DNA from: an archaeon
Lineage (GTDB): Archaea; Asgardarchaeota; Thorarchaeia; Thorarchaeales; Thorarchaeaceae
Assembly (NCBI GenBank): GCA_024276825.1
Contig: JAJRWI010000050.1
Span: forward strand, 1 to 64,000
Direction: 5' to 3'
DNA: 64,000 nt
The notes under the pieces are model-generated. The model was not told where the DNA came from, made no database searches, and saw nothing but the letters and a program-made list of their open reading frames with translations. The translations under genes were made by a program, and so were the position numbers. Below, one piece after another: positions 1 through 64,000 of this stretch. Position 1 is the first letter of the stretch. The number at the start of each line of letters is the position of its first letter.

Positions 1-850
1 AGCGGCCCGTTTATCGCTTTCGCTACAGCACTGCAGTGGCTCGTGGCCAATGCAACACTTAACGGGCATCGTTTACGCCCAGGACTACTCGGGTATCTAA
101 TCCGATTTGCTCCCCTGGGTTTCGTCCCTCACCGTCGGGCATGTTCTCGACGACCGCCTTCGCCACTGGTGGTCCTCCACGGATCATAGGATTTCACCCC
201 TACCCGTGGAATACCGTCGCCGTCTCCCATCCCCAAGTAAGGCGGTATCCCTACCAGGCTGACAGTTGGGCTGCCAGATTTAAGCAGGGACCTACCAAAC
301 CGGCTACGGACGCTTTAAGCTCAATAATCATGGACACCACTCGAAGAGCTGGTTTTACCGCGGCGGCTGGCACCAGCCTTGCCCTCTCCTTTCTAGCGGA
401 CCTACTTACGGTTCCGCCACAGATGGAGTTATCCCCCATCACTCGGCTTGGCCCACTCACGCTTTCGCGTATTGGTGAGGTCTCGTAACTGCTGCACCCC
501 GTGGGGCTAGGGACCTTGTCTCAGTTCCCTTCTCCGGGCCACGACTTACATCGCCCGTTCGGGTCACAACCTAAGTGGGCAATTACCCCACTTACAAGTA
601 TGATCCGGTGCCGCCCCGTCCTGTGGCGGAGAGTCCCACATACCTGGAACACCCATTTGGGAGCAATATCATTTCCAGAACATTGCTCCTATGGTGGATT
701 ACCGCCAGTTTCCCGGCGTTGTCCACCTCCACAGGGTAGGTTAGCGACACTACTGAGCCGTTCGCGACGGACTCGGATGCGAGCCCGTTCCACTTGCATG
801 TCTTAACCCTAAGCCGATAGCAGTGTCCTCTAGCAGGATCAACTAGAGTT
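1..850 (-). rRNA. rrs: 16S rRNA, 5' ~850 nt (3' part lies outside the window)
   Basis: Minus strand begins AACTCTAGTTGATCCTGCTAGAGG (archaeal 5' end variant); contains GTGCCAGCCGCCGCGGTAA (515F site) and ATTAGATACCCGAGTAGTCC (806R site). Confidence 0.98.
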
Positions 851-1105
851 GATCACAAAGCCATGCATGTCCGGCAAGGATGTATCATGCACGCCTTATG
901 CACACTAACTAAGCTTAATGAAGTACAGTCTGACGGGGTAGCAAGGAGGCTTACCCATCATTCTGCACACTGCTGAGCCTATCTTAGACCTGAGGGGACT
1001 CTGGACAGATCCAGTCTTTCTCAAGTCCGCATCTTTTCTTCGCACTTGGAAATCGCGGACCGTCATCGCTAGGCTTTGCCAACAGCATCAGGTCTGACAC
1101 CGATA
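851..1105 (-). other. 16S pre-rRNA 5' external transcribed spacer (structured)
   Basis: Non-coding, several stems (e.g. AGACCTGA...TCAGGTCT) between TATA boxes and the 16S 5' end. Confidence 0.7.
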
Positions 1106-1117
1106 GAGTGCGAAAGC

Positions 1118-1170
1118 ATATTAAAACTCGAGGAATCTTAATAAAAAGCTTTCCAAGCAGACTATAAAAA
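1118..1170 (-). promoter_or_regulatory. Tandem TATA-box candidates for the 16S transcript
   Basis: Minus strand TTTTAATAT (1118-1126), TTTTTATTAA (1138-1147), TTTTTATA (1163-1170). Confidence 0.5.
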
Positions 1171-1313
1171 GCATAAATGATGAGTTTCTCAAAGACTTTT
1201 GAAAACCGCCCTCCCTTGTCATTTTAGGTGCCAATAATTTATGTCATATACTCAATATTCATAATGCACAATTGCTTATCACAGAACGACAGAATTTACG
1301 AAGGAAAGATCAC

Positions 1314-3929
1314 ATGCCTGATTTTCATGAATATCTGGAATCCCTGATTCATGGCGACTTCCACGAGAGTGAGAAGATGTTCCTTGATCGGGAGAGTTTT
1401 ACTTTTCCCACTGCCAGACCACAGTGGGCACCGCCGCGACACTACAATATCAATCATCTCAAGATGGAGTGGAAGATTGATCTAGAGCGAGAGCACGTTG
1501 ATGCGACATCACAGTTGAGAATCACATCCATCGTGCCTGAGTTGAATACAGTGTTTCTGCATGCTGCAGAACTCGAGATCACATCAATCAAAGACTCCAA
1601 TGGTGAGAGCCTCGAATGGGACATGAGACCTGACGAAGAGGCCATTTACATACGATTGAAACAGCCATTGAAAGAGGGAGAAGGTGAAAGACTGACTTTC
1701 ACATATAGTATTGATCACCCAAGAGCTGGACTGTTCTTCACAGCCCCCTGTTCTGAGTTTCCAGATGTTGAAGTCAGTGCTTGGACTCAGCTACAGGATG
1801 ATTATGCGAGGTTCATCGTCCCATGTTATGACAACCCCAGCCATAAACACTCCGTGGAGATCATTCTCACTGTTCCAGAAGACTACTTTGCCATGAGCAA
1901 CGGCATACTGAAAGAAAGACGAAAGAACGGTGACGGCACTGAAACTTTCCACTGGTATAACGAGAAACCCATGCCTGCTTATCTGATGACAGTGGCGGTT
2001 TCAGAATATATTGAGTACAAGGAGGACCTTGACGGACTGGAAGTCAGCTATTATGTCCATAAGAAATGGGATAAGGACATGGTATATCGGTCCTTTGGCA
2101 AGACCCCAGCAATGATCAAGTTCTTCGTTGATAAGCTAGGTGTTCCATTTCCGTGGGACAAATACGCTCAAGTCACCGCTGCCAACTTCATCTTTGGTGG
2201 TATGGAAAATGTCAGTGCCACAACTCAGACCGATGCAACTCTTCACGATGAGAAGGCACATCTAGACTTTGACTCTGACGGGCTGGTGGCCCATGAGCTG
2301 GCGCACATGTGGGGTGGAGACCTTGTAACCTGTCGTACATGGAGTCATGGGTGGCTTAATGAGGGTTGGGCAACCCAGATGCAGAACGAGTGGAAGCGTC
2401 ATGACAAGGGTGATGATGAGTACTTCTATGAGCAGTATCAGAAGCAGGTTTCATACTTCACTGAGGACAAGACACAATATAGACGGCCTATCGTACAGAA
2501 TGAGTGGGAGAAAGGTGTTGATGTCTTTGATCGACACCTGTATCCTGGAGGGGCTTGGAGATATTATATGCTGAAACATCTGGTCGGCGAGGACAGATGG
2601 TGGAATATTCTGGGAGAGTATATGAGGCGCCACTCATATCAGTCTGTCTATACTCATGATCTTGAGAGGATATTCACCGAGATGACTGGTGAAGACTTCG
2701 GTTGGTTCTTTGAACAATGGTTGTATAAGGCAGGCTATCCGGAGTGCAAGATCAAGGTCAATCACGATGAGAAGATGGGTCATGTCCATATGAGGATTGA
2801 GCAGACCCAAAAGCATGATGACGGGATGACTCCCGCAGTGTTCAAGTTTCCACTCACAATTGAGTTTGTGGATGAAAAGGGCGCTAGAACACGTCTCACA
2901 ATACAGGTGAATGAGCGAGTCCATGACTTTTATTTCCCCGTCATGTCAAAACCGAAACAAGTAGTGATTGATCCTGACTATGTAGTACTCATGGACTGGG
3001 ACATTGAAAAGCCAGAACCGCTGTGGATTGAGCAACTCAATCATGGCACCAATGTTGTTCAGAGGATAAAAGCTGCACAGGCCCTTGGTAAGAAGGTGAC
3101 CCCAAAGGCACTTAGAGCGTTAGGGGACGCACTAGTCAATGAAGGGTTTTGGGGGGTGCAGACTGAGATTGCAAAAGTTCTTGGTTCTCTAAAGACAGAC
3201 GCTGCCCTTGACCAACTCCTACGTGGTGTGAGCCTTGCAAACACACGCGCCAGGACCGCAGTGGCTAGAGCACTTGGGGAGTTCTATCAGAATGATCGAG
3301 CTCTGGAGGCACTAAAGCGACTTCTCACGGATGATGAGAGCTACTTTGTTCCGGCTGCGGCCGCCACATCGATTGGAAAGACCAAACATGAAGACGCATT
3401 TGAGATACTCTCTGAAGGAATAAAGAATGCGCCTCCCAGCTGGCACCATCTCATTAAGGCAGGCTATCTGAGTGGCATGGCAGAAACTGAAAAGGAAGAG
3501 GTCATTGAGATTCTCTTGAAATATATCAGGCCCGGAACTCCTGATGAGTTAAGGCGAATAGTTCCGAAATATCTTGCAAATCTAGGTAAACGATACAAGA
3601 AGCGGTACCCTGAGATCAAGTCAGAGCTGGAGAAACTTCTTGACGACAGATCATTTAGAGTGAGAATCAGTGCTCTTGTTGCAATCAAGAGCTATGAGGA
3701 CCCATCACTCATATCGAGCCTTGCAAAACTCGCAGAGTCTGAAGTTGAGGGGCGAATTGTACGACTCTCACGTGAGGCAATACGATCCTTGAGAATGAAG
3801 AAGGCTCCAAAGGAGCTCGAGTCATTGAAGAAGAGTGTAGAAGAGATAGAGGAGGAAAACCGTAAGCTCAAGAGCAGACTTCTAAGAATCGAGGCACGAC
3901 TTGAGAAGCCCGAAGACAAGGATGAATAG
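1314..3929 (+). CDS. pepN: M1 family aminopeptidase with C-terminal HEAT repeats and coiled coil
   Basis: GGMEN exopeptidase motif, HELAH-x18-E zinc motif, HEAT-like repeats; likely start ATG 1314 within ORF 1272..3929. Confidence 0.9.
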   Translation: MPDFHEYLESLIHGDFHESEKMFLDRESFTFPTARPQWAPPRHYNINHLKMEWKIDLEREHVDATSQLRITSIVPELNTVFLHAAELEITSIKDSNGESLEWDMRPDEEAIYIRLKQPLKEGEGERLTFTYSIDHPRAGLFFTAPCSEFPDVEVSAWTQLQDDYARFIVPCYDNPSHKHSVEIILTVPEDYFAMSNGILKERRKNGDGTETFHWYNEKPMPAYLMTVAVSEYIEYKEDLDGLEVSYYVHKKWDKDMVYRSFGKTPAMIKFFVDKLGVPFPWDKYAQVTAANFIFGGMENVSATTQTDATLHDEKAHLDFDSDGLVAHELAHMWGGDLVTCRTWSHGWLNEGWATQMQNEWKRHDKGDDEYFYEQYQKQVSYFTEDKTQYRRPIVQNEWEKGVDVFDRHLYPGGAWRYYMLKHLVGEDRWWNILGEYMRRHSYQSVYTHDLERIFTEMTGEDFGWFFEQWLYKAGYPECKIKVNHDEKMGHVHMRIEQTQKHDDGMTPAVFKFPLTIEFVDEKGARTRLTIQVNERVHDFYFPVMSKPKQVVIDPDYVVLMDWDIEKPEPLWIEQLNHGTNVVQRIKAAQALGKKVTPKALRALGDALVNEGFWGVQTEIAKVLGSLKTDAALDQLLRGVSLANTRARTAVARALGEFYQNDRALEALKRLLTDDESYFVPAAAATSIGKTKHEDAFEILSEGIKNAPPSWHHLIKAGYLSGMAETEKEEVIEILLKYIRPGTPDELRRIVPKYLANLGKRYKKRYPEIKSELEKLLDDRSFRVRISALVAIKSYEDPSLISSLAKLAESEVEGRIVRLSREAIRSLRMKKAPKELESLKKSVEEIEEENRKLKSRLLRIEARLEKPEDKDE

Positions 3930-3935
3930 GTGATG

Positions 3936-3958
3936 GAAGGGCGGGATTGCCCGCCTTC
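3936..3958. terminator. GC-rich hairpin between convergent genes
   Basis: GAAGGGCGGG-ATTG-CCCGCCTTC. Confidence 0.5.
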
Positions 3959-4015
3959 ACGAGATTGGTAGTCTTACTACCCGCAGATGTCGGTTTCTTC
4001 CATCATTATTACAGC

Positions 4016-4549
4016 TTATCTGTGTGCTCGGCCCAGCTGCCATAGGACATACTCAAGCCCGTCAACGACAGCTAGGCTTCGCATGACCAAAACGAGCCCA
4101 TGACTCTCGGTCCTCTTGACCCCACCAAGGATCCTGAGAGTCAATGGTTCACCGTCTGGCCCAGTCATATTGACTCGAAAGACAAAGGAGATTGTAATGT
4201 TTAATCGAACCCGATTGGTCCGACCAGCAGCACCACGACCATCAACGACCGTATAACGTGACTCATTCATGACCAGGTACCCTTGGAGAACAAAAAATGA
4301 AACACCCCGGTCTAATCTCGAAGCCACCTGAAATTCCAGATGCATTTTCACAAGAACACGGGTCTGATCAGCGTCATCACGTACTGCACCTCGACCCCGG
4401 GAATCAATCTGAAGAATATCACCCACCTGCACTCTGGCTGACTCTGGACTCTCAAGAATCGATGTAGCATCAATAGGGACAATAACCAGTGGGATGACCA
4501 CCAGCATTGCAAGTGCAGATAATATGGTCATGGTACGTCGCAATCTCAT
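4016..4549 (-). CDS. Secreted hypothetical protein
   Basis: 177 aa, basic N-terminus plus hydrophobic signal peptide, beta-rich body. Confidence 0.7.
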   Translation of the reverse strand: MRLRRTMTILSALAMLVVIPLVIVPIDATSILESPESARVQVGDILQIDSRGRGAVRDDADQTRVLVKMHLEFQVASRLDRGVSFFVLQGYLVMNESRYTVVDGRGAAGRTNRVRLNITISFVFRVNMTGPDGEPLTLRILGGVKRTESHGLVLVMRSLAVVDGLEYVLWQLGRAHR

Positions 4550-4760
4550 CTTTGCATCATGTAATTACTGTGATTGTTAATATAAAGCAACAATGAACGA
4601 TGTTTCTGTATGATGAATATAGATGATTCATCCATTCAGATTATTGGGATGAAGAGTATTTGAAAATGCGCACTTGGCGATACATCACAAATTCAAACAA
4701 AAGTCTCAGATACTAATTAGGAATATCACCAAGAAGATATGAGTCTAGGACTGACACGCA

Positions 4761-5393
4761 ATGATGCAAGAGGCATTATATGCTTTAATCCGATTTGATC
4801 TCCTGCTTGAGGCCATTAGTGGAGTCATCGCTCTTATGATATCTCATCAAGCAAATATGGCCTATCAATTGACTGGAGAGAAACGCCTATCAGACCTCTC
4901 CACTGGGTTTCTGGTCCTCTCAGCGGGCATGTTTGGAAGAGTTGTTGGTACATTCTATTTCTTTGTGATTATTGGCACTGCGGGTCTGACGCCAGAGGCT
5001 GAGATGGTCAGAGGTATTGTCACCATTGCTTATGGTTCAGCGCGGATTATGGCATATGTTCTCTTTGCTATCTCAACACGCAGGACAATTCGAAAACCAA
5101 CGCTAGCAAACACCCCGCTCATGGCACTACCATTTCTGATTGACCCCAATCTCGAGATCGTAGCAATAATGATCCTGATAATTGTTGTATTGCAAGCAAT
5201 GATGAACTATTTTAATGTGAGAACAAAGTTTGCACTTTACGTACTGATTGCATTCTCCTGCCTACTGCTGAGCCACATCTTTGGAATAATTGCCTTAATT
5301 GAGATTAGAGCATATTGGTGGAGCCAGATGGCACAGTTTCTAGGCTTGATATCTCTCTTGGTCATGCTGATTAAGGCAGGCCGAGAAACATGA
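4761..5393 (+). CDS. Multi-pass membrane protein (about 6-7 TM)
   Basis: Repeated hydrophobic segments; ATGA overlap with the next gene. Confidence 0.75.
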   Translation: MMQEALYALIRFDLLLEAISGVIALMISHQANMAYQLTGEKRLSDLSTGFLVLSAGMFGRVVGTFYFFVIIGTAGLTPEAEMVRGIVTIAYGSARIMAYVLFAISTRRTIRKPTLANTPLMALPFLIDPNLEIVAIMILIIVVLQAMMNYFNVRTKFALYVLIAFSCLLLSHIFGIIALIEIRAYWWSQMAQFLGLISLLVMLIKAGRET

Positions 5394-5683
5394 GCAGAAA
5401 AAAGTCCTATCGTTCAAAGGTACGCATCTTAGCTGACATGATGCGTGCAATACAGAACGGTGGGGATGAGGGAACTGGCCCAACAAGAATACTCTATTCC
5501 GCCAATCTCTCTCATGATCGTCTGACACAATACATTGAAGAGCTCTTAGAGAAGGGGCTCATAAGGGTAGTTGAACAGAATGGTAGTAGTCGCGCATATG
5601 TTCTTACAGCAAAGGGGATGGAGTTCCTGAGAGAGTTCACAAAAATCGAACGCTTCTCTCAGGCTTTTGGTATTGATATCTAG
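5390..5683 (+). CDS. Archaeal winged-HTH transcriptional regulator
   Basis: YRSKVRILADM...TRILYSANLS...YIEELLEKGLI...YVLTAKG pattern of small archaeal wHTH proteins. Confidence 0.85.
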   Translation: MSRKKSYRSKVRILADMMRAIQNGGDEGTGPTRILYSANLSHDRLTQYIEELLEKGLIRVVEQNGSSRAYVLTAKGMEFLREFTKIERFSQAFGIDI

Positions 5684-5903
5684 GCTGATATCAAAAATAC
5701 AATTGGTGTGGTTCATTAATATGTGCTGATAAATGACTAACAATTCATCTAGATGATATTTTTAGAAATGACCGTGTGATGTTGAACATAGTAGTTGGTC
5801 CGTCATCTCTCGCCGCCTCTCTTGAAGCGGACTTTAATATGCAGTAGATATACTCTTGAGTCAAGATTTTAAGATGAAATGGAATGCGCTCAACCAGATT
5901 GAA

Positions 5904-5981
5904 GGGCCGATAGATCAGTCCGGCTAGATCGTCTGGTTCGCATCCAGAAGGGCGCGGGTTCAAATCCCGCTCGGTCCACCA
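5904..5981 (+). tRNA. tRNA-Ala(CGC), CCA encoded
   Basis: Cloverleaf GGGCCGA/TCGGTCC with G3:U70, anticodon arm TCTGG-TTCGCAT-CCAGA, T-loop TTCAAAT. Confidence 0.96.
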
Positions 5982-6036
5982 CTCTCCAATTCTACCACCT
6001 GCCAACAGATTTTACGTCAGACGAGTCACCATTGAC

Positions 6037-6439
6037 ATGATCGAAATTTTGAAGAAGCAAGTGCCTCTGTCGTTTGAGGAGGCGGTTGAAAAGGTTGAGA
6101 GGTTGTGTGCTGAGGCTGGATTCACAGTACTGAACTTTACTCTTCACAAAGGCCCTTCATAAGACCTTCAAGGAAAAGTTGCAGATTGACTATCCAAAAT
6201 ATACATTCATTCAGGTGTGCAATGCCAAATTAGCGAAGAAGGTCCTTGACATCTCAAAGGACGCAGGAGTGGTGTTTCCATGCAGATTTGTTGTTTATGA
6301 AGAGGGCGATGCAGTGATCATTGCGCACACATCAGTCATGAGAGCAATTGCTGAACTCGGACTTGCTCCAGAGGATGAGATGGCCCCTATTATTGAGGAA
6401 ACTGGGCGCAGAGTCAGAGAGCTCTGGGAAAAGATTTGA
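6037..6439 (+). pseudogene. DUF302-family protein interrupted by a +1 frameshift (apparent 10-nt insertion)
   Basis: 6037-6162 encodes MIEILKKQVPLSFEEAVEKVERLCAEAGFTV..; +1 frame continues LFTKALHKTFKEKL..VCNAKLA..FPCRFVVYE (DUF302 CN/PC motifs). Confidence 0.7.
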
Positions 6440-6474
6440 GTAAGATTTAGCTCTTCAGAATCAGTGGGAAACTC

Positions 6475-7251
6475 ATGGATGAAAAAATCAAGGAGCAGTG
6501 GGACATAAACTCAGAGGCCTTTGCCGAACTAATAGGGGGCAAGGGCACTCCTCATCACAGATCAATACTTGTCCCCTGTATTGAAAGACTACTTGGCGAT
6601 GTTAACAGGAAAAAGATGCTCGATGCAGGCTGTGGCGAGGGTTATCTGTCCCTGAGATTTGCCAAGAAGGGCGCCATTGTGACAGGTGTTGACATCTCGG
6701 ACAAGATGATCAGCATTGCGAGGGCAGCCGACACAGAGCACATTGTGAACTTTCAAGCTGGAAACATCTGCAATCTGGAGGGTCTTGCTGATGAGGAATT
6801 TGACCTGGTGATTTGCAATCTTGTATTGTTGAATGTTCCCTGCTACAAGGAAGCACTGATCGAGTTTCATAGGGTTCTAAAAAAGGGCGGAACACTAGTC
6901 GTTTCGATTGTGCATCCCGCTTTCAATTTCTATGGCCCGGGCTCATGGGAGATGGGTGAGAAGGATCCACAGACCAAGCGACGTAAAGGACTCTATTTCA
7001 AAGTTGACAATTACTTTGATGAAAAGGAGTATCAGCGATACTGGAAGAAGAGGTCGGGTGAGAAGTTTCCAAGACCAATCAGTTTCTTTCATAGAACCCT
7101 CTCAAATTATCTCAATGCAATTAGCAATGCTGGTCTTGTGATTGATAGGATTGAAGAACCCCTGCCTATCGTCGAAGATGAGTTCTTTGAGCGAGAACGG
7201 CGAATACCATTCTTTCTGGTGGTGCGGGCGAGAAGGTCAGCCAATTCCTAA
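6475..7251 (+). CDS. Class I SAM-dependent methyltransferase
   Basis: LDAGCGEG motif I, VTGVDIS, FDLVICN, VLKKGG. Confidence 0.9.
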   Translation: MDEKIKEQWDINSEAFAELIGGKGTPHHRSILVPCIERLLGDVNRKKMLDAGCGEGYLSLRFAKKGAIVTGVDISDKMISIARAADTEHIVNFQAGNICNLEGLADEEFDLVICNLVLLNVPCYKEALIEFHRVLKKGGTLVVSIVHPAFNFYGPGSWEMGEKDPQTKRRKGLYFKVDNYFDEKEYQRYWKKRSGEKFPRPISFFHRTLSNYLNAISNAGLVIDRIEEPLPIVEDEFFERERRIPFFLVVRARRSANS

Positions 7252-7280
7252 TAAGTGAAGATGCATTATCAGAAAACGAG

Positions 7281-8180
7281 TTGACAATTATGAGTTCTGA
7301 ACAGGACCCTCTAGATTATCTGAGTCTAGGGAAGCGCGTACGCTTGAGCAGACTGATGTATGAACATGGTCCGGGCAATGGTCGTATGATCATCCTGCCG
7401 ATTGATCAGGGCATGGAACATGGTCCACGCGACTTCTTTGTTAATCCTCCAAGTATTGATCCCGACTTCCAGTTCAGACTGGCCAAGGAGGGTGGCTTCT
7501 CTGGAATCGCCCTGCACATAGGTCTTGCAGAGAAATATGCAGGCAAATACGCTGGCAGAGTGCCAATTGTCCTAAAGGTCAATGGAAAGACCAGCATTCC
7601 TCCGGACACACATGCAATGTCCCCGCTGACTGCCTCAGTGGAAGACGCAGTCAGGATTGGTGCCGATGCAATAGGATACACGCTCTATGTTGGCAGTCCC
7701 CTGCAGGTTGAGGACATGAACCAATTCCGAAGAGTAAAGGCTGATGCTGACCGCTATGGGATGCCTGTGATACTCTGGTCTTACCCGCGAGGAGAGGCTG
7801 TTGAGAAGAAGGGCGGAAGAAACAGCCTTTATGCAATAGACTATGCAGCAAGAGTTGCAAATGAACTGGGTGTTGATGTTGTCAAGCTCAACGTTCCCGT
7901 GGATGATCCTGAGAGAAGGAAAGATCAACCAGCACCCTATGACTCACTTGAATATACTCTCGAAGAAGGCATTGAGAAAGTGATAAAGAGCGCAGGCAAG
8001 ACACTTGTGATATTCTCGGGTGGAAGTAAGATTGATGATGACGAACTACTCCGTAGGGCTCGCATTTGTCTGGAGAAAGGGGCCAGTGGATTCATCTTTG
8101 GCCGAAACATTTGGCAGCGCGAATGGGACAAAGCATTGGAAATGGCAGCAAAGTTGAAGGAACTACTCCTTACTGTCTGA
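7281..8180 (+). CDS. fbaB: Class I fructose-bisphosphate aldolase (DhnA/FbaB type)
   Basis: ILPIDQGMEHGP, WSYPRG, catalytic Lys in DVVKLN, FSGG, GFIFGRNIWQ. Confidence 0.85.
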   Translation: MTIMSSEQDPLDYLSLGKRVRLSRLMYEHGPGNGRMIILPIDQGMEHGPRDFFVNPPSIDPDFQFRLAKEGGFSGIALHIGLAEKYAGKYAGRVPIVLKVNGKTSIPPDTHAMSPLTASVEDAVRIGADAIGYTLYVGSPLQVEDMNQFRRVKADADRYGMPVILWSYPRGEAVEKKGGRNSLYAIDYAARVANELGVDVVKLNVPVDDPERRKDQPAPYDSLEYTLEEGIEKVIKSAGKTLVIFSGGSKIDDDELLRRARICLEKGASGFIFGRNIWQREWDKALEMAAKLKELLLTV

Positions 8181-9212
8181 GTTCCTTGTGTTTCTTGTTT
8201 CAAGCTCTTGCATTGGATCAATCGACTTTACCGTGTCGACAACAGCCTTAATATTCTCTTCAGGGGTATCAACTGTGATGACGCAACCTGGTGCAACAAC
8301 AAGATGTTCAAAGCCTGCCGCCCTGATTGCCTCACGTACCTGCATTTCAACCTCATCCGGTGTTCCTGTTCTGAGTGTCTTATTGTGATCAATTCCCCCA
8401 AAAACAGTCTTTCTGGAAATCTTCTTTCCCTCGGACAGACTGGGCCATGCACTCTGGTCTTCCCAGTTGATGGCATCTAGGCCCGGGGTTCTTGATATCT
8501 CCCTAAACCTAATGCGTTCACCCTCCTCTTTTGCATGCAGGTGCATGACTATGAAACGAGACCTCCCCCTGAGTTGCGATATCAACTTTTGATCATATGG
8601 AAACACGAACTCTTGATACTGTTCATCGGTGACAGCAGAGTGTGTGGAGTGTTGAGAGGCCAAGAACACACCATCTGCACCAGCCTCAAGGGTGGCCTTT
8701 GCAAAGTCGACCATAACCCTAGTTATCATCTCAAGAGCTGAACTCATTACATCTGGATGGCTATCAATATATGTTTTGAACTCGCCCTCACATAGCTTGG
8801 AAGCAACCATTGGAGGATCAAAGATTGTTGCAAGTACAGGAACAACGCCATGGGCATAATCGTGAATCAGCTCAATTGCCCTGACCTGTCTTCCAAACTC
8901 GCCATCATTGACATCGACCTCCTCAAGGGTTTCCCAGTCTTGGGCATCGTGAATGGCACATGAGGTACAGGTCGTTGAGCCACTTATTGCCCCATCATAT
9001 ACTGCCACACATCCCCAATCCACCACGGGATAACGTCCATGAAAGCTCACTTTCATGATGTCATGATCCCACTTTTTGTGGAAAGCAATCTCTGCATCTG
9101 CAAGGCCTTCTGGTGTCCTGTCCTTGTGTGGGTGGTGCCTCCAGAGTGAGATGGGGACCCGTTCCTCAATGTTACCCAAGAATGTCTGTCTAATGAGCTC
9201 AAATCTCGACAT
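8163..9212 (-). CDS. Uroporphyrinogen decarboxylase (URO-D/MtaA) family protein
   Basis: ERVPISLWRH, EAGADG, HLH, VFGGID, VAPGC pattern. Confidence 0.8.
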   Translation of the reverse strand: MSRFELIRQTFLGNIEERVPISLWRHHPHKDRTPEGLADAEIAFHKKWDHDIMKVSFHGRYPVVDWGCVAVYDGAISGSTTCTSCAIHDAQDWETLEEVDVNDGEFGRQVRAIELIHDYAHGVVPVLATIFDPPMVASKLCEGEFKTYIDSHPDVMSSALEMITRVMVDFAKATLEAGADGVFLASQHSTHSAVTDEQYQEFVFPYDQKLISQLRGRSRFIVMHLHAKEEGERIRFREISRTPGLDAINWEDQSAWPSLSEGKKISRKTVFGGIDHNKTLRTGTPDEVEMQVREAIRAAGFEHLVVAPGCVITVDTPEENIKAVVDTVKSIDPMQELETRNTRNSDSKE

Positions 9213-9278
9213 GGCATACTACTAGTGTCGAAAGTGATTATGAGCGTTTCGAATTGGTGGGAGATGATGCACAAGGCA

Positions 9279-9914
9279 TTACTCTCTGTGCCAAGGGTTC
9301 AGCAGACCAAGTGTCACTAGAAAGATCATTACTGTCGTCATCATGAAACCCACATACTCCAGCCCTGCTACTAGAAGCGGCACCTTGAGAGCTTGGAACA
9401 CCACTGCAATCAAGAGTCCTATCACTATGAGCTCGCTACGGACTTCTCTTAATCGGTGTGTCTTCCATGTGATGGCAAAAGTCACTACTAGAGCAAGAGC
9501 AAACATAAGTAGAATTGGTACTGTGAGAACTATGATCAATGGCTCTGATTGGACAAATAACAATACTGTGATCCAATAAAACACGATTAGAATCATGCTA
9601 CGGATGTGCCAACGCGCATAATTGGGCAACCAGATGTTGAGGACCATACCCGCCATGGGAATTGTTGCTAGGCCCACCGCGAGAGACCTGATCTTAAAGA
9701 GTGTGAGGCTGGGCTCTATTATGAGGATTGATGGGAGCACATAAATAGTCATGTTTGCAGCGGTCCCGAGGAAAGACAGACTGAACAATAAAGGTAGGTC
9801 AGTTGGCAGCCTGTTCTCCTGATTATGCCAGATTCTGAACAAGAATATTGCGCCCAAAAATGCAATCAGGGCTGTTATGGCACAGGACCATACTGATATG
9901 TATGTCATTTGCAT
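9279..9914 (-). CDS. Multi-pass membrane protein (about 7 TM)
   Basis: 211 aa, repeated hydrophobic helices. Confidence 0.7.
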   Translation of the reverse strand: MQMTYISVWSCAITALIAFLGAIFLFRIWHNQENRLPTDLPLLFSLSFLGTAANMTIYVLPSILIIEPSLTLFKIRSLAVGLATIPMAGMVLNIWLPNYARWHIRSMILIVFYWITVLLFVQSEPLIIVLTVPILLMFALALVVTFAITWKTHRLREVRSELIVIGLLIAVVFQALKVPLLVAGLEYVGFMMTTVMIFLVTLGLLNPWHRE

Positions 9915-10041
9915 GTGTGATTCCTCTGCACAATGTTTACCAGATTGTGTATGGCCCTATGGATTTAAGCACCTGACAAATCAATCATTTTACGACCTTA
10001 AAAGAAGTGGTTCTGATTTATTGACAGAATTATCGGATGCG

Positions 10042-10995
10042 ATGACTGTGACAATAACGTCAATTAGGGTCACCAAAGAGGTTGAAGGTCAGACTTCTGG
10101 CTCACTCTTTTCAAGAATGGGTTTGATCTGGACAAGTATTCTCATGCTCTCCATTGGAGTGGTGCTACGAGTGATAGACATCTTCGTTCTTAATTTGGAT
10201 GTCTTATGGACAAACATCATTCTGAGCAAGGTATTGTCCCTACTCATTCTAGTAGGATTCTTTCTCAAGTTCAAACCAAATGGAGTCAGTTCAGTGTTGG
10301 GCCTTGACAGGAAAGACTTCCACCTTCAACTAACGATTGGAATAGTCGTTGGGATATCACTTTATCTGGCCACAATGGTATTGTCTACAGTACTCTACCA
10401 TTATTTTGTTGATCCAACTTTACCCTTGCAGTTTATTGTGCTGTTGTCCCCCGAGATGCTTGTCTATTTCTTCCTTTTTGCAGCAGTGAATGCAGTCTAT
10501 GAGGAAACCCTGTTCAGGGGACTTGTTCAAAACGCGTTCAGGGAGTGGAGAGGACCAGTGGTGGGAATTCTGATATCTGCAATTGCATTTGGAGTCTGGC
10601 ACATAATCTGGCCTATTCAAACATGGCTTGAGAATGGAGTCTTTCCAATGAGAACTGCCATGGTGATGGTAGTCTTTTCTGGAATAATGGGACTAGTATT
10701 TGGAGTGTACTATGAGAAGTTCTCTTGCAGGCGAACCCTGACTGGGACCATTGTGGCTCACACACTCATCAACTATCTAAATGAGGGGTTCAAGACGGTG
10801 ATTGGTACTTTTGGAGAGGGGCCAGACTTATCGTTTATTAATCCAGTTCATATGGCGATTGGACTTGTTATTGCACTATCTACATTCACTATTATGATTA
10901 TCTCGTTCTCAAGACTCAATATTGAACAAGTGCGCACTAGATTCAACAATGTCTTTGAAAACGCCAGTGAATTGATACATACAAAAAGAAAGTAA
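10042..10995 (+). CDS. CPBP (Abi/CAAX) family intramembrane metalloprotease
   Basis: EETLFRG, FGVWH, HTLIN motifs; start placed downstream of 9877 to avoid overlap with the divergent gene. Confidence 0.85.
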   Translation: MTVTITSIRVTKEVEGQTSGSLFSRMGLIWTSILMLSIGVVLRVIDIFVLNLDVLWTNIILSKVLSLLILVGFFLKFKPNGVSSVLGLDRKDFHLQLTIGIVVGISLYLATMVLSTVLYHYFVDPTLPLQFIVLLSPEMLVYFFLFAAVNAVYEETLFRGLVQNAFREWRGPVVGILISAIAFGVWHIIWPIQTWLENGVFPMRTAMVMVVFSGIMGLVFGVYYEKFSCRRTLTGTIVAHTLINYLNEGFKTVIGTFGEGPDLSFINPVHMAIGLVIALSTFTIMIISFSRLNIEQVRTRFNNVFENASELIHTKRK

Positions 10996-10999
10996 GAAA

Positions 11000-11116
11000 T
11001 GGTGCCGAGGATGGGATTCGAACCCACGAACTCCTACGAGAGCGGATTGCTCATCGGAGCACGGCGCATGTTTCAGATCTTGAGTCCGCCGCCGTTGACC
11101 ACTTGGCTACCTCGGC
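11000..11116 (-). tRNA. tRNA-Leu(CAA) with 31-nt intron at 37/38 (11048-11078)
   Basis: GCCGAGG acceptor, long variable arm, anticodon CAA, BHB helix CTCA/TGAG with bulges AGA and CAA, CCA encoded. Confidence 0.95.
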
Positions 11117-11191
11117 ACGGTCTAGGAGTGTGTCTGGTAAACTATATAGCCATTTCGAAAGTATGAGGAATAGGGGGGGAAAATAGCCACT

Positions 11192-11488
11192 CTATTCTGT
11201 AAGGTATGGTTTAATCTTATCATAGAACTCAATCAAGAGCTTAGTCTTCATGTCCTCATTCTCTAGAATAAACAGGCGAATCTGTTGTCCGACCTTTATC
11301 TCTTTTATAAGCCCCATGTCCACCAGAGGTTGCATGACACGATGAATGGTTGAGTGGGCAAGGCCGGTTTCTTTTGCAATTCTGCTCAGATTGAAGAACT
11401 CCTTGGGACGATCAAGAAAGTGTTGAACAACTCTTGTCTGGGCTCGGGAAGCAAATATCTTTTCCACCAGTTTTTCCATATTCAACAA
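11192..11488 (-). CDS. Winged-HTH domain protein
   Basis: FNLSRIAKETGLAHSTIHRVMQPLVDMGLI HTH. Confidence 0.8.
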   Translation of the reverse strand: MLNMEKLVEKIFASRAQTRVVQHFLDRPKEFFNLSRIAKETGLAHSTIHRVMQPLVDMGLIKEIKVGQQIRLFILENEDMKTKLLIEFYDKIKPYLTE

Positions 11489-11494
11489 CCTCTC

Positions 11495-12193
11495 TTATTC
11501 GTCCTCAATATCATGCACTATTTGACTTCCTATCTTCTCTCCCTCGAAGAGGCGCAATAGATTGTTAGGACTCGTACCGTCAAAGATCACTGTATGTATA
11601 CGCGAGCGTTCAACAACTCTTATGGCGACAGGATCGAACAACTTGTACTCGCCTGCTCTTGTGCCACCGCTGGAGAGGATGGTCCTCAAATGATCAATCG
11701 TCACTATATGAAGTCTTTTTGCACCAGGTAATTTGGGGTCCTTGTCATATACTCCATCAACATTTGTCGCATTAAACAAATGCCTTGCATTAATTGTTTC
11801 CGCTGCGACTGCAGCAACCGCATTTGTTGACTGTGCAGGGATGAGTCCTCCCATGAGAACTATTTTTCCCAGTCTAAATGCAACTTCCAACTCATCCAAT
11901 GTTTCTACGATCTTGGGATATGCGACATCTCCCAGTGCAGCACATAACAGTTCGGCATTATGACGCGCCATTTTGATTCCCAACCAGTCGCATTGAGCCT
12001 CACTGGCACCAAGCTGCCGTGCTGCTGCAATAAAGGTTCTTGCAGGTCGCCCGCCGCCCACGACTACCACTAATTGATGCCCCATCTCAAAAATCTGTGT
12101 CAGGATCCTTGAATACTCTTGAACTCGTTCAATTATGACCTGACCAGATTGATCATATAGCAATGAGCCACCAATCTTGATCACAGCTCGCAA
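11495..12193 (-). CDS. pyrH: UMP kinase (archaeal type)
   Basis: VIKIGGS, VVVGGG, QSTNAVAA, TNVDGVYDKDP. Confidence 0.93.
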   Translation of the reverse strand: MRAVIKIGGSLLYDQSGQVIIERVQEYSRILTQIFEMGHQLVVVVGGGRPARTFIAAARQLGASEAQCDWLGIKMARHNAELLCAALGDVAYPKIVETLDELEVAFRLGKIVLMGGLIPAQSTNAVAAVAAETINARHLFNATNVDGVYDKDPKLPGAKRLHIVTIDHLRTILSSGGTRAGEYKLFDPVAIRVVERSRIHTVIFDGTSPNNLLRLFEGEKIGSQIVHDIEDE

Positions 12194-12419
12194 ACTTGAG
12201 TCAACCTCTTCGTTAATTTAGAATCATTACTCATCTCAATGCGCTTGTTAAATAAGATTCTTTGGATGAACAATTCTTTCGATATTTTGGAATAAATTCA
12301 AAACATCATTTCCTATAAGCAGAATGGTTTAGACTAACACCATTGTTTAATAACAACCATAACTCAATTTAGTTTATAAGGTGCCATGAAAATTACTGCT
12401 GGTAACGAGGTATTATACA

Positions 12420-13271
12420 ATGAAAATGATGACCTCGGCATTGATGATAATGACCGTGATAATGCTGTTTTCTGGAATTGTGATAACTCCTGTGAGAGCA
12501 AGTATTGTTGGTAACACCTACACTTTTGCAGCCAACTGGCTCACTGAAACAGTCCAACAAGACAACGGGGTCGTGTATTCGTCATCTGTCGATGGTCAAT
12601 TTGCCATCACCATAATAAATACCACTGAGATTGGCGGGGATGATGCATACCTTTACAATTACCGTGGATTCATGCTTTTTGGTGGAGCCAAAACCTATAC
12701 TGATGCAAATGATACTGTGACATTCATTAATCAAAAGGTCTATTTTGTCGTGACCACCACCGACTCGGACCATGATAATCGATCTGAATCAGTATCATTA
12801 CAGATGTTTCCTCAGACAAGCTTGGTTCACCCAGGAAGAGAGTTCTTTGTGAATCCAATATGGTCCACTCATACATCAGATTGGAACACTGCTGTTGACA
12901 ACCTTGAAGACAATCCCTTGATTGATGATATAATCGAGTCTGCTGGCGAAGGAACATTTCAATTACAGTTTAAGGTTGAAATTGAAAGCATTGATCCTAA
13001 CCTTGGCGAGATGAATGGCACTGCAACATTCAAATTTCTGATTTCTTTCGATGATGATGGAATCTTGATGAGCTTTGAACGAACAATAACAGTATCCATG
13101 CATAATGAAAATCACACACTTGAACATTCTATGTTGACAAAAATAACTAGGGCCTCAGGAATTGCATCTCCTGGTTTCGGGATTGATATTGGAATGCCTC
13201 TTGTCTATATTGGTGCAGCATCAATTGTAGGTCTTGTAATAGGTCTGGGAATTGGCAAGAAGTACTTTTGA
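12420..13271 (+). CDS. Secreted, C-terminally membrane-anchored surface protein
   Basis: Signal peptide, acidic beta-rich body with NxT/S sequons, C-terminal TM plus KK. Confidence 0.75.
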   Translation: MKMMTSALMIMTVIMLFSGIVITPVRASIVGNTYTFAANWLTETVQQDNGVVYSSSVDGQFAITIINTTEIGGDDAYLYNYRGFMLFGGAKTYTDANDTVTFINQKVYFVVTTTDSDHDNRSESVSLQMFPQTSLVHPGREFFVNPIWSTHTSDWNTAVDNLEDNPLIDDIIESAGEGTFQLQFKVEIESIDPNLGEMNGTATFKFLISFDDDGILMSFERTITVSMHNENHTLEHSMLTKITRASGIASPGFGIDIGMPLVYIGAASIVGLVIGLGIGKKYF

Positions 13272-13295
13272 TAAACCTCATTGGCCATGAGATGA

Positions 13296-13317
13296 ATGGG
13301 CAAGGCGACTTGTCCAT
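13296..13317 (+). terminator. GNRA-capped hairpin after the surface-protein gene
   Basis: ATGGGCAAG-GCGA-CTTGTCCAT followed by a T-rich tract. Confidence 0.45.
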
Positions 13318-13375
13318 AATCCTTTTAGGAGAACTGTATTCTTCGAAACGCGTTCAGGCCTAAATGGTCTGACCC

Positions 13376-15871
13376 TTGCTGACATCAAGGAGACTGATCC
13401 TTTTGTCGAAGAAGTTCAAACCAGTAATCACATCAAAGAGATGGAAACCCGAAGCCGAAGAGGAACTCATTGAGCTCTGGGCAAAAGAGAGCACCTACGA
13501 GTTCGATCCGAACACCAAGAAAGAGATCTATACGATTGACACTCCTCCCCCGTATCTATCTGGACCCATGCATGTTGGACAAGTCATTCATTACACCCAG
13601 ATTGACGAGATTGCAAGATATCGCAGAATGCAGGGCCGGGAGGTCAACTTTCCGCTAGGAATCGATCGTAATGGTCTTCCAGTAGAGGTGCGTGTGGAGA
13701 AGGAACTTGGAATCAACATGCACGAAGTCCCTCGTGAGGAGTTCATTCAGAAGTGCAAGACACGTCTTGATGAAGACGAAAAGATTGCGCTAGCTGGATT
13801 CAAGAGGCTCGGTATTGCATTCAACACGTACGAGGATGAGGGAAGCTACCGCACAGACAGCCCAGAGTACAGGGCAATCACTCAAGCAACTTTCATAGAC
13901 ATCTGGAACAAGGGCCTAGTCTACAGTGACTATCGCCCTAACAACTGGTGCTTTGAATGTGGAACTACCATTGCAGATGCAGAGGTTGAATACAAGGAGC
14001 GCCCCACCACGCTCAACTATCTTTACTTTCAAGTAGATGGCATGGAGCCAATCAAGATTGCGACCACAAGGCCTGAACTGCTGTGCGCCTGCGGTGCTGT
14101 GTTCATCCATCCCGATGATGAACGATATCGTGGATACGCAGGCAAGAAAGCAAAGGTGCCGCTGTTTAATCTCAAGGTGCCAATTATTGAGAGTTCCTCC
14201 GCACAAATGGAATTTGGTACAGGTGCCTTGATGGTCTGTAGTTATGGTGATCAAGCAGACGTCATGGCGTTTCGAAATTATGCATTGAAACCCGTGGCAG
14301 CAATCTCCCCAGATGGGACCATGACAGAGGCTGCAGGTAAATATGCAGGATTACCAATCAAAGAGGCCCGTGAGAAGATAATTGAGGACTTAAAGAAAGA
14401 GGGTCTCTTGTACAAGCAGGAACCAACAATGCAAAGGGTTCCCATGTGCTGGCGAAGCCGCACACCCATTGAGTTCATTGCAATGGACGAATACTATGTG
14501 AAACAGGTTGAATTCATTGACGAGATCCGTAAGATTTCAGATGAGATCACTTTCTTCCCAGCACATCACAAACAGATGCTGATTGACTGGTTGAACAGAG
14601 TGTCTGTTGACTGGCCAATCAGCAGAAGGAGATACTACGGAACTGAGATTCCCTTATGGTATTGCAATGCCTGCGGGGAAGCAGTGGTCCCGCCTCAAGA
14701 TGAGATTCGATACTACAGGCCTTGGTGTGAGGACCCGCCTTTTAAGAAATGTCCCAAGTGTGGTGCAGAAGAGGGCTTCAGAGGAGAGGAGCGGACCTTT
14801 GACACATGGATGGACTCATCAATATCGGGGTTGCAGGCAATAAAGTATCTCCGGGATGACAGACTCTTCAAGAAGGCATTTGGAAATGTCTTGCGACCCC
14901 AAGGCAAGGACATTGTCAGGACTTGGTTGTATTACTCCCTTCTGAGAACCTACCAACTCACTGGAAAACCTGCTTTCAAAGAGGTATGGATTTCTGGCCA
15001 CGTGGTAGATGAGAAGGGCGAGGCGATGAGCAAATCGAAGGGCAATTCCCCTCCACCAATGCCATTTGTGAAGAAGTACGGGGCTGATGCCATGCGATTG
15101 TTTGGCGTACTGGAGGCAGGTCTCGGCAGCGACATCAGATTTTCTGAAGAGCGCCTTGCTGGAGTATCAAAATTCATGACAAAGATCTGGAATATTGCAA
15201 GATTCATCTCAATGTTTCCAATACCCGAACCGATTAAGTTCAAGAATCTGACACCAGTGGATCAATGGATCTTGGCAGAGGTTAACAAACTAGTTGGGGG
15301 TGTACTTCCTGAATGCGAACTCCTTGACTTCCACAAGCCCGCTATAATGATTCGTGGGTTCGCATGGAGCTTCTTTGCAGATCACGTTCTTGAAATGATC
15401 AAAGGTCGAAGCTTCAATACTGACGGTTTCTTCAGCGAGAATGAACAACAGTCTGCATGGTTTGCATTGCATGAAACCCTAAAGATAATCCTCAAACTGC
15501 TTGCCCCCATTACGCCATTCATCACCGACAAGATTTACAGAGAACTGTATAACAAGAATGGAATTCATCGTGAGCAATATCCTACACCACAAAAAGAGTG
15601 GGGGTCAGATCTTACGGAATATACACAGCTAGTACTTCAGGTCAATGGTGGATTCTGGAAGTTTAAACGTGAGAACGGCCTCTCGCTTCGTCAGGGGCTT
15701 CCCGCAGCATACATTCCCGAAGAACTACAGCCATGGGCCAAGGACCTGAAGGCAATGCATGGGATTGAAGAGCTGTTCTTTGGACAGCCAAAAGAGAGCG
15801 GGTTTGTTGAAGTTTCCTTGGCAGATTCTGACAGGGTAATCCACATACTTCCTCCTGAAAAAGAAGAATAG
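13376..15871 (+). CDS. valS: Valine--tRNA ligase (archaeal type)
   Basis: DTPPPY, HVGQ (HIGH), ISRRRYYG, DTWMDSS, AMSKSKGN; probable start TTG 13403. Confidence 0.95.
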   Translation: MLTSRRLILLSKKFKPVITSKRWKPEAEEELIELWAKESTYEFDPNTKKEIYTIDTPPPYLSGPMHVGQVIHYTQIDEIARYRRMQGREVNFPLGIDRNGLPVEVRVEKELGINMHEVPREEFIQKCKTRLDEDEKIALAGFKRLGIAFNTYEDEGSYRTDSPEYRAITQATFIDIWNKGLVYSDYRPNNWCFECGTTIADAEVEYKERPTTLNYLYFQVDGMEPIKIATTRPELLCACGAVFIHPDDERYRGYAGKKAKVPLFNLKVPIIESSSAQMEFGTGALMVCSYGDQADVMAFRNYALKPVAAISPDGTMTEAAGKYAGLPIKEAREKIIEDLKKEGLLYKQEPTMQRVPMCWRSRTPIEFIAMDEYYVKQVEFIDEIRKISDEITFFPAHHKQMLIDWLNRVSVDWPISRRRYYGTEIPLWYCNACGEAVVPPQDEIRYYRPWCEDPPFKKCPKCGAEEGFRGEERTFDTWMDSSISGLQAIKYLRDDRLFKKAFGNVLRPQGKDIVRTWLYYSLLRTYQLTGKPAFKEVWISGHVVDEKGEAMSKSKGNSPPPMPFVKKYGADAMRLFGVLEAGLGSDIRFSEERLAGVSKFMTKIWNIARFISMFPIPEPIKFKNLTPVDQWILAEVNKLVGGVLPECELLDFHKPAIMIRGFAWSFFADHVLEMIKGRSFNTDGFFSENEQQSAWFALHETLKIILKLLAPITPFITDKIYRELYNKNGIHREQYPTPQKEWGSDLTEYTQLVLQVNGGFWKFKRENGLSLRQGLPAAYIPEELQPWAKDLKAMHGIEELFFGQPKESGFVEVSLADSDRVIHILPPEKEE

Positions 15872-15872
15872 A

Positions 15873-16307
15873 TCACTCTACCACCACAGAGTCCTCATGA
15901 TCAACTGTGCACTTCATACTGTTGGCCACTAGACAGTATTTACCTGCCAACTCGAGTGCACGTTCCACTTTTGGTATGAGCTCTTCGGATTCAACCCCAA
16001 CTTTGGCCTTTAGAAGAATCTTGGTGAATTGGAACCCCTTCTCAACTCGTTCAAGTGTACCGATTCCCTCACAGGTGAATGACTTGAATTCAAAGCGCAT
16101 TTTCTTACTAAAAGTCACGAATGTCGTCATATGACATGCCACAACAGACGCAACAAAGAGATCCTCAGGAGAGATAATACCCTCTGGACCTCCAAACTCT
16201 GGTGGGGTCGCGACTTGGACCTTGGGTTTTCCCTCAACAATCAGATTACCAACTCTGTCTTGCGTCCAATCTACCCTGATGTGATAGTTGTGTGACTCTT
16301 CGCTCAA
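15873..16307 (-). CDS. OsmC family protein
   Basis: PPEFGG, SPEDLFVASVVAC, KYCLVANS. Confidence 0.9.
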   Translation of the reverse strand: MSEESHNYHIRVDWTQDRVGNLIVEGKPKVQVATPPEFGGPEGIISPEDLFVASVVACHMTTFVTFSKKMRFEFKSFTCEGIGTLERVEKGFQFTKILLKAKVGVESEELIPKVERALELAGKYCLVANSMKCTVDHEDSVVVE

Positions 16308-16355
16308 TGATAAACACCTGTACTAATGACATAGATTGCTCCCATTTTTCAATGT

Positions 16356-16811
16356 TTAGCTCTGACTTGTGTCGACAATGATTTCATCCTCATGAATGAC
16401 AGGACATTTTAGACTATTTGCCACAAAGCAGTACTTTGCACCAAGTTCAAATGCACGTTCAATCTTTGGCCTAAGTGCTTTATCATGAATGACAACCCGT
16501 GATCTCTGGACTATCTTCGTGATCTCAAAACTTCTGCCTACTTTGTCAAGAGTGCCAACCGCTTCACACTCAAATGATTTGAACTCTATGCGCATCCTCT
16601 TTGTGAAATAGATGAACGAGTTCATGAAGCACACTGTGGTCGCAGCGACCACAAGGTCTTCTGGTGTAAACAGGTCTGGCTCGTTATTGAACCCCTTGGG
16701 TTTTACTACACGGATAGTTGGCTTTCCTTTCACTAGGGCCTTTCCCCCTTCAATGGGGTCCCAGACTACTCTCACTTCGAAATCTCTACTCTCGTCGCTC
16801 ATCTTCATCAC
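16356..16811 (-). CDS. OsmC family protein (tandem paralog)
   Basis: TPEDLVVAATTVC, KYCFVANS. Confidence 0.88.
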   Translation of the reverse strand: MMKMSDESRDFEVRVVWDPIEGGKALVKGKPTIRVVKPKGFNNEPDLFTPEDLVVAATTVCFMNSFIYFTKRMRIEFKSFECEAVGTLDKVGRSFEITKIVQRSRVVIHDKALRPKIERAFELGAKYCFVANSLKCPVIHEDEIIVDTSQS

Positions 16812-16946
16812 AATGTCATGGCATGGGATCAGAAAAAGAGTTTAGGTATGACTCAAAAGAGACAATGTAAATAACTGCTTGTGGATAATGCAGTATCAGT
16901 TGCTGAATAATAGCACATAATATCTCCCTCGGAGGCCTTTTCTTTA

Positions 16947-19028
16947 ATGATAAGACTGATTGGTGTCCTCTCTGCTGGCGGTGTCCCTATTGACATCAAG
17001 AGTGACATTAATACAAGAGGAGATGTTTTACTTGGAGCTCTTGTAGAAGCCACCAAGTCTCTCAGTCTAGCAATGGGATCGGGTGAAGTGAAGAAGCTCG
17101 ACTTTAATGAGAAAAAGCTGATTGTCACAGAGAGTAAAAAGGGATATACAATTGTTGCATTGGTTGAACGAGCAGAAGACTATATTGACACGCTTGTTAG
17201 AATTATTGCATCAGAAATTGACGCATCAGAAATTCCCGTTGCCGATGGTACTGTAAATGAGTATCATGAGAGCATTGTACGGAGGATCTTGAGTATATTT
17301 GTGAAACATGAGATGAGTGTCAAGATTACCAGTATATTCGATAAAGTCTGGAAACCGATTGAGAGGCAATTTCAGAAGTTCGATTTACCTACCAGCACAA
17401 TCCCTAATGATGCCCAGATGGATGCCTTTTGGAACAGACTTAAGGCTGAAGTGGAGCATGGTATTCAAAATGCACTGATTCATGCTAGAGATGGTGATTT
17501 TGACAGAGCCTGCGCAGCAAGCATAGGCTCCCATTCGGAGATTGAGAAGATATTCTGCATCAAGATGGGTGCACTTGCTCTCTCTATGACCAAAGCAGTA
17601 GCACCTAATGTTGATGAGCTGGACTCTTTGGCTGACACGTTGTCTAAAGACAGTCCCTTCTCCCAGTTTGCCGTGGCAATTGTAAAGAGAATCAAAGGTG
17701 AGATTGCAGGACTTGATTACTCTCGTGCTCTAAAACGTACAATTGACAGTTTTCATGTCAATGACGAGGACAGACTGCTGTTGTCCTTCCTATTCATGGA
17801 TACCAGTATTGATAGTCACCCAGAGTTCGCCAGGATGATTGCTAAATATATGCAGGATGAAGGGTTTGAGATAGTTGCAAATTATATAATTGCAATTCTT
17901 GATCGCAGTGCACTTTTCAAGAAGATATACTCAATCACATCCTATAGTGATTTTCGGGATGAGCTGGGTGTCTGGAAGCATCAGATCAAAGAGGTTCTTG
18001 AGGGCCTAGATAAAATCCTGAAGTATCGGCGTCTGAGAAAACTACTAAAACGTAGGGAAGCTAATGAGAAGGGACAGATTGGGGCCATGAAACTCCAGAA
18101 CTATATCACTCTGCTCACTGCAATGGCCGAGTCTCCTGTGCTAACAATCCGAGAACTAAAAGAGGTACTGGAAGAAGTGTTGGACCTTTACAATAGATAC
18201 TTCCAGAAACTGCTTGAAACCGATGTCCCACTTTTTGCTTATACTGTTGACAGTGTGTTTCAGAGCCTAGGTGTTGTTAATGCTGAATATTTCCACTTGG
18301 TCACTGGTGAAGAGCGTCATGAACACGTCAAGAGGATGAGAGACTTTCTCAGGGGCATGCTGAGTGTGATCAATGAAGAGGGCGGAAAGCGACATCTCTC
18401 ATTTGCTGCATTTGTGGTTTCCAATGTTCTATTTCCTGCATTCTCAATGGTCAATGAGTCGTATGATGAGGAGTTTCTCCTAGTTCAAAATGTGATGCGT
18501 GCATTAGACCCTATGAAAGAAGAGAGCCAAATGGTCCTTCGCCCATTGGGGTATGCAACAACTCTCGGAAACATGTCCTCCACACTAGCAGCACTAGTTC
18601 CTCGGATTCTGTCTGGCGATGAACGAATAAGATCAATGAGAGTCCTACTAAATGCTCTCTCAGAAGTCCATACGTTCTTTCTCTCACACGGAATGGTCTG
18701 CCGTGATGACCTGATATCATTTACATTTCATATCGCACAGGCAGTTGATGATCTATCAGATAATGAGCTGAGGGATTTTCTTAGAATTGCGCTTGCATTA
18801 AATAAGATAGCTGTCCAAGACCCAATAAAGTATGATTATGAAATTGCAATGATGGGCAGCCCATTGATTGACCTCCTTCTAAGAAGCTGGAGGCGATTGG
18901 GAGTTCCCAAGCTACTCTCCCAAGCCATCAATACACTCGAAATTGCAATATCTGCATGGAGAAAATACGGTTTTGAGGAGAAGGCAAAAGAGCTTGAAGG
19001 AATCCTTCAAATCACAAAAGCAATGTGA
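16947..19028 (+). CDS. N-terminal longin/roadblock-like domain fused to a long alpha-helical region
   Basis: IGVLSAGGVPI..LLGALVEATKSLS..GEVKKLDFNEKKLIV..YTIVALV resembles a longin fold; remainder all-helical. Confidence 0.6.
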   Translation: MIRLIGVLSAGGVPIDIKSDINTRGDVLLGALVEATKSLSLAMGSGEVKKLDFNEKKLIVTESKKGYTIVALVERAEDYIDTLVRIIASEIDASEIPVADGTVNEYHESIVRRILSIFVKHEMSVKITSIFDKVWKPIERQFQKFDLPTSTIPNDAQMDAFWNRLKAEVEHGIQNALIHARDGDFDRACAASIGSHSEIEKIFCIKMGALALSMTKAVAPNVDELDSLADTLSKDSPFSQFAVAIVKRIKGEIAGLDYSRALKRTIDSFHVNDEDRLLLSFLFMDTSIDSHPEFARMIAKYMQDEGFEIVANYIIAILDRSALFKKIYSITSYSDFRDELGVWKHQIKEVLEGLDKILKYRRLRKLLKRREANEKGQIGAMKLQNYITLLTAMAESPVLTIRELKEVLEEVLDLYNRYFQKLLETDVPLFAYTVDSVFQSLGVVNAEYFHLVTGEERHEHVKRMRDFLRGMLSVINEEGGKRHLSFAAFVVSNVLFPAFSMVNESYDEEFLLVQNVMRALDPMKEESQMVLRPLGYATTLGNMSSTLAALVPRILSGDERIRSMRVLLNALSEVHTFFLSHGMVCRDDLISFTFHIAQAVDDLSDNELRDFLRIALALNKIAVQDPIKYDYEIAMMGSPLIDLLLRSWRRLGVPKLLSQAINTLEIAISAWRKYGFEEKAKELEGILQITKAM

Positions 19029-19151
19029 CATGACTCGATGTTCATTTGAACCACATATTTCTTAATGCTGACCTAAAGTGTTTTAATATTGGTCACATAA
19101 TTTAAACAGACCTTGCCTGAAAGGTCATATCAACACAAGGGGAAAGATATC

Positions 19152-19529
19152 ATGTCAAAATGGATTCAAACTGCGGACTGGAAGAGTGAGAAGCATGTGC
19201 CAGTGATTGAGGTAGAGGCCAGGGGTGATAATGTATACCATGTACATGTGTCTGTGGGTAAGGAAATTCCTCACCCTAACACAACAGCTCATCACATCCG
19301 ATGGATCAACCTCTGGTTCTGGCCAGACGGTGAGAAGTTCCCACTAGAGATTGGTTATGCCACTTTCGATCATCATGGAGAGAGTCCTCAGGGCCCTGAT
19401 ACAAGTTCTATCTATTGCGAGCCCTCAACTCTCTTTGTGTTCAAGACCGAGAAATCTGGCACACTAATGGCCACTTCTTATTGCAACATTCATGGTCTCT
19501 GGAAGAGCGAAACAAAGTTGGCAGTCTAG
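19152..19529 (+). CDS. sor: Superoxide reductase (neelaredoxin, class II SOR)
   Basis: EKHVP, HPNTTAHHIRWI, YCNIHGLW iron ligands. Confidence 0.93.
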   Translation: MSKWIQTADWKSEKHVPVIEVEARGDNVYHVHVSVGKEIPHPNTTAHHIRWINLWFWPDGEKFPLEIGYATFDHHGESPQGPDTSSIYCEPSTLFVFKTEKSGTLMATSYCNIHGLWKSETKLAV

Positions 19530-19546
19530 AATTAATCTGTTGAATT

Positions 19547-19570
19547 ATGGCCTGTCAGATGACAGGCCAT
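19547..19570. terminator. Perfect 11-bp inverted repeat between convergent genes
   Basis: ATGGCCTGTCA-GA-TGACAGGCCAT. Confidence 0.55.
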
Positions 19571-19582
19571 TATATTTTCCTC

Positions 19583-20179
19583 TCAAGAGAGAACTATCCA
19601 ATTAATCAACTCGGCGATCATAGGATTCTCTCTCATGAATGCCTGACGATATTTCTTGTTCTTGAACTTGAAGAGCACATTTTGCACTCCTGCGTCAAAA
19701 CCAACTATGCCAAAGCTTCTCTGAAATGGGTTGGGACGAAATGCAAGTCTTGTGAGGGCCATAAACACAACAAACATCATAATCATGCCCACTACCCAAA
19801 ACGGAATTGGCTCATTATGCCATAGAGTCCCCCCCAAAACAAGGTATGCAAGAACTGTGGCAACAGCACACAATCCATCTGATATTAGGCATAATGTCTT
19901 GTATCTCCATTCGGTTTCGTCGAGATAATTATGATAGTCACATACTGGGACTGAGAACCTGACCATCTCATGGCTCCTAATGAAGGTCCTTCTTAGTCTT
20001 GGCACAATATATACCGGATCCCAAGATGCGCTCAAATATTGCTTGCGACCAGGAGTCACTGTGACCAGTGTGTCTGTTGTAGCTGGAGAACCACAGACCG
20101 GACACATCTTTGGAAATCTGATCCTCCCAATCTCTGCCCTTACAAGAGGTGTCTTGAAGTATTTCTTTTTTGGGCTCAC
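19583..20179 (-). CDS. Hypothetical membrane protein with putative Zn site
   Basis: CPVC...CDYH plus two TM helices. Confidence 0.7.
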   Translation of the reverse strand: MSPKKKYFKTPLVRAEIGRIRFPKMCPVCGSPATTDTLVTVTPGRKQYLSASWDPVYIVPRLRRTFIRSHEMVRFSVPVCDYHNYLDETEWRYKTLCLISDGLCAVATVLAYLVLGGTLWHNEPIPFWVVGMIMMFVVFMALTRLAFRPNPFQRSFGIVGFDAGVQNVLFKFKNKKYRQAFMRENPMIAELINWIVLS

Positions 20180-20401
20180 AAACTCACCTGACAGTATTAT
20201 TGCACATTCCTAAATATGAACTATATGAACAGCGCGAGTGAGTTGAAATGAATTCAAGTTCTCTTGTTTGTGCCGATGACTTTATCTTTGGGCTTGTCTG
20301 GCACAATGTTGAAGGCCACATCCGTAATGGTTATGATTCGGTATGTGAACCCCCCCACATGCTAACACAACCCCCCATTCAAGAACAGGAGACCCCACTC
20401 T

Positions 20402-22411
20402 GTGAAACCATCCAATGACCTTCTTAAGAAAGCACTAAACACAATCCGCTTTCTATCAGCTGATGCAATACAGAAAGCAAGATCTGGACACCCTGGCCTA
20501 CCAATGGGCGCAGCAGCAATGGCTTATGCACTCTGGATGCGTCACCTGCGGTTCAATCCTAAGAATCCTTCTTGGCCCAACCGAGACCGCTTCATTCTCT
20601 CTGGTGGTCATGGGTCTATGCTGCTATACTCACTACTATACCTAACGGGTTATGATCTGACTCTCGATGACATCGAGCAGTTCAGGCAATGGAACAGTCG
20701 CACACCTGGACACCCCGAATGTTGGAGGACCCCTGGTGTGGAGGTCACAACTGGTCCTTTGGGTCAGGGCTTTGGAAATGGGGTTGGCATGGCAATAGCT
20801 GAGGCAAATCTTGCAGCGACCTTCAATCGCGATGGCCATAATGTGATTGACCATTACACATATGTGCTGGCGTCAGACGGAGACCTGATGGAGGGTGTCG
20901 CATCCGAAGCGGCCTCTCTTGCTGGTCATCTCAGACTTGGCAAACTAATAGTTCTATATGATAACAATCAGATAAGCATAGATGGTAGTACAGACCTCAC
21001 ATTCACAGAGGATGTCGCTACCCGGTTCAGGGCCTACGGGTGGCATGTCATTGAAGACATTAATGGTCATGATGTTAATGCTGTTGACGATGCTATAAAC
21101 AAAGCAAAGTCTGAGCCACGACCATCGCTTCTTATGTGTCGCACAAGAATAGGTTATGGACTACCGACCAAAGAAGGTACTGCAAAGTCTCATGGCGAGC
21201 CCCCTGGTGAGGAGGAACTCTTGGGTGCGAAGGAAAAGCTTGGGTGGCCAAAGGAGCCCATGTTCTATGTTCCAGATGATGTTCTGGATCATTTTAGGAT
21301 GGCATTGGACAGGGGCGCAACACTGGAGTCTGAATGGAACGAGCGCTTCAACAGGTATCGCAAGGCGTTTCCTAAACTCTCCTCTGAACTGGAACGTCGA
21401 CTTGCTGGGCGTCTGTCTGATGACTGGGAATTGGACATTCCTGTGTTCGCATCAGACTCCAAAGGAATTGCTACCCGTGTTGCATCAGGTAAGACGATTA
21501 ATGCACTTGCAAATCGCCTGACTGAACTGATTGGCGGCTCTGCTGATCTTACCCCTTCCAATAAGACTTGGATTGAAGGTAGTCCCTCATTTCAGGCAGA
21601 CAGTCCTACAGGACGCAATATTCACTTTGGGATACGTGAACATGCTATGGGGACAATTGTGAATGGTATTGCAGCACATGGCGGATTCATCCCCTACTGT
21701 GCAACATTTCTTGTGTTTTCAGACTATATGCGACCTGCCATAAGAGTTTCAGCATTATCAAGACATCACTGCATATGGTTGTTCACTCATGACAGTATTG
21801 GGCTGGGCGAAGATGGTCCGACACATCAACCAATAGAGCAATTGATGAGTCTACGAACAATTCCCGAGCTCGTAGTTATTCGTCCTGGCGATGCGAATGA
21901 GGTTGCAGAGGCATGGCATGTGGCAATCAAGCGGAATGAAGGACCAACACTGATATCATTAACAAGGCAGAGTGTACCAATTATTGACAGAGAGCAATAT
22001 GCTCCCGCCAGTGGTCTGCAAAACGGGGCATATGTCCTTGCAGAATATGGATCATCTCCTGACCTGATTCTCATGGCTTCGGGCTCAGAGGTGCAGCTGA
22101 TTGTGGAGGCTGGAGATAAACTCGCTAAAGATGGCATTAATGTGCGCGTTATCTCATTTCCAAGTTGGGAACTATTTGAAATGCAAGATCCCAAATATAA
22201 AGAATCAGTCCTGCCCTCAAAAGTGACTGCCCGGCTGGCAGTTGAGGCTGGGGTCACACTTGGCTGGGAGCGCTGGGTCGGTGCAAAGGGTAAGATAATC
22301 GGCATTGATACATTTGGCGCCTCGGCTCCATACAAGATACTCTTCAAGAAGTTCGGCTTTACTGTTGACAACATTATAGAGCAGGCCAAGTCCTTGCTTA
22401 AGGAGTCCTAA
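20402..22411 (+). CDS. tkt: Transketolase (single-chain, bacterial type)
   Basis: [38 protein letters not shown]. Confidence 0.97.
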
Positions 22412-22420
22412 AATATAATC

Positions 22421-22978
22421 TCAAGATGTTTCAGTCCTTGCTCTGATATCGATCTTGATATAACCCGCCCTTTGAAGGGTAAGTCGTACTCTCCCGTAGG
22501 TGATACTCCCATTCACCATGTCCCTCAGTTTATCAATCACTCTGTTTCGTGTGGGCTTGTCATATGGTATGGGAATCTCATCATTTTCCTTTGTATACAA
22601 CAGAAGGGCCTTCTCCCTTACTCTCACTATTGGCGGCGACACTATTATTCTACCAGGTTTAAATGCAGGAATCTTCTCTCGAAACGACCTGACAACTGCT
22701 GCCATCTTACGATGCTTTCCAATCTCAACACGAGCAGTCTTTATCACATCATTAAGATATTGGGGTCTTGGATCAAACTGTTTTACAAACTCATCCTTTA
22801 CCAGCTCAAAGGTCTTACTTGATGTGGGGATATGCTCCTTTAGAATGGCCTTGATTACAAAATTGGTGGCATTATGATATATTTCAAACTCCCTGCTGAT
22901 CCTCAACATCTTATCTCTGGTGAGGGGTACGCTCTGAAGTCTGATTATTTCCTCTGTAATTTCAGGCATCGGGAACAA
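22421..22978 (-). CDS. Hypothetical basic protein resembling the REC/WED half of TnpB/Cas12f, no RuvC
   Basis: Motif order YHNATN, PQYLNDVIKTAR, KIPAFK, EIPIPY, GRVRL..GYIKIDI then stop. Confidence 0.5.
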   Translation of the reverse strand: MFPMPEITEEIIRLQSVPLTRDKMLRISREFEIYHNATNFVIKAILKEHIPTSSKTFELVKDEFVKQFDPRPQYLNDVIKTARVEIGKHRKMAAVVRSFREKIPAFKPGRIIVSPPIVRVREKALLLYTKENDEIPIPYDKPTRNRVIDKLRDMVNGSITYGRVRLTLQRAGYIKIDIRARTETS

Positions 22979-23019
22979 CCTGTTATTGGCAAGACACTTG
23001 CCTTAATCAGTCTAACTTA

Positions 23020-24048
23020 TCATATACGTTGGACAATAAACTGTGTTTCACTTATTCCCCTCTTCACAGACTTGGGTGGGAACTCAAAAGATGCCAAGGG
23101 AAACATTATTTCATCGAAGTACTCTCTTTCATGATCTCTCGCCAGTGATATTAGGGTGTTCTCATCTGACACCTTATGACCCGCAATCTCCAATAGGACC
23201 TTGGCAATTAGACTAATAGCCTCACACATCTCAAGAATTGCCAGTTCGTACTCTCCATTCAGAGTGAGTCGATATGACCCGTAGTACTGCCTCTGGGCTT
23301 CTGCAATGTTTGCGACAACTCTACTCTCAATAGATGTTGATGAGTTCTCATATGTTGTGACTGCCTTTTGCATCCAAGGCTTGATTCTGCTAAGGGCATC
23401 AAGTAACTCGTTCTCATTCATTGTTTTCAATTTGAAGGTCCTGAGAAACAACTGGTAAGTGATGGGGTCAAGCATTCGAATCTCACTTAGAATCTCAGAT
23501 GGTTTGACGATGGTGAATATGTTATTTCTCATCAAGATGACCCGACTCACCTCAAATAATGAGCGTCTCAACTCATAAACTGCATTGGCAAGGTCTTCAC
23601 TGTCCATATATTTGGAGGCTCTCTCAAGGTGCCCCATTGCCCTCTGCTTGATTGTATCTATTGCATCATCCTTCCAGACAAAGATTCTTGCATGTCCTTG
23701 CCATTTTTTTATCAATCCGTCTGGGTCCAGGACTATTCTTGCATCACGAAGCATTCCAATGATGCTTGCTGTCTTAAGGACATCACTCATCTCGCCTGCT
23801 AGAGTCTTCTCAAACTCATCAATAGTGCGATAGGACAGATCTATTCGTACACCTTTTTTCTCTGCAAGAAGCTCTACGGGGGCCTCATTTCCATCCCAGG
23901 CAACACAAATGTCAAGATCAGAGTCTGGTGTTGTGGTTCCCTTCACATAAGAACCAAAAGTGAATACCCCTTTGATTGATCTCTGGGACTTCATCTCGTC
24001 CACAATTTCGTGTAATGCTGTGTCGAATCGCCGATATAGATCCATCAT
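23020..24048 (-). CDS. Nucleotidyltransferase (MNT) domain protein with helical C-terminal region
   Basis: FGSYVKG..DSDLDI Pol-beta superfamily motif. Confidence 0.8.
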   Translation of the reverse strand: MMDLYRRFDTALHEIVDEMKSQRSIKGVFTFGSYVKGTTTPDSDLDICVAWDGNEAPVELLAEKKGVRIDLSYRTIDEFEKTLAGEMSDVLKTASIIGMLRDARIVLDPDGLIKKWQGHARIFVWKDDAIDTIKQRAMGHLERASKYMDSEDLANAVYELRRSLFEVSRVILMRNNIFTIVKPSEILSEIRMLDPITYQLFLRTFKLKTMNENELLDALSRIKPWMQKAVTTYENSSTSIESRVVANIAEAQRQYYGSYRLTLNGEYELAILEMCEAISLIAKVLLEIAGHKVSDENTLISLARDHEREYFDEIMFPLASFEFPPKSVKRGISETQFIVQRI

Positions 24049-24228
24049 CCTGAACCCACCTCATCTCGAGAATCTATTCTCACATTAATTCGTTCTGGCA
24101 CTCAATAAAATTATCTATTATGAAGGTTGGATTGCTAATTTCACAATAAAATGCAGTTATATCATTCGACTAACAAGTTCCGAACGAGATTAATAGGAGA
24201 ATTACAGCATTAATTACGAGTTGATACT

Positions 24229-24933
24229 GTGGCACGTATAGATGGGCGGGCTAATGATGAGATTCGACCCGTTATAATCAAGAGAAACTATCTGAAGCAT
24301 CCTGAGGGATCGGTTCTGATCTGCACTGGTGACACGCGAGTAATCTGTACTGCTACTGTGGAAGAATCCGTCCCAAGCTGGCTCAACGGTTCCGAACAAG
24401 GATGGGTGACAGCAGAATACGGCATGCTTCCAAGGGCAACCAATACGAGAACAAGCCGAAACCGGGTGACTGGACGGTCGCAAGAGATCCAAAGGTTGAT
24501 TGGCCGCTCATTGCGGCAGGCAGTCGATCTCTCTATGCTTACAGACATTCAGATCAAGATTGACTGTGATGTGATTCAAGCAGATGGAGGCACAAGAACT
24601 GCATCAATTACTGGTGCTTATATCGCATTAGTTGATGCAATCGACTACTTGCTTGAACAAGGAATAATTGTAGACTCGCCAATTCTTGGTAATGTTGCTG
24701 CAATCAGTGTGGGTATTGTACACGGCGAAGTGTTGCTTGACCTGTCATATGTTGAAGACTCTGTAGCACAAGTGGACATGAACATTGTGATGCGTGATAA
24801 CACCTTTGTTGAAGTGCAGGGGACTGGTGAAGAGTCCACATTCACAAAGGCTGATCTGGATGAGATGCTCCGCCTTGCAGAAAAAGGCATTAGTGAACTA
24901 ATCGAGGTTCAAAATCAAGCTCTAACTGATTGA
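24229..24933 (+). CDS. rph: Ribonuclease PH (bacterial type)
   Basis: [50 protein letters not shown]. Confidence 0.93.
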
Positions 24934-25036
24934 TCCAATTGTCATAGTGGTTTACTTGTGATGGATGTTTTCAAGATTGATTTAGGTGATTTAGAAAGAG
25001 TAATGTGCTGCAGAGTTAATAATACTATGAAATAAT

Positions 25037-26038
25037 ATGTCTGTTGCTGCATTCTCACCCTCGACCCCCGGAACACCCGCATACGATGCCATTATCAACT
25101 CGGCCCGCAGTTATCTACGAAGACGCGATTTTCTCACTTATTCAACTCCACTTGTCCCTGAGCAGGTCGGCTCTGAAACATGGTCTGTGTCATGGGGCTA
25201 CATTCGCCACTTTGACGATATGATAGACTCCCCCAAGATCACAAAAGAACAGGCAATTGACTTGATGGAACAAGAACGCGAGATTGTTGAAGTAGGTCTT
25301 GCAGGAAACCTGAAACTCCCCCGAAATGCCCCACTTCGCCATCACTGGCTAGCTCAGTTCTTTTACAATGAGAGAAAATTCTATTCCGGACGCGCGTTGC
25401 AGGTCATAAAGGACCTATATGAGAGTGCATGGGGTGATGTTCAAAGAAGAGGACAAGTATTGACGGAGAAAGAGATGAGTGTCCTGTTATATAAGAAAGC
25501 AAGAAGTTTCTTCAAACTCTATTTCATACTTGCAGATTTTGATCTCCAAGGCCATCTCGATGACTTCTCATATCTGTTAGGCATGGGGCTTGGAATGCTT
25601 GATGACATTCTGGACTTGGCAATTGACTATAATGCAGGCTATGTCAACATCACACAGGAAGAGATGAGAAACCTTGGTATCGAGCTTCAACCAGGTGATG
25701 AGGGCTTTCTCGAACATGTCATCAAGAGGGGGTATCTGACATACAAAGCAAAGAAGATAATGTCATTGCTGATCAAAGCACGGGCACTTGCTCGACGTAT
25801 CCGTGTTCCTCTAGTCAAGACCTTTCTCTTGCGTCTGACCGAGATATTCGCATCTCCCATCATTGAAGGGAGGTTTATTCCTGGCCAACAGTATATCTTC
25901 AAGGGCGGCCGACTTGCCGATAAGATATTGCCGAAGAATGAGGCACTGGCCTATCGAATTGGTCACACCCTAATCAAGTACTTCTTGAAATATCCGCAGG
26001 TCCCATCTGTATTGTTCAAGAGGGAATATGAGGAGTGA
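25037..26038 (+). CDS. Class I isoprenoid synthase-like (squalene/phytoene synthase fold) protein
   Basis: Two aspartate-rich motifs RHFDDMID and LDDILDLAID, all-helical. Confidence 0.65.
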   Translation: MSVAAFSPSTPGTPAYDAIINSARSYLRRRDFLTYSTPLVPEQVGSETWSVSWGYIRHFDDMIDSPKITKEQAIDLMEQEREIVEVGLAGNLKLPRNAPLRHHWLAQFFYNERKFYSGRALQVIKDLYESAWGDVQRRGQVLTEKEMSVLLYKKARSFFKLYFILADFDLQGHLDDFSYLLGMGLGMLDDILDLAIDYNAGYVNITQEEMRNLGIELQPGDEGFLEHVIKRGYLTYKAKKIMSLLIKARALARRIRVPLVKTFLLRLTEIFASPIIEGRFIPGQQYIFKGGRLADKILPKNEALAYRIGHTLIKYFLKYPQVPSVLFKREYEE

Positions 26039-26127
26039 AACGCTCAATATTTCGCATGTTGTTTGGACGAATGCCTTATATGTCACTCATTTGAGAGTAG
26101 CATATCCAATATTGGAGACCTTCAAAG

Positions 26128-26670
26128 ATGATTGATGCAAGAAAAGTGGCATTGTTAGCGATAATGACAGCTCTCACTGCTGTGGCAACCCTTGTATTTA
26201 TTGTCCCCTTTCCGTCTACCCAAGGCTACTTTAATCTTGGTGACGCTCTTGTGATGCTCAGCGGCCTGCTATTGGGTCCAGTGGGTGGCTTTATTGCTGG
26301 TGGTGGTGGATCGGCAATTGCAGACCTTATGGTTGCACCAATATTTGCCCCAATCACTCTTGTGGCCAAGGGGTGTGAGGGCCTACTTGTAGGATTGCTC
26401 ACGCGTCGCGTCAGACAGAACGCAAAGGTGACCCTATGGGACTTGCTGGGAGTGGTTCTCGGTTCGGTGGCCATGCTGCTTGGTTACTTACTTGGCGAGA
26501 TGTTTGTTCTCCAACTGCCCTTTGAGGTGGCCCTTGGCGAATTAATCACCATTAACTCAATCCAAGTCATTGTGGGATCAATAATCACCATACTGGTGGG
26601 TCCCATGCTAAGGGGCATTCTGAAAGACACTATGGCTGGCTCGACCGAAGAAGACCTTACGGTTTTTTAA
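26128..26670 (+). CDS. ECF transporter S component
   Basis: GYFNLGD, GSAIADL, APITLVAKGCEG; about 6 TM. Confidence 0.85.
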   Translation: MIDARKVALLAIMTALTAVATLVFIVPFPSTQGYFNLGDALVMLSGLLLGPVGGFIAGGGGSAIADLMVAPIFAPITLVAKGCEGLLVGLLTRRVRQNAKVTLWDLLGVVLGSVAMLLGYLLGEMFVLQLPFEVALGELITINSIQVIVGSIITILVGPMLRGILKDTMAGSTEEDLTVF

Positions 26671-26736
26671 AGAGAAAACACATCCAACATCATAATTCAA
26701 ACATGTGAATCTGACATTCAACTGGATGGTCTCGAA

Positions 26737-28017
26737 ATGGTGGATAGAGATAGGCTCAGAATAGATGTTGAACGAGTTGAAGAGATTAATAATTTCCTTC
26801 TGGATGAAAACAACCCCCTCATCAACGATATCCTTGGACTCATTGACAAATATGGTGGAGTAGATGAGATCAACAGGAAGGCCAATGAAGCCCGTGATCT
26901 CTCCAGTCTTATCAGCAGGCTTGAAAAGGTCAACTCGCCATATATCAAGGACATAGAGTGGCTTCAGACCCAGAAGGACAATGATGCATTCATATCAATA
27001 CCCGACTATCGTAGAAAGATCCTTGGTGAGAAGGCAGACTCTATGACATTTGATGATAGTTTTGCCGTCACACTGGAGATTAGTGCATGTCAGTATTTCC
27101 CATGGGTAATCATTGAGGCCAAACAGGCGATAGAGAATGGTGAGTTGATGCCTGGTCGATTCATCAGGGTACGAAAGATGAAGGAACAGAAAGAGGACAA
27201 CGACTTGCTGGCCTTTGCAGCAGCAATGCAAATAATCGGGTCTTCCTATGTTGAAACACTTGACACTAAAGGCACCATGCTTGGTCCCGATGGGGCACCC
27301 GTAAATGTGCATCTTGGAGGCCCTGAAACAATAACTGGCTACTTTGGTGGTGTGGGGCAGCCAAACAATCTCGCTTTGATGTGGGCTGATGAGTATCTCT
27401 ATTATTACACGAACTATGGTGTAAGACAGGTCTTGAACATAAACCCTGGCACTGTATTGATTGGGTATATGATGCACAAACTGGGGATTGACATGGAGTT
27501 CAAGATCTCAGTCTTCATGGGCAATGACAACCCATATTCTGCCCTATGGACCCTCATGACCGCAAAACTGTTCTCCAGAACTGATGGTACTTCTCCCCTA
27601 ATTGGTTTCAATCTGTCCAACAGCGTTGACAACAAGACCATTGAAATGTCTGCATATATCAGGGGCTCTTTTGGATTCGAGGACGTTGTCAGAATTGAGC
27701 ATCACATCACAGAAACCTACAAGAGCATTGTACGTCAGCCATATGACAGACTAAATGAACTGCTTGAGATTGCTGATCATGTGAAGAACATCAGTGCTAA
27801 GCATGAGGGGGGTCCTCCTGAAGTGGACTCCAAACGAGAGCACCCCAGTGACATTCTCGACTACTTCCTGCCCAAGAAAGACATAATCGAGAAGGGCTGG
27901 ATGGACTTTATGACTCAGAACTACATGGACAAGCATCTCTCAGTCAATAGGACTGCAAGGGCGCTTACTGAACGAGGACTTACTTTTCTTGCAGCACCAA
28001 ACCTGCATAGAAAGTAA
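26737..28017 (+). CDS. Conserved hypothetical soluble enzyme-like protein
   Basis: 426 aa clean ORF with motif-like blocks (LEISACQYFPW, HLGGPETITGYFGGVG, EHHITE, KHEGG). Confidence 0.75.
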   Translation: MVDRDRLRIDVERVEEINNFLLDENNPLINDILGLIDKYGGVDEINRKANEARDLSSLISRLEKVNSPYIKDIEWLQTQKDNDAFISIPDYRRKILGEKADSMTFDDSFAVTLEISACQYFPWVIIEAKQAIENGELMPGRFIRVRKMKEQKEDNDLLAFAAAMQIIGSSYVETLDTKGTMLGPDGAPVNVHLGGPETITGYFGGVGQPNNLALMWADEYLYYYTNYGVRQVLNINPGTVLIGYMMHKLGIDMEFKISVFMGNDNPYSALWTLMTAKLFSRTDGTSPLIGFNLSNSVDNKTIEMSAYIRGSFGFEDVVRIEHHITETYKSIVRQPYDRLNELLEIADHVKNISAKHEGGPPEVDSKREHPSDILDYFLPKKDIIEKGWMDFMTQNYMDKHLSVNRTARALTERGLTFLAAPNLHRK

Positions 28018-28022
28018 AGAAA

Positions 28023-28041
28023 TAGGGCGGAAAACGCCCTA
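28023..28041. terminator. Hairpin between convergent genes
   Basis: TAGGGCG-GAAAA-CGCCCTA. Confidence 0.55.
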
Positions 28042-28053
28042 CTCTGCCTTAAT

Positions 28054-28557
28054 CTACATCCATGGTGAAATATGTTCATCATATATAGACTCTAAGAGTT
28101 CCTTGTGTTTCTGCTCCTCCTTTGCTAGCGTTTCAAACACAGCGCGATGGGAGTCTAGCTTGGTCAGTCCTGCTAGGGTCATGTAGAACTTGTACGCAAC
28201 TTCCTCCCGTTTGATTGCAACAATCAGAATATCCTGAGAGGTTGATGATGGCTTTAATGGTATATCAACAAGATATTGGCTCAGGTCAAGACGTTCCAAC
28301 TCTTCAACTGAATTACACTCGAAAGTTTTACATACACCCGAATTAAGGGCCCTCTGCAACTTTTCCTTGTGTTTCATTTCCTGTGCTGCTAGTTCCTCAA
28401 GCAACTGGATGGAGGACTGATGTTCTGCATGCTTTGCAGCAGTCATGTAAAAGTCATAGGCCTCCTCCTCCTTCTGGATTGCAAGAGAGATCAACTCTTC
28501 AAATGACTCTTGTATAGACTTCAACTCATTCACCAAGATAGCAGGTAAAATGTTCAA
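28054..28557 (-). CDS. Ferritin-like/rubrerythrin family protein
   Basis: Duplicated AIxxE..FY..LAxxExxH di-iron motifs. Confidence 0.88.
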   Translation of the reverse strand: MNILPAILVNELKSIQESFEELISLAIQKEEEAYDFYMTAAKHAEHQSSIQLLEELAAQEMKHKEKLQRALNSGVCKTFECNSVEELERLDLSQYLVDIPLKPSSTSQDILIVAIKREEVAYKFYMTLAGLTKLDSHRAVFETLAKEEQKHKELLESIYDEHISPWM

Positions 28558-28624
28558 ATAATATGTCTTGCTCTAGTCTTCAATCTTGACGATCTCCCGC
28601 CAATCGAAAAAGTATTGAGATTAT

Positions 28625-29083
28625 TTGAGCAATGTTAGAATAGAGGTGATGAATTTGCGATTATGGAGTGATGACTTTCGCGAGGGAGAGTCAATCCCTG
28701 ATAAGTGTGCCTACAGAAAACAGAATATGAGTCCGCATTTGGCCTGGGATGATGTGCCAGAGGGGACAGAGAGCTTTGCACTCATCTGCAATGACCCCGA
28801 TGCACCAGTTGGTGATTGGATTCACTGGTTAGTCCATGCCATTCCCACTGAAACTCGTGAGTTGAAGTCTGGTGAACCCCCCCCAGGAATCCAAGTGAAG
28901 AACGATTTTGGTGAAACCAAGTGGGGTGGACCTGCGCCACCATCTGGGACCCATAGATACTTCTTTACTCTCTATGCATTAAACGTACCACGCCTTGATG
29001 GGGCTACAAAGTCCAACTTTCGGGAACTCTGTGAGAAGCACAAGATCGCTTCTGCACAGACCATGGGAACTTATAGCAGGTAG
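28625..29083 (+). CDS. YbhB/YbcL (PEBP) family protein
   Basis: DPDAP, WIHW, GPAPPSGTHRY. Confidence 0.9.
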   Translation: MSNVRIEVMNLRLWSDDFREGESIPDKCAYRKQNMSPHLAWDDVPEGTESFALICNDPDAPVGDWIHWLVHAIPTETRELKSGEPPPGIQVKNDFGETKWGGPAPPSGTHRYFFTLYALNVPRLDGATKSNFRELCEKHKIASAQTMGTYSR

Positions 29084-29114
29084 GCCATAGCCGGATCCGA
29101 ACTTTACTGTTTTA

Positions 29115-30413
29115 TCATTTAATCTTCCGAGGAACAATCTCACGCATGTCCTTTGGGAGATACTTGTGCAATGCCTTTGGTATCTCTATGCTGCCATCCT
29201 CACGCTGGTAGTTCTCCATGATTGCCACCATTGTCCTTGGGTTGGCCATCATTGTACTGTTCAATGTGTGGATATAGGCCTTCTCGGTGCCTCCCTTCTT
29301 TATTCGATATTTAATATTCAGTCTAGTGGCCTGATAAGATGTGCAATTGCTGCAAGAGCCTGCCTCTCGATACTTGCCTTGGCCTGGCATCCAGACTTCT
29401 AGGTCATATTTCTTAGCAGCGACGGTCCCAATATCTCCAGTACAGACATTGACTATCCGATACGGGAGTTCCAGTTCTCTTATGAAGTCCTCCTCATTCT
29501 TGATGAGCTCCTCATGAATCTTCCATGACTCCTCGGGAAGACTAAACACAAACTGTTCCACCTTGTTGAATTGGTGTACCCTGAAGATCCCCTTAGTGTC
29601 TTTACCATGACTGCCAGCTTCTTTTCTGAAGCACGCACTCACCCCTGCCATCTTAATGGGGAGGTCAGTTGGCTCGAAGGTTTCACCCATATACATAGCA
29701 GCCATTGGATGTTCTGAAGTCGCAATTAGATAGAGGTCTTGTCCCTCAATCTTATACATAACATCCTCAAAGTCTGCAAGATCGGTGACCCCCTCATATG
29801 GTGTTCTTCGCATCATGAATGGAGGATATATGGGCGTATAACCACGTTGCATCAGCATCTCAAGAGCCATCTGTTGCATTGCAAGGTCTAAAATCACGAG
29901 TTCGTTCTTCAGATAATAGAAGCGCGAACCAGCTATCTTTGCAGCACTGGCTATATCAGCAACATCAAGGGTTTCAAGTAGATCCACATGACTCTGAATC
30001 TGAAAATCGAATGTTGGACGGCCTCCCCACTCTCGAACGACCTCATTGTCCTCCTCACCCTCTCCATAAGGTACTGACTCGTGGAGTATGTTTGGGATGC
30101 TCATCTGTAGACTTCGAAGTTCTGACTCGAGTTGTGCGGCACGTGTTTCAGTCTCTTTAATCTTCCTGTTTACTTCGTTTACTTGTCTGACAAGGGTCGA
30201 GTCATCTCCGCCCTCCCTCTTCACCTTGCCAATCTCCCTAGACAATCGGTTGCGTTGGGTCCTGAGATCCTGTATCTCTCGTTTCAGTGCTCTCAACTCA
30301 TCATCAAGTATGAGTAGCCGCTCAAACATCTCCAGTTTGACCTCATCCTTTCTCTTCCTCAAGTTCTGACGTATCAGGTCAGGGTTCTCACGAATGAAAC
30401 GCATATCTAACAT
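29115..30413 (-). CDS. serS: Serine--tRNA ligase
   Basis: N-terminal coiled coil, LIATSEHP, FRKEAG, FRVHQFNKVEQF, HTLNST. Confidence 0.97.
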   Translation of the reverse strand: MLDMRFIRENPDLIRQNLRKRKDEVKLEMFERLLILDDELRALKREIQDLRTQRNRLSREIGKVKREGGDDSTLVRQVNEVNRKIKETETRAAQLESELRSLQMSIPNILHESVPYGEGEEDNEVVREWGGRPTFDFQIQSHVDLLETLDVADIASAAKIAGSRFYYLKNELVILDLAMQQMALEMLMQRGYTPIYPPFMMRRTPYEGVTDLADFEDVMYKIEGQDLYLIATSEHPMAAMYMGETFEPTDLPIKMAGVSACFRKEAGSHGKDTKGIFRVHQFNKVEQFVFSLPEESWKIHEELIKNEEDFIRELELPYRIVNVCTGDIGTVAAKKYDLEVWMPGQGKYREAGSCSNCTSYQATRLNIKYRIKKGGTEKAYIHTLNSTMMANPRTMVAIMENYQREDGSIEIPKALHKYLPKDMREIVPRKIK

Positions 30414-30472
30414 TTAATCACATCCTAGGGAGATATTACACCCTGTTCCTAGAACTCCACATAAGTTAAGCC

Positions 30473-31564
30473 TTATGAAGAAACGACATGTTGATAGACA
30501 TTTTCTATGAGCGTGATTTGCTTATTCCAAGAGTATTTTCTAAGGACCTTTTCACGACATCTTGCACCCATTCTCTTCCTCATCGACTTGTCCTCTGCAA
30601 GAGTACGCATGGCATCCACAAGTGCATTCCTGTTCTCAGGCTCAACAAGTATTCCCTCATCAGGGGTGAGCAAGTGTCTTGTTGCGCCTATTGCAGTAGT
30701 AATCACTGGAATTCCACATGACATTGCCTCAATCACACTTAGGCCAAGACCCCCTATGTTCTGAGGGATGACAAAAATGTCCGCACTCTGAAGAATGAGC
30801 GGGACTTGATTATGACTCACCGCACCCAACCAACGAATGGACCCATTATGGTCATACTCATCTATCACATGTTTCAAAAGGCCATCCCCCACAAGTGTTA
30901 GACGTGAGTCTTTGTTCTCCTGATGATACGCTTGAAATGCCTCTAGAAGAATGTGAACTCCCTTATCAAGACTTAGGCGTCCCACAAAGATGAAATCCAC
31001 TAAACCATTGTCCCCCTTACTCCTACATGGTTGAAACAGCTTTGTGTCAACCCCATTGATCACAATTGACATCTTCTCTGGCGGTATGCCAAATTGTTTC
31101 ATAAATGACCTTTGCATTGGGTCGACAAGAATTATGTGATTGTATCTCTTTGCAGCAAATATAGATGCCTTCCAAGCAATGTTGAATCCAATTGTAAACA
31201 GAGGGCCGCCTCCTGCATAGGCGAGATGAAATGTTGTGACAATTGGGGGGAGGCTCTTCTTGAAAAAGGGAATTAAGAACTCTGATGAACTCGAATTCAT
31301 TTGAACATGGATGACTTCAATGTCGTTTCTGATGCACTCATTCACAATAATCTTTACAGCACTGGGTGCGTCAAGCCAAAAATGGGGGTTCATGGCTCGT
31401 GCAGGAAAAGTATGTACATTCTCTGATGGAAGTCCCTTCACATTTGGAGTCTGAGTGAACACATGGACATCATGTCCATTCCGAAGCAGACCCTTCAATA
31501 GATGATCTGCACGTGTGCATAGACCATCGGCTGCTCCGAATTTACTCACTAGTCCAATTCTCAA
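30473..31564 (-). CDS. GT4 family glycosyltransferase
   Basis: NGVD, FVGRL..KG, SVIEAMSCGIPV; likely TTG start 31564 after GGAGTG. Confidence 0.88.
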   Translation of the reverse strand: MRIGLVSKFGAADGLCTRADHLLKGLLRNGHDVHVFTQTPNVKGLPSENVHTFPARAMNPHFWLDAPSAVKIIVNECIRNDIEVIHVQMNSSSSEFLIPFFKKSLPPIVTTFHLAYAGGGPLFTIGFNIAWKASIFAAKRYNHIILVDPMQRSFMKQFGIPPEKMSIVINGVDTKLFQPCRSKGDNGLVDFIFVGRLSLDKGVHILLEAFQAYHQENKDSRLTLVGDGLLKHVIDEYDHNGSIRWLGAVSHNQVPLILQSADIFVIPQNIGGLGLSVIEAMSCGIPVITTAIGATRHLLTPDEGILVEPENRNALVDAMRTLAEDKSMRKRMGARCREKVLRKYSWNKQITLIENVYQHVVSS

Positions 31565-31625
31565 GACTATCCACTCCAAGCACACTCTGACTGATTGCCA
31601 TCTTCTTTTAGACTCTTCGGAACTC

Positions 31626-32282
31626 TTAGGTATGAATCGGTTGATGAGTCGCATAATATCTACATACATATGAGATTGAACACGTACTACACTGTGGTCT
31701 TCTTGCCTTGCATGTGCGTCTTCCATGTGTTCCAATCAATCGCGAGTACTCGTACCATTGAGGTCTGGGAATAACCTGCATTAAGATGCGCTCTACCTTA
31801 TCACGACTCTTCATCTCATCAGTAAATCCTATGCGTTGAGTGACTCGCATCACATGAGTGTCAACAACAACGCCCTCATTTACTCTAAAGGCCACAGATA
31901 GGACCACATTTGCAGTCTTTCTATTAACTCCTGGTAGGCTAATCAAGTCCTTCATATTACAAGGGATCCGGCCTGCAAATCTCTCAACAATCAATCTTGC
32001 CGACTCACGAATATAATGAGCTTTTCGATTATAGGTGCCGCATGGTCTGATGACATCAATGATATCTCTAATATTCGCCATCATTAGGTCCTGTGGTCCA
32101 GGATATCTTTCAAAGAGAATGGGAATCACACGATTGACACATGCATCAGTGGTACTTGCTGACAGGATTGTGGCAATGAGCAATTGATACTCATTGTTAT
32201 AGTTCAGATATGTGTATGGCGCGTCAGGATACGACTCACTTAGAACCTGCATTATTTTACGCGCTCGATCCTTAATATTCAA
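31626..32282 (-). CDS. nth: Endonuclease III
   Basis: HhH LPGVNRKTA (catalytic K), VDTHV, C-x6-C-x2-C-x5-C Fe-S motif. Confidence 0.92.
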   Translation of the reverse strand: MNIKDRARKIMQVLSESYPDAPYTYLNYNNEYQLLIATILSASTTDACVNRVIPILFERYPGPQDLMMANIRDIIDVIRPCGTYNRKAHYIRESARLIVERFAGRIPCNMKDLISLPGVNRKTANVVLSVAFRVNEGVVVDTHVMRVTQRIGFTDEMKSRDKVERILMQVIPRPQWYEYSRLIGTHGRRTCKARRPQCSTCSISYVCRYYATHQPIHT

Positions 32283-32353
32283 ACAGCCTCACACTCTAGA
32301 TTGATGATGCAAGTCAGATTATAATTCTGGTCATTGGCTACTGCTATTGAACA

Positions 32354-33745
32354 TTACTTTATTCTTGTTAAGATTCCGATAATTATCAGATTTAGAAGCA
32401 GTACGGATGAGAACAGCATATCTGGACCAATGTACGCGTATATTACGCTCGCAAGGAAGGGCCCCACTGATTTGACAAGGTATGTTATGACCCAAAACAA
32501 TCCCAAGAATTTCGAGGCATCTGAACTGGGCAGATTCTTACGAATTATCACAAGCAACACCAGCCACCATAGTGTGTCGTTGATCGTTTTTATAAAGATG
32601 GCTAAGAAGGGTGTTGTGAACACACCACCAAGACCCGTGATGAACTGCTCAGCTGCAAAGAACCAACTGCTTGGCGCCCAGAGAGGAAAGTATGATGCAA
32701 TCAGAATCAATCCCGCACAAACAGGCATTAATGAATAGAGTGCAATTGATGCCCTTCTCACTCCAAACCGATCAGATAACCTGCCTGTGATTAATAGTAG
32801 TGGGGCTTGAACCAATAGGGTGAACATGATTATGAATATGACCCCCTCATATGAGACTCCCAAAGTTTCGTTGGTATAAACGAGTGCACCGAATCGAAAG
32901 AACGAGTCGCTCAATGCATCAATACATACAACCACCATTATTAATGGGATTGTGCGAAGCAATGTCTTTGCTGACTTCAGATTCTCAGCCAGAAAGTCTC
33001 TCAAGAGTGACCGATCATTGGACCGAGATTTTGTATCACCTCCAGTCAGAAAGGCCGCTCTAATCACGCTACAACCAATGACTAGAAACCCCCCCACAAG
33101 ATATAGAGTTCGCATGGCTGGTCCGAATCCCACTACTGGTACTAAGAAACCCAATCCAAGAAGAACAAGAATCCCAAATGTACGCCCTGCAGTGAATAGG
33201 GACAGCCCGAGCCCGCTGTGTTCTTTTGGAATATTACTAATAATGAATGCCGAAGAACCTCCCTTGACGAGATTCAAAGTCGAGTAGAATAGAAATCCAA
33301 GGACCACCATCTCAAAGGACACAAACGTGCCAAGGACAATATAGAACAAGCCAGCTATTAGCAAAGAAACGACCGCGAGAATCTTTCTATTAACAACATC
33401 ACCTACATATCCTCCAATCAATCTGCAGACAGTGGATGAAACAGTGACCACGCTTGCAACTGCCCCGATGGTAATAAAGTCCCATTGTAGAGTTCTGAGA
33501 TACAGAACGTCAAAATAGCCAAGAATCATAAATGATGAGAGGACCCATGAGGTAAACAGAAAGACGGCATAGTTGTTCCATTTGAAGAGTTCATGTATTG
33601 ACTGTTTCATGCTCATCGAACTGGGTCTACTGCCCTTCTCTGGCTGAATTGATGAGGGAAAATCATCATCAATTGTCACACCCTCAGACCTCCCTGATTC
33701 TGCATCGAGAATTGGCTTTTCAGTGTCTAATGATTGCTCATCCAA
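32354..33745 (-). CDS. MFS transporter
   Basis: About 12 TM, GGYVGDVVNRK and GRLSDRFGVRR loop motifs. Confidence 0.88.
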   Translation of the reverse strand: MDEQSLDTEKPILDAESGRSEGVTIDDDFPSSIQPEKGSRPSSMSMKQSIHELFKWNNYAVFLFTSWVLSSFMILGYFDVLYLRTLQWDFITIGAVASVVTVSSTVCRLIGGYVGDVVNRKILAVVSLLIAGLFYIVLGTFVSFEMVVLGFLFYSTLNLVKGGSSAFIISNIPKEHSGLGLSLFTAGRTFGILVLLGLGFLVPVVGFGPAMRTLYLVGGFLVIGCSVIRAAFLTGGDTKSRSNDRSLLRDFLAENLKSAKTLLRTIPLIMVVVCIDALSDSFFRFGALVYTNETLGVSYEGVIFIIMFTLLVQAPLLLITGRLSDRFGVRRASIALYSLMPVCAGLILIASYFPLWAPSSWFFAAEQFITGLGGVFTTPFLAIFIKTINDTLWWLVLLVIIRKNLPSSDASKFLGLFWVITYLVKSVGPFLASVIYAYIGPDMLFSSVLLLNLIIIGILTRIK

Positions 33746-33888
33746 TATTTAACCATCTCCATATTCGGAGTAACACATACTCTAGAACTTAGTATGGTGC
33801 ATGCTCACACTCATGTAGGTCCAACAGTATTTATCCTCGTAGCCTTCTGAAATGATCGAAAACTTCAACACTGCAAATAGTTAGCCCC

Positions 33889-33915
33889 CACCTGGGAGGG
33901 TTTTACTCCCAGGTG
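33889..33915 (-). terminator. 10-bp perfect hairpin closing the micro-ORF cassette
   Basis: CACCTGGGAG-N7-CTCCCAGGTG. Confidence 0.55.
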
Positions 33916-33942
33916 AGCCATGCAATGCTCTCATGCTCACAT

Positions 33943-34194
33943 CTAGCATTCAGTGACCAACACTTTGACATTACCGTCTTCGGTTGGCATTGCGATCAGT
34001 CTATGGGTGCAGATGTCCGCTGTGAGAACACAGCATTCGGGTGGATTGGATGCAGTCATTAGGTTCCTGACTGCCATCTCCAAGTTGAGGGCAACAAGAA
34101 GCACTATCTCTGAATCCGAGTAGGGGTCTACCTCCCGGGTAGTGATAGAGCCTGCAAAAGCCCTTGGTATTACCTCTAATTCTGTTCTGATCAT
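33943..34194 (-). CDS. Small protein, possibly roadblock/LC7-like
   Basis: 83 aa, AAGGAG SD upstream, helix followed by three beta strands. Confidence 0.65.
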   Translation of the reverse strand: MIRTELEVIPRAFAGSITTREVDPYSDSEIVLLVALNLEMAVRNLMTASNPPECCVLTADICTHRLIAMPTEDGNVKVLVTEC

Positions 34195-34225
34195 TTCGTT
34201 TTCTCCTTTAATTGTTGAAACCTGT

Positions 34226-34273
34226 TTAATATGGCTCTGGGTCTGGTGATCCTGGTGTTGTAGGTCCAGTCAT
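34226..34273 (-). CDS. 15-aa peptide MTGPTTPGSPDPEPY
   Basis: ATG..TAA preceded by AAGGAGTGAT SD; below the ORF-track cutoff. Confidence 0.5.
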   Translation of the reverse strand: MTGPTTPGSPDPEPY

Positions 34274-34356
34274 GTCTATCACTCCTTCCGTGTTTTTTCT
34301 CTCAGTTTGGGCTGGCAAATTCTAGCGAGCAATCATATGCCAAGATGGTCCCCGTT

Positions 34357-34509
34357 TCAGAATGGACAAGGGTCTTCGCAAGGTGGGGGTACAAGTGTTG
34401 AAAGTCCTTCAACAATCCCCATAGACAGAAGCAACAATGTCAGTTGATTTCTTGTCATTGACTCATAGATTCTTCGAAGGCTCTGTACATTGCAATTATG
34501 ATCACTCAT
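34357..34509 (-). CDS. 50-aa peptide MSDHNCNVQSLRRIYESMTRNQLTLLLLSMGIVEGLSTLVPPPCEDPCPF
   Basis: ATG..TGA preceded by GGTGAG SD; below the ORF-track cutoff. Confidence 0.55.
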   Translation of the reverse strand: MSDHNCNVQSLRRIYESMTRNQLTLLLLSMGIVEGLSTLVPPPCEDPCPF

Positions 34510-34525
34510 CTAGACTCACCAGCTC

Positions 34526-34545
34526 AGTTCGATAATAATCGAACT
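34526..34545. promoter_or_regulatory. 8-bp inverted repeat, candidate operator in a divergent promoter
   Basis: AGTTCGAT-AATA-ATCGAACT just upstream of the 50-aa ORF SD. Confidence 0.45.
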
Positions 34546-34618
34546 TTTACTATGATTACTTGAATTGTTTCGAATATAATATGGTGCGATGCAAAAATCC
34601 GTATGAAATCAGCACTAT

Positions 34619-35821
34619 ATGGCGATTTATGAGCGGTATTCATCGAGCAATCTTACTAAATATCGAATATTGACTAATCTGGCACAAAACAAATATACGC
34701 ATCTAAACAATTGGCCAACGGTCATATTGAATGAATTCACTCCTCTCACACAGAAAGAGCTCACACTGGTCAGTAGGGTGGCATTGAATCCCACACTACG
34801 ACAGATAGATTTGGCAAGGACACTAGATGTGACAAGATCTGCAGTCAACCAAATCTGGAAAAGGCTAGCAAGAGAACATCATCTCAAAGTCAAATCACTT
34901 GTAAACTATGGCAAGCTTGGCATCAACTGGATCTTTGGATGGGCAGAAGATTCTACTATCAGTCCGGAACTTGACAAGTTTGTCAACTGGTTAACTCTTA
35001 CTCCTTATGCCACCCAAATCGAAGAATCGATAATTTCCTCATCAATGAACAGAGTGATCTACTTTGAGGCATTGGTTCCTTTTGGTGAGAAGACATATCA
35101 GTTTAAACAGCAACTCGATCGCTTTCGAAAGCGACCCTATGATATTCAGGTTGATTATGACCATGTGGATCATACACGAGATGCATTAAATTTAGGTAGA
35201 TTTGATGGCAGCAAGTGGAATTTGGAGGACGAGTTCAGGCTCAGCACAATCATGGGTGCCACAAAGAGTTTTGTTGAAATCTTACCCATTGAGAGAACAT
35301 TAAGAATTGGCCATGAATATGCAGCGCCTACTGAGTTTGCAATAGCAGCAATTCTTCAACGGGACTATCATGTATCCTCCAGAAAACTGCAAAAAGCACT
35401 AATTGAGAAGTTTGCACTTGATATTGCAGACCGAACATTAAGGCGGAAACTACCACAGATTCGCTCTTCATTTGTAATGCCATACGTGTCAATTGACCAG
35501 ATCGGTCTCACTCAGACCATCCTATTTCACTTCAAGTTCATTGACGACTCGACTAATATGACTCGATTTCTTCATGCTCAGACAAACATGTTCCCAAAGA
35601 CCAGAATTCTCTTTGGAAGGGGAATGGCAGTACTAAGACTACGTCTGCCTTCGAATGTTAATTGGCTTGCAATGACAGAATCGTTTATGCATAATTTAAA
35701 AGGTACCTCTGATGTAACAGCATGCATAATCGATGCACCATTGCTTCAAAAGGAATTAGAACATGTATATCCCTATTTTGTGAAACACTCAGATAAGATA
35801 TCCAGACGTGAAATGATGTGA
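34619..35821 (+). CDS. Large duplicated wHTH (Lrp/AsnC-like) regulator
   Basis: QIDLARTLDVTRSAVNQIWKRL HTH; second HTH-like SSRKLQKAL..DRTLRRKL; true start may be downstream. Confidence 0.7.
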   Translation: MAIYERYSSSNLTKYRILTNLAQNKYTHLNNWPTVILNEFTPLTQKELTLVSRVALNPTLRQIDLARTLDVTRSAVNQIWKRLAREHHLKVKSLVNYGKLGINWIFGWAEDSTISPELDKFVNWLTLTPYATQIEESIISSSMNRVIYFEALVPFGEKTYQFKQQLDRFRKRPYDIQVDYDHVDHTRDALNLGRFDGSKWNLEDEFRLSTIMGATKSFVEILPIERTLRIGHEYAAPTEFAIAAILQRDYHVSSRKLQKALIEKFALDIADRTLRRKLPQIRSSFVMPYVSIDQIGLTQTILFHFKFIDDSTNMTRFLHAQTNMFPKTRILFGRGMAVLRLRLPSNVNWLAMTESFMHNLKGTSDVTACIIDAPLLQKELEHVYPYFVKHSDKISRREMM

Positions 35822-37275
35822 AGAACAACAGGACTCATCAAGATGAATCATTCAACAACTCCATCTATTCTGGTATGTCAATCCAATTCGAAACATCCTA
35901 TGATAATCTGTTTCCATCAAGTGATGATCCCGCAATTCAATTCTATATCGACATGATGCGCATCTATCTGGGAATCTATGAGGGGAAGATTAACTTTGAA
36001 CAGGCCCTGAGGGCTGTGGAAGAGCTGAAGAGAAACCCAGAATTTGTGAAGTTTCCCACTAACCCTGCAGTTCTTCCGATCAATGAGGAATTCAAGAACA
36101 GAATAATTGATAATCTTCAATCTATCCAGAAATATAATCTTGTGACAGTTGACTCTATTCGTTCTGCCTATACCTTTGCATTCCTTATGCAGACAATGAA
36201 TATGAATGAAGTTGACGTCAATGTGCTAAGATATCTTGTGGATAATCCTCTTGCTCCCAATAACAAGATTGCAAGAGAATTTGGTCTGGCTGCAAAGACT
36301 GTGGCCAGAGCGCTAAAAAGCCTGAGAGAAAGAAACCGACTTAGATTCACATGTCTTGTGGATGCTAGCACCTTTGGTATCAACTGGGTGGTCCTGTTCT
36401 TTTCCATGCGGGATGAGGCCGAATGGCCCATCATTGATACCGTATTGGCATCATTTCCTTTCACAAAATATGTGCTAAAAACCGCCATGTCTGGAATTGG
36501 CTATGCCTCATTTCTCATTCCGGGCGACAAGTCTAATCTAAGCACATTTCTCTCAGGGATAAAGAGATTGACTTCATCATATTTTGATTATTGTAGCATT
36601 CATGTTCAAACTGCCCAAGGTACTGGTGTGAACATGTCCCTATATGGTGCTGGGGCTTGGAAGTTTCCGACTATTCTACATGACTTCGCAAATTATCTGG
36701 AGATTGAAACTAATAAGCGAATGCCCATGCATATAGAGAACCAAGGGGTCATCAGGGGTCTTTCTGTCAATGATTTCTATATAGCCTCACACCTGAAAAT
36801 CAATTATCGCGCCTCAAGTGGTGAAATCCAGACTGCTCTTTCAATACATGACAAGACAATGACACCTGTTCAAATATCACGATCAATACGCAAGCTGACA
36901 AAAACGGGAATCGTTCATCCTTATATTGTATTTACCAACATCGGTCTGACTGCTCACTTTGCCTTTGAGATGGTCTGCAATGAGAAGACTAGAGATATGA
37001 TCATCAGGGCATTATCATATACTCCAAAATCAACATATTTTGTGTCCGATAGGGGAATTGTGGCATGGATACAGGCCCCCAGTGAACATCAGGTGGAATA
37101 CTACAAACTCTTTAGATCGTTAGAGCAGAACCAATATGTGGACTCTATGCAATCCATTATGACAGTCACTCGATCAGGATCCCGTTCAATGATTGATCTG
37201 ATAGCAGGATGGACATTCACAAAGCAGGGTTGGACAGTATCTAAGGACATGCTCATGATAACTGATTATCTGTAA
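35818..37275 (+). CDS. Large duplicated wHTH (Lrp/AsnC-like) regulator with extra N-terminal helical domain
   Basis: NNKIAREFGLAAKTVARALKSL HTH; second HTH SSGEIQTAL..QISRSIRKL. Confidence 0.72.
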   Translation: MKNNRTHQDESFNNSIYSGMSIQFETSYDNLFPSSDDPAIQFYIDMMRIYLGIYEGKINFEQALRAVEELKRNPEFVKFPTNPAVLPINEEFKNRIIDNLQSIQKYNLVTVDSIRSAYTFAFLMQTMNMNEVDVNVLRYLVDNPLAPNNKIAREFGLAAKTVARALKSLRERNRLRFTCLVDASTFGINWVVLFFSMRDEAEWPIIDTVLASFPFTKYVLKTAMSGIGYASFLIPGDKSNLSTFLSGIKRLTSSYFDYCSIHVQTAQGTGVNMSLYGAGAWKFPTILHDFANYLEIETNKRMPMHIENQGVIRGLSVNDFYIASHLKINYRASSGEIQTALSIHDKTMTPVQISRSIRKLTKTGIVHPYIVFTNIGLTAHFAFEMVCNEKTRDMIIRALSYTPKSTYFVSDRGIVAWIQAPSEHQVEYYKLFRSLEQNQYVDSMQSIMTVTRSGSRSMIDLIAGWTFTKQGWTVSKDMLMITDYL

Positions 37276-37301
37276 ACCACTTGAGAATAAACGAGTCAGT
37301 C

Positions 37302-38213
37302 TCATTGACTGAAGTCCGATATTGCCTTGGCAAGTCGTTCTGTCTGTGTCTTGCTTGCACCAACAGGAGGGCCAAAGACAACTATATCCACACTGCATTT
37401 AGAGAGTCTTTCAATATATTGAAGTATATCTCCCTCATTGCCACAGAGACCAAATCGGGCAAGCACATCCTTTGGAATGAGATCAATGACCTCCTGTGTG
37501 ATGCCTCCATGCAGCCTTAATGCCTCCTTTGCAGGTCCAATTCTATCAAGCAAACCGAATCTTGATGCAACCGATTTGGTCAATCCCAGAGCTATGACTG
37601 CAGCTGAATGCATGAATGAAATGTTGTCTTTACATTCATCGTCCGACACATTTGTTGGTGGAAAGACACCAATCTGAAATCCTTTGGAAGCCTCCTGCAA
37701 CAGGGACATGGCCCATAATATCATCTCAGGCTCAGTATAATTCAACAGTACTCCATCTGCATGCATCGAGAGTGAGATCATCTTTGGGCCCTGAGCGCCC
37801 ACAAACACGGAAGAGCTCAGACCACGCTTGTCAATTTCCACTTTTAGCTCATCTATGAATTGCCTCATTCTTTCTATCAAGCCTTTAGTCTTGAATGGTA
37901 TACCAATTCGGTTAAGCATACCTCGATCACCTGGGCCAATAAGCATATCAAATGAGTCGCCATATTTTGAGGAGAGTGTGTCAACAAACCTGACTATTTG
38001 TTGTACATCATAGAGAAATGGCGATAAGAGGCCCAGACCTAGTCTACATGGGATGTTCTCTTCTGCAAGAGCGGCCGCAACTACTGATGATAGGCGTGTT
38101 CCTGGAAAGTCGATAATCCAGACCCTATCAAATCCATTGTTTGATGCAATAGTGGCAATTCTCAACACTTTTTGTAACGGTTCATGAATGTTCACTGCAA
38201 TCTCCATTCTCAA
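37302..38213 (-). CDS. LLM class flavin/F420-dependent oxidoreductase (Mer-like, divergent)
   Basis: GFDRVWI, VFVGAQGPKM, ADGVLLN, VFGPPVG. Confidence 0.8.
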   Translation of the reverse strand: MRMEIAVNIHEPLQKVLRIATIASNNGFDRVWIIDFPGTRLSSVVAAALAEENIPCRLGLGLLSPFLYDVQQIVRFVDTLSSKYGDSFDMLIGPGDRGMLNRIGIPFKTKGLIERMRQFIDELKVEIDKRGLSSSVFVGAQGPKMISLSMHADGVLLNYTEPEMILWAMSLLQEASKGFQIGVFPPTNVSDDECKDNISFMHSAAVIALGLTKSVASRFGLLDRIGPAKEALRLHGGITQEVIDLIPKDVLARFGLCGNEGDILQYIERLSKCSVDIVVFGPPVGASKTQTERLAKAISDFSQ

Positions 38214-39208
38214 CTAATGTACTCTCCTGCGATTTCGGTAGATATGTCGGTTATTGCATCCCTCCATTCACCTATGAAGGGAGGCCCAATTACAACTTCA
38301 TCGGCCCCTATATGATGGAGAGTTGAAAAGCCCTCAATCATCTCTTGACAGCTACCAGATATTGCAAACATGTCCATAATCTCTCTGGTTATGAGGGGGG
38401 CCGCTTTTGAGGGTCCTCCTTCCAAGACACTCTTCTTAATATTCCTGATAAGATCATGATCAACATCAAGGAGGTCTATTACTGGATCTGGAGTATCAGC
38501 AACAACAATAGCAACTACTCGTTTTGCAAGCTTTTCAGTGCCTCCCCTAAATGTGGGTATGGTGGGCAACCAGACTACCCGCTCGATGTCTGCAGGGTTT
38601 CTCCTAGCCTTACGCGCGGCAGTATTGAGAATCTTAATGGCCTGTTTAATGTAGTCCACAGGACCAGACAGAATGACTCCATCCGCAATCTCTCCTGCAA
38701 GACGAAGCATCTGTGGCCCTCTAACACCAAGGAACACAGGAATTTTGATGGGGCTTTCCAGTCTAAGCTGAAAATTATTGATGGATGTAAGTTCAGTTTC
38801 AGCAGTGATTGATTCTCCCCCCCAGAGAGCTCTAAGAATTCGTACCCAGTTCCTTAATTCGGTTACCGGCCGCCTAATTGTAATGCCCAATCTCTGAATA
38901 TCTTGGATTCCACCAATTCCTATGCCAATAGCCAGTCTGTCATTGCCAATCTCTTGAAGGGCCACTCCGGCTCTTGCTATAGTGACAATGTGATTTGTGG
39001 CAATAGGAATGATTGCAGTCCCAACTCTCACTGATGACTGCAACAATGCAAAAGCAGTAAGAGTGTAGATGTCTTGTCCAATGTTGATGTCCTCACCAAT
39101 CCAAATGCAATTGACATCCAGATTGGATGCATTCTTTATTATCCAATCAGTGACATCAGCTGACAGCCCAGTTGTGATTCCTATACTTATGCGATACAAT
39201 CGGCACAA
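38210..39208 (-). CDS. LLM class flavin/F420-dependent oxidoreductase (Mer-like)
   Basis: IWIGED, IPVFLGVRGPQMLRLAGEIADGV, VIGPPF. Confidence 0.85.
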   Translation of the reverse strand: MCRLYRISIGITTGLSADVTDWIIKNASNLDVNCIWIGEDINIGQDIYTLTAFALLQSSVRVGTAIIPIATNHIVTIARAGVALQEIGNDRLAIGIGIGGIQDIQRLGITIRRPVTELRNWVRILRALWGGESITAETELTSINNFQLRLESPIKIPVFLGVRGPQMLRLAGEIADGVILSGPVDYIKQAIKILNTAARKARRNPADIERVVWLPTIPTFRGGTEKLAKRVVAIVVADTPDPVIDLLDVDHDLIRNIKKSVLEGGPSKAAPLITREIMDMFAISGSCQEMIEGFSTLHHIGADEVVIGPPFIGEWRDAITDISTEIAGEYIS

Positions 39209-39287
39209 GGCTCCTTATCTAATTCGTAATCAACTAGCGTAATGTGAAGATATAAGTCATGATGACAAAGAATCCTCTTGATTTCAA

Positions 39288-39953
39288 GTGATGAGTATTG
39301 ACAAGTCTAAAGTGGCGAAACTCAGGAGAGTCCTATTGAACTGGGCTAGAAAGAACCTGCGAGATTTTCCTTGGCGAAGGACAAGTGATCCTTTTACTAT
39401 ATTATTGGCAGAGATGCTTCTCCGTAGGACTACATCTACTGCAGTGGCCCGTGTGTTTCCTGAGATTGTCAATCACTATGGTTCGTTATATGACCTTGCC
39501 AATGCTGATGTAAATGAGATTGCAGAGCATCTTAAAACACTCGGACTACAGAACACAAGGGCACGCCAGCTAAAAGAAGCAGCATCCAAAATTGTCAAAG
39601 AACACAATGGCGAAATCCCAAGCAATCATGAAGCCCTGCTTAATCTTCCCGGTGTTGGAAGATACATCGCCTCAGCAGTAATGAACTTTGCATTTGGAGT
39701 TCCCATGCCTATGGTTGATGGAAACATTGTTCATTTTTTAAGGAGAGTCTTTGGCATTGATCTGAGGGGTATGAATGACAAACTGGCATGGTTTCTCATG
39801 AGTGAAATCGGTGGCGCTAGGCAGGAAAAGATGCTCTACTGGGCAATAATCGACATTGTGTCCCAGTTATGTCTGAGGAGAAAGCCTCGATGCGGTAATT
39901 GCCCCATTCAAAATCTATGCGAGTCTGCTGATGAACTTATGTTAGACAGGTAG
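39288..39953 (+). CDS. HhH-GPD DNA glycosylase, Mig/MutY type (probable T/U:G mismatch glycosylase)
   Basis: RDFPWR, EMLLRRT, LPGVGRY, VDGN, C-x6-C-x2-C-x5-C. Confidence 0.8.
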   Translation: MMSIDKSKVAKLRRVLLNWARKNLRDFPWRRTSDPFTILLAEMLLRRTTSTAVARVFPEIVNHYGSLYDLANADVNEIAEHLKTLGLQNTRARQLKEAASKIVKEHNGEIPSNHEALLNLPGVGRYIASAVMNFAFGVPMPMVDGNIVHFLRRVFGIDLRGMNDKLAWFLMSEIGGARQEKMLYWAIIDIVSQLCLRRKPRCGNCPIQNLCESADELMLDR

Positions 39954-40304
39954 TTTCACTATTACCTCGGTCCCACAAGTACAACGCGCTAAGAGTGGGA
40001 AATGGTTCTTAAGATCGGTACTAATCACAATGTCTTGTCTAGCAGCCTGATCAATGAGGAGCTGAATATGGTGTTGGTAGTAATGAGCAACATTTTTGAA
40101 AAATGCTGGCATGGGATAGTCTTGAATCCAGAAGATGACAGTACTACATCCGGGTTTGGGACATTTGCTCATTAGAACACTCGTTTGATTCTTGCACTTC
40201 TTGCAAGTTAGACTCTCTAATATAAAATCAGGGGCGGCTGGAACATCTACATTCAAATCAATTTGCGCACCACACATATAGCAATAATACTTGCATTCAG
40301 TCAA
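39942..40304 (-). CDS. Cys-rich zinc-finger hypothetical protein
   Basis: CYMC, CKKC, CPKPGC, CTC pairs. Confidence 0.7.
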   Translation of the reverse strand: MTECKYYCYMCGAQIDLNVDVPAAPDFILESLTCKKCKNQTSVLMSKCPKPGCSTVIFWIQDYPMPAFFKNVAHYYQHHIQLLIDQAARQDIVISTDLKNHFPLLARCTCGTEVIVKLPV

Positions 40305-40397
40305 TCAAAGTTCACCAGCCTAATGGAGTGGCTCGATGTTTTAAATCATATCACTAAAGATGGGAGAATAAAAGGCACACCTGACACACATTAATGG

Positions 40398-40601
40398 TTG
40401 ATCATAATGCAATTGGTGGAACTGAATCGTAGAAGCAATATTGCACTTCTCCTCGTTTATCTTGTCGAAACCTACTCTTCTAAGAGGGCCTTATGTGAGC
40501 ACTGTCAAACGGAAACTCCCCGATGGAACCGTGTCTTTCATATTGGTGGAAAGTGGATATGCGTGGATTGTGTGCTGGACAGGATCAACAGAGCACAATG
40601 A
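40398..40601 (+). CDS. Small zinc-finger protein
   Basis: CEHC...CVDC; start uncertain. Confidence 0.5.
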   Translation: MIIMQLVELNRRSNIALLLVYLVETYSSKRALCEHCQTETPRWNRVFHIGGKWICVDCVLDRINRAQ

Positions 40602-40650
40602 TGAGTTCAAGTATTATTCTCAGTACGAAAGAGAAGAGTGAAAAGTAAAA

Positions 40651-41442
40651 TTGGCAATCACCATATTGGTGATACGAGTGAAAAGAAGAGTACAGCCACA
40701 TCTCAGAGTCGGTGAGGGTGATGTGGAGAGAGTCACTCTAATCATGGGGAATCCTGACAGAGTGCCCATTGTTGCTGGAAAGATGAGAGACCCCACTGAA
40801 GTTGCAAAATACAGGGGCTTTATGACCTACAAGGCATACACACCAAAGGGGGTTCCAGTGACAATTTCGGGAACTGGGATAGGCACCCCCTCCACTCACA
40901 TATGCGTGGAAGAGCTTGCGAAACTGGGTGCACAAGTGTTCATTCGAATCGGCACTTGTGGTGGTGTCGATCTGAGTGTGAAAACAGGTGATGTGGTCGT
41001 TCCGACCAGTGCCATTAGGGATGAACGCACATCACTAAACTATGCCCCAATCGAGTATCCTGCTGTGGCCTCTCCTAGACTGACCATATCATTATTCAAT
41101 GAGGTTTCCGAGCTATTGCCTGCAGATCGAGTGCACATGGGAGTCTGCTGGACATGCGATGTATACTATGTTGCTCCAGGAAATGACATGCTTGATGTAT
41201 GGACGAGGAGTCGAGCCAAGTGTGTAGAGATGGAGAGCTCGTTTCTGTTTGTGTTCGCTACAACGAGGGGCTTGGAGGCTGCGTCTATTTTGGCCTGCGA
41301 TGGAAACCTCCACACCGGACAGAAACAGGAGCAGTCAGATGAGAATGAGCAGTCTGGTGAACAGAATCCTCTATTGATAGAGGCAGTGGAGAAAGAGATT
41401 GAGGCAGTAATCCGGACGATTGACAAGTTATACTATGAGTGA
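40651..41442 (+). CDS. Nucleoside phosphorylase (uridine phosphorylase family)
   Basis: MGNPDRV, GTGIGTPS, RIGTCG, VEMESS. Confidence 0.9.
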   Translation: MAITILVIRVKRRVQPHLRVGEGDVERVTLIMGNPDRVPIVAGKMRDPTEVAKYRGFMTYKAYTPKGVPVTISGTGIGTPSTHICVEELAKLGAQVFIRIGTCGGVDLSVKTGDVVVPTSAIRDERTSLNYAPIEYPAVASPRLTISLFNEVSELLPADRVHMGVCWTCDVYYVAPGNDMLDVWTRSRAKCVEMESSFLFVFATTRGLEAASILACDGNLHTGQKQEQSDENEQSGEQNPLLIEAVEKEIEAVIRTIDKLYYE

Positions 41443-41451
41443 AGTAATGAG

Positions 41452-42105
41452 GTGCGACTCTTGGCCTCAGAAGACATGTCCCCTCGTTCTGTCATTAAGA
41501 CCCGTTCATACATAATAATGAAGGCAAGAGCTGAGGAAGCCCTCCAACTCGCTGAGGAATGGTGGAAGAGAAAAACAATCCCCAAATACATTCATGTCCG
41601 AGGACTACAAAAGGATGAGATACCCGAGTTTGTTGAACTCTACAACCGATGCTTTCTCGCATCTCCCGACCCATTCTGCCCCTTGAGTGTGGAGGATGCA
41701 ATGAAACTCGATACCGAGGGCATATTTGTTGCAGAGATGTGGGACACTCTTGTTGGATTCATTGCATGCTTTGTTGAAAAGGGCAAGGACTCGATATATG
41801 GCGAGATAACAGGTCTTGGTGTACTCCCTCAGCGACGCAGAAAGGGTGTGGCCACGGCTCTGATTCAAAAGGCTGTTGAGTATTTCATAGATGCAGGCGT
41901 TGAAGAAGTATACTGTGAGGTGTATGAGGAGAACACTCCATCAAAACTCTTGATTCTCTCCTATGGGTTCACCGAGGTTGGTCGTAGAGAGGTGCCTGTC
42001 AGGTCTATTGTGACCGAGGAGTCCGAAGACCTACCTGGCGGCAAGATAATGAGACGGTTGGGCCTTAGACCACGACCCGGATGTGCTGATTGCCGCGACA
42101 TATGA
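41452..42105 (+). CDS. GNAT family acetyltransferase
   Basis: LGVLPQRRRKGVATAL motif A, N..S..L....GF; C-terminal CxxC. Confidence 0.85.
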   Translation: MRLLASEDMSPRSVIKTRSYIIMKARAEEALQLAEEWWKRKTIPKYIHVRGLQKDEIPEFVELYNRCFLASPDPFCPLSVEDAMKLDTEGIFVAEMWDTLVGFIACFVEKGKDSIYGEITGLGVLPQRRRKGVATALIQKAVEYFIDAGVEEVYCEVYEENTPSKLLILSYGFTEVGRREVPVRSIVTEESEDLPGGKIMRRLGLRPRPGCADCRDI

Positions 42106-42155
42106 ATCAACAAAGTTCATAGGTCAGTATAAGGCAGAAAAACAGGTGAGCCTTT

Positions 42156-43166
42156 ATGCGTAGAGTGTTCCTGTTTATTCTATTACTCTCAATGCAATTT
42201 GTCACATCAGCCGTGGCTGCTGACTACACACCTAATTTCAGCGGTGATTCTGCATTTGACCTTCTCAGACTACAGTGTGAGATTGGCCCTAGGCCCCCGG
42301 GATCTGATAATATCGAGCAGTGCAGAAAACTCATCCAAGACACTCTACATGCTGAAGGTTGGACTGTTCAACTTCAAAACTTCACTTACAAGGAAACCCC
42401 ATGTGTGAATATAATCGCAACTTGGCCTGAGAAGAACAACACTACTCTCGTAATAGGCAGCCATTATGACACTAGGCCCCACGCGGATCAAGACCCTGAC
42501 AGTGAGAACAGGACTCGCCCAATAATTGGTGCAAATGATGGCGGCAGCAGCACTGCAATTCTTCTAGAACTAGCACAATCACTTCCTGAACGGGCAAGAA
42601 CGGGTGTTGAGTTAGTGTTCTTTGATGCTGAAGACTCAGGTTATATCAATGGTTGGGACTGGATAGTGGGGTCCAAATACTATGTGAGCCAGCTCAATAT
42701 GACTGAGATTGAAAGAATCGATGCAATGATTCTTGTAGACATGGTGGGCGATAAGGATTTGTTTCTAAAACGTGAAGTCGGGTCTACAAAGTCTCTTCAG
42801 GATGACGTCTGGTCTGTTGCAGCAGAACTGGGTTACGATGAAGTATTTCTAAATCAGTTCGGAAGTACGATTCTTGATGACCATCGACCATTTATTGATG
42901 CTGGAATTCCTGCACTTGATATCATTCAGCACAACCCCTTTCCATGGTACTGGCACACAATGGAGGACACATTAGACAAATGCTCTGTTGAGAGTCTTGA
43001 GATTGTTGGTCAGGTACTTGAAACCTTCATTGTTAATCGGGTTGGAGCTGATACCGAGTATCCTCTTGATATTCCCACATCCACTCTTGTAATGATATCC
43101 TCGATTGCAATAGTGGCAATCACTGCAATAGTTGTAATTGCTCGTAGACGATATAAATTGCAATGA
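42156..43166 (+). CDS. M28 family peptidase/glutaminyl cyclase-like, secreted and membrane-anchored
   Basis: SHYDTR, GANDGGS, FDAED, DMVG, DDH, WHT; signal peptide and C-terminal TM. Confidence 0.88.
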   Translation: MRRVFLFILLLSMQFVTSAVAADYTPNFSGDSAFDLLRLQCEIGPRPPGSDNIEQCRKLIQDTLHAEGWTVQLQNFTYKETPCVNIIATWPEKNNTTLVIGSHYDTRPHADQDPDSENRTRPIIGANDGGSSTAILLELAQSLPERARTGVELVFFDAEDSGYINGWDWIVGSKYYVSQLNMTEIERIDAMILVDMVGDKDLFLKREVGSTKSLQDDVWSVAAELGYDEVFLNQFGSTILDDHRPFIDAGIPALDIIQHNPFPWYWHTMEDTLDKCSVESLEIVGQVLETFIVNRVGADTEYPLDIPTSTLVMISSIAIVAITAIVVIARRRYKLQ

Positions 43167-43334
43167 TGACCAGATAATCCATACTAAATCTAATCAGTTC
43201 GCATCATCAATTTGAAGGTACCATTTCATATATCTTATAAGATGATGATTGTCAGCCGCCGCATCTTCTGCAAGTATTATCGGTATAATATCTCTCTTCT
43301 AATATCGATTGACTCGCAGCAGGAGCAGAGGATA

Positions 43335-45152
43335 ATGTGTATGAGCGACTGGGAATTGCAAAGAAGAAACTTCAGATCAATAGCCAAATCGATGCAAATC
43401 CCAATTATGGAGATTGATGTTGATCATCGAGTGCTATATGCCAACGAAAAGGCTATGGAAGCACTAATGATAGACAAAGAAGTCATCAGACAAGGTGTCA
43501 AGCTTGAGGCATTCATTGCTTCAGAACAGACCGAACTGGTCAACCGGTGGCTGAAGAAGATCGAACATGACCACCCCTCAGTTGTTTCAGTGAGAGTGAT
43601 TCGTGGCGATAAATCTGAGATTAATGTAAAGGCCACAGCAGAACCAATTTTAGTAAATAGAACTGTTGTGGGTTATGCACTATATGGTGTTGATGCTTCA
43701 CGATGCATGATTTTTGATGACATGATATCAAATGAGAAACTGGCATTTGACTCTATTATCTCCAACTCAGTGGCTGGACTGATAATAATTTCGAATGACA
43801 ACAAGATTGAGTACGTCAATGAAAGAGTATGTGAGATTGTTGGTAGGACACGCAGAGAACTACTTGGACATGACTTTCGCGAGTTCCTTCATCCAGAGAG
43901 TCTGGAAACGGTTATGAAACATCATTCAAATAAAGGCGCAGGCAGCAGCGCTCCAGTGTCTTATGAGGTCAAAATACTAACTGCAGAAGACACTGTCAAA
44001 CAGATACTGATTCATGTTACTGAAATCGTGCGACTCAATGGTGAAACAAAAACGATTGCCCAATTACTCGACGTGACTTCAATACGTGAAGGTAGACTTG
44101 CACTAAAAGAGTCCGAAGAGCGATACCGGATCTTGGTAGAAACAATGGCAGATGGCCTTGCTATTGATGATGATAAAGGATGCTTCACCTATGTCAATAG
44201 ATCATTGTGTCAGATGCTTGGCTATGATCAAGATGAGCTAATAGGTCTTGAGATAACAAAGGTCTTCGAGAGATTGTCTGAAAGGGCCCTCATTGAAAAG
44301 CTGAGAATGCGTAAGCGAGGTGAATCTGAGAATTATGAAACCTATCTAAAACATAAGAATGGCCGCCTGATTCCAGTGATTGTTTCAGCCTCACCGCTGT
44401 TCAATGCAAATGGCGAGTATTCTGGCAGCTTTGCAATCTTCACTGACATTTCAAAACAGAAACAGACAGAGCGCCTGTTGCAGGTGTCTTCTGATCGAGC
44501 ACTGCTATACCTTGATGTGATGACTCACGATATTGGAAATCAGCATCAAATAATCTCTGGATATGCCGAACTACTTGCTACACTCATTGATGATGAGCGG
44601 ACGCAAGAGATTCTGGGCAGAATACTGGAATCAATTGATAAATGTAACAAGATTATCTCGACTGTCAAGACATCTGATAAACTAATAACTGCTGAGCTTG
44701 ATGAGAGGGATCTGACAGAACCACTAGTTGAATGTGTGCGGGACTTTATCAAGGAACATGAAGACGTGATAGTTTCACTGTCAATGACCGAAATACAAGC
44801 TCTGGTGCTGGCAGACGAACTTCTTGAGAAACTATTCAAAATTCTCCTCCAGAACTCATATGACCATAATGACACAGGTAGAGAGAAGATGATCTGGGTT
44901 TCTCTTGAGAGGAACGATAACGGATATCTAGTGTCAATCAGTGACAATGGCCCCGGCATCCCCAACCCCGAGAAAGAGATACTCTTTGACCCCAAAAGAC
45001 GCTATGGTGGGATCAGTCTACATTTTGCCCGACATATCATTGAGAAATATGGCGGCTATATATATGTTGAAGACAGGATTGTCAATGATTCTACTCAAGG
45101 AGCAATGTTCAAGATATGGTTTCCACTCGCTAGGCACGACACCACACAATAG
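43335..45152 (+). CDS. PAS-domain sensor histidine kinase
   Basis: Three PAS domains, H-box THDIGN, N-box, DNGPGI; start likely ATG 43335 or 43341. Confidence 0.88.
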   Translation: MCMSDWELQRRNFRSIAKSMQIPIMEIDVDHRVLYANEKAMEALMIDKEVIRQGVKLEAFIASEQTELVNRWLKKIEHDHPSVVSVRVIRGDKSEINVKATAEPILVNRTVVGYALYGVDASRCMIFDDMISNEKLAFDSIISNSVAGLIIISNDNKIEYVNERVCEIVGRTRRELLGHDFREFLHPESLETVMKHHSNKGAGSSAPVSYEVKILTAEDTVKQILIHVTEIVRLNGETKTIAQLLDVTSIREGRLALKESEERYRILVETMADGLAIDDDKGCFTYVNRSLCQMLGYDQDELIGLEITKVFERLSERALIEKLRMRKRGESENYETYLKHKNGRLIPVIVSASPLFNANGEYSGSFAIFTDISKQKQTERLLQVSSDRALLYLDVMTHDIGNQHQIISGYAELLATLIDDERTQEILGRILESIDKCNKIISTVKTSDKLITAELDERDLTEPLVECVRDFIKEHEDVIVSLSMTEIQALVLADELLEKLFKILLQNSYDHNDTGREKMIWVSLERNDNGYLVSISDNGPGIPNPEKEILFDPKRRYGGISLHFARHIIEKYGGYIYVEDRIVNDSTQGAMFKIWFPLARHDTTQ

Positions 45153-45180
45153 TCAGTGAACTATACTGAAGATCACTGTT

Positions 45181-46101
45181 TCAACTCTTCCTACCGATTG
45201 TAATGACTCTATGATAAATCTCCTGCTCGTGTACATGACCTAACTCCTCTTTGGACATGCTCTTCAGCCTTTCAAGATACTCAATGACAACATTATAGGC
45301 CCGATTAATCTCGTCGAACTGTTTTCCCGCGGATAGCAATATCTCTGTTATATTGTCCCGTTTCTTCTGAAACAGTGTACATCTGAGCTCTAGCCATCTC
45401 TTTCTGTTATCAAAGTCAAATCTGCTGTCGGAGAGTGTGAAGACTGAGGATATTCCATAACAATGAATGTCTGAAAGCCCAATCTCTTCAAAAAACCGGG
45501 GATAACAATAATTGTAAGGATTTTTTGACTCAGCCGTTCCCAATGCCTTTTGTCTGCGAATACACTTGATGATCTGGGCCTCGAACAACAGGCCAAAAGC
45601 ATCATCCAACTCTTTAGACGGCAGGTAATGACGACTGCCAGTAGTCGGCTCGATTGTTATGACATGACCATCCTTTTTCACGACATCTTTCATTCTTCTA
45701 AGGGCGGCTATAGGATTGTTCAGGTTATGAATTACAATGTGCTAAATAGATGCATCAAAACTGAACTCTCTGATTGTGCAATCTTCGATTGACTCGTTGA
45801 CTATCTCGACTCTTTCACCAAATCTTTTTCTGAGTGTGGAAATAAAAACTGGGTCTGGTTCAAGACAGGTCAAGGAGATGTCCGGAAACAACTTGAGAAG
45901 GATACTTGTGAAGAATCCACTCCCTGAACCTACTTCCAATACTCGCACAGATGGCGAATTAAGGAATGAGAACCACTCACTCATTAAGGTGAGTGTATAC
46001 GAGTCATACTCAAAGTATCGACCAACAATGATATCGTCTGGACTCTGAAGATAACTCCAGTTTGAATAATCACTCACAGTACATCGCGCCCTGTCATACA
46101 A
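45181..46101 (-). pseudogene. Class I SAM methyltransferase split by one in-frame TAG (45742-45744): pseudogene or amber read-through
   Basis: ORFs 45742..46101 and 45181..45693 share a frame: VLEVGSGSG...FDASI*HIVIHNL..MKDVVKKDG. Confidence 0.75.
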
Positions 46102-46137
46102 GAGATACGCCTTATATAAACTCCATTAGTCATACGA

Positions 46138-47073
46138 TTATAGAGAAGGTTGTTCATTCCATCTCTCAATGGACTGCATGACCTTGTTCCTTACATGCAG
46201 AACAACCTTCCTCGTTGCTTCAGAGATTGGTTGGGTCAACTCGTACTCACACTGATCCAAAAGATCATGGAGGTGTTTCAATGGGTGCTTTGATCTGTCC
46301 CCCCAGTCCCAGATAGAACACCATCTACGGCCCAGTTCGGGCCCAAAAGTGGACAGGGCCCTCTCACGTGTTTCATGTGTTGTGATAGTCGCAGGATGCA
46401 ACCAAGGCATGTCTGTACCATTATCCTCCACCCCAAATATGGCATTTGAGTAAAAAAGATACATGGGTGCATTGACCCGATCAGCAACCTCCTTTACACG
46501 GACTGCACCAGGGAGCCCCCCAGCAATAGAGAAAATGATTATTGCACGAATCTCTGCATTCTGTGCCAATAACGAATTAATAATTCGTTCCAAGGTCCCT
46601 CCTGTGGCAATCGTGTCCCCAATTATCACAAGAGGCTCTTTTGGAAGGGCCTCAAAGTTCTCATATGCGAGCTTGGTCTTCCAGCCAGTAGGTGTTCTAT
46701 GACGCCTTGCGCCAATGAAGCAGCGATTGATTGTTTCTCCAAACAATCTTTCAAAGGCCTCTGCAATGCTGTAATACAGTCCTCCAGCAAGAGGAACCAG
46801 TTCTGCAAACCTCTCATAACATGTGTTTCGAAACATCTCTACAATGTAATATGCTACACGCAAGAAATCAATGCTCGCATCACGAGCAAGGTTTGCAAGA
46901 CTGGATCCAACTAGCCATGGCCTTAGAAGGATGTTCAGGGCGGGCTCTGACTGAATTATGTAGGTTTCAGAATGAATCCGATCACACTCTACGCGGAATA
47001 CTTTGGGACAGTCCGAGGGTGTTTGAACCTCATTCAATGACACCTCACGTGCGATCTCCTGCTGGTTCATCAA
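46138..47073 (-). CDS. Type I phosphoribosyltransferase-like protein
   Basis: PRPP-binding loop VIIGDTIATGGT. Confidence 0.75.
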   Translation of the reverse strand: MMNQQEIAREVSLNEVQTPSDCPKVFRVECDRIHSETYIIQSEPALNILLRPWLVGSSLANLARDASIDFLRVAYYIVEMFRNTCYERFAELVPLAGGLYYSIAEAFERLFGETINRCFIGARRHRTPTGWKTKLAYENFEALPKEPLVIIGDTIATGGTLERIINSLLAQNAEIRAIIIFSIAGGLPGAVRVKEVADRVNAPMYLFYSNAIFGVEDNGTDMPWLHPATITTHETRERALSTFGPELGRRWCSIWDWGDRSKHPLKHLHDLLDQCEYELTQPISEATRKVVLHVRNKVMQSIERWNEQPSL

Positions 47074-47339
47074 GTCCTGCTCCTTTTTCCAGTAACAAAT
47101 ATATTCCTTTTTTGAGTTTTAAAGCAAAGCATAATACTCATAAGCATAACTCTCCATATTTAATTAGTTGAGTGAGGAAACGAATAGATATTCACAATGG
47201 ACGGTGACACTATTCCAGACCGTCAGCAACGATTTCAAAGCACAGTTATCTAATGCTGCCGCACTCTGATGACAGGCCATTCCATATTGAGCTTGTATTC
47301 AACCAATCTGTAGTGACTTGAAAATCTCTGTGAGGAGGA

Positions 47340-48032
47340 GTGATAATAATGAGTAGAGAAGAGATACTAAAAGAGGTAATACCCATTACGGAATGGAACG
47401 AGCTAGAACGAAAGATGGCAATCATATCAAGGATGACTGCTGACAGAGAATTCTTCCCATATGAGAGTTCAATCTATGGGGGAAAACCAAAGATGGCATC
47501 CAGTATGAACAGTCTTGAACAGTCTGGAGCTACAATCCTACGACTGAGTGCAAGCGATGCACTTGATATGGGGCTTCAGCCCATCGAGCTGGAAGTTGAC
47601 ATCACAGATCTTGATGTTGATGTCATGAAATTCCCAAGACCCGACTGCTACCTGTTAGTGAAGAGCAGGACAGATGACGTTCAGACACTTATAGTGCTAT
47701 CACATCACCCCCGCAAAATGAGCCCTGATCCATTGATCAACTCAATCAAGTACTATTTCGGGGAGGCGGAGTATGTTCCACTCAGGCTTGGCGATGAGGT
47801 CGAGATGATCATTTCTGGTAAAAAGTACCCTGCGCGAAGGTTCACTACAGGCAGGGGCCCGTCAAGGATGTTATGGCACGCGGCACTTGTTCCAAAGTCA
47901 AGTGAGAAGCAGCAGGGTGTTGTTATTGTAATAGGCCGCCATATCAGACGGAAGGACCTTGTTGATGAGGTCAACCTTATGGATGACCCAATGCTGTATC
48001 AGATCATGTCAAGTCTGAAGATTGGTAATTAG
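47340..48032 (+). CDS. Hypothetical protein
   Basis: 230 aa ORF with GAGGAGGAG SD. Confidence 0.65.
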   Translation: MIIMSREEILKEVIPITEWNELERKMAIISRMTADREFFPYESSIYGGKPKMASSMNSLEQSGATILRLSASDALDMGLQPIELEVDITDLDVDVMKFPRPDCYLLVKSRTDDVQTLIVLSHHPRKMSPDPLINSIKYYFGEAEYVPLRLGDEVEMIISGKKYPARRFTTGRGPSRMLWHAALVPKSSEKQQGVVIVIGRHIRRKDLVDEVNLMDDPMLYQIMSSLKIGN

Positions 48033-48114
48033 AATCCATCTCGATCCCCTCCCTTACCTCTAATGTCAATCTTTAAGCAGGGCTTTTGCCATTGCCTCAT
48101 CTGAGGAACATCTA

Positions 48115-49815
48115 ATGTCAAGGTCTATGCGGCATGTCCCGAAAGAGATTGCCCTTTTCGGAGAGAAGCAGTTCAAAGAAACTGGTGCATCATCAGTTGA
48201 GATTCTAAGGGTGAAGGCTTCAACCATTCGAAAGTACTTCAAGCAGCTTAAGGGCATTGCATTTCTTGTTGCTGTGGTCACTCTTGACAGAGTGAGAGTA
48301 TACTTCTTTGATGCTCGAGGCATGATGCTGTTTGCTGAGAATATTGATTATAACAAGTATATGAAGGTGAGAAAGATTTCTCGCCTGTTAGGAAAGTTTG
48401 AGAAGCCCCTTCCGCCCACACCTGAAGAAATACGCATGGAGCTGACCGAAGAACTGAGAATAGAACTGTCTAGGGCAATGAAGCGGGTATCTCGTGAGTT
48501 GAGCATTACTGAGAAGAATGTTCCTGTGATATTTGTTACACGAGATGGACTGGACGAAACCACACAGAGTTTTGCTATGGCAATCAATGATAATGATGAA
48601 TTCATCATCGATGAGAGTTCAATGAGTAAGATATGGTCCCTAGGCCTAGCATATCGCATAGCGTTCTTACATTACGCCAACATGAACAGTTCCGATTTCG
48701 CTCTATGCGTGGCAAATGCCGTTGCTGCCGCTCTCCTTAAAGATACAAAGAAAAGAAATGAATGGCTGAAAGTTTGGATCAAGGCTAGCAGAGGTGGGAA
48801 TCTCGAGCGTATCACTAATCACCTCATACAGCACCTTGATACATACGAGAGGACGGGATTCTCATTACTAATGAATGTCATCCAAAAGGCCCCCATAGAT
48901 CTGGAAGTCGGTAGGTGGAATGAGGTATTATCGCTCATTCATGATGGGCTGAACTGGGCAATGACTACAAATGAGTACTTCAACATCGAAAGGTTCTGCA
49001 AGACACTCATTAGTCCTAGGGAACTGATGAAAAAACAATGGACAAACCCGAAGATACACCTTGCACCGCGGGTGGTTGTGAATCCATCCGCATTAGGCTT
49101 ACAACTCTCAATTGTTGTTCAGGATCAAGAGGTGCCTGATGTATGGGCCAGTGCCAGGATTATTGATAGCAGTAAGTCCAGACATGCAATGATAATAGAG
49201 AGTGATGAAAATCCCATCAAGAGTTACTCTTACTGGCTTGACCTCAAGAGCATTGCAGGCATCAAGAGTGCTGGGCTCACTGATGTTCCTGTACTCAGAC
49301 GCGTATTCAAGCATCTTGGGATATCAATTAAGCATAGACCCACCTATGAGGCCACACTAGACTTCAAAAAGGCTCAACTGAATTCACGGGAACTTGCGGT
49401 CCTAAAAAGGCTCAGTGAGGGCCGACTCAGGATTCTCAACGACTCACTGATAGGCTCTCCTGATGTCATATCATCACTGCTTGAGCGAGGGCATATGATA
49501 ATGCTCCCTGACTTGTATCATATTTCTGTGAATCCAGAATACTATGTGATGGGTAGTGATGTATTGCCAGTCATAAAAGAGTTCTCAGTTGAGATCACAA
49601 TGTTTTCCACAAATGATAAGGAACATGCAATTATTGCCACGCTCCCGGGACAGAACAGAAACCTATTGGAATCAGCAATTGACTCAGGGCTTGAAATCGC
49701 TCCAATTGTAAGCACATCATCACGGAGGGGTCTACTAAGGCATGAGGACACGCTTCCAGCTGAGATTGTCCTGTGGGGGCGCAATTTACATCCGACTAGC
49801 CCCACAGGTTCATGA
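48115..49815 (+). CDS. Hypothetical protein
   Basis: 566 aa clean ORF, no motif recognised. Confidence 0.7.
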   Translation: MSRSMRHVPKEIALFGEKQFKETGASSVEILRVKASTIRKYFKQLKGIAFLVAVVTLDRVRVYFFDARGMMLFAENIDYNKYMKVRKISRLLGKFEKPLPPTPEEIRMELTEELRIELSRAMKRVSRELSITEKNVPVIFVTRDGLDETTQSFAMAINDNDEFIIDESSMSKIWSLGLAYRIAFLHYANMNSSDFALCVANAVAAALLKDTKKRNEWLKVWIKASRGGNLERITNHLIQHLDTYERTGFSLLMNVIQKAPIDLEVGRWNEVLSLIHDGLNWAMTTNEYFNIERFCKTLISPRELMKKQWTNPKIHLAPRVVVNPSALGLQLSIVVQDQEVPDVWASARIIDSSKSRHAMIIESDENPIKSYSYWLDLKSIAGIKSAGLTDVPVLRRVFKHLGISIKHRPTYEATLDFKKAQLNSRELAVLKRLSEGRLRILNDSLIGSPDVISSLLERGHMIMLPDLYHISVNPEYYVMGSDVLPVIKEFSVEITMFSTNDKEHAIIATLPGQNRNLLESAIDSGLEIAPIVSTSSRRGLLRHEDTLPAEIVLWGRNLHPTSPTGS

Positions 49816-51510
49816 TAATTGTGCCGCGTGTAATGTTGACAAGTCAAGTTTCTCGGAGAGGTCGCTTAATGCTTTATTGACCTCCTCAATATCTAACAAT
49901 TGCAACCGCTCAAACTCACTGATGGGCTCTCCGGTGCTCTTGTCAATGGCAAGACATGCACCATTAATCATTCGAGTTTTGAGTTCTCCCCTTGCAATTG
50001 GATTATTCCTCAATTGTGGAGCATCAAGAACCCCAAGTGATACAGCACGGACATAGGCCATTGGATCAGTAAGCGGATCACTTGCATCGGGGTCTGCCAG
50101 AGACCTTATGGCACTGATTAGCAGCCAGGCCTCCCTTACAAGTTCGCTCTTTCTCTTTAGGACTGCCTTATCATATGCTGGGTCGATTGAACCAAGCAGG
50201 CACTCCCTAATGACACGACGGGCAATCTTGCAGCTCTCAATCACATCATCTGCAGTTGCAGCATGGTCTGCCTCACAGAAACCAACTACGTGGACAATAT
50301 GAGGTTTCAACAACATCCCTGTGTATATTGAGGCTGCCAGTTGACCCTTGCCCATATCTAGATCTGGGGGATATGCGAAGAGTCCTGATCTGACCTGTCT
50401 GAGAGTGATAAAACTATCGTCATGCAATGACTCCACTAACTCGATCTTTGCCAGCATCTTTGCAATATCCATGCTTGGAGAAGTGCCAAGGGGTGTGTTT
50501 AACATATACTGGGCAATGTAGGTGTCCACTCCAGCAGCCTTAGCATTATAGGCCGACAGATATGCCATGGTAACAGCAATTGTGTCATGTGCACCCCTTA
50601 GACTCCAATGATGTGGCTCATTGAACTCCACAGGAATTTTATTCCTTGCATGCCATCGATGATTCTCCTGATTCTCTCTGATTGCATCCAGCAGGGGGCG
50701 CTTACTACGGCCATCAAGTTCACTGTACCATAGCAGCGGTGTAGCACACCATGCATTATTGATAGTATACTTCAGTAGTTCTGCCCATTTCAACAAGTCT
50801 TGAGTTCCACTATAGCATCTGAGCAATGGATAATTTCCACATCTGGATGCCTTATAGATCCGCTTCAAGTCATCTGCAGTCCGTATAGGAACTCCCCCTG
50901 CTCCCTCATAACTGGACTTCATTTCACTGGGTCTAAAGAAGAACTCCTGAGCATTCTGATCTGGCCCAATAGATATAACATCCAACACCTTGGCCTCTGC
51001 TATTTTTTCAACTCCCCTTATGGTTTCCTCAAGAGATGGTAATCCGAAATGGTGGCGAAGGATTGGTATTGGGGCCTTGCCTCTGACACGCTCAATTACA
51101 TTCTGTGGATAGGTTTCCTCTAGTTTCATCTCATCATGGCCTCTCAGAAATGCGATAACATCCTCATCAGTGGCAAATCCTGTGAAGATTGCTTCGAACA
51201 TACCAATCCTTTTAGCAATTGGTTCCAGTGGGGCAGTACACCCAAGCACCCATCGTCTATCTAACAGATTATAGCGAATGGCAGACCTCTTTAAATCCAT
51301 GAACAATCGCTCTGCACTTTCGGGTGAGAGCCGATAACTGACACCGATCAAGTCTGGATTGTACTCGGTGATTTGTTCAATTAACTCATCAATTGGTACT
51401 GCGGGTCCTAAAAAGATGGCTTCATACCCCTCACGTTCGGCAATATTAAGAAACCTCAGTACCCCTGCAATATGAACACAGTTTCCGATTGCTGCACCTA
51501 ACACTTTCAT
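49810..51510 (-). CDS. Cobalamin-binding domain protein fused to a large barrel-like domain
   Basis: N-terminal GNCVHIAG (DxHxxG-like), FLGPAVP, IGVSYRL B12 Rossmann domain. Confidence 0.8.
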   Translation of the reverse strand: MKVLGAAIGNCVHIAGVLRFLNIAEREGYEAIFLGPAVPIDELIEQITEYNPDLIGVSYRLSPESAERLFMDLKRSAIRYNLLDRRWVLGCTAPLEPIAKRIGMFEAIFTGFATDEDVIAFLRGHDEMKLEETYPQNVIERVRGKAPIPILRHHFGLPSLEETIRGVEKIAEAKVLDVISIGPDQNAQEFFFRPSEMKSSYEGAGGVPIRTADDLKRIYKASRCGNYPLLRCYSGTQDLLKWAELLKYTINNAWCATPLLWYSELDGRSKRPLLDAIRENQENHRWHARNKIPVEFNEPHHWSLRGAHDTIAVTMAYLSAYNAKAAGVDTYIAQYMLNTPLGTSPSMDIAKMLAKIELVESLHDDSFITLRQVRSGLFAYPPDLDMGKGQLAASIYTGMLLKPHIVHVVGFCEADHAATADDVIESCKIARRVIRECLLGSIDPAYDKAVLKRKSELVREAWLLISAIRSLADPDASDPLTDPMAYVRAVSLGVLDAPQLRNNPIARGELKTRMINGACLAIDKSTGEPISEFERLQLLDIEEVNKALSDLSEKLDLSTLHAAQLS

Positions 51511-52691
51511 TCTTCATTCACCTCCATACTGTGTACATCCCAAAGTTCCTCCATACCGCCAATCTCTTCAGCCCTATCACCTGTTCTCACATATTCGATC
51601 ACTCCCTCCACTGTTAGACCTGAGATTCCCATATCTGTCAGTGTTCGGCCAGTGGTCCAAAAATCAATATCATATAGGTGACATGCCAGATTGATGACTG
51701 AGTCAATAACTGGAGTTCTTACACCTGCCAGTCGTCCAAGGTGAGCGATTGGCACTAATCCCGTGGGAACATCCTCCAAGACATATCGATGCATCAAACT
51801 GGACGGGCTACCGATATTGTTGTAGGCATCAATACTTCTGATGCACTCATACAAGGTCTTTCCTCTTGCTCCATATGAATACTGTAACCACTGAAGCAGA
51901 GTCATTGGCTCAACTGAATATGCACTGGCCACCTTTACACGCTCCGAGTCAATCTTCTCAATCAATCGACTCACAGATGGTGAGATTCCCTCATGATAGT
52001 GGTTATAGCCACCATGTCTTGATTCGAGAAGTCCAGCGCAGAGTATTGTGGGTGTGGGGTGGAGCATTGCTCCTATATTATCAATTCCCGTTTCAAGCAC
52101 ATCTTCAGCCAGTTCAAATCTTAATGGCAGAAACTCAAGTATTTCCATGAGAACCTGATTATCAGATGCTGGTAGTGCACTCACACGTACACTCTTCTTG
52201 ATCTGAGAAATCTGCACTGTAGTATCATCAACAATTCTCGATACAAAGCTGAATGTCTGCGCCTCTCCAAGAATAATATCAGCATCACATGAATAGACAT
52301 CAAGGGTCTGTGCAAACTCCATGGCGCCACCTGTTCTACCAGGCATCAATAGAACTATCTGACCAGAGTGCAGATGTGGTGCCATTTGTCTGGCAAAGTA
52401 TTTGTGCGCTTGCGCTGGAACTGATATTATAATGATACCCGCACCATTGATTGCTTTTGAGATATCATTGGTGGCCACTCGAAGATGTGCGAGTCCTTCT
52501 ATCATCCCTATGACCTGTATTGACCTTTGTTTTGCTATCTTAGTGATATTTGACAATGTACGGTTGAACAGGTTCACTTCAAATCCATACAGTGCCAGAT
52601 ATCCAGCAAGAGCACGTCCTGCATGCCCGCCTCCTAGAACGGCAACAGGCATACCATCTATAGACTCACATGTGATGTTAGTCATGACCAT
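51507..52691 (-). CDS. NAD(P)-dependent opine (octopine/nopaline) dehydrogenase family
   Basis: VLGGGHAG, PGRTGGA, NIGAMLHP, HRYVLEDVPTGL. Confidence 0.9.
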   Translation of the reverse strand: MVMTNITCESIDGMPVAVLGGGHAGRALAGYLALYGFEVNLFNRTLSNITKIAKQRSIQVIGMIEGLAHLRVATNDISKAINGAGIIIISVPAQAHKYFARQMAPHLHSGQIVLLMPGRTGGAMEFAQTLDVYSCDADIILGEAQTFSFVSRIVDDTTVQISQIKKSVRVSALPASDNQVLMEILEFLPLRFELAEDVLETGIDNIGAMLHPTPTILCAGLLESRHGGYNHYHEGISPSVSRLIEKIDSERVKVASAYSVEPMTLLQWLQYSYGARGKTLYECIRSIDAYNNIGSPSSLMHRYVLEDVPTGLVPIAHLGRLAGVRTPVIDSVINLACHLYDIDFWTTGRTLTDMGISGLTVEGVIEYVRTGDRAEEIGGMEELWDVHSMEVNEE

Positions 52692-52994
52692 GTCTCCTTC
52701 AGGAATTACATTCTACCATCTCAAAGCCGACAATCTAGTAACCCGATCATCTGTATATGAAGTCCATAATTAGGTGTACGACTTTGAGGACAGGGTGTGT
52801 GTAATTTAGTTTTTCTTTCTCTTCTGAACACTATATTATTCGCTGATTGTCTTATTAGATTTACGAGAAGCGTGTTTTTCGCTTTTCATTAGACAATCAT
52901 CGAAACTATTGCATGAAACTTATCGAACAATTTTTAAAAGATTTGACTTAACCAACCATATTAGTTTTGTATCAACTCCAAGGATGGCTGGAAA

Positions 52995-54827
52995 TTGGTG
53001 ATATTCACTAATGGCGACATGAAAATACTCGAAAAGATGAGGAAAAACAGACAACTTCAGTTTTATTTCCTTGGTGCAATCATAGGATTCGTGTCAGGAA
53101 TAGTGGCAGTGGCATTCAGGTATCTAATATTTGCAATGGGTCTGTTATTTATAATAATCCCAAATGTTCTTGGGTCCTGGGGTTGGATAATAGCTCCTGC
53201 TGTTGGTGGTCTTATTGTAGGCTTCATCACCTTAAAACTCGCTCCTGAAGCAAAGGGGCACGGTGTGCCACAAGTCATTGAAGCATATCACCTACGTGGA
53301 GGTAAAATCCGATTCAGGGTGCCAATACTAGAGAGCATTGCAGCAGCCATCTGTTTGAGTTCTGGAGGGTCATGCGGTCGGGAGGGACCTATTGCTCAAA
53401 TCTCAGCAGGAGTGGGATCAAGTCTATCATCAATATTTAAACTTGATAAAAAGGCCACCAAGACTATGGTTGTCTGCGGGGTGTCATCAGGAATTGCGGC
53501 AACATTCAATGCCCCCCTTGGTGGAACTCTGTTTGGAATTGAGGTTGTTGCAGGCGGTATGCTTGGATTCTCAATAATACCCATTATCCTTGCCTCAGTA
53601 ATTTCCACCGCAGTTGCGAACTTCATACTTGGTTCTCAGGTATCATTTCAGGCACCCCTTTTCACCCTTGGTACCTATCCTGAACTGTTACTCTATTTCT
53701 TCCTGGGAGTGCTCCTCGGCCTTGCTAGCGTTTTGTGGATTCGAGGGTATTATTTCATTGAGGGCCTTTTTGAGAAGCTCAGCCTTTACAAATATGCTGT
53801 TCCAGTTTTGGGTGGGACCCTGACTGGCTTACTCGCATTCATATCTCTCTGGATTGCTAATATGACTGGGTACGCAGGTATACTAACATCACCAACAGAC
53901 CTGTTATATCCAGCAATAAGCGGCAATGGCTATCCATTTATCAATGCTGTATTGGCAGGCTCAGTTGTTCTATTGGCATTGCTTAGTTTTGGAATTATGA
54001 AGCTTCTAGCAACATCGTTCACACTTGGTAGTGGTGGTTCAGGAGGTGTATTTGCGCCAACTCTATTCATGGGCGCAGCTTTTGGTGGCACTTTTGGAAT
54101 GGTTCTTCAATATCTCTTTCCAACTATCGTTATCAACCCTATGGCATATGCCCTTGTAGGGATGGCCGCACTCTTTGCTGGAACTGGCAGGGCTCCAATA
54201 ACCTGCATTGTCATAATTATGGAGCTTACCTACGATTATAGTATGATTCTGCCCTTAATGATCACTGTTTCAACTGCGTTCTTTGTTTCCTCAAGCATTG
54301 AGCGCGAAAGCATTTACACCCTGAAACTCAGCAGGCGGGGCATAAAGCTCGATCAGGGATATTATATAGGCGCCCTCAGTGCTGTAAAAGTGTCAGAGAT
54401 CATGACCAAGACCCCCACAACTCTTCATCCTGAAATGTCCACTCAAGATGTTTTTGATATAATGACCACGACAGGACATACGAAGTTCCCTGTTATTGAT
54501 GAAGATGGCAGAGCTGTGGGATGTCTGATTGTAGAGGACATTAGCGACTCACAAGCAGAAGATGGCACTCAGTACAGGGTCGCAGACCTGATGAGAAAAT
54601 CATTCCTTCATCTGAATCCGGGATGCACTGTGGACAGTGTACTCATGAAGATGCTTGAGCGCGATGAGGGTCATGCCATAGTTGTAGATCCATCAGACCC
54701 AGATCGAATGCTTGGATTCGTCACAAAGACGGATGTTCTAAAGGCCTACGAGATAGCAATCCTCAACTTACGCAAGAAGGGTAAAGACATTGAAGATGTA
54801 TCCCCATTAGAAGAACTTGGTCCTTAA
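52995..54827 (+). CDS. CLC chloride channel/antiporter with two CBS domains
   Basis: GHGVP, GREGP, FNAPLGG, GVFAP, C-terminal CBS pair. Confidence 0.92.
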   Translation: MVIFTNGDMKILEKMRKNRQLQFYFLGAIIGFVSGIVAVAFRYLIFAMGLLFIIIPNVLGSWGWIIAPAVGGLIVGFITLKLAPEAKGHGVPQVIEAYHLRGGKIRFRVPILESIAAAICLSSGGSCGREGPIAQISAGVGSSLSSIFKLDKKATKTMVVCGVSSGIAATFNAPLGGTLFGIEVVAGGMLGFSIIPIILASVISTAVANFILGSQVSFQAPLFTLGTYPELLLYFFLGVLLGLASVLWIRGYYFIEGLFEKLSLYKYAVPVLGGTLTGLLAFISLWIANMTGYAGILTSPTDLLYPAISGNGYPFINAVLAGSVVLLALLSFGIMKLLATSFTLGSGGSGGVFAPTLFMGAAFGGTFGMVLQYLFPTIVINPMAYALVGMAALFAGTGRAPITCIVIIMELTYDYSMILPLMITVSTAFFVSSSIERESIYTLKLSRRGIKLDQGYYIGALSAVKVSEIMTKTPTTLHPEMSTQDVFDIMTTTGHTKFPVIDEDGRAVGCLIVEDISDSQAEDGTQYRVADLMRKSFLHLNPGCTVDSVLMKMLERDEGHAIVVDPSDPDRMLGFVTKTDVLKAYEIAILNLRKKGKDIEDVSPLEELGP

Positions 54828-54904
54828 TCTCTTCTACATGAACGATGATGTATTGAGTCTAAGATGGGAACTGAGCCTTACTATGTCCCTTTCTCTCAAG
54901 ACCT

Positions 54905-55831
54905 GTGTTATTTATAATTAACACAACTCTTAATCCGACTGGTGTTGAACAGTTGACAGTCAATAGACTAACATATGGTCTTTCAATCATGATTCTATTG
55001 ATGGCGGTCATATCATTCATCCCACTCTTGAGACCTCCTCTCCCATTGATGATTGTACTACTCTCGTTATATGTTGTCTTTCTCTTTGTATTCTGTTTCA
55101 TCCATGGAGTTCAAACTCTTGAAATAAGAGCAATCTCTATGTTCTTTGTAATCTCTGCGGCTATCACTTATTTGATGGAATGGCTCGGGACTCAATACGG
55201 AGTTCCCTTTGGCAGCTATTACTATACATACAAGATTGGTCCGCTACTATTTGGTGTACCATTCGTTATTCCCATTCAATGGTTCAATATGCTCTATATC
55301 TGTTATATCATGACTCAGGCTATATTCATCCGTCTTAGTGCTATCAACGACAATGTGCGAAACGACACATCAATCACACAATCAATCATAGTTGCATCAG
55401 TCACTGGACTCTTCATGGTAGCTTGGGATCTCATTAATGATCCATTCATGGTGGGCCTAGGGGCTTGGGTATGGACAGACCCCCTCTGGTTCTTTGGCCT
55501 GAGCTTTCAGGAAGTGCCTCTCTCTAACTTTATAGGTTGGGAACTCACCAGCATCTTGGCAATTCTACTCTTTGAGATGTACCGCCATAGGTCTCATGCT
55601 AGTATTCATTGGTCATCTGGTGAATGTAAATCTCTCAACCTTCTTGTCATGTTTCCCTATGTCCTCGCTTATCTCTCTCAGGCTGTTCAGGGAGTGATGT
55701 TTGGAATATTCCCATTATCAGACATGACGGGGTTGATTCCTCTGATTGTTGCAGGGGTCACAATGGGTCTTGGGTCACTACTATCAGCAACAAGTCTTGT
55801 GAGGATGGGCGACGAGTCGGAATCAGTCTGA
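54905..55831 (+). CDS. CruF-like (carotenoid 1,2-hydratase family) membrane protein
   Basis: E..G...G.PFG.Y.Y, GVPFVIP..W, WDL..DP, VPLSNFIGW. Confidence 0.75.
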   Translation: MLFIINTTLNPTGVEQLTVNRLTYGLSIMILLMAVISFIPLLRPPLPLMIVLLSLYVVFLFVFCFIHGVQTLEIRAISMFFVISAAITYLMEWLGTQYGVPFGSYYYTYKIGPLLFGVPFVIPIQWFNMLYICYIMTQAIFIRLSAINDNVRNDTSITQSIIVASVTGLFMVAWDLINDPFMVGLGAWVWTDPLWFFGLSFQEVPLSNFIGWELTSILAILLFEMYRHRSHASIHWSSGECKSLNLLVMFPYVLAYLSQAVQGVMFGIFPLSDMTGLIPLIVAGVTMGLGSLLSATSLVRMGDESESV

Positions 55832-55901
55832 CAATTCTGGCTTTGGATATTGTGCCACACAAAACTTACATAACACATTACCAAATCGAAGGGTTTTTAT
55901 A

Positions 55902-55915
55902 GGTAATATATTACC
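55902..55915. promoter_or_regulatory. Perfect 14-bp palindrome, candidate MarR operator
   Basis: GGTAATATATTACC directly after BRE/TATA (CGAAGGGTTTTTATA); extra half-site ATATTACC at 55929-55936. Confidence 0.6.
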
Positions 55916-55938
55916 CATATAACATAAGATATTACCTA

Positions 55939-56349
55939 TTGGTGAAGATAATGGGACTATTGACTGCATCAACAGGGACTGGAATGACCCGTCCATCTGG
56001 GCTGATGGCCTTGACTGCTTTGTGGGTCTTCAACTCTCTCCTTAGAGTTCTCTTTGGAGCGATGGGAGCAATGGGAACACCACTACTTGATGTGGAAGTG
56101 TCAAAACTAACAATTGACTTGATCAGCATGATGTGTTTATCTTTGGGTTTCGGTGGGCTTGTCATGACTATTGGTCTGTGGCAGATGAAAAAGTGGGGTC
56201 TGTGTGGAGTATTGGTAATAAGTTTCATCACAGTGATTTTTGATATCTGGGGATACTTCATTCAGTTCACAGCAGCAATGGGTCTTATCGTGCCAGTACT
56301 GACTATCCTCTATATGATGCGCCACTGGGGTAATGATCTTTGGAGATGA
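55939..56349 (+). CDS. Small 4-TM membrane protein
   Basis: RPSG..., GLWQMKKWG motif, four hydrophobic helices. Confidence 0.7.
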   Translation: MVKIMGLLTASTGTGMTRPSGLMALTALWVFNSLLRVLFGAMGAMGTPLLDVEVSKLTIDLISMMCLSLGFGGLVMTIGLWQMKKWGLCGVLVISFITVIFDIWGYFIQFTAAMGLIVPVLTILYMMRHWGNDLWR

Positions 56350-57256
56350 TCATGAAATGACTACAAATGTGAATGAAAGTCATAGGACATTTGAAAGGTA
56401 TGTGATTAGTCTGACAGCCTTTAGTGCTGCCGTTGTTTTACTGCTATTGGCCATTTTGGGTCCTCTTGGGCTCGGAGTCATCCAATACAGAACATCACAA
56501 TCGGCACTGTATCAGATTGCAGGGCAAGACCTTGCAGGAGTGCTATTGATGGTCCCAATTCTTATCATTGGGGGAATACTTCATTTGATGAAGCGGGATG
56601 GTGCAAAGTACTTCCTGATTCTACCCCCCATTACTCTGATATACACCGGGCTCACTTACGGCATTGGTCAAGAATGGAGTAATACATCATACACAGGAAA
56701 TTCCGAGAGCTACTACTACATATTCCTAATACTGATGATAGGTGGACTCATTCTGACTATTGCCAGTTTATCAATGTTCTCTGAAGAAGACGTTCCCCAG
56801 TTCAGACCACGGGGACTCAAGATATATGTGGGACTGATGATGGTATTTCTACTATTCTTTGCCAAAATGTGGACCTCTGAACTCTTTGAAGTCATAACAA
56901 CAGGCGACACATCCACGGGGTCATATGCAGCAACACCAACACTATTCTGGGTAATAAGATATCTTGACCTTGGGTTCACGATCCCCCTTGGTTTCATTGC
57001 ACTGTACATGCTCTTGACAAGACCTCAAAAGGCATACCCCCTCATCCTATTGTTCTTTGGGTTCTTCATTACTCTGGGAACAGCTGTGAACTGCATGGCT
57101 CTGGTTCAATTAGCAAGCGGAGACCCAGAGCTGGCTGGCGCAGCTGCACAGGGTCTTGTGATATTTCCCATTCTCATGATTCTCTCATATGTGGGGCTAT
57201 TCTATCTTATCAAGGACAAGCTTCCATCACGCAAAGCAGGAGGTCCAAATGAATGA
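56333..57256 (+). CDS. Multi-pass membrane protein
   Basis: About 8 TM, GQD and LDLGF conserved-looking motifs. Confidence 0.75.
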   Translation: MIFGDDHEMTTNVNESHRTFERYVISLTAFSAAVVLLLLAILGPLGLGVIQYRTSQSALYQIAGQDLAGVLLMVPILIIGGILHLMKRDGAKYFLILPPITLIYTGLTYGIGQEWSNTSYTGNSESYYYIFLILMIGGLILTIASLSMFSEEDVPQFRPRGLKIYVGLMMVFLLFFAKMWTSELFEVITTGDTSTGSYAATPTLFWVIRYLDLGFTIPLGFIALYMLLTRPQKAYPLILLFFGFFITLGTAVNCMALVQLASGDPELAGAAAQGLVIFPILMILSYVGLFYLIKDKLPSRKAGGPNE

Positions 57257-57843
57257 AGGCACTAATTGCCTACGGGACCCGCTATGGCGCGACACGTACC
57301 ACATCCGAGAGAATTGCTGAGGTCCTGCTGAAGAATGGGACCAATACTACAGTAATCAATGCCAAGAACGCAATGAACATCAGTGTTGAAGAGTATGATC
57401 TGATAGTGGTTGGCAGCGGAATCAAATTCGGCAAGTGGACAAAAGAGGCTGAGAACTTTCTGAGGCGGCATAGGGGAGCCCTTCAATGTAAGCAACTCGC
57501 CATCTTTGTGTCCTCCGCACTCTGGCCACTCTTTGCCATTGGCGGCCCCTTCCACGACGAACTTGGGAAGTCTACAATTGCATCTACAGTCCTTTCCCGA
57601 GAGGAGGCACAGATGAAGTATCTCTTAATGCAGGTAAAGAAGCAGAGAATCTCTCCTTTTACAATGGACCTGTTCGGTGGTATCTTGGATTTTGCTGGCA
57701 TTGGTGGGGTCTCAGGAATGATACTCAAGGGTCTCAGGAATGACTTGGAACAGCGGGGTGTTGATACAAGCATGCCCTATGATAATCGGGACTGGAATAA
57801 AATTGACCAATGGAGTATGAGGCTGGTGAGGGCCAATGGCTAG
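57253..57843 (+). CDS. Flavodoxin-domain protein (HemG-like)
   Basis: YGTRYGAT, YDLIVVGSGI, DNRDWNKI. Confidence 0.85.
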   Translation: MKALIAYGTRYGATRTTSERIAEVLLKNGTNTTVINAKNAMNISVEEYDLIVVGSGIKFGKWTKEAENFLRRHRGALQCKQLAIFVSSALWPLFAIGGPFHDELGKSTIASTVLSREEAQMKYLLMQVKKQRISPFTMDLFGGILDFAGIGGVSGMILKGLRNDLEQRGVDTSMPYDNRDWNKIDQWSMRLVRANG

Positions 57844-57956
57844 CGCATTTCTGGAAGAGTTTGCATCTACCAGTTCTTTCATCATTTCACTATCTCTCAA
57901 CATATTAAATAGGCATGCGGAAATCTCATCTGAAGGACAAAACGGATGTGTGTTGA

Positions 57957-58427
57957 ATGAAGGAGGAAACCAGACAGAAGATGTTTGAGTCTTTTGCACG
58001 TCTTTTCCTGCTGAGTCATAGACTCGAATACATCTCCGATCAGGAGTTAAAGAAGGATGACCTCACAGTCAAGCAGTTTTTGACCATTGCAGTGATAGAG
58101 AAGATGTTCGATGAACCTCCCTCAATCAGTCAGGTGGCAGAAGCACTCAGCACGACACATCAGAATGTCAAGCAGATAGCAAATCAGCTGGACAGAAAGG
58201 GCTTCATCAAGATAGAAAGGGATGAACGGGACAAGAGACGCCTGCTCTTAAAGGTCACCAGAAAGAACAAGGAGTACTGGGAGTCTAGAGCAGAAGAACA
58301 TGAGAGGTTCATAACCTCCCTATTCTCTTCCCTGAACGATGATGAGATTCACATGTGGTATTCGATCATCATGAAATTGCTGGAACATACCGAACAGGCC
58401 TACAGGAATGCACGTGGCAGTGTCTGA
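57957..58427 (+). CDS. MarR family regulator
   Basis: LTVKQF, TTHQNVKQIANQLDRKGFI, DERDKR. Confidence 0.9.
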   Translation: MKEETRQKMFESFARLFLLSHRLEYISDQELKKDDLTVKQFLTIAVIEKMFDEPPSISQVAEALSTTHQNVKQIANQLDRKGFIKIERDERDKRRLLLKVTRKNKEYWESRAEEHERFITSLFSSLNDDEIHMWYSIIMKLLEHTEQAYRNARGSV

Positions 58428-58458
58428 TGCTAGCCGCTCATCTTGATCATTCATTTTT

Positions 58459-58608
58459 GGTTGGACAATCTTGTCCGCCCACGAACGGCAGTGGGCTCAT
58501 CTCAGACTATGATCCGAGATAAAACAGAACTTTACTGTTTAAGTTCCTCGTAAATTCATATCAGATCTATTAGATGTTCTTTTGATTGGTGTTTAAGATT
58601 GTCCCACC
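58459..58608. repeat. 150-nt element bounded by a 14-bp imperfect inverted repeat (structured ncRNA or MITE)
   Basis: GGTTGGACAATCTT ... AAGATTGTCCCACC (13/14) enclosing three hairpins. Confidence 0.4.
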
Positions 58609-58708
58609 TCTACGCATCTACGCGCAACCCCCAATCATAACACTAATATATCAGTAATCTATATATTGCGTATAAATATATAAAAGAACTACATATAGGT
58701 GATTAATA

Positions 58709-59194
58709 ATGGCAACCCCTCTTGTTATAGGACTTGTGGAGTTCCTTCATAATGTGTTCACCGTGTTCTGGATTGGTGGACTTTTCACACTCGCGTTCGT
58801 GGTCATGCCTGCTATCAAGAGCGCTCTTGGGCTGAACCCAGGGACCAAAAAGATTGTTGTTGCAATAAGGAGTCGCTTGAACAAGATTGTGTGGATAAGT
58901 ATTGTCGGACTGATCCTAACCGGAATACCACTGAGCATAAGTAATTCAGGCTTGTTCACTGGCTTTTTCAGCCTCGCCAATACATACTCGCTTCTCCTTA
59001 CACTCAAACACATCATTGTTATTCTGATGGTTATCGTTGTGATAATTCGGGCGTCAATACTCCCAAGGATGTCAGACATGACACCACAAAAGAACGAGAA
59101 GATGAGTGCCCTTTTAATGATGATAAATGTCATTCTCGGGTTTGTTGTACTGCTCATCAGTGGAATTCTTGCAACCACTCCAGTGTCCACGTGA
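58709..59194 (+). CDS. CopD-like 4-TM membrane protein
   Basis: FLHNVFTVFWIGG, LILTG, LLTLKH. Confidence 0.75.
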   Translation: MATPLVIGLVEFLHNVFTVFWIGGLFTLAFVVMPAIKSALGLNPGTKKIVVAIRSRLNKIVWISIVGLILTGIPLSISNSGLFTGFFSLANTYSLLLTLKHIIVILMVIVVIIRASILPRMSDMTPQKNEKMSALLMMINVILGFVVLLISGILATTPVST

Positions 59195-59230
59195 ACAAAA
59201 GATTGAATTCGTCTGTGTTCATGTCACCTA

Positions 59231-59250
59231 ATATCACTCATGATATATCA
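59231..59250. promoter_or_regulatory. Inverted repeat upstream of padR, candidate autoregulatory operator
   Basis: ATATCA-CTCA-TGATAT overlapping the palindrome TGATATATCA. Confidence 0.4.
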
Positions 59251-59266
59251 CAAGGAATGAATCAAC

Positions 59267-59665
59267 TTGAAAGGTGACCTGAAACAGAAGTGTAAGGAGG
59301 CCAGGGCAGCAAGCAAGGGCTTACAAGGTCAATCTATCGAACCCTTGCCTATTGTCCGTGGCCTCATCCTTGTTTTTATCAAGAAACACCCAAACTCAAC
59401 GGGCTATGACCTGATGCGACTGATATCCGAGTTCACTGGAGGCCTCGTGCAGCTCAAGTCTGGAACGATATATTCAGAGTTACGTCGAATGGAACATCAG
59501 GGTCTTGTTCATTCGGTACAGGAAGCCTCTGGAAGAAGACGTAGGAGCTATGTCATCACTGACAACGGCCTTGCCGAGCTCGAGCAATTCACGCAGCAGA
59601 TGAACCTACGCGTCAGATGCATTCTTCTTCCGCTCTTGAATCTAATCAGTGAATCAGAAGAATGA
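59267..59665 (+). CDS. PadR family regulator
   Basis: TGYDLM, SGTIYSELRRMEHQGLV, RRRSYVITDNG. Confidence 0.9.
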   Translation: MKGDLKQKCKEARAASKGLQGQSIEPLPIVRGLILVFIKKHPNSTGYDLMRLISEFTGGLVQLKSGTIYSELRRMEHQGLVHSVQEASGRRRRSYVITDNGLAELEQFTQQMNLRVRCILLPLLNLISESEE

Positions 59666-59805
59666 GTCCACAATGATGTAATCATGCCATGTAATGGAAC
59701 GCGCCAATCGCAGAGAAATATGACATGACAGTCAGTCCCTCTTGGCCCTTTTTTGGATTCCCAATTCCAAGAAAAGCATGAAATAATCAAGGCTTATTCA
59801 CAAGC

Positions 59806-60179
59806 TTTATTTAGACAATCTCCTCTATTAGTACTGTTCCTGTGTCGGGTAACGCTTATTCTGCCCCCGGCTACTAAGGTCGGGAGGTCGACATAGGGTA
59901 ATATTTAAATTCGCACCAAGGATGGGACGCTCCACGCATCCCTGAATTGATGCGCTAGATCCCATAACCAACAAGACCAGACCTCGGATGGAGTCATTCT
60001 TGTTGGGGGGTCGGCAACTGATATGATCCCGGTGCCGTGCACCATCAAGGGACATAGTCAGTGGCTGCAGAGGATGAAGATCGTACACTGGAAAATTTGG
60101 AACCTTGCGGTGTGAATCAAATATCATACCGTGCAGCATCTGCTGCGCATATGGGAATATTGCGCCGGATGTGTCAGTA
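59806..60179 (+). other. 23S promoter (TATA-like TTTATTTA at 59806) and structured 5' external transcribed spacer
   Basis: Multiple G:U-containing stems on the plus strand; 60065-60082 pairs perfectly with 63458-63475. Confidence 0.65.
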
Positions 60180-63406
<3,227 letters not shown>

Positions 63407-63563
63407 AAAAGCACATCTCGCGTGATACCTAGAATGTCAAGTGTCCAAAATGTGTAAGATCTTCATCCTCTGCAGACTGTATTGTTTTTGAAACTGGATG
63501 GCCTTCTAAAACTAGAGATTACTTAAATACTCAAGACAATTGGATAAGCAAACTAGTATTAGA

Positions 63564-63995
63564 CTAGTTATATTTCGATGGGACCACAAGAACGATGAGC
63601 AACACATAAATCAGCATTATTGGTATAGGTACGGTCATCCACCAGGCGAACGGTTCAATTGATGTGAATGCCCTTATCATGACCAATATTGGAGTCGATA
63701 GACCTGACAGGATGACATATTTTCTATCAACTCGTCCTTGATAGTAAATGCTTACCATTACAACTAGCAGTAATTGCGAGAAGAGTTCCGGTGAATAGTG
63801 GTTTAGAAAGGTGACTCTGAATTGAAATACCCCTGCAAATGGACCATACAAATCCAATGTCCATAACGGAGCAACCAACATCTGATATATCTCTCCAGTT
63901 CCTGAATAGAGGTATGGAACAACTCCAATAGGCGCTAAAAATAACAGTACAATCGCAATTAGGAGAATTAGAAACATTTCCAAGTCCCTTTTCAT
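63564..63995 (-). CDS. Membrane hypothetical protein
   Basis: 143 aa, four hydrophobic segments. Confidence 0.65.
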   Translation of the reverse strand: MKRDLEMFLILLIAIVLLFLAPIGVVPYLYSGTGEIYQMLVAPLWTLDLYGPFAGVFQFRVTFLNHYSPELFSQLLLVVMVSIYYQGRVDRKYVILSGLSTPILVMIRAFTSIEPFAWWMTVPIPIMLIYVLLIVLVVPSKYN

Positions 63996-64000
63996 ATATT

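Follow-up and report, generated by a model that had tools for sequence, protein, structure and literature searches.

The window analysed here, 64,000 nt of a contig from an archaeon of the family Thorarchaeaceae, contains a short gene that raises a simple question. Can the recognition half of a TnpB-type nuclease, separated from its nuclease half, become a protein that a host lineage keeps, or is such a gene the residue of a decaying insertion sequence (IS)? From the letters alone, the first-pass annotation had favoured the former.

The gene and its immediate surroundings

The features of the locus that are needed first are listed below.

22421..22969, minus strand: gene for a RuvC-less TnpB N-lobe (WED-REC-WED), hereafter the N-lobe gene; from the ORF, its translation, the orthologue starts, the AlphaFold2 model, fold matches and hhalign
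22975..22982, minus strand: Shine-Dalgarno-like stretch CAGGTTGT, 6-13 nt upstream of the ATG; the aligned family consensus is (C)AGTGGT
23020..24048, minus strand: nucleotidyltransferase (NTase), 342 aa, minimal Pol-beta NTase plus HEPN-like helical domain (KNTase/ANT(4')-like); from Pfam NTP_transf_2 (2.9e-11), motif and model
24229..24933, plus strand: bacterial-type ribonuclease PH (RNase PH), 234 aa, divergent; TIGR01966 at 3.4e-104, 347 bits against a cut-off of 141.5

An ORF at 22421-22978 encoding a basic protein of 185 aa had been proposed at the outset. The ORF was confirmed, with its stop codon at 22421-22423. A length of 185 aa is obtained from an alternative TTG start at 22978, and the ATG at 22969, which is the start in database gene calls and in all orthologues, gives 182 aa. 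The peptides quoted as motifs (IIRLQSVP, FEIYHNATN, PQYLNDVIKTAR, KIPAFK, IPIPY, GRVRL and GYIKIDI) were each present in the translation. The protein is indeed basic (pI 10.1; 36 K+R against 23 D+E), as are its orthologues, with a pI of 9.0-11.0 in 19 of 20.

The N-lobe gene is separated by 9 nt from the stop (22411) of a convergent transketolase gene (TIGR00232). On its other side, its start is separated from the stop of the co-oriented NTase gene (23020-23022) by 41 nt if the TTG is used and by 50 nt if the ATG is used. The distances of 9 and 41 nt agree with those given earlier. In an alignment of 47 non-redundant upstream regions, the AGTG columns of the Shine-Dalgarno-like stretch were at least 90% conserved.

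The predicted fold corresponds to the N-terminal half of TnpB and Cas12f

The AlphaFold2 model of the N-lobe protein, built from a 42-sequence alignment, had a pLDDT of 93.1 and a pTM of 0.86. Its predicted topology runs from a beta element through three long helices to a beta-rich region and two final strands. When the PDB was searched with Foldseek, 34 matches were obtained at E≤0.001, all of which were TnpB/Cas12-family chains (best E 8e-8; TMq 0.60-0.69). They included Cas12f, dCas12f, the ISDra2 and ISFba1 TnpBs, Cas12k, Cas12m, Cas12n, Cas12lambda and LaTranC, with Fanzor2 falling just above the E value of 0.001. By VIA-align, 173 of the 182 residues of the model were placed on residues 3-215 of SpCas12f1 (Z 15.4). 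The corresponding comparison with AsCas12f residues 1-212 gave a Z of ~14, and model residues 3-182 aligned with residues 1-178 of ISDra2 TnpB (Z 11.7).

Based on these aligned ranges, the whole protein corresponds to the WED-REC-WED lobe and ends where the linker to RuvC-I begins. The first-pass annotation had claimed both that the motif order was that of the WED-REC-WED half of TnpB/Cas12f and that the protein stopped where RuvC-I would begin, and the two claims are borne out by the Foldseek and VIA-align results. A lack of structural match to TnpB/Cas12f had been named as the finding that would count against this reading; the AlphaFold and Foldseek comparison produced the N-lobe match.

Other structure collections gave the same picture. 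In the ESM Atlas, the nearest clusters were archaeal PF27234 (MJ0013) proteins and TnpB ‘transposases’ (TM 0.76-0.79), the nearest of all being 92% PF27234 at a TM of 0.79. Only TnpB/Fanzor-like proteins were matched in a viral structure library. Several Cas12f dimer structures show no more than the N-lobe of the second protomer, and these chains of 175-200 residues matched with a TMt of 0.55-0.65.

No part of the nuclease half was found. The protein ends at the last WED strand, PF01385 was unmatched in all 42 members, and no Pfam match to the zinc-ribbon TNB domain (PF07282) was seen across the family. A RuvC or zinc-ribbon remnant was likewise not present near the gene, the PF01385 and PF07282 matches of the same genome being located on other contigs. 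Sequence searches against Pfam, NCBIfam and the PDB returned nothing meaningful, whether queried with the protein itself, the 42 family members or their profile. The relationship to TnpB is visible only by fold search and profile-profile comparison.

Sequence homology to archaeal TnpB

The family profile was compared by hhalign with MJ0013-type archaeal TnpBs, represented by 21 full-length proteins of about 375-400 aa that carry PF27234, PF01385 and PF07282. These are relatives of a TnpB fragment in another Asgard genome, G115. The two profiles matched with a probability of 91.9% (E 7e-7) over 118 N-lobe columns. The N-lobe family has 17 invariant residues, and two of them, N36 and A79, fall on the TnpB-invariant N29 and A72. 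The family profile also detected the G115 fragment itself, which is 232 aa long and retains RuvC-I only. Since the profile finds this fragment, and since the hhalign match includes shared invariant positions, the resemblance represents homology, beyond likeness of fold alone. The N-lobe gene descends from an archaeal MJ0013-type tnpB that lost its RuvC/zinc-ribbon lobe and retained WED-REC-WED.

The TnpBs resident in Thorarchaeal genomes (a 408-aa IS605-type, a 549-aa and a 721-aa type) were also compared, with profile probabilities of 0.2-0.5%. As the source of the N-lobe gene, these resident types were rejected at the profile level. In a mapping onto ISDra2 TnpB through the A2 profile, the HMM alignments to PDB chains spanned only the RuvC/TNB part.

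Distribution, inheritance and selection

Among 400 genomes surveyed from the phylum, the N-lobe gene was found in 79 of the 85 genomes of its own GTDB family (Thorarchaeota-type), in 16 genera and nearly always as one copy. The six family genomes that lacked it are 65-88% complete. Apart from the G115 TnpB fragment, none of the 314 genomes of other families of the phylum carried it, and the genome under study (98% complete) has a single copy. When 1.8 billion cluster representatives were searched exhaustively with HMMER, only 19 matches were obtained, the named ones being from Thorarchaeota. Longer or fused forms bearing RuvC were found neither in this search nor in a word-indexed search, the latter being weak evidence. 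One form of 377 aa was returned by the exhaustive search, and its extension consists of helical repeats, not RuvC. Several orthologues possess a REC insertion of about 45 aa.

Values of dN/dS were 0.05-0.15 in within-genus pairs, to which the calculation was restricted because dS was saturated between genera. With these values, ~50 same-length homologues and 80 genome matches, the ORF is real, far beyond chance. Between genera, pairwise distances of the N-lobe protein and of RNase PH were correlated (r=0.61, Mantel p ~0.004), which is consistent with vertical descent.

Features of a mobile element were absent. As the annotation had noted, there is no tnpA, there are no visible IS ends and no RuvC remnant is present; the gene is not multi-copy, and it occupies a fixed syntenic site in the 16 genera. 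Across 86 genomes, zinc-ribbon matches to resident TnpBs numbered 0-43 per genome. In 21 of these genomes there were none, and six of the 21 have a completeness of 91% or more. The N-lobe gene therefore behaves like a host gene, independently of resident TnpB. Taken together, these results make it a host gene of one Asgard family, single-copy, passed on vertically and located outside any IS. The joint claim that the protein is a TnpB N-lobe and that it has been domesticated is very probably correct.

Truncated TnpB ORFs do occur, as exemplified by the G115 fragment and by short ‘Transposase (Fragment)’ clusters in the Atlas, and a pseudogene derived from a truncated tnpB, i.e. a decaying IS fragment, was the obvious alternative. 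The first-pass annotation had expected such a fragment to be without same-length orthologues. Instead, the same length and the same place were kept throughout the 79 genomes and 16 genera, selection was strong by dN/dS, no IS features were found, and both a conserved box at promoter distance (described below) and the Shine-Dalgarno-like stretch are maintained. This conservation already refutes the decaying-fragment reading, the probability of which is practically nil.

Search for a guide RNA

The annotation had also stated that the gene has no free-standing omega-RNA in cis. In agreement with this, there is no non-coding room beside the gene, with 9 nt downstream and a 50-nt upstream spacer that is filled by the conserved box and the Shine-Dalgarno-like stretch. 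At other loci the convergent genes overlap, and the upstream spacer of 46-76 nt is taken up by the same two elements. An Rfam scan of 15 kb gave nothing relevant, and folding of the aligned upstream spacers with RNAalifold gave no shared RNA structure. Only one spacer, at locus L020, contained an omega-RNA-like fragment, and this looks like IS debris.

These data bear on the possibility that the protein is an RNA-guided binder of DNA (or RNA) like TldR or dCas12f, with its guide encoded elsewhere and the RuvC lobe dispensable. Every characterised relative of the fold uses a guide RNA, the top structural matches are Cas12f/dCas12f complexes, and the ~45-aa REC insertion of several orthologues is reminiscent of the growth of REC in Cas12 evolution. 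However, the gene flanks offer no non-coding space at any locus, no Rfam match was obtained, and the RuvC/TNB lobe, to which most of the omega-RNA scaffold is bound in TnpB, has been lost; the L020 fragment is an exception with the look of debris. A guided binder is consequently considered decidedly unlikely.

Conserved boxes upstream of the three genes

Three conserved boxes were located in the spacers of the locus.

23001..23016, minus strand: 16-nt box GTTAGACTGATTAAGG, consensus GGTTAGATTGATTAGG, starting 3 nt after the NTase stop and ending ~32 nt before the ATG of the N-lobe gene
24102..24116, minus strand: candidate NTase-promoter box AGATAATTTTATTGA, consensus AGATAGCTTTATTGA, 53 nt before the NTase ATG, from 16 aligned RNase PH-NTase spacers
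24180..24196, plus strand: candidate RNase PH promoter box, CCGAACGAGATTAATAG (consensus CCCGACAGTGATTAATAG), with 32 nt between its end and the GTG start of RNase PH

The end of the 16-nt box lies 32 nt from the ATG (or one base closer when the two flanking G's are included). Of 74 loci, 69 retain at least 9 of the 12 core bases, at a distance of 24-38 nt from the start. In 66 of those 69 loci the distance was 29-35 nt, with a mode of 30-32. About 20 variable bases separate the box from the conserved Shine-Dalgarno-like AGTGGT.

In the genome under study, matches to the box PWM and its k-mers were at or below random expectation. Exact box 12-mers occurred 64 times in 86 genomes, 25 of them at the N-lobe gene. 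The other 39 had no common flanks and were mostly inside ORFs, and no second conserved site was detected in the 86 genomes. A regulon controlled via the box was rejected, there being neither enrichment in the own genome nor a second conserved site. That the box is the generic TATA element of this genome was also rejected, as it is unlike the TTTAAA/TATAAA found before tRNA genes. The box also lacks, save for a near match to TTGATA, the AT-rich hexamers with the strongest enrichment 28-47 nt upstream of well-defined starts.

The two boxes in the RNase PH-NTase spacer are conserved as strongly as the N-lobe box. The box at 24102..24116 is probably the NTase promoter and that at 24180..24196 probably the RNase PH promoter. 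The RNase PH box (...GAGATTAATAG) has both the 32-nt spacing and the TGATTA core of the N-lobe box. TTGAT occurs within the N-lobe box, and ATTGA is common to it and the NTase-promoter box. Because the equally conserved RNase PH box shares the spacing and core, the 16-nt box is most simply read as the N-lobe gene's own promoter (BRE/TATA-like), which would be gene-specific and unusually well conserved. An operator role, including autoregulation through a TAM-reading surface, is a possible but unsupported one. The presence of a conserved box at promoter distance also means that the adjacency of the NTase and N-lobe genes need not imply co-transcription.

Published structures of TnpB and Cas12f show the TAM/PAM duplex being read by WED and REC, and the present protein consists of exactly these domains. 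A guide-free, sequence-specific dsDNA binder or transcription factor that uses this retained surface, at least for autoregulation through GGTTAGATTGATTAGG, must therefore be weighed. The box would suit such a factor in being much better conserved than the sequence around it, with a fixed spacing to the start codon, in having no RNA structure, in differing from the tRNA-type TATA, in lacking the most enriched AT-rich hexamers apart from the near match to TTGATA, and in containing TTGAT as well as the ATTGA it shares with the NTase-promoter box. On the other hand, the box is conserved nowhere else, and a core gene that targets only itself would be odd; the PWM matches and the 39 exact matches away from the locus, described above, point the same way. 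Furthermore, the promoter boxes of RNase PH and the NTase are comparably conserved, so that an ordinary, well-conserved promoter explains the box. The transcription-factor reading is thus unlikely, and the promoter reading is retained.

The adjacent nucleotidyltransferase and RNase PH

At every locus examined, in 16 genera and down to 31% protein identity, the NTase gene adjoins the N-lobe gene and is co-oriented with it. The gene order is RNase PH (divergent), then the 340-aa NTase, then the N-lobe gene; in most of the sampled genera RNase PH lies directly beside the NTase. Housekeeping genes usually come next, among them a convergent WD40 gene and one for an M28 peptidase.

The NTase motif GS...DxD...D is conserved in 23 orthologues (G32-S33, D44, D46 and D70; PF01909 at 2.9e-11). 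The NTase model (pLDDT 91) matched ANT(4'), 3c18, LinB, MntA, HalB and HEPN proteins in Foldseek and VIA searches, with VIA Z scores of 15.5 to 3c18, 14.9 to ANT(4') and 13.5 to the HEPN protein AF_0298. With ANT(4') and the MNT-HEPN proteins it shares a minimal Pol-beta NTase carrying GS...DxD...D, followed by a HEPN-like helical domain. It differs from them in its length of 342 aa, in an extra three-helix insert (about residues 205-292) and in its lack of the HEPN Rx4-6H motif: across the 23 orthologues, the C-terminal domain has no such motif and no conserved histidine. The conserved pattern of that domain is instead R330-x3-E334-x2-F337-x3-R341. A further difference is that this NTase is a core gene of one archaeal order in a housekeeping context. 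Judged from the model, the predicted fold is that of the small-molecule/protein nucleotidyltransferases (ANT(4'), LinB, MntA, HalB) and not of the RNA-tailing/CCA-adding enzymes.

In a genome of a sister family, an NTase orthologue (32% identity) is followed by a small membrane ORF in place of the N-lobe gene, and RNase PH lies 3 kb from the NTase. The NTase is therefore the older gene, with the N-lobe gene having joined at the base of the family or been lost in the sister, and the NTase is able to work alone. Pairwise distances of the NTase and N-lobe proteins were not correlated (r=0.09), these distances being near saturation. The predicted complex of the two proteins scored 0.00 (mark 0.32) and carries no weight either way.

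An MNT-type NTase followed by a partner gene is the order of type VII toxin-antitoxin modules, in which MntA nucleotidylates HepT on tyrosine. By analogy, the N-lobe protein could be a target or regulatory partner of the NTase, e.g. tyrosine-nucleotidylated, or a protein-protein adaptor, and not mainly a nucleic-acid binder. Consistent with this, the gene order mirrors such modules, the N-domain of the NTase matches MNT/HEPN-toxin structures as well as the MntA model NF047752 (4.5e-8, below the cut-off), and the N-lobe family has two invariant tyrosines (Y31 and Y71) and a third that is almost invariant (Y158). However, the neighbourhood is one of housekeeping and not defence, the HEPN-like domain forms part of the NTase protein itself and is without Rx4-6H, the distances of the two proteins do not co-vary, and extreme basicity together with TnpB-type invariant positions suits a nucleic-acid binder. 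It is very unlikely that the protein serves mainly in this way.

Proposed function

The WED/REC cleft of TnpB and Cas12f accommodates the TAM duplex together with the guide RNA, both its scaffold and its heteroduplex with the target. The very basic cleft of the N-lobe protein may still bind nucleic acid, and the protein, being nuclease-free, would then act as a non-cutting binder or adaptor, probably without a neighbouring guide RNA. It may operate in the same pathway as the adjacent NTase and RNase PH, in which case its ligand would be an RNA or RNA/DNA structure that undergoes trimming or nucleotidylation at its 3' end. The best explanation as a whole is a RuvC-less host N-lobe protein that functions as a nuclease-free nucleic-acid binder near the NTase pathway, a view held with about even confidence. 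The mechanism in particular, a guide-free binder coupled to the NTase, is suggested tentatively, at or slightly short of an even chance.

Two considerations temper this proposal. Published structures show that much of the omega-RNA of TnpB is gripped by the RuvC lobe, and the N-lobe alone may therefore bind RNA poorly. In addition, the idea of an RNA 3' end as substrate is weakened by the KNTase-like fold of the NTase, by the box at promoter distance and by the NTase and N-lobe distances, which do not co-vary.

A targeting subunit, which brings the NTase and perhaps RNase PH to nucleic-acid sites via a trans-encoded RNA or a TAM-type surface, is a long shot. If true, it would be the first case of the recognition half of a Cas12 ancestor being uncoupled from cutting and re-coupled to nucleotidyl transfer, and this in the archaeal lineage closest to eukaryotes.

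Significance

A WED/REC-only protein that is selected across a lineage means that the recognition half can fold and serve alone, which bears on the modular evolution of the TnpB/Cas12 nucleases. For engineering, minimal nucleic-acid-binding scaffolds of about 180 aa become conceivable. For Asgard biology, a family-defining core gene is placed beside genes for RNA processing and nucleotidyl transfer.

Full-text literature searches for TnpB in Thorarchaeota, Asgard TnpB domestication, RuvC-less N-lobe forms and pairing with a KNTase-like NTase found none. Within the searchable literature, this is apparently a new way to reuse TnpB. New here are the promoter-like box, for which the search for a regulon was negative, the fold assigned to the NTase and the comparison with a sister family, as well as the independence of the N-lobe gene from resident TnpBs and the exclusion of their types as its source.

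Comparison with known TnpB derivatives

Compared with the features of known systems, the N-lobe gene is not a TnpB/Cas12 nuclease, an IS element or a TldR, and it has the N-lobe fold and homology of TnpB. The whole protein superposes on the WED-REC-WED part of TnpB (IS200/IS605, IS607 and MJ0013-type; ISDra2 structures 8exa, 8h1j and 8bf8) with Z values of 11-11.7 over ~160 residues. With the MJ0013-type TnpBs it has in common profile-profile homology, shared invariant positions and basic character. Unlike TnpB, it has no RuvC-I, RuvC-II or RuvC-III, zinc ribbon, adjacent omega-RNA, tnpA or transposon ends. The N-lobe gene is single-copy, syntenic and vertically inherited, whereas TnpB is multi-copy and patchy.

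The top structural matches were to Cas12f and dCas12f (9i8y, 8j3r, 8dzj and 9n9c; Z 13.6-15.4 over 164-173 residues). In those proteins the RuvC fold is retained and the gene sits next to a guide RNA or CRISPR array; the N-lobe gene has neither.

As described in PMC10691335, the published TnpB exaptations (Cas12 subtypes, Cas12k, TldR, dCas12f-sigma, and the SpoIIE- and flagellin-associated forms) keep the RuvC fold or have lost RuvC-III alone, the latter being the only part missing from the flagellin-associated clade. By the same account, they retain an adjacent guide RNA (PMC10691335). The view of the first-pass annotation, that dead derivatives such as TldR and dCas12f keep RuvC and that a REC/WED-only protein would be a different exaptation, therefore fits the forms described there. 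With TldR and the other exapted, inactivated TnpBs (PNAS 2023, PMC10691335; bioRxiv 10.1101/2023.11.30.569447), the N-lobe family shares immobility, the loss of nuclease function, domestication by the host and a consistent tie to another gene. The TldR-type forms described have a mutated RuvC fold and an adjacent guide RNA, whereas in the N-lobe family the whole C-terminal lobe is deleted and there is no adjacent RNA. Unlike TldR, the N-lobe family is Asgard archaeal and is paired with a KNTase-like NTase.

Variant forms of the N-lobe protein

One variant form was P0064, an N-lobe orthologue of 377 aa (L018:6001-7134, GCA_900174565.1). After the N-lobe it continued with a C-terminal extension of ~190 aa that is not a RuvC domain; the extension consists of repeated helical units (DRPWEVL...IPRIA...-type repeats). 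A second variant was a subset of 228-240 aa, in which an insertion of ~45 residues separates REC helix 2 from helix 3.

Long-insert orthologues: loci L039, L040, L042, L044 and L045 (genera g3, g4, g6, g8 and g9); proteins P0023, P0040, P0046 and P0050

One metagenome-assembled genome, G327, contained two pairs of nucleotidyltransferase (NTase) and N-lobe genes, one of the short form and one of the long-insert form. The contamination of this genome was ~6%, and the two pairs probably reflect a mixed bin rather than a duplication.

Loci in G327: C82:7902-8477 and C67:7416-8114

Features flanking the N-lobe gene

Immediately after the conserved box, the spacer upstream of the N-lobe gene contains a perfect hairpin. 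The same stretch of ~20 nt in other genera contains different, non-homologous hairpins, and no consensus RNA structure emerged for it across genera. On the far side of the NTase, the ORF downstream of RNase PH was without an NCBIfam match.

22988-23002 (-): 6-bp perfect hairpin, GGCAAG-TGT-CTTGCC
25037-26038 (+): 333-aa ORF

At one locus, L020, the NTase-to-N-lobe spacer was unusually long, and its nt 313-604 showed 74% identity to a stretch at the 3' end of a 549-aa TnpB-like ORF in the genome under study.

L020:4037-4728 (GCA_030592715.1, contig JAUVIL010000046): spacer of 692 nt
C24:46766-47050 (= L007:2305-2589): counterpart of the spacer segment

The matched stretch comprises the final ~185 nt of the 549-aa ORF and ~100 nt past its end, which is where the omega-RNA/right end of such an element would be expected to sit. 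The 150-aa ORF called in the L020 spacer probably corresponds to this RNA region. At L020, the genes for RNase PH and the NTase are also separated by one for a Cas12f1-like_TNB protein of 721 aa. The omega-RNA-like stretch in the spacer looks like IS debris rather than a feature of the N-lobe family.

Other TnpB and TnpB-like ORFs

Some Thorarchaeal genomes (G352, G348, G333, G392 and others; L124-L143) harbour dozens of near-identical IS605-type TnpB elements of 408-409 aa, which have in common a conserved left end of ~150 nt 5' of the ATG (…AACAGCTGCACAAATCCTGGACGAACCTGGACATCGATGAAACC…). Outside the family, the whole N-lobe model was matched with TM 0.72-0.78 by proteins of 166-182 aa from three mostly Bacillota ESM Atlas clusters. 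These clusters have 51, 225 and 91 members, and one of them bears the automatic name 'Transposase (Fragment)'. Because of this structural match, N-lobe-only TnpB-like ORFs may occur in bacteria too, as fragments or as further domestications.

In another Asgard family, G115 encodes a 232-aa fragment of an MJ0013-type TnpB (L035:4232-4930 = G115:C3:178231-178929), which retains the N-lobe together with the RuvC-I strand (AVALDINETN) and nothing beyond. This fragment illustrates the appearance of an ordinary decaying TnpB copy.
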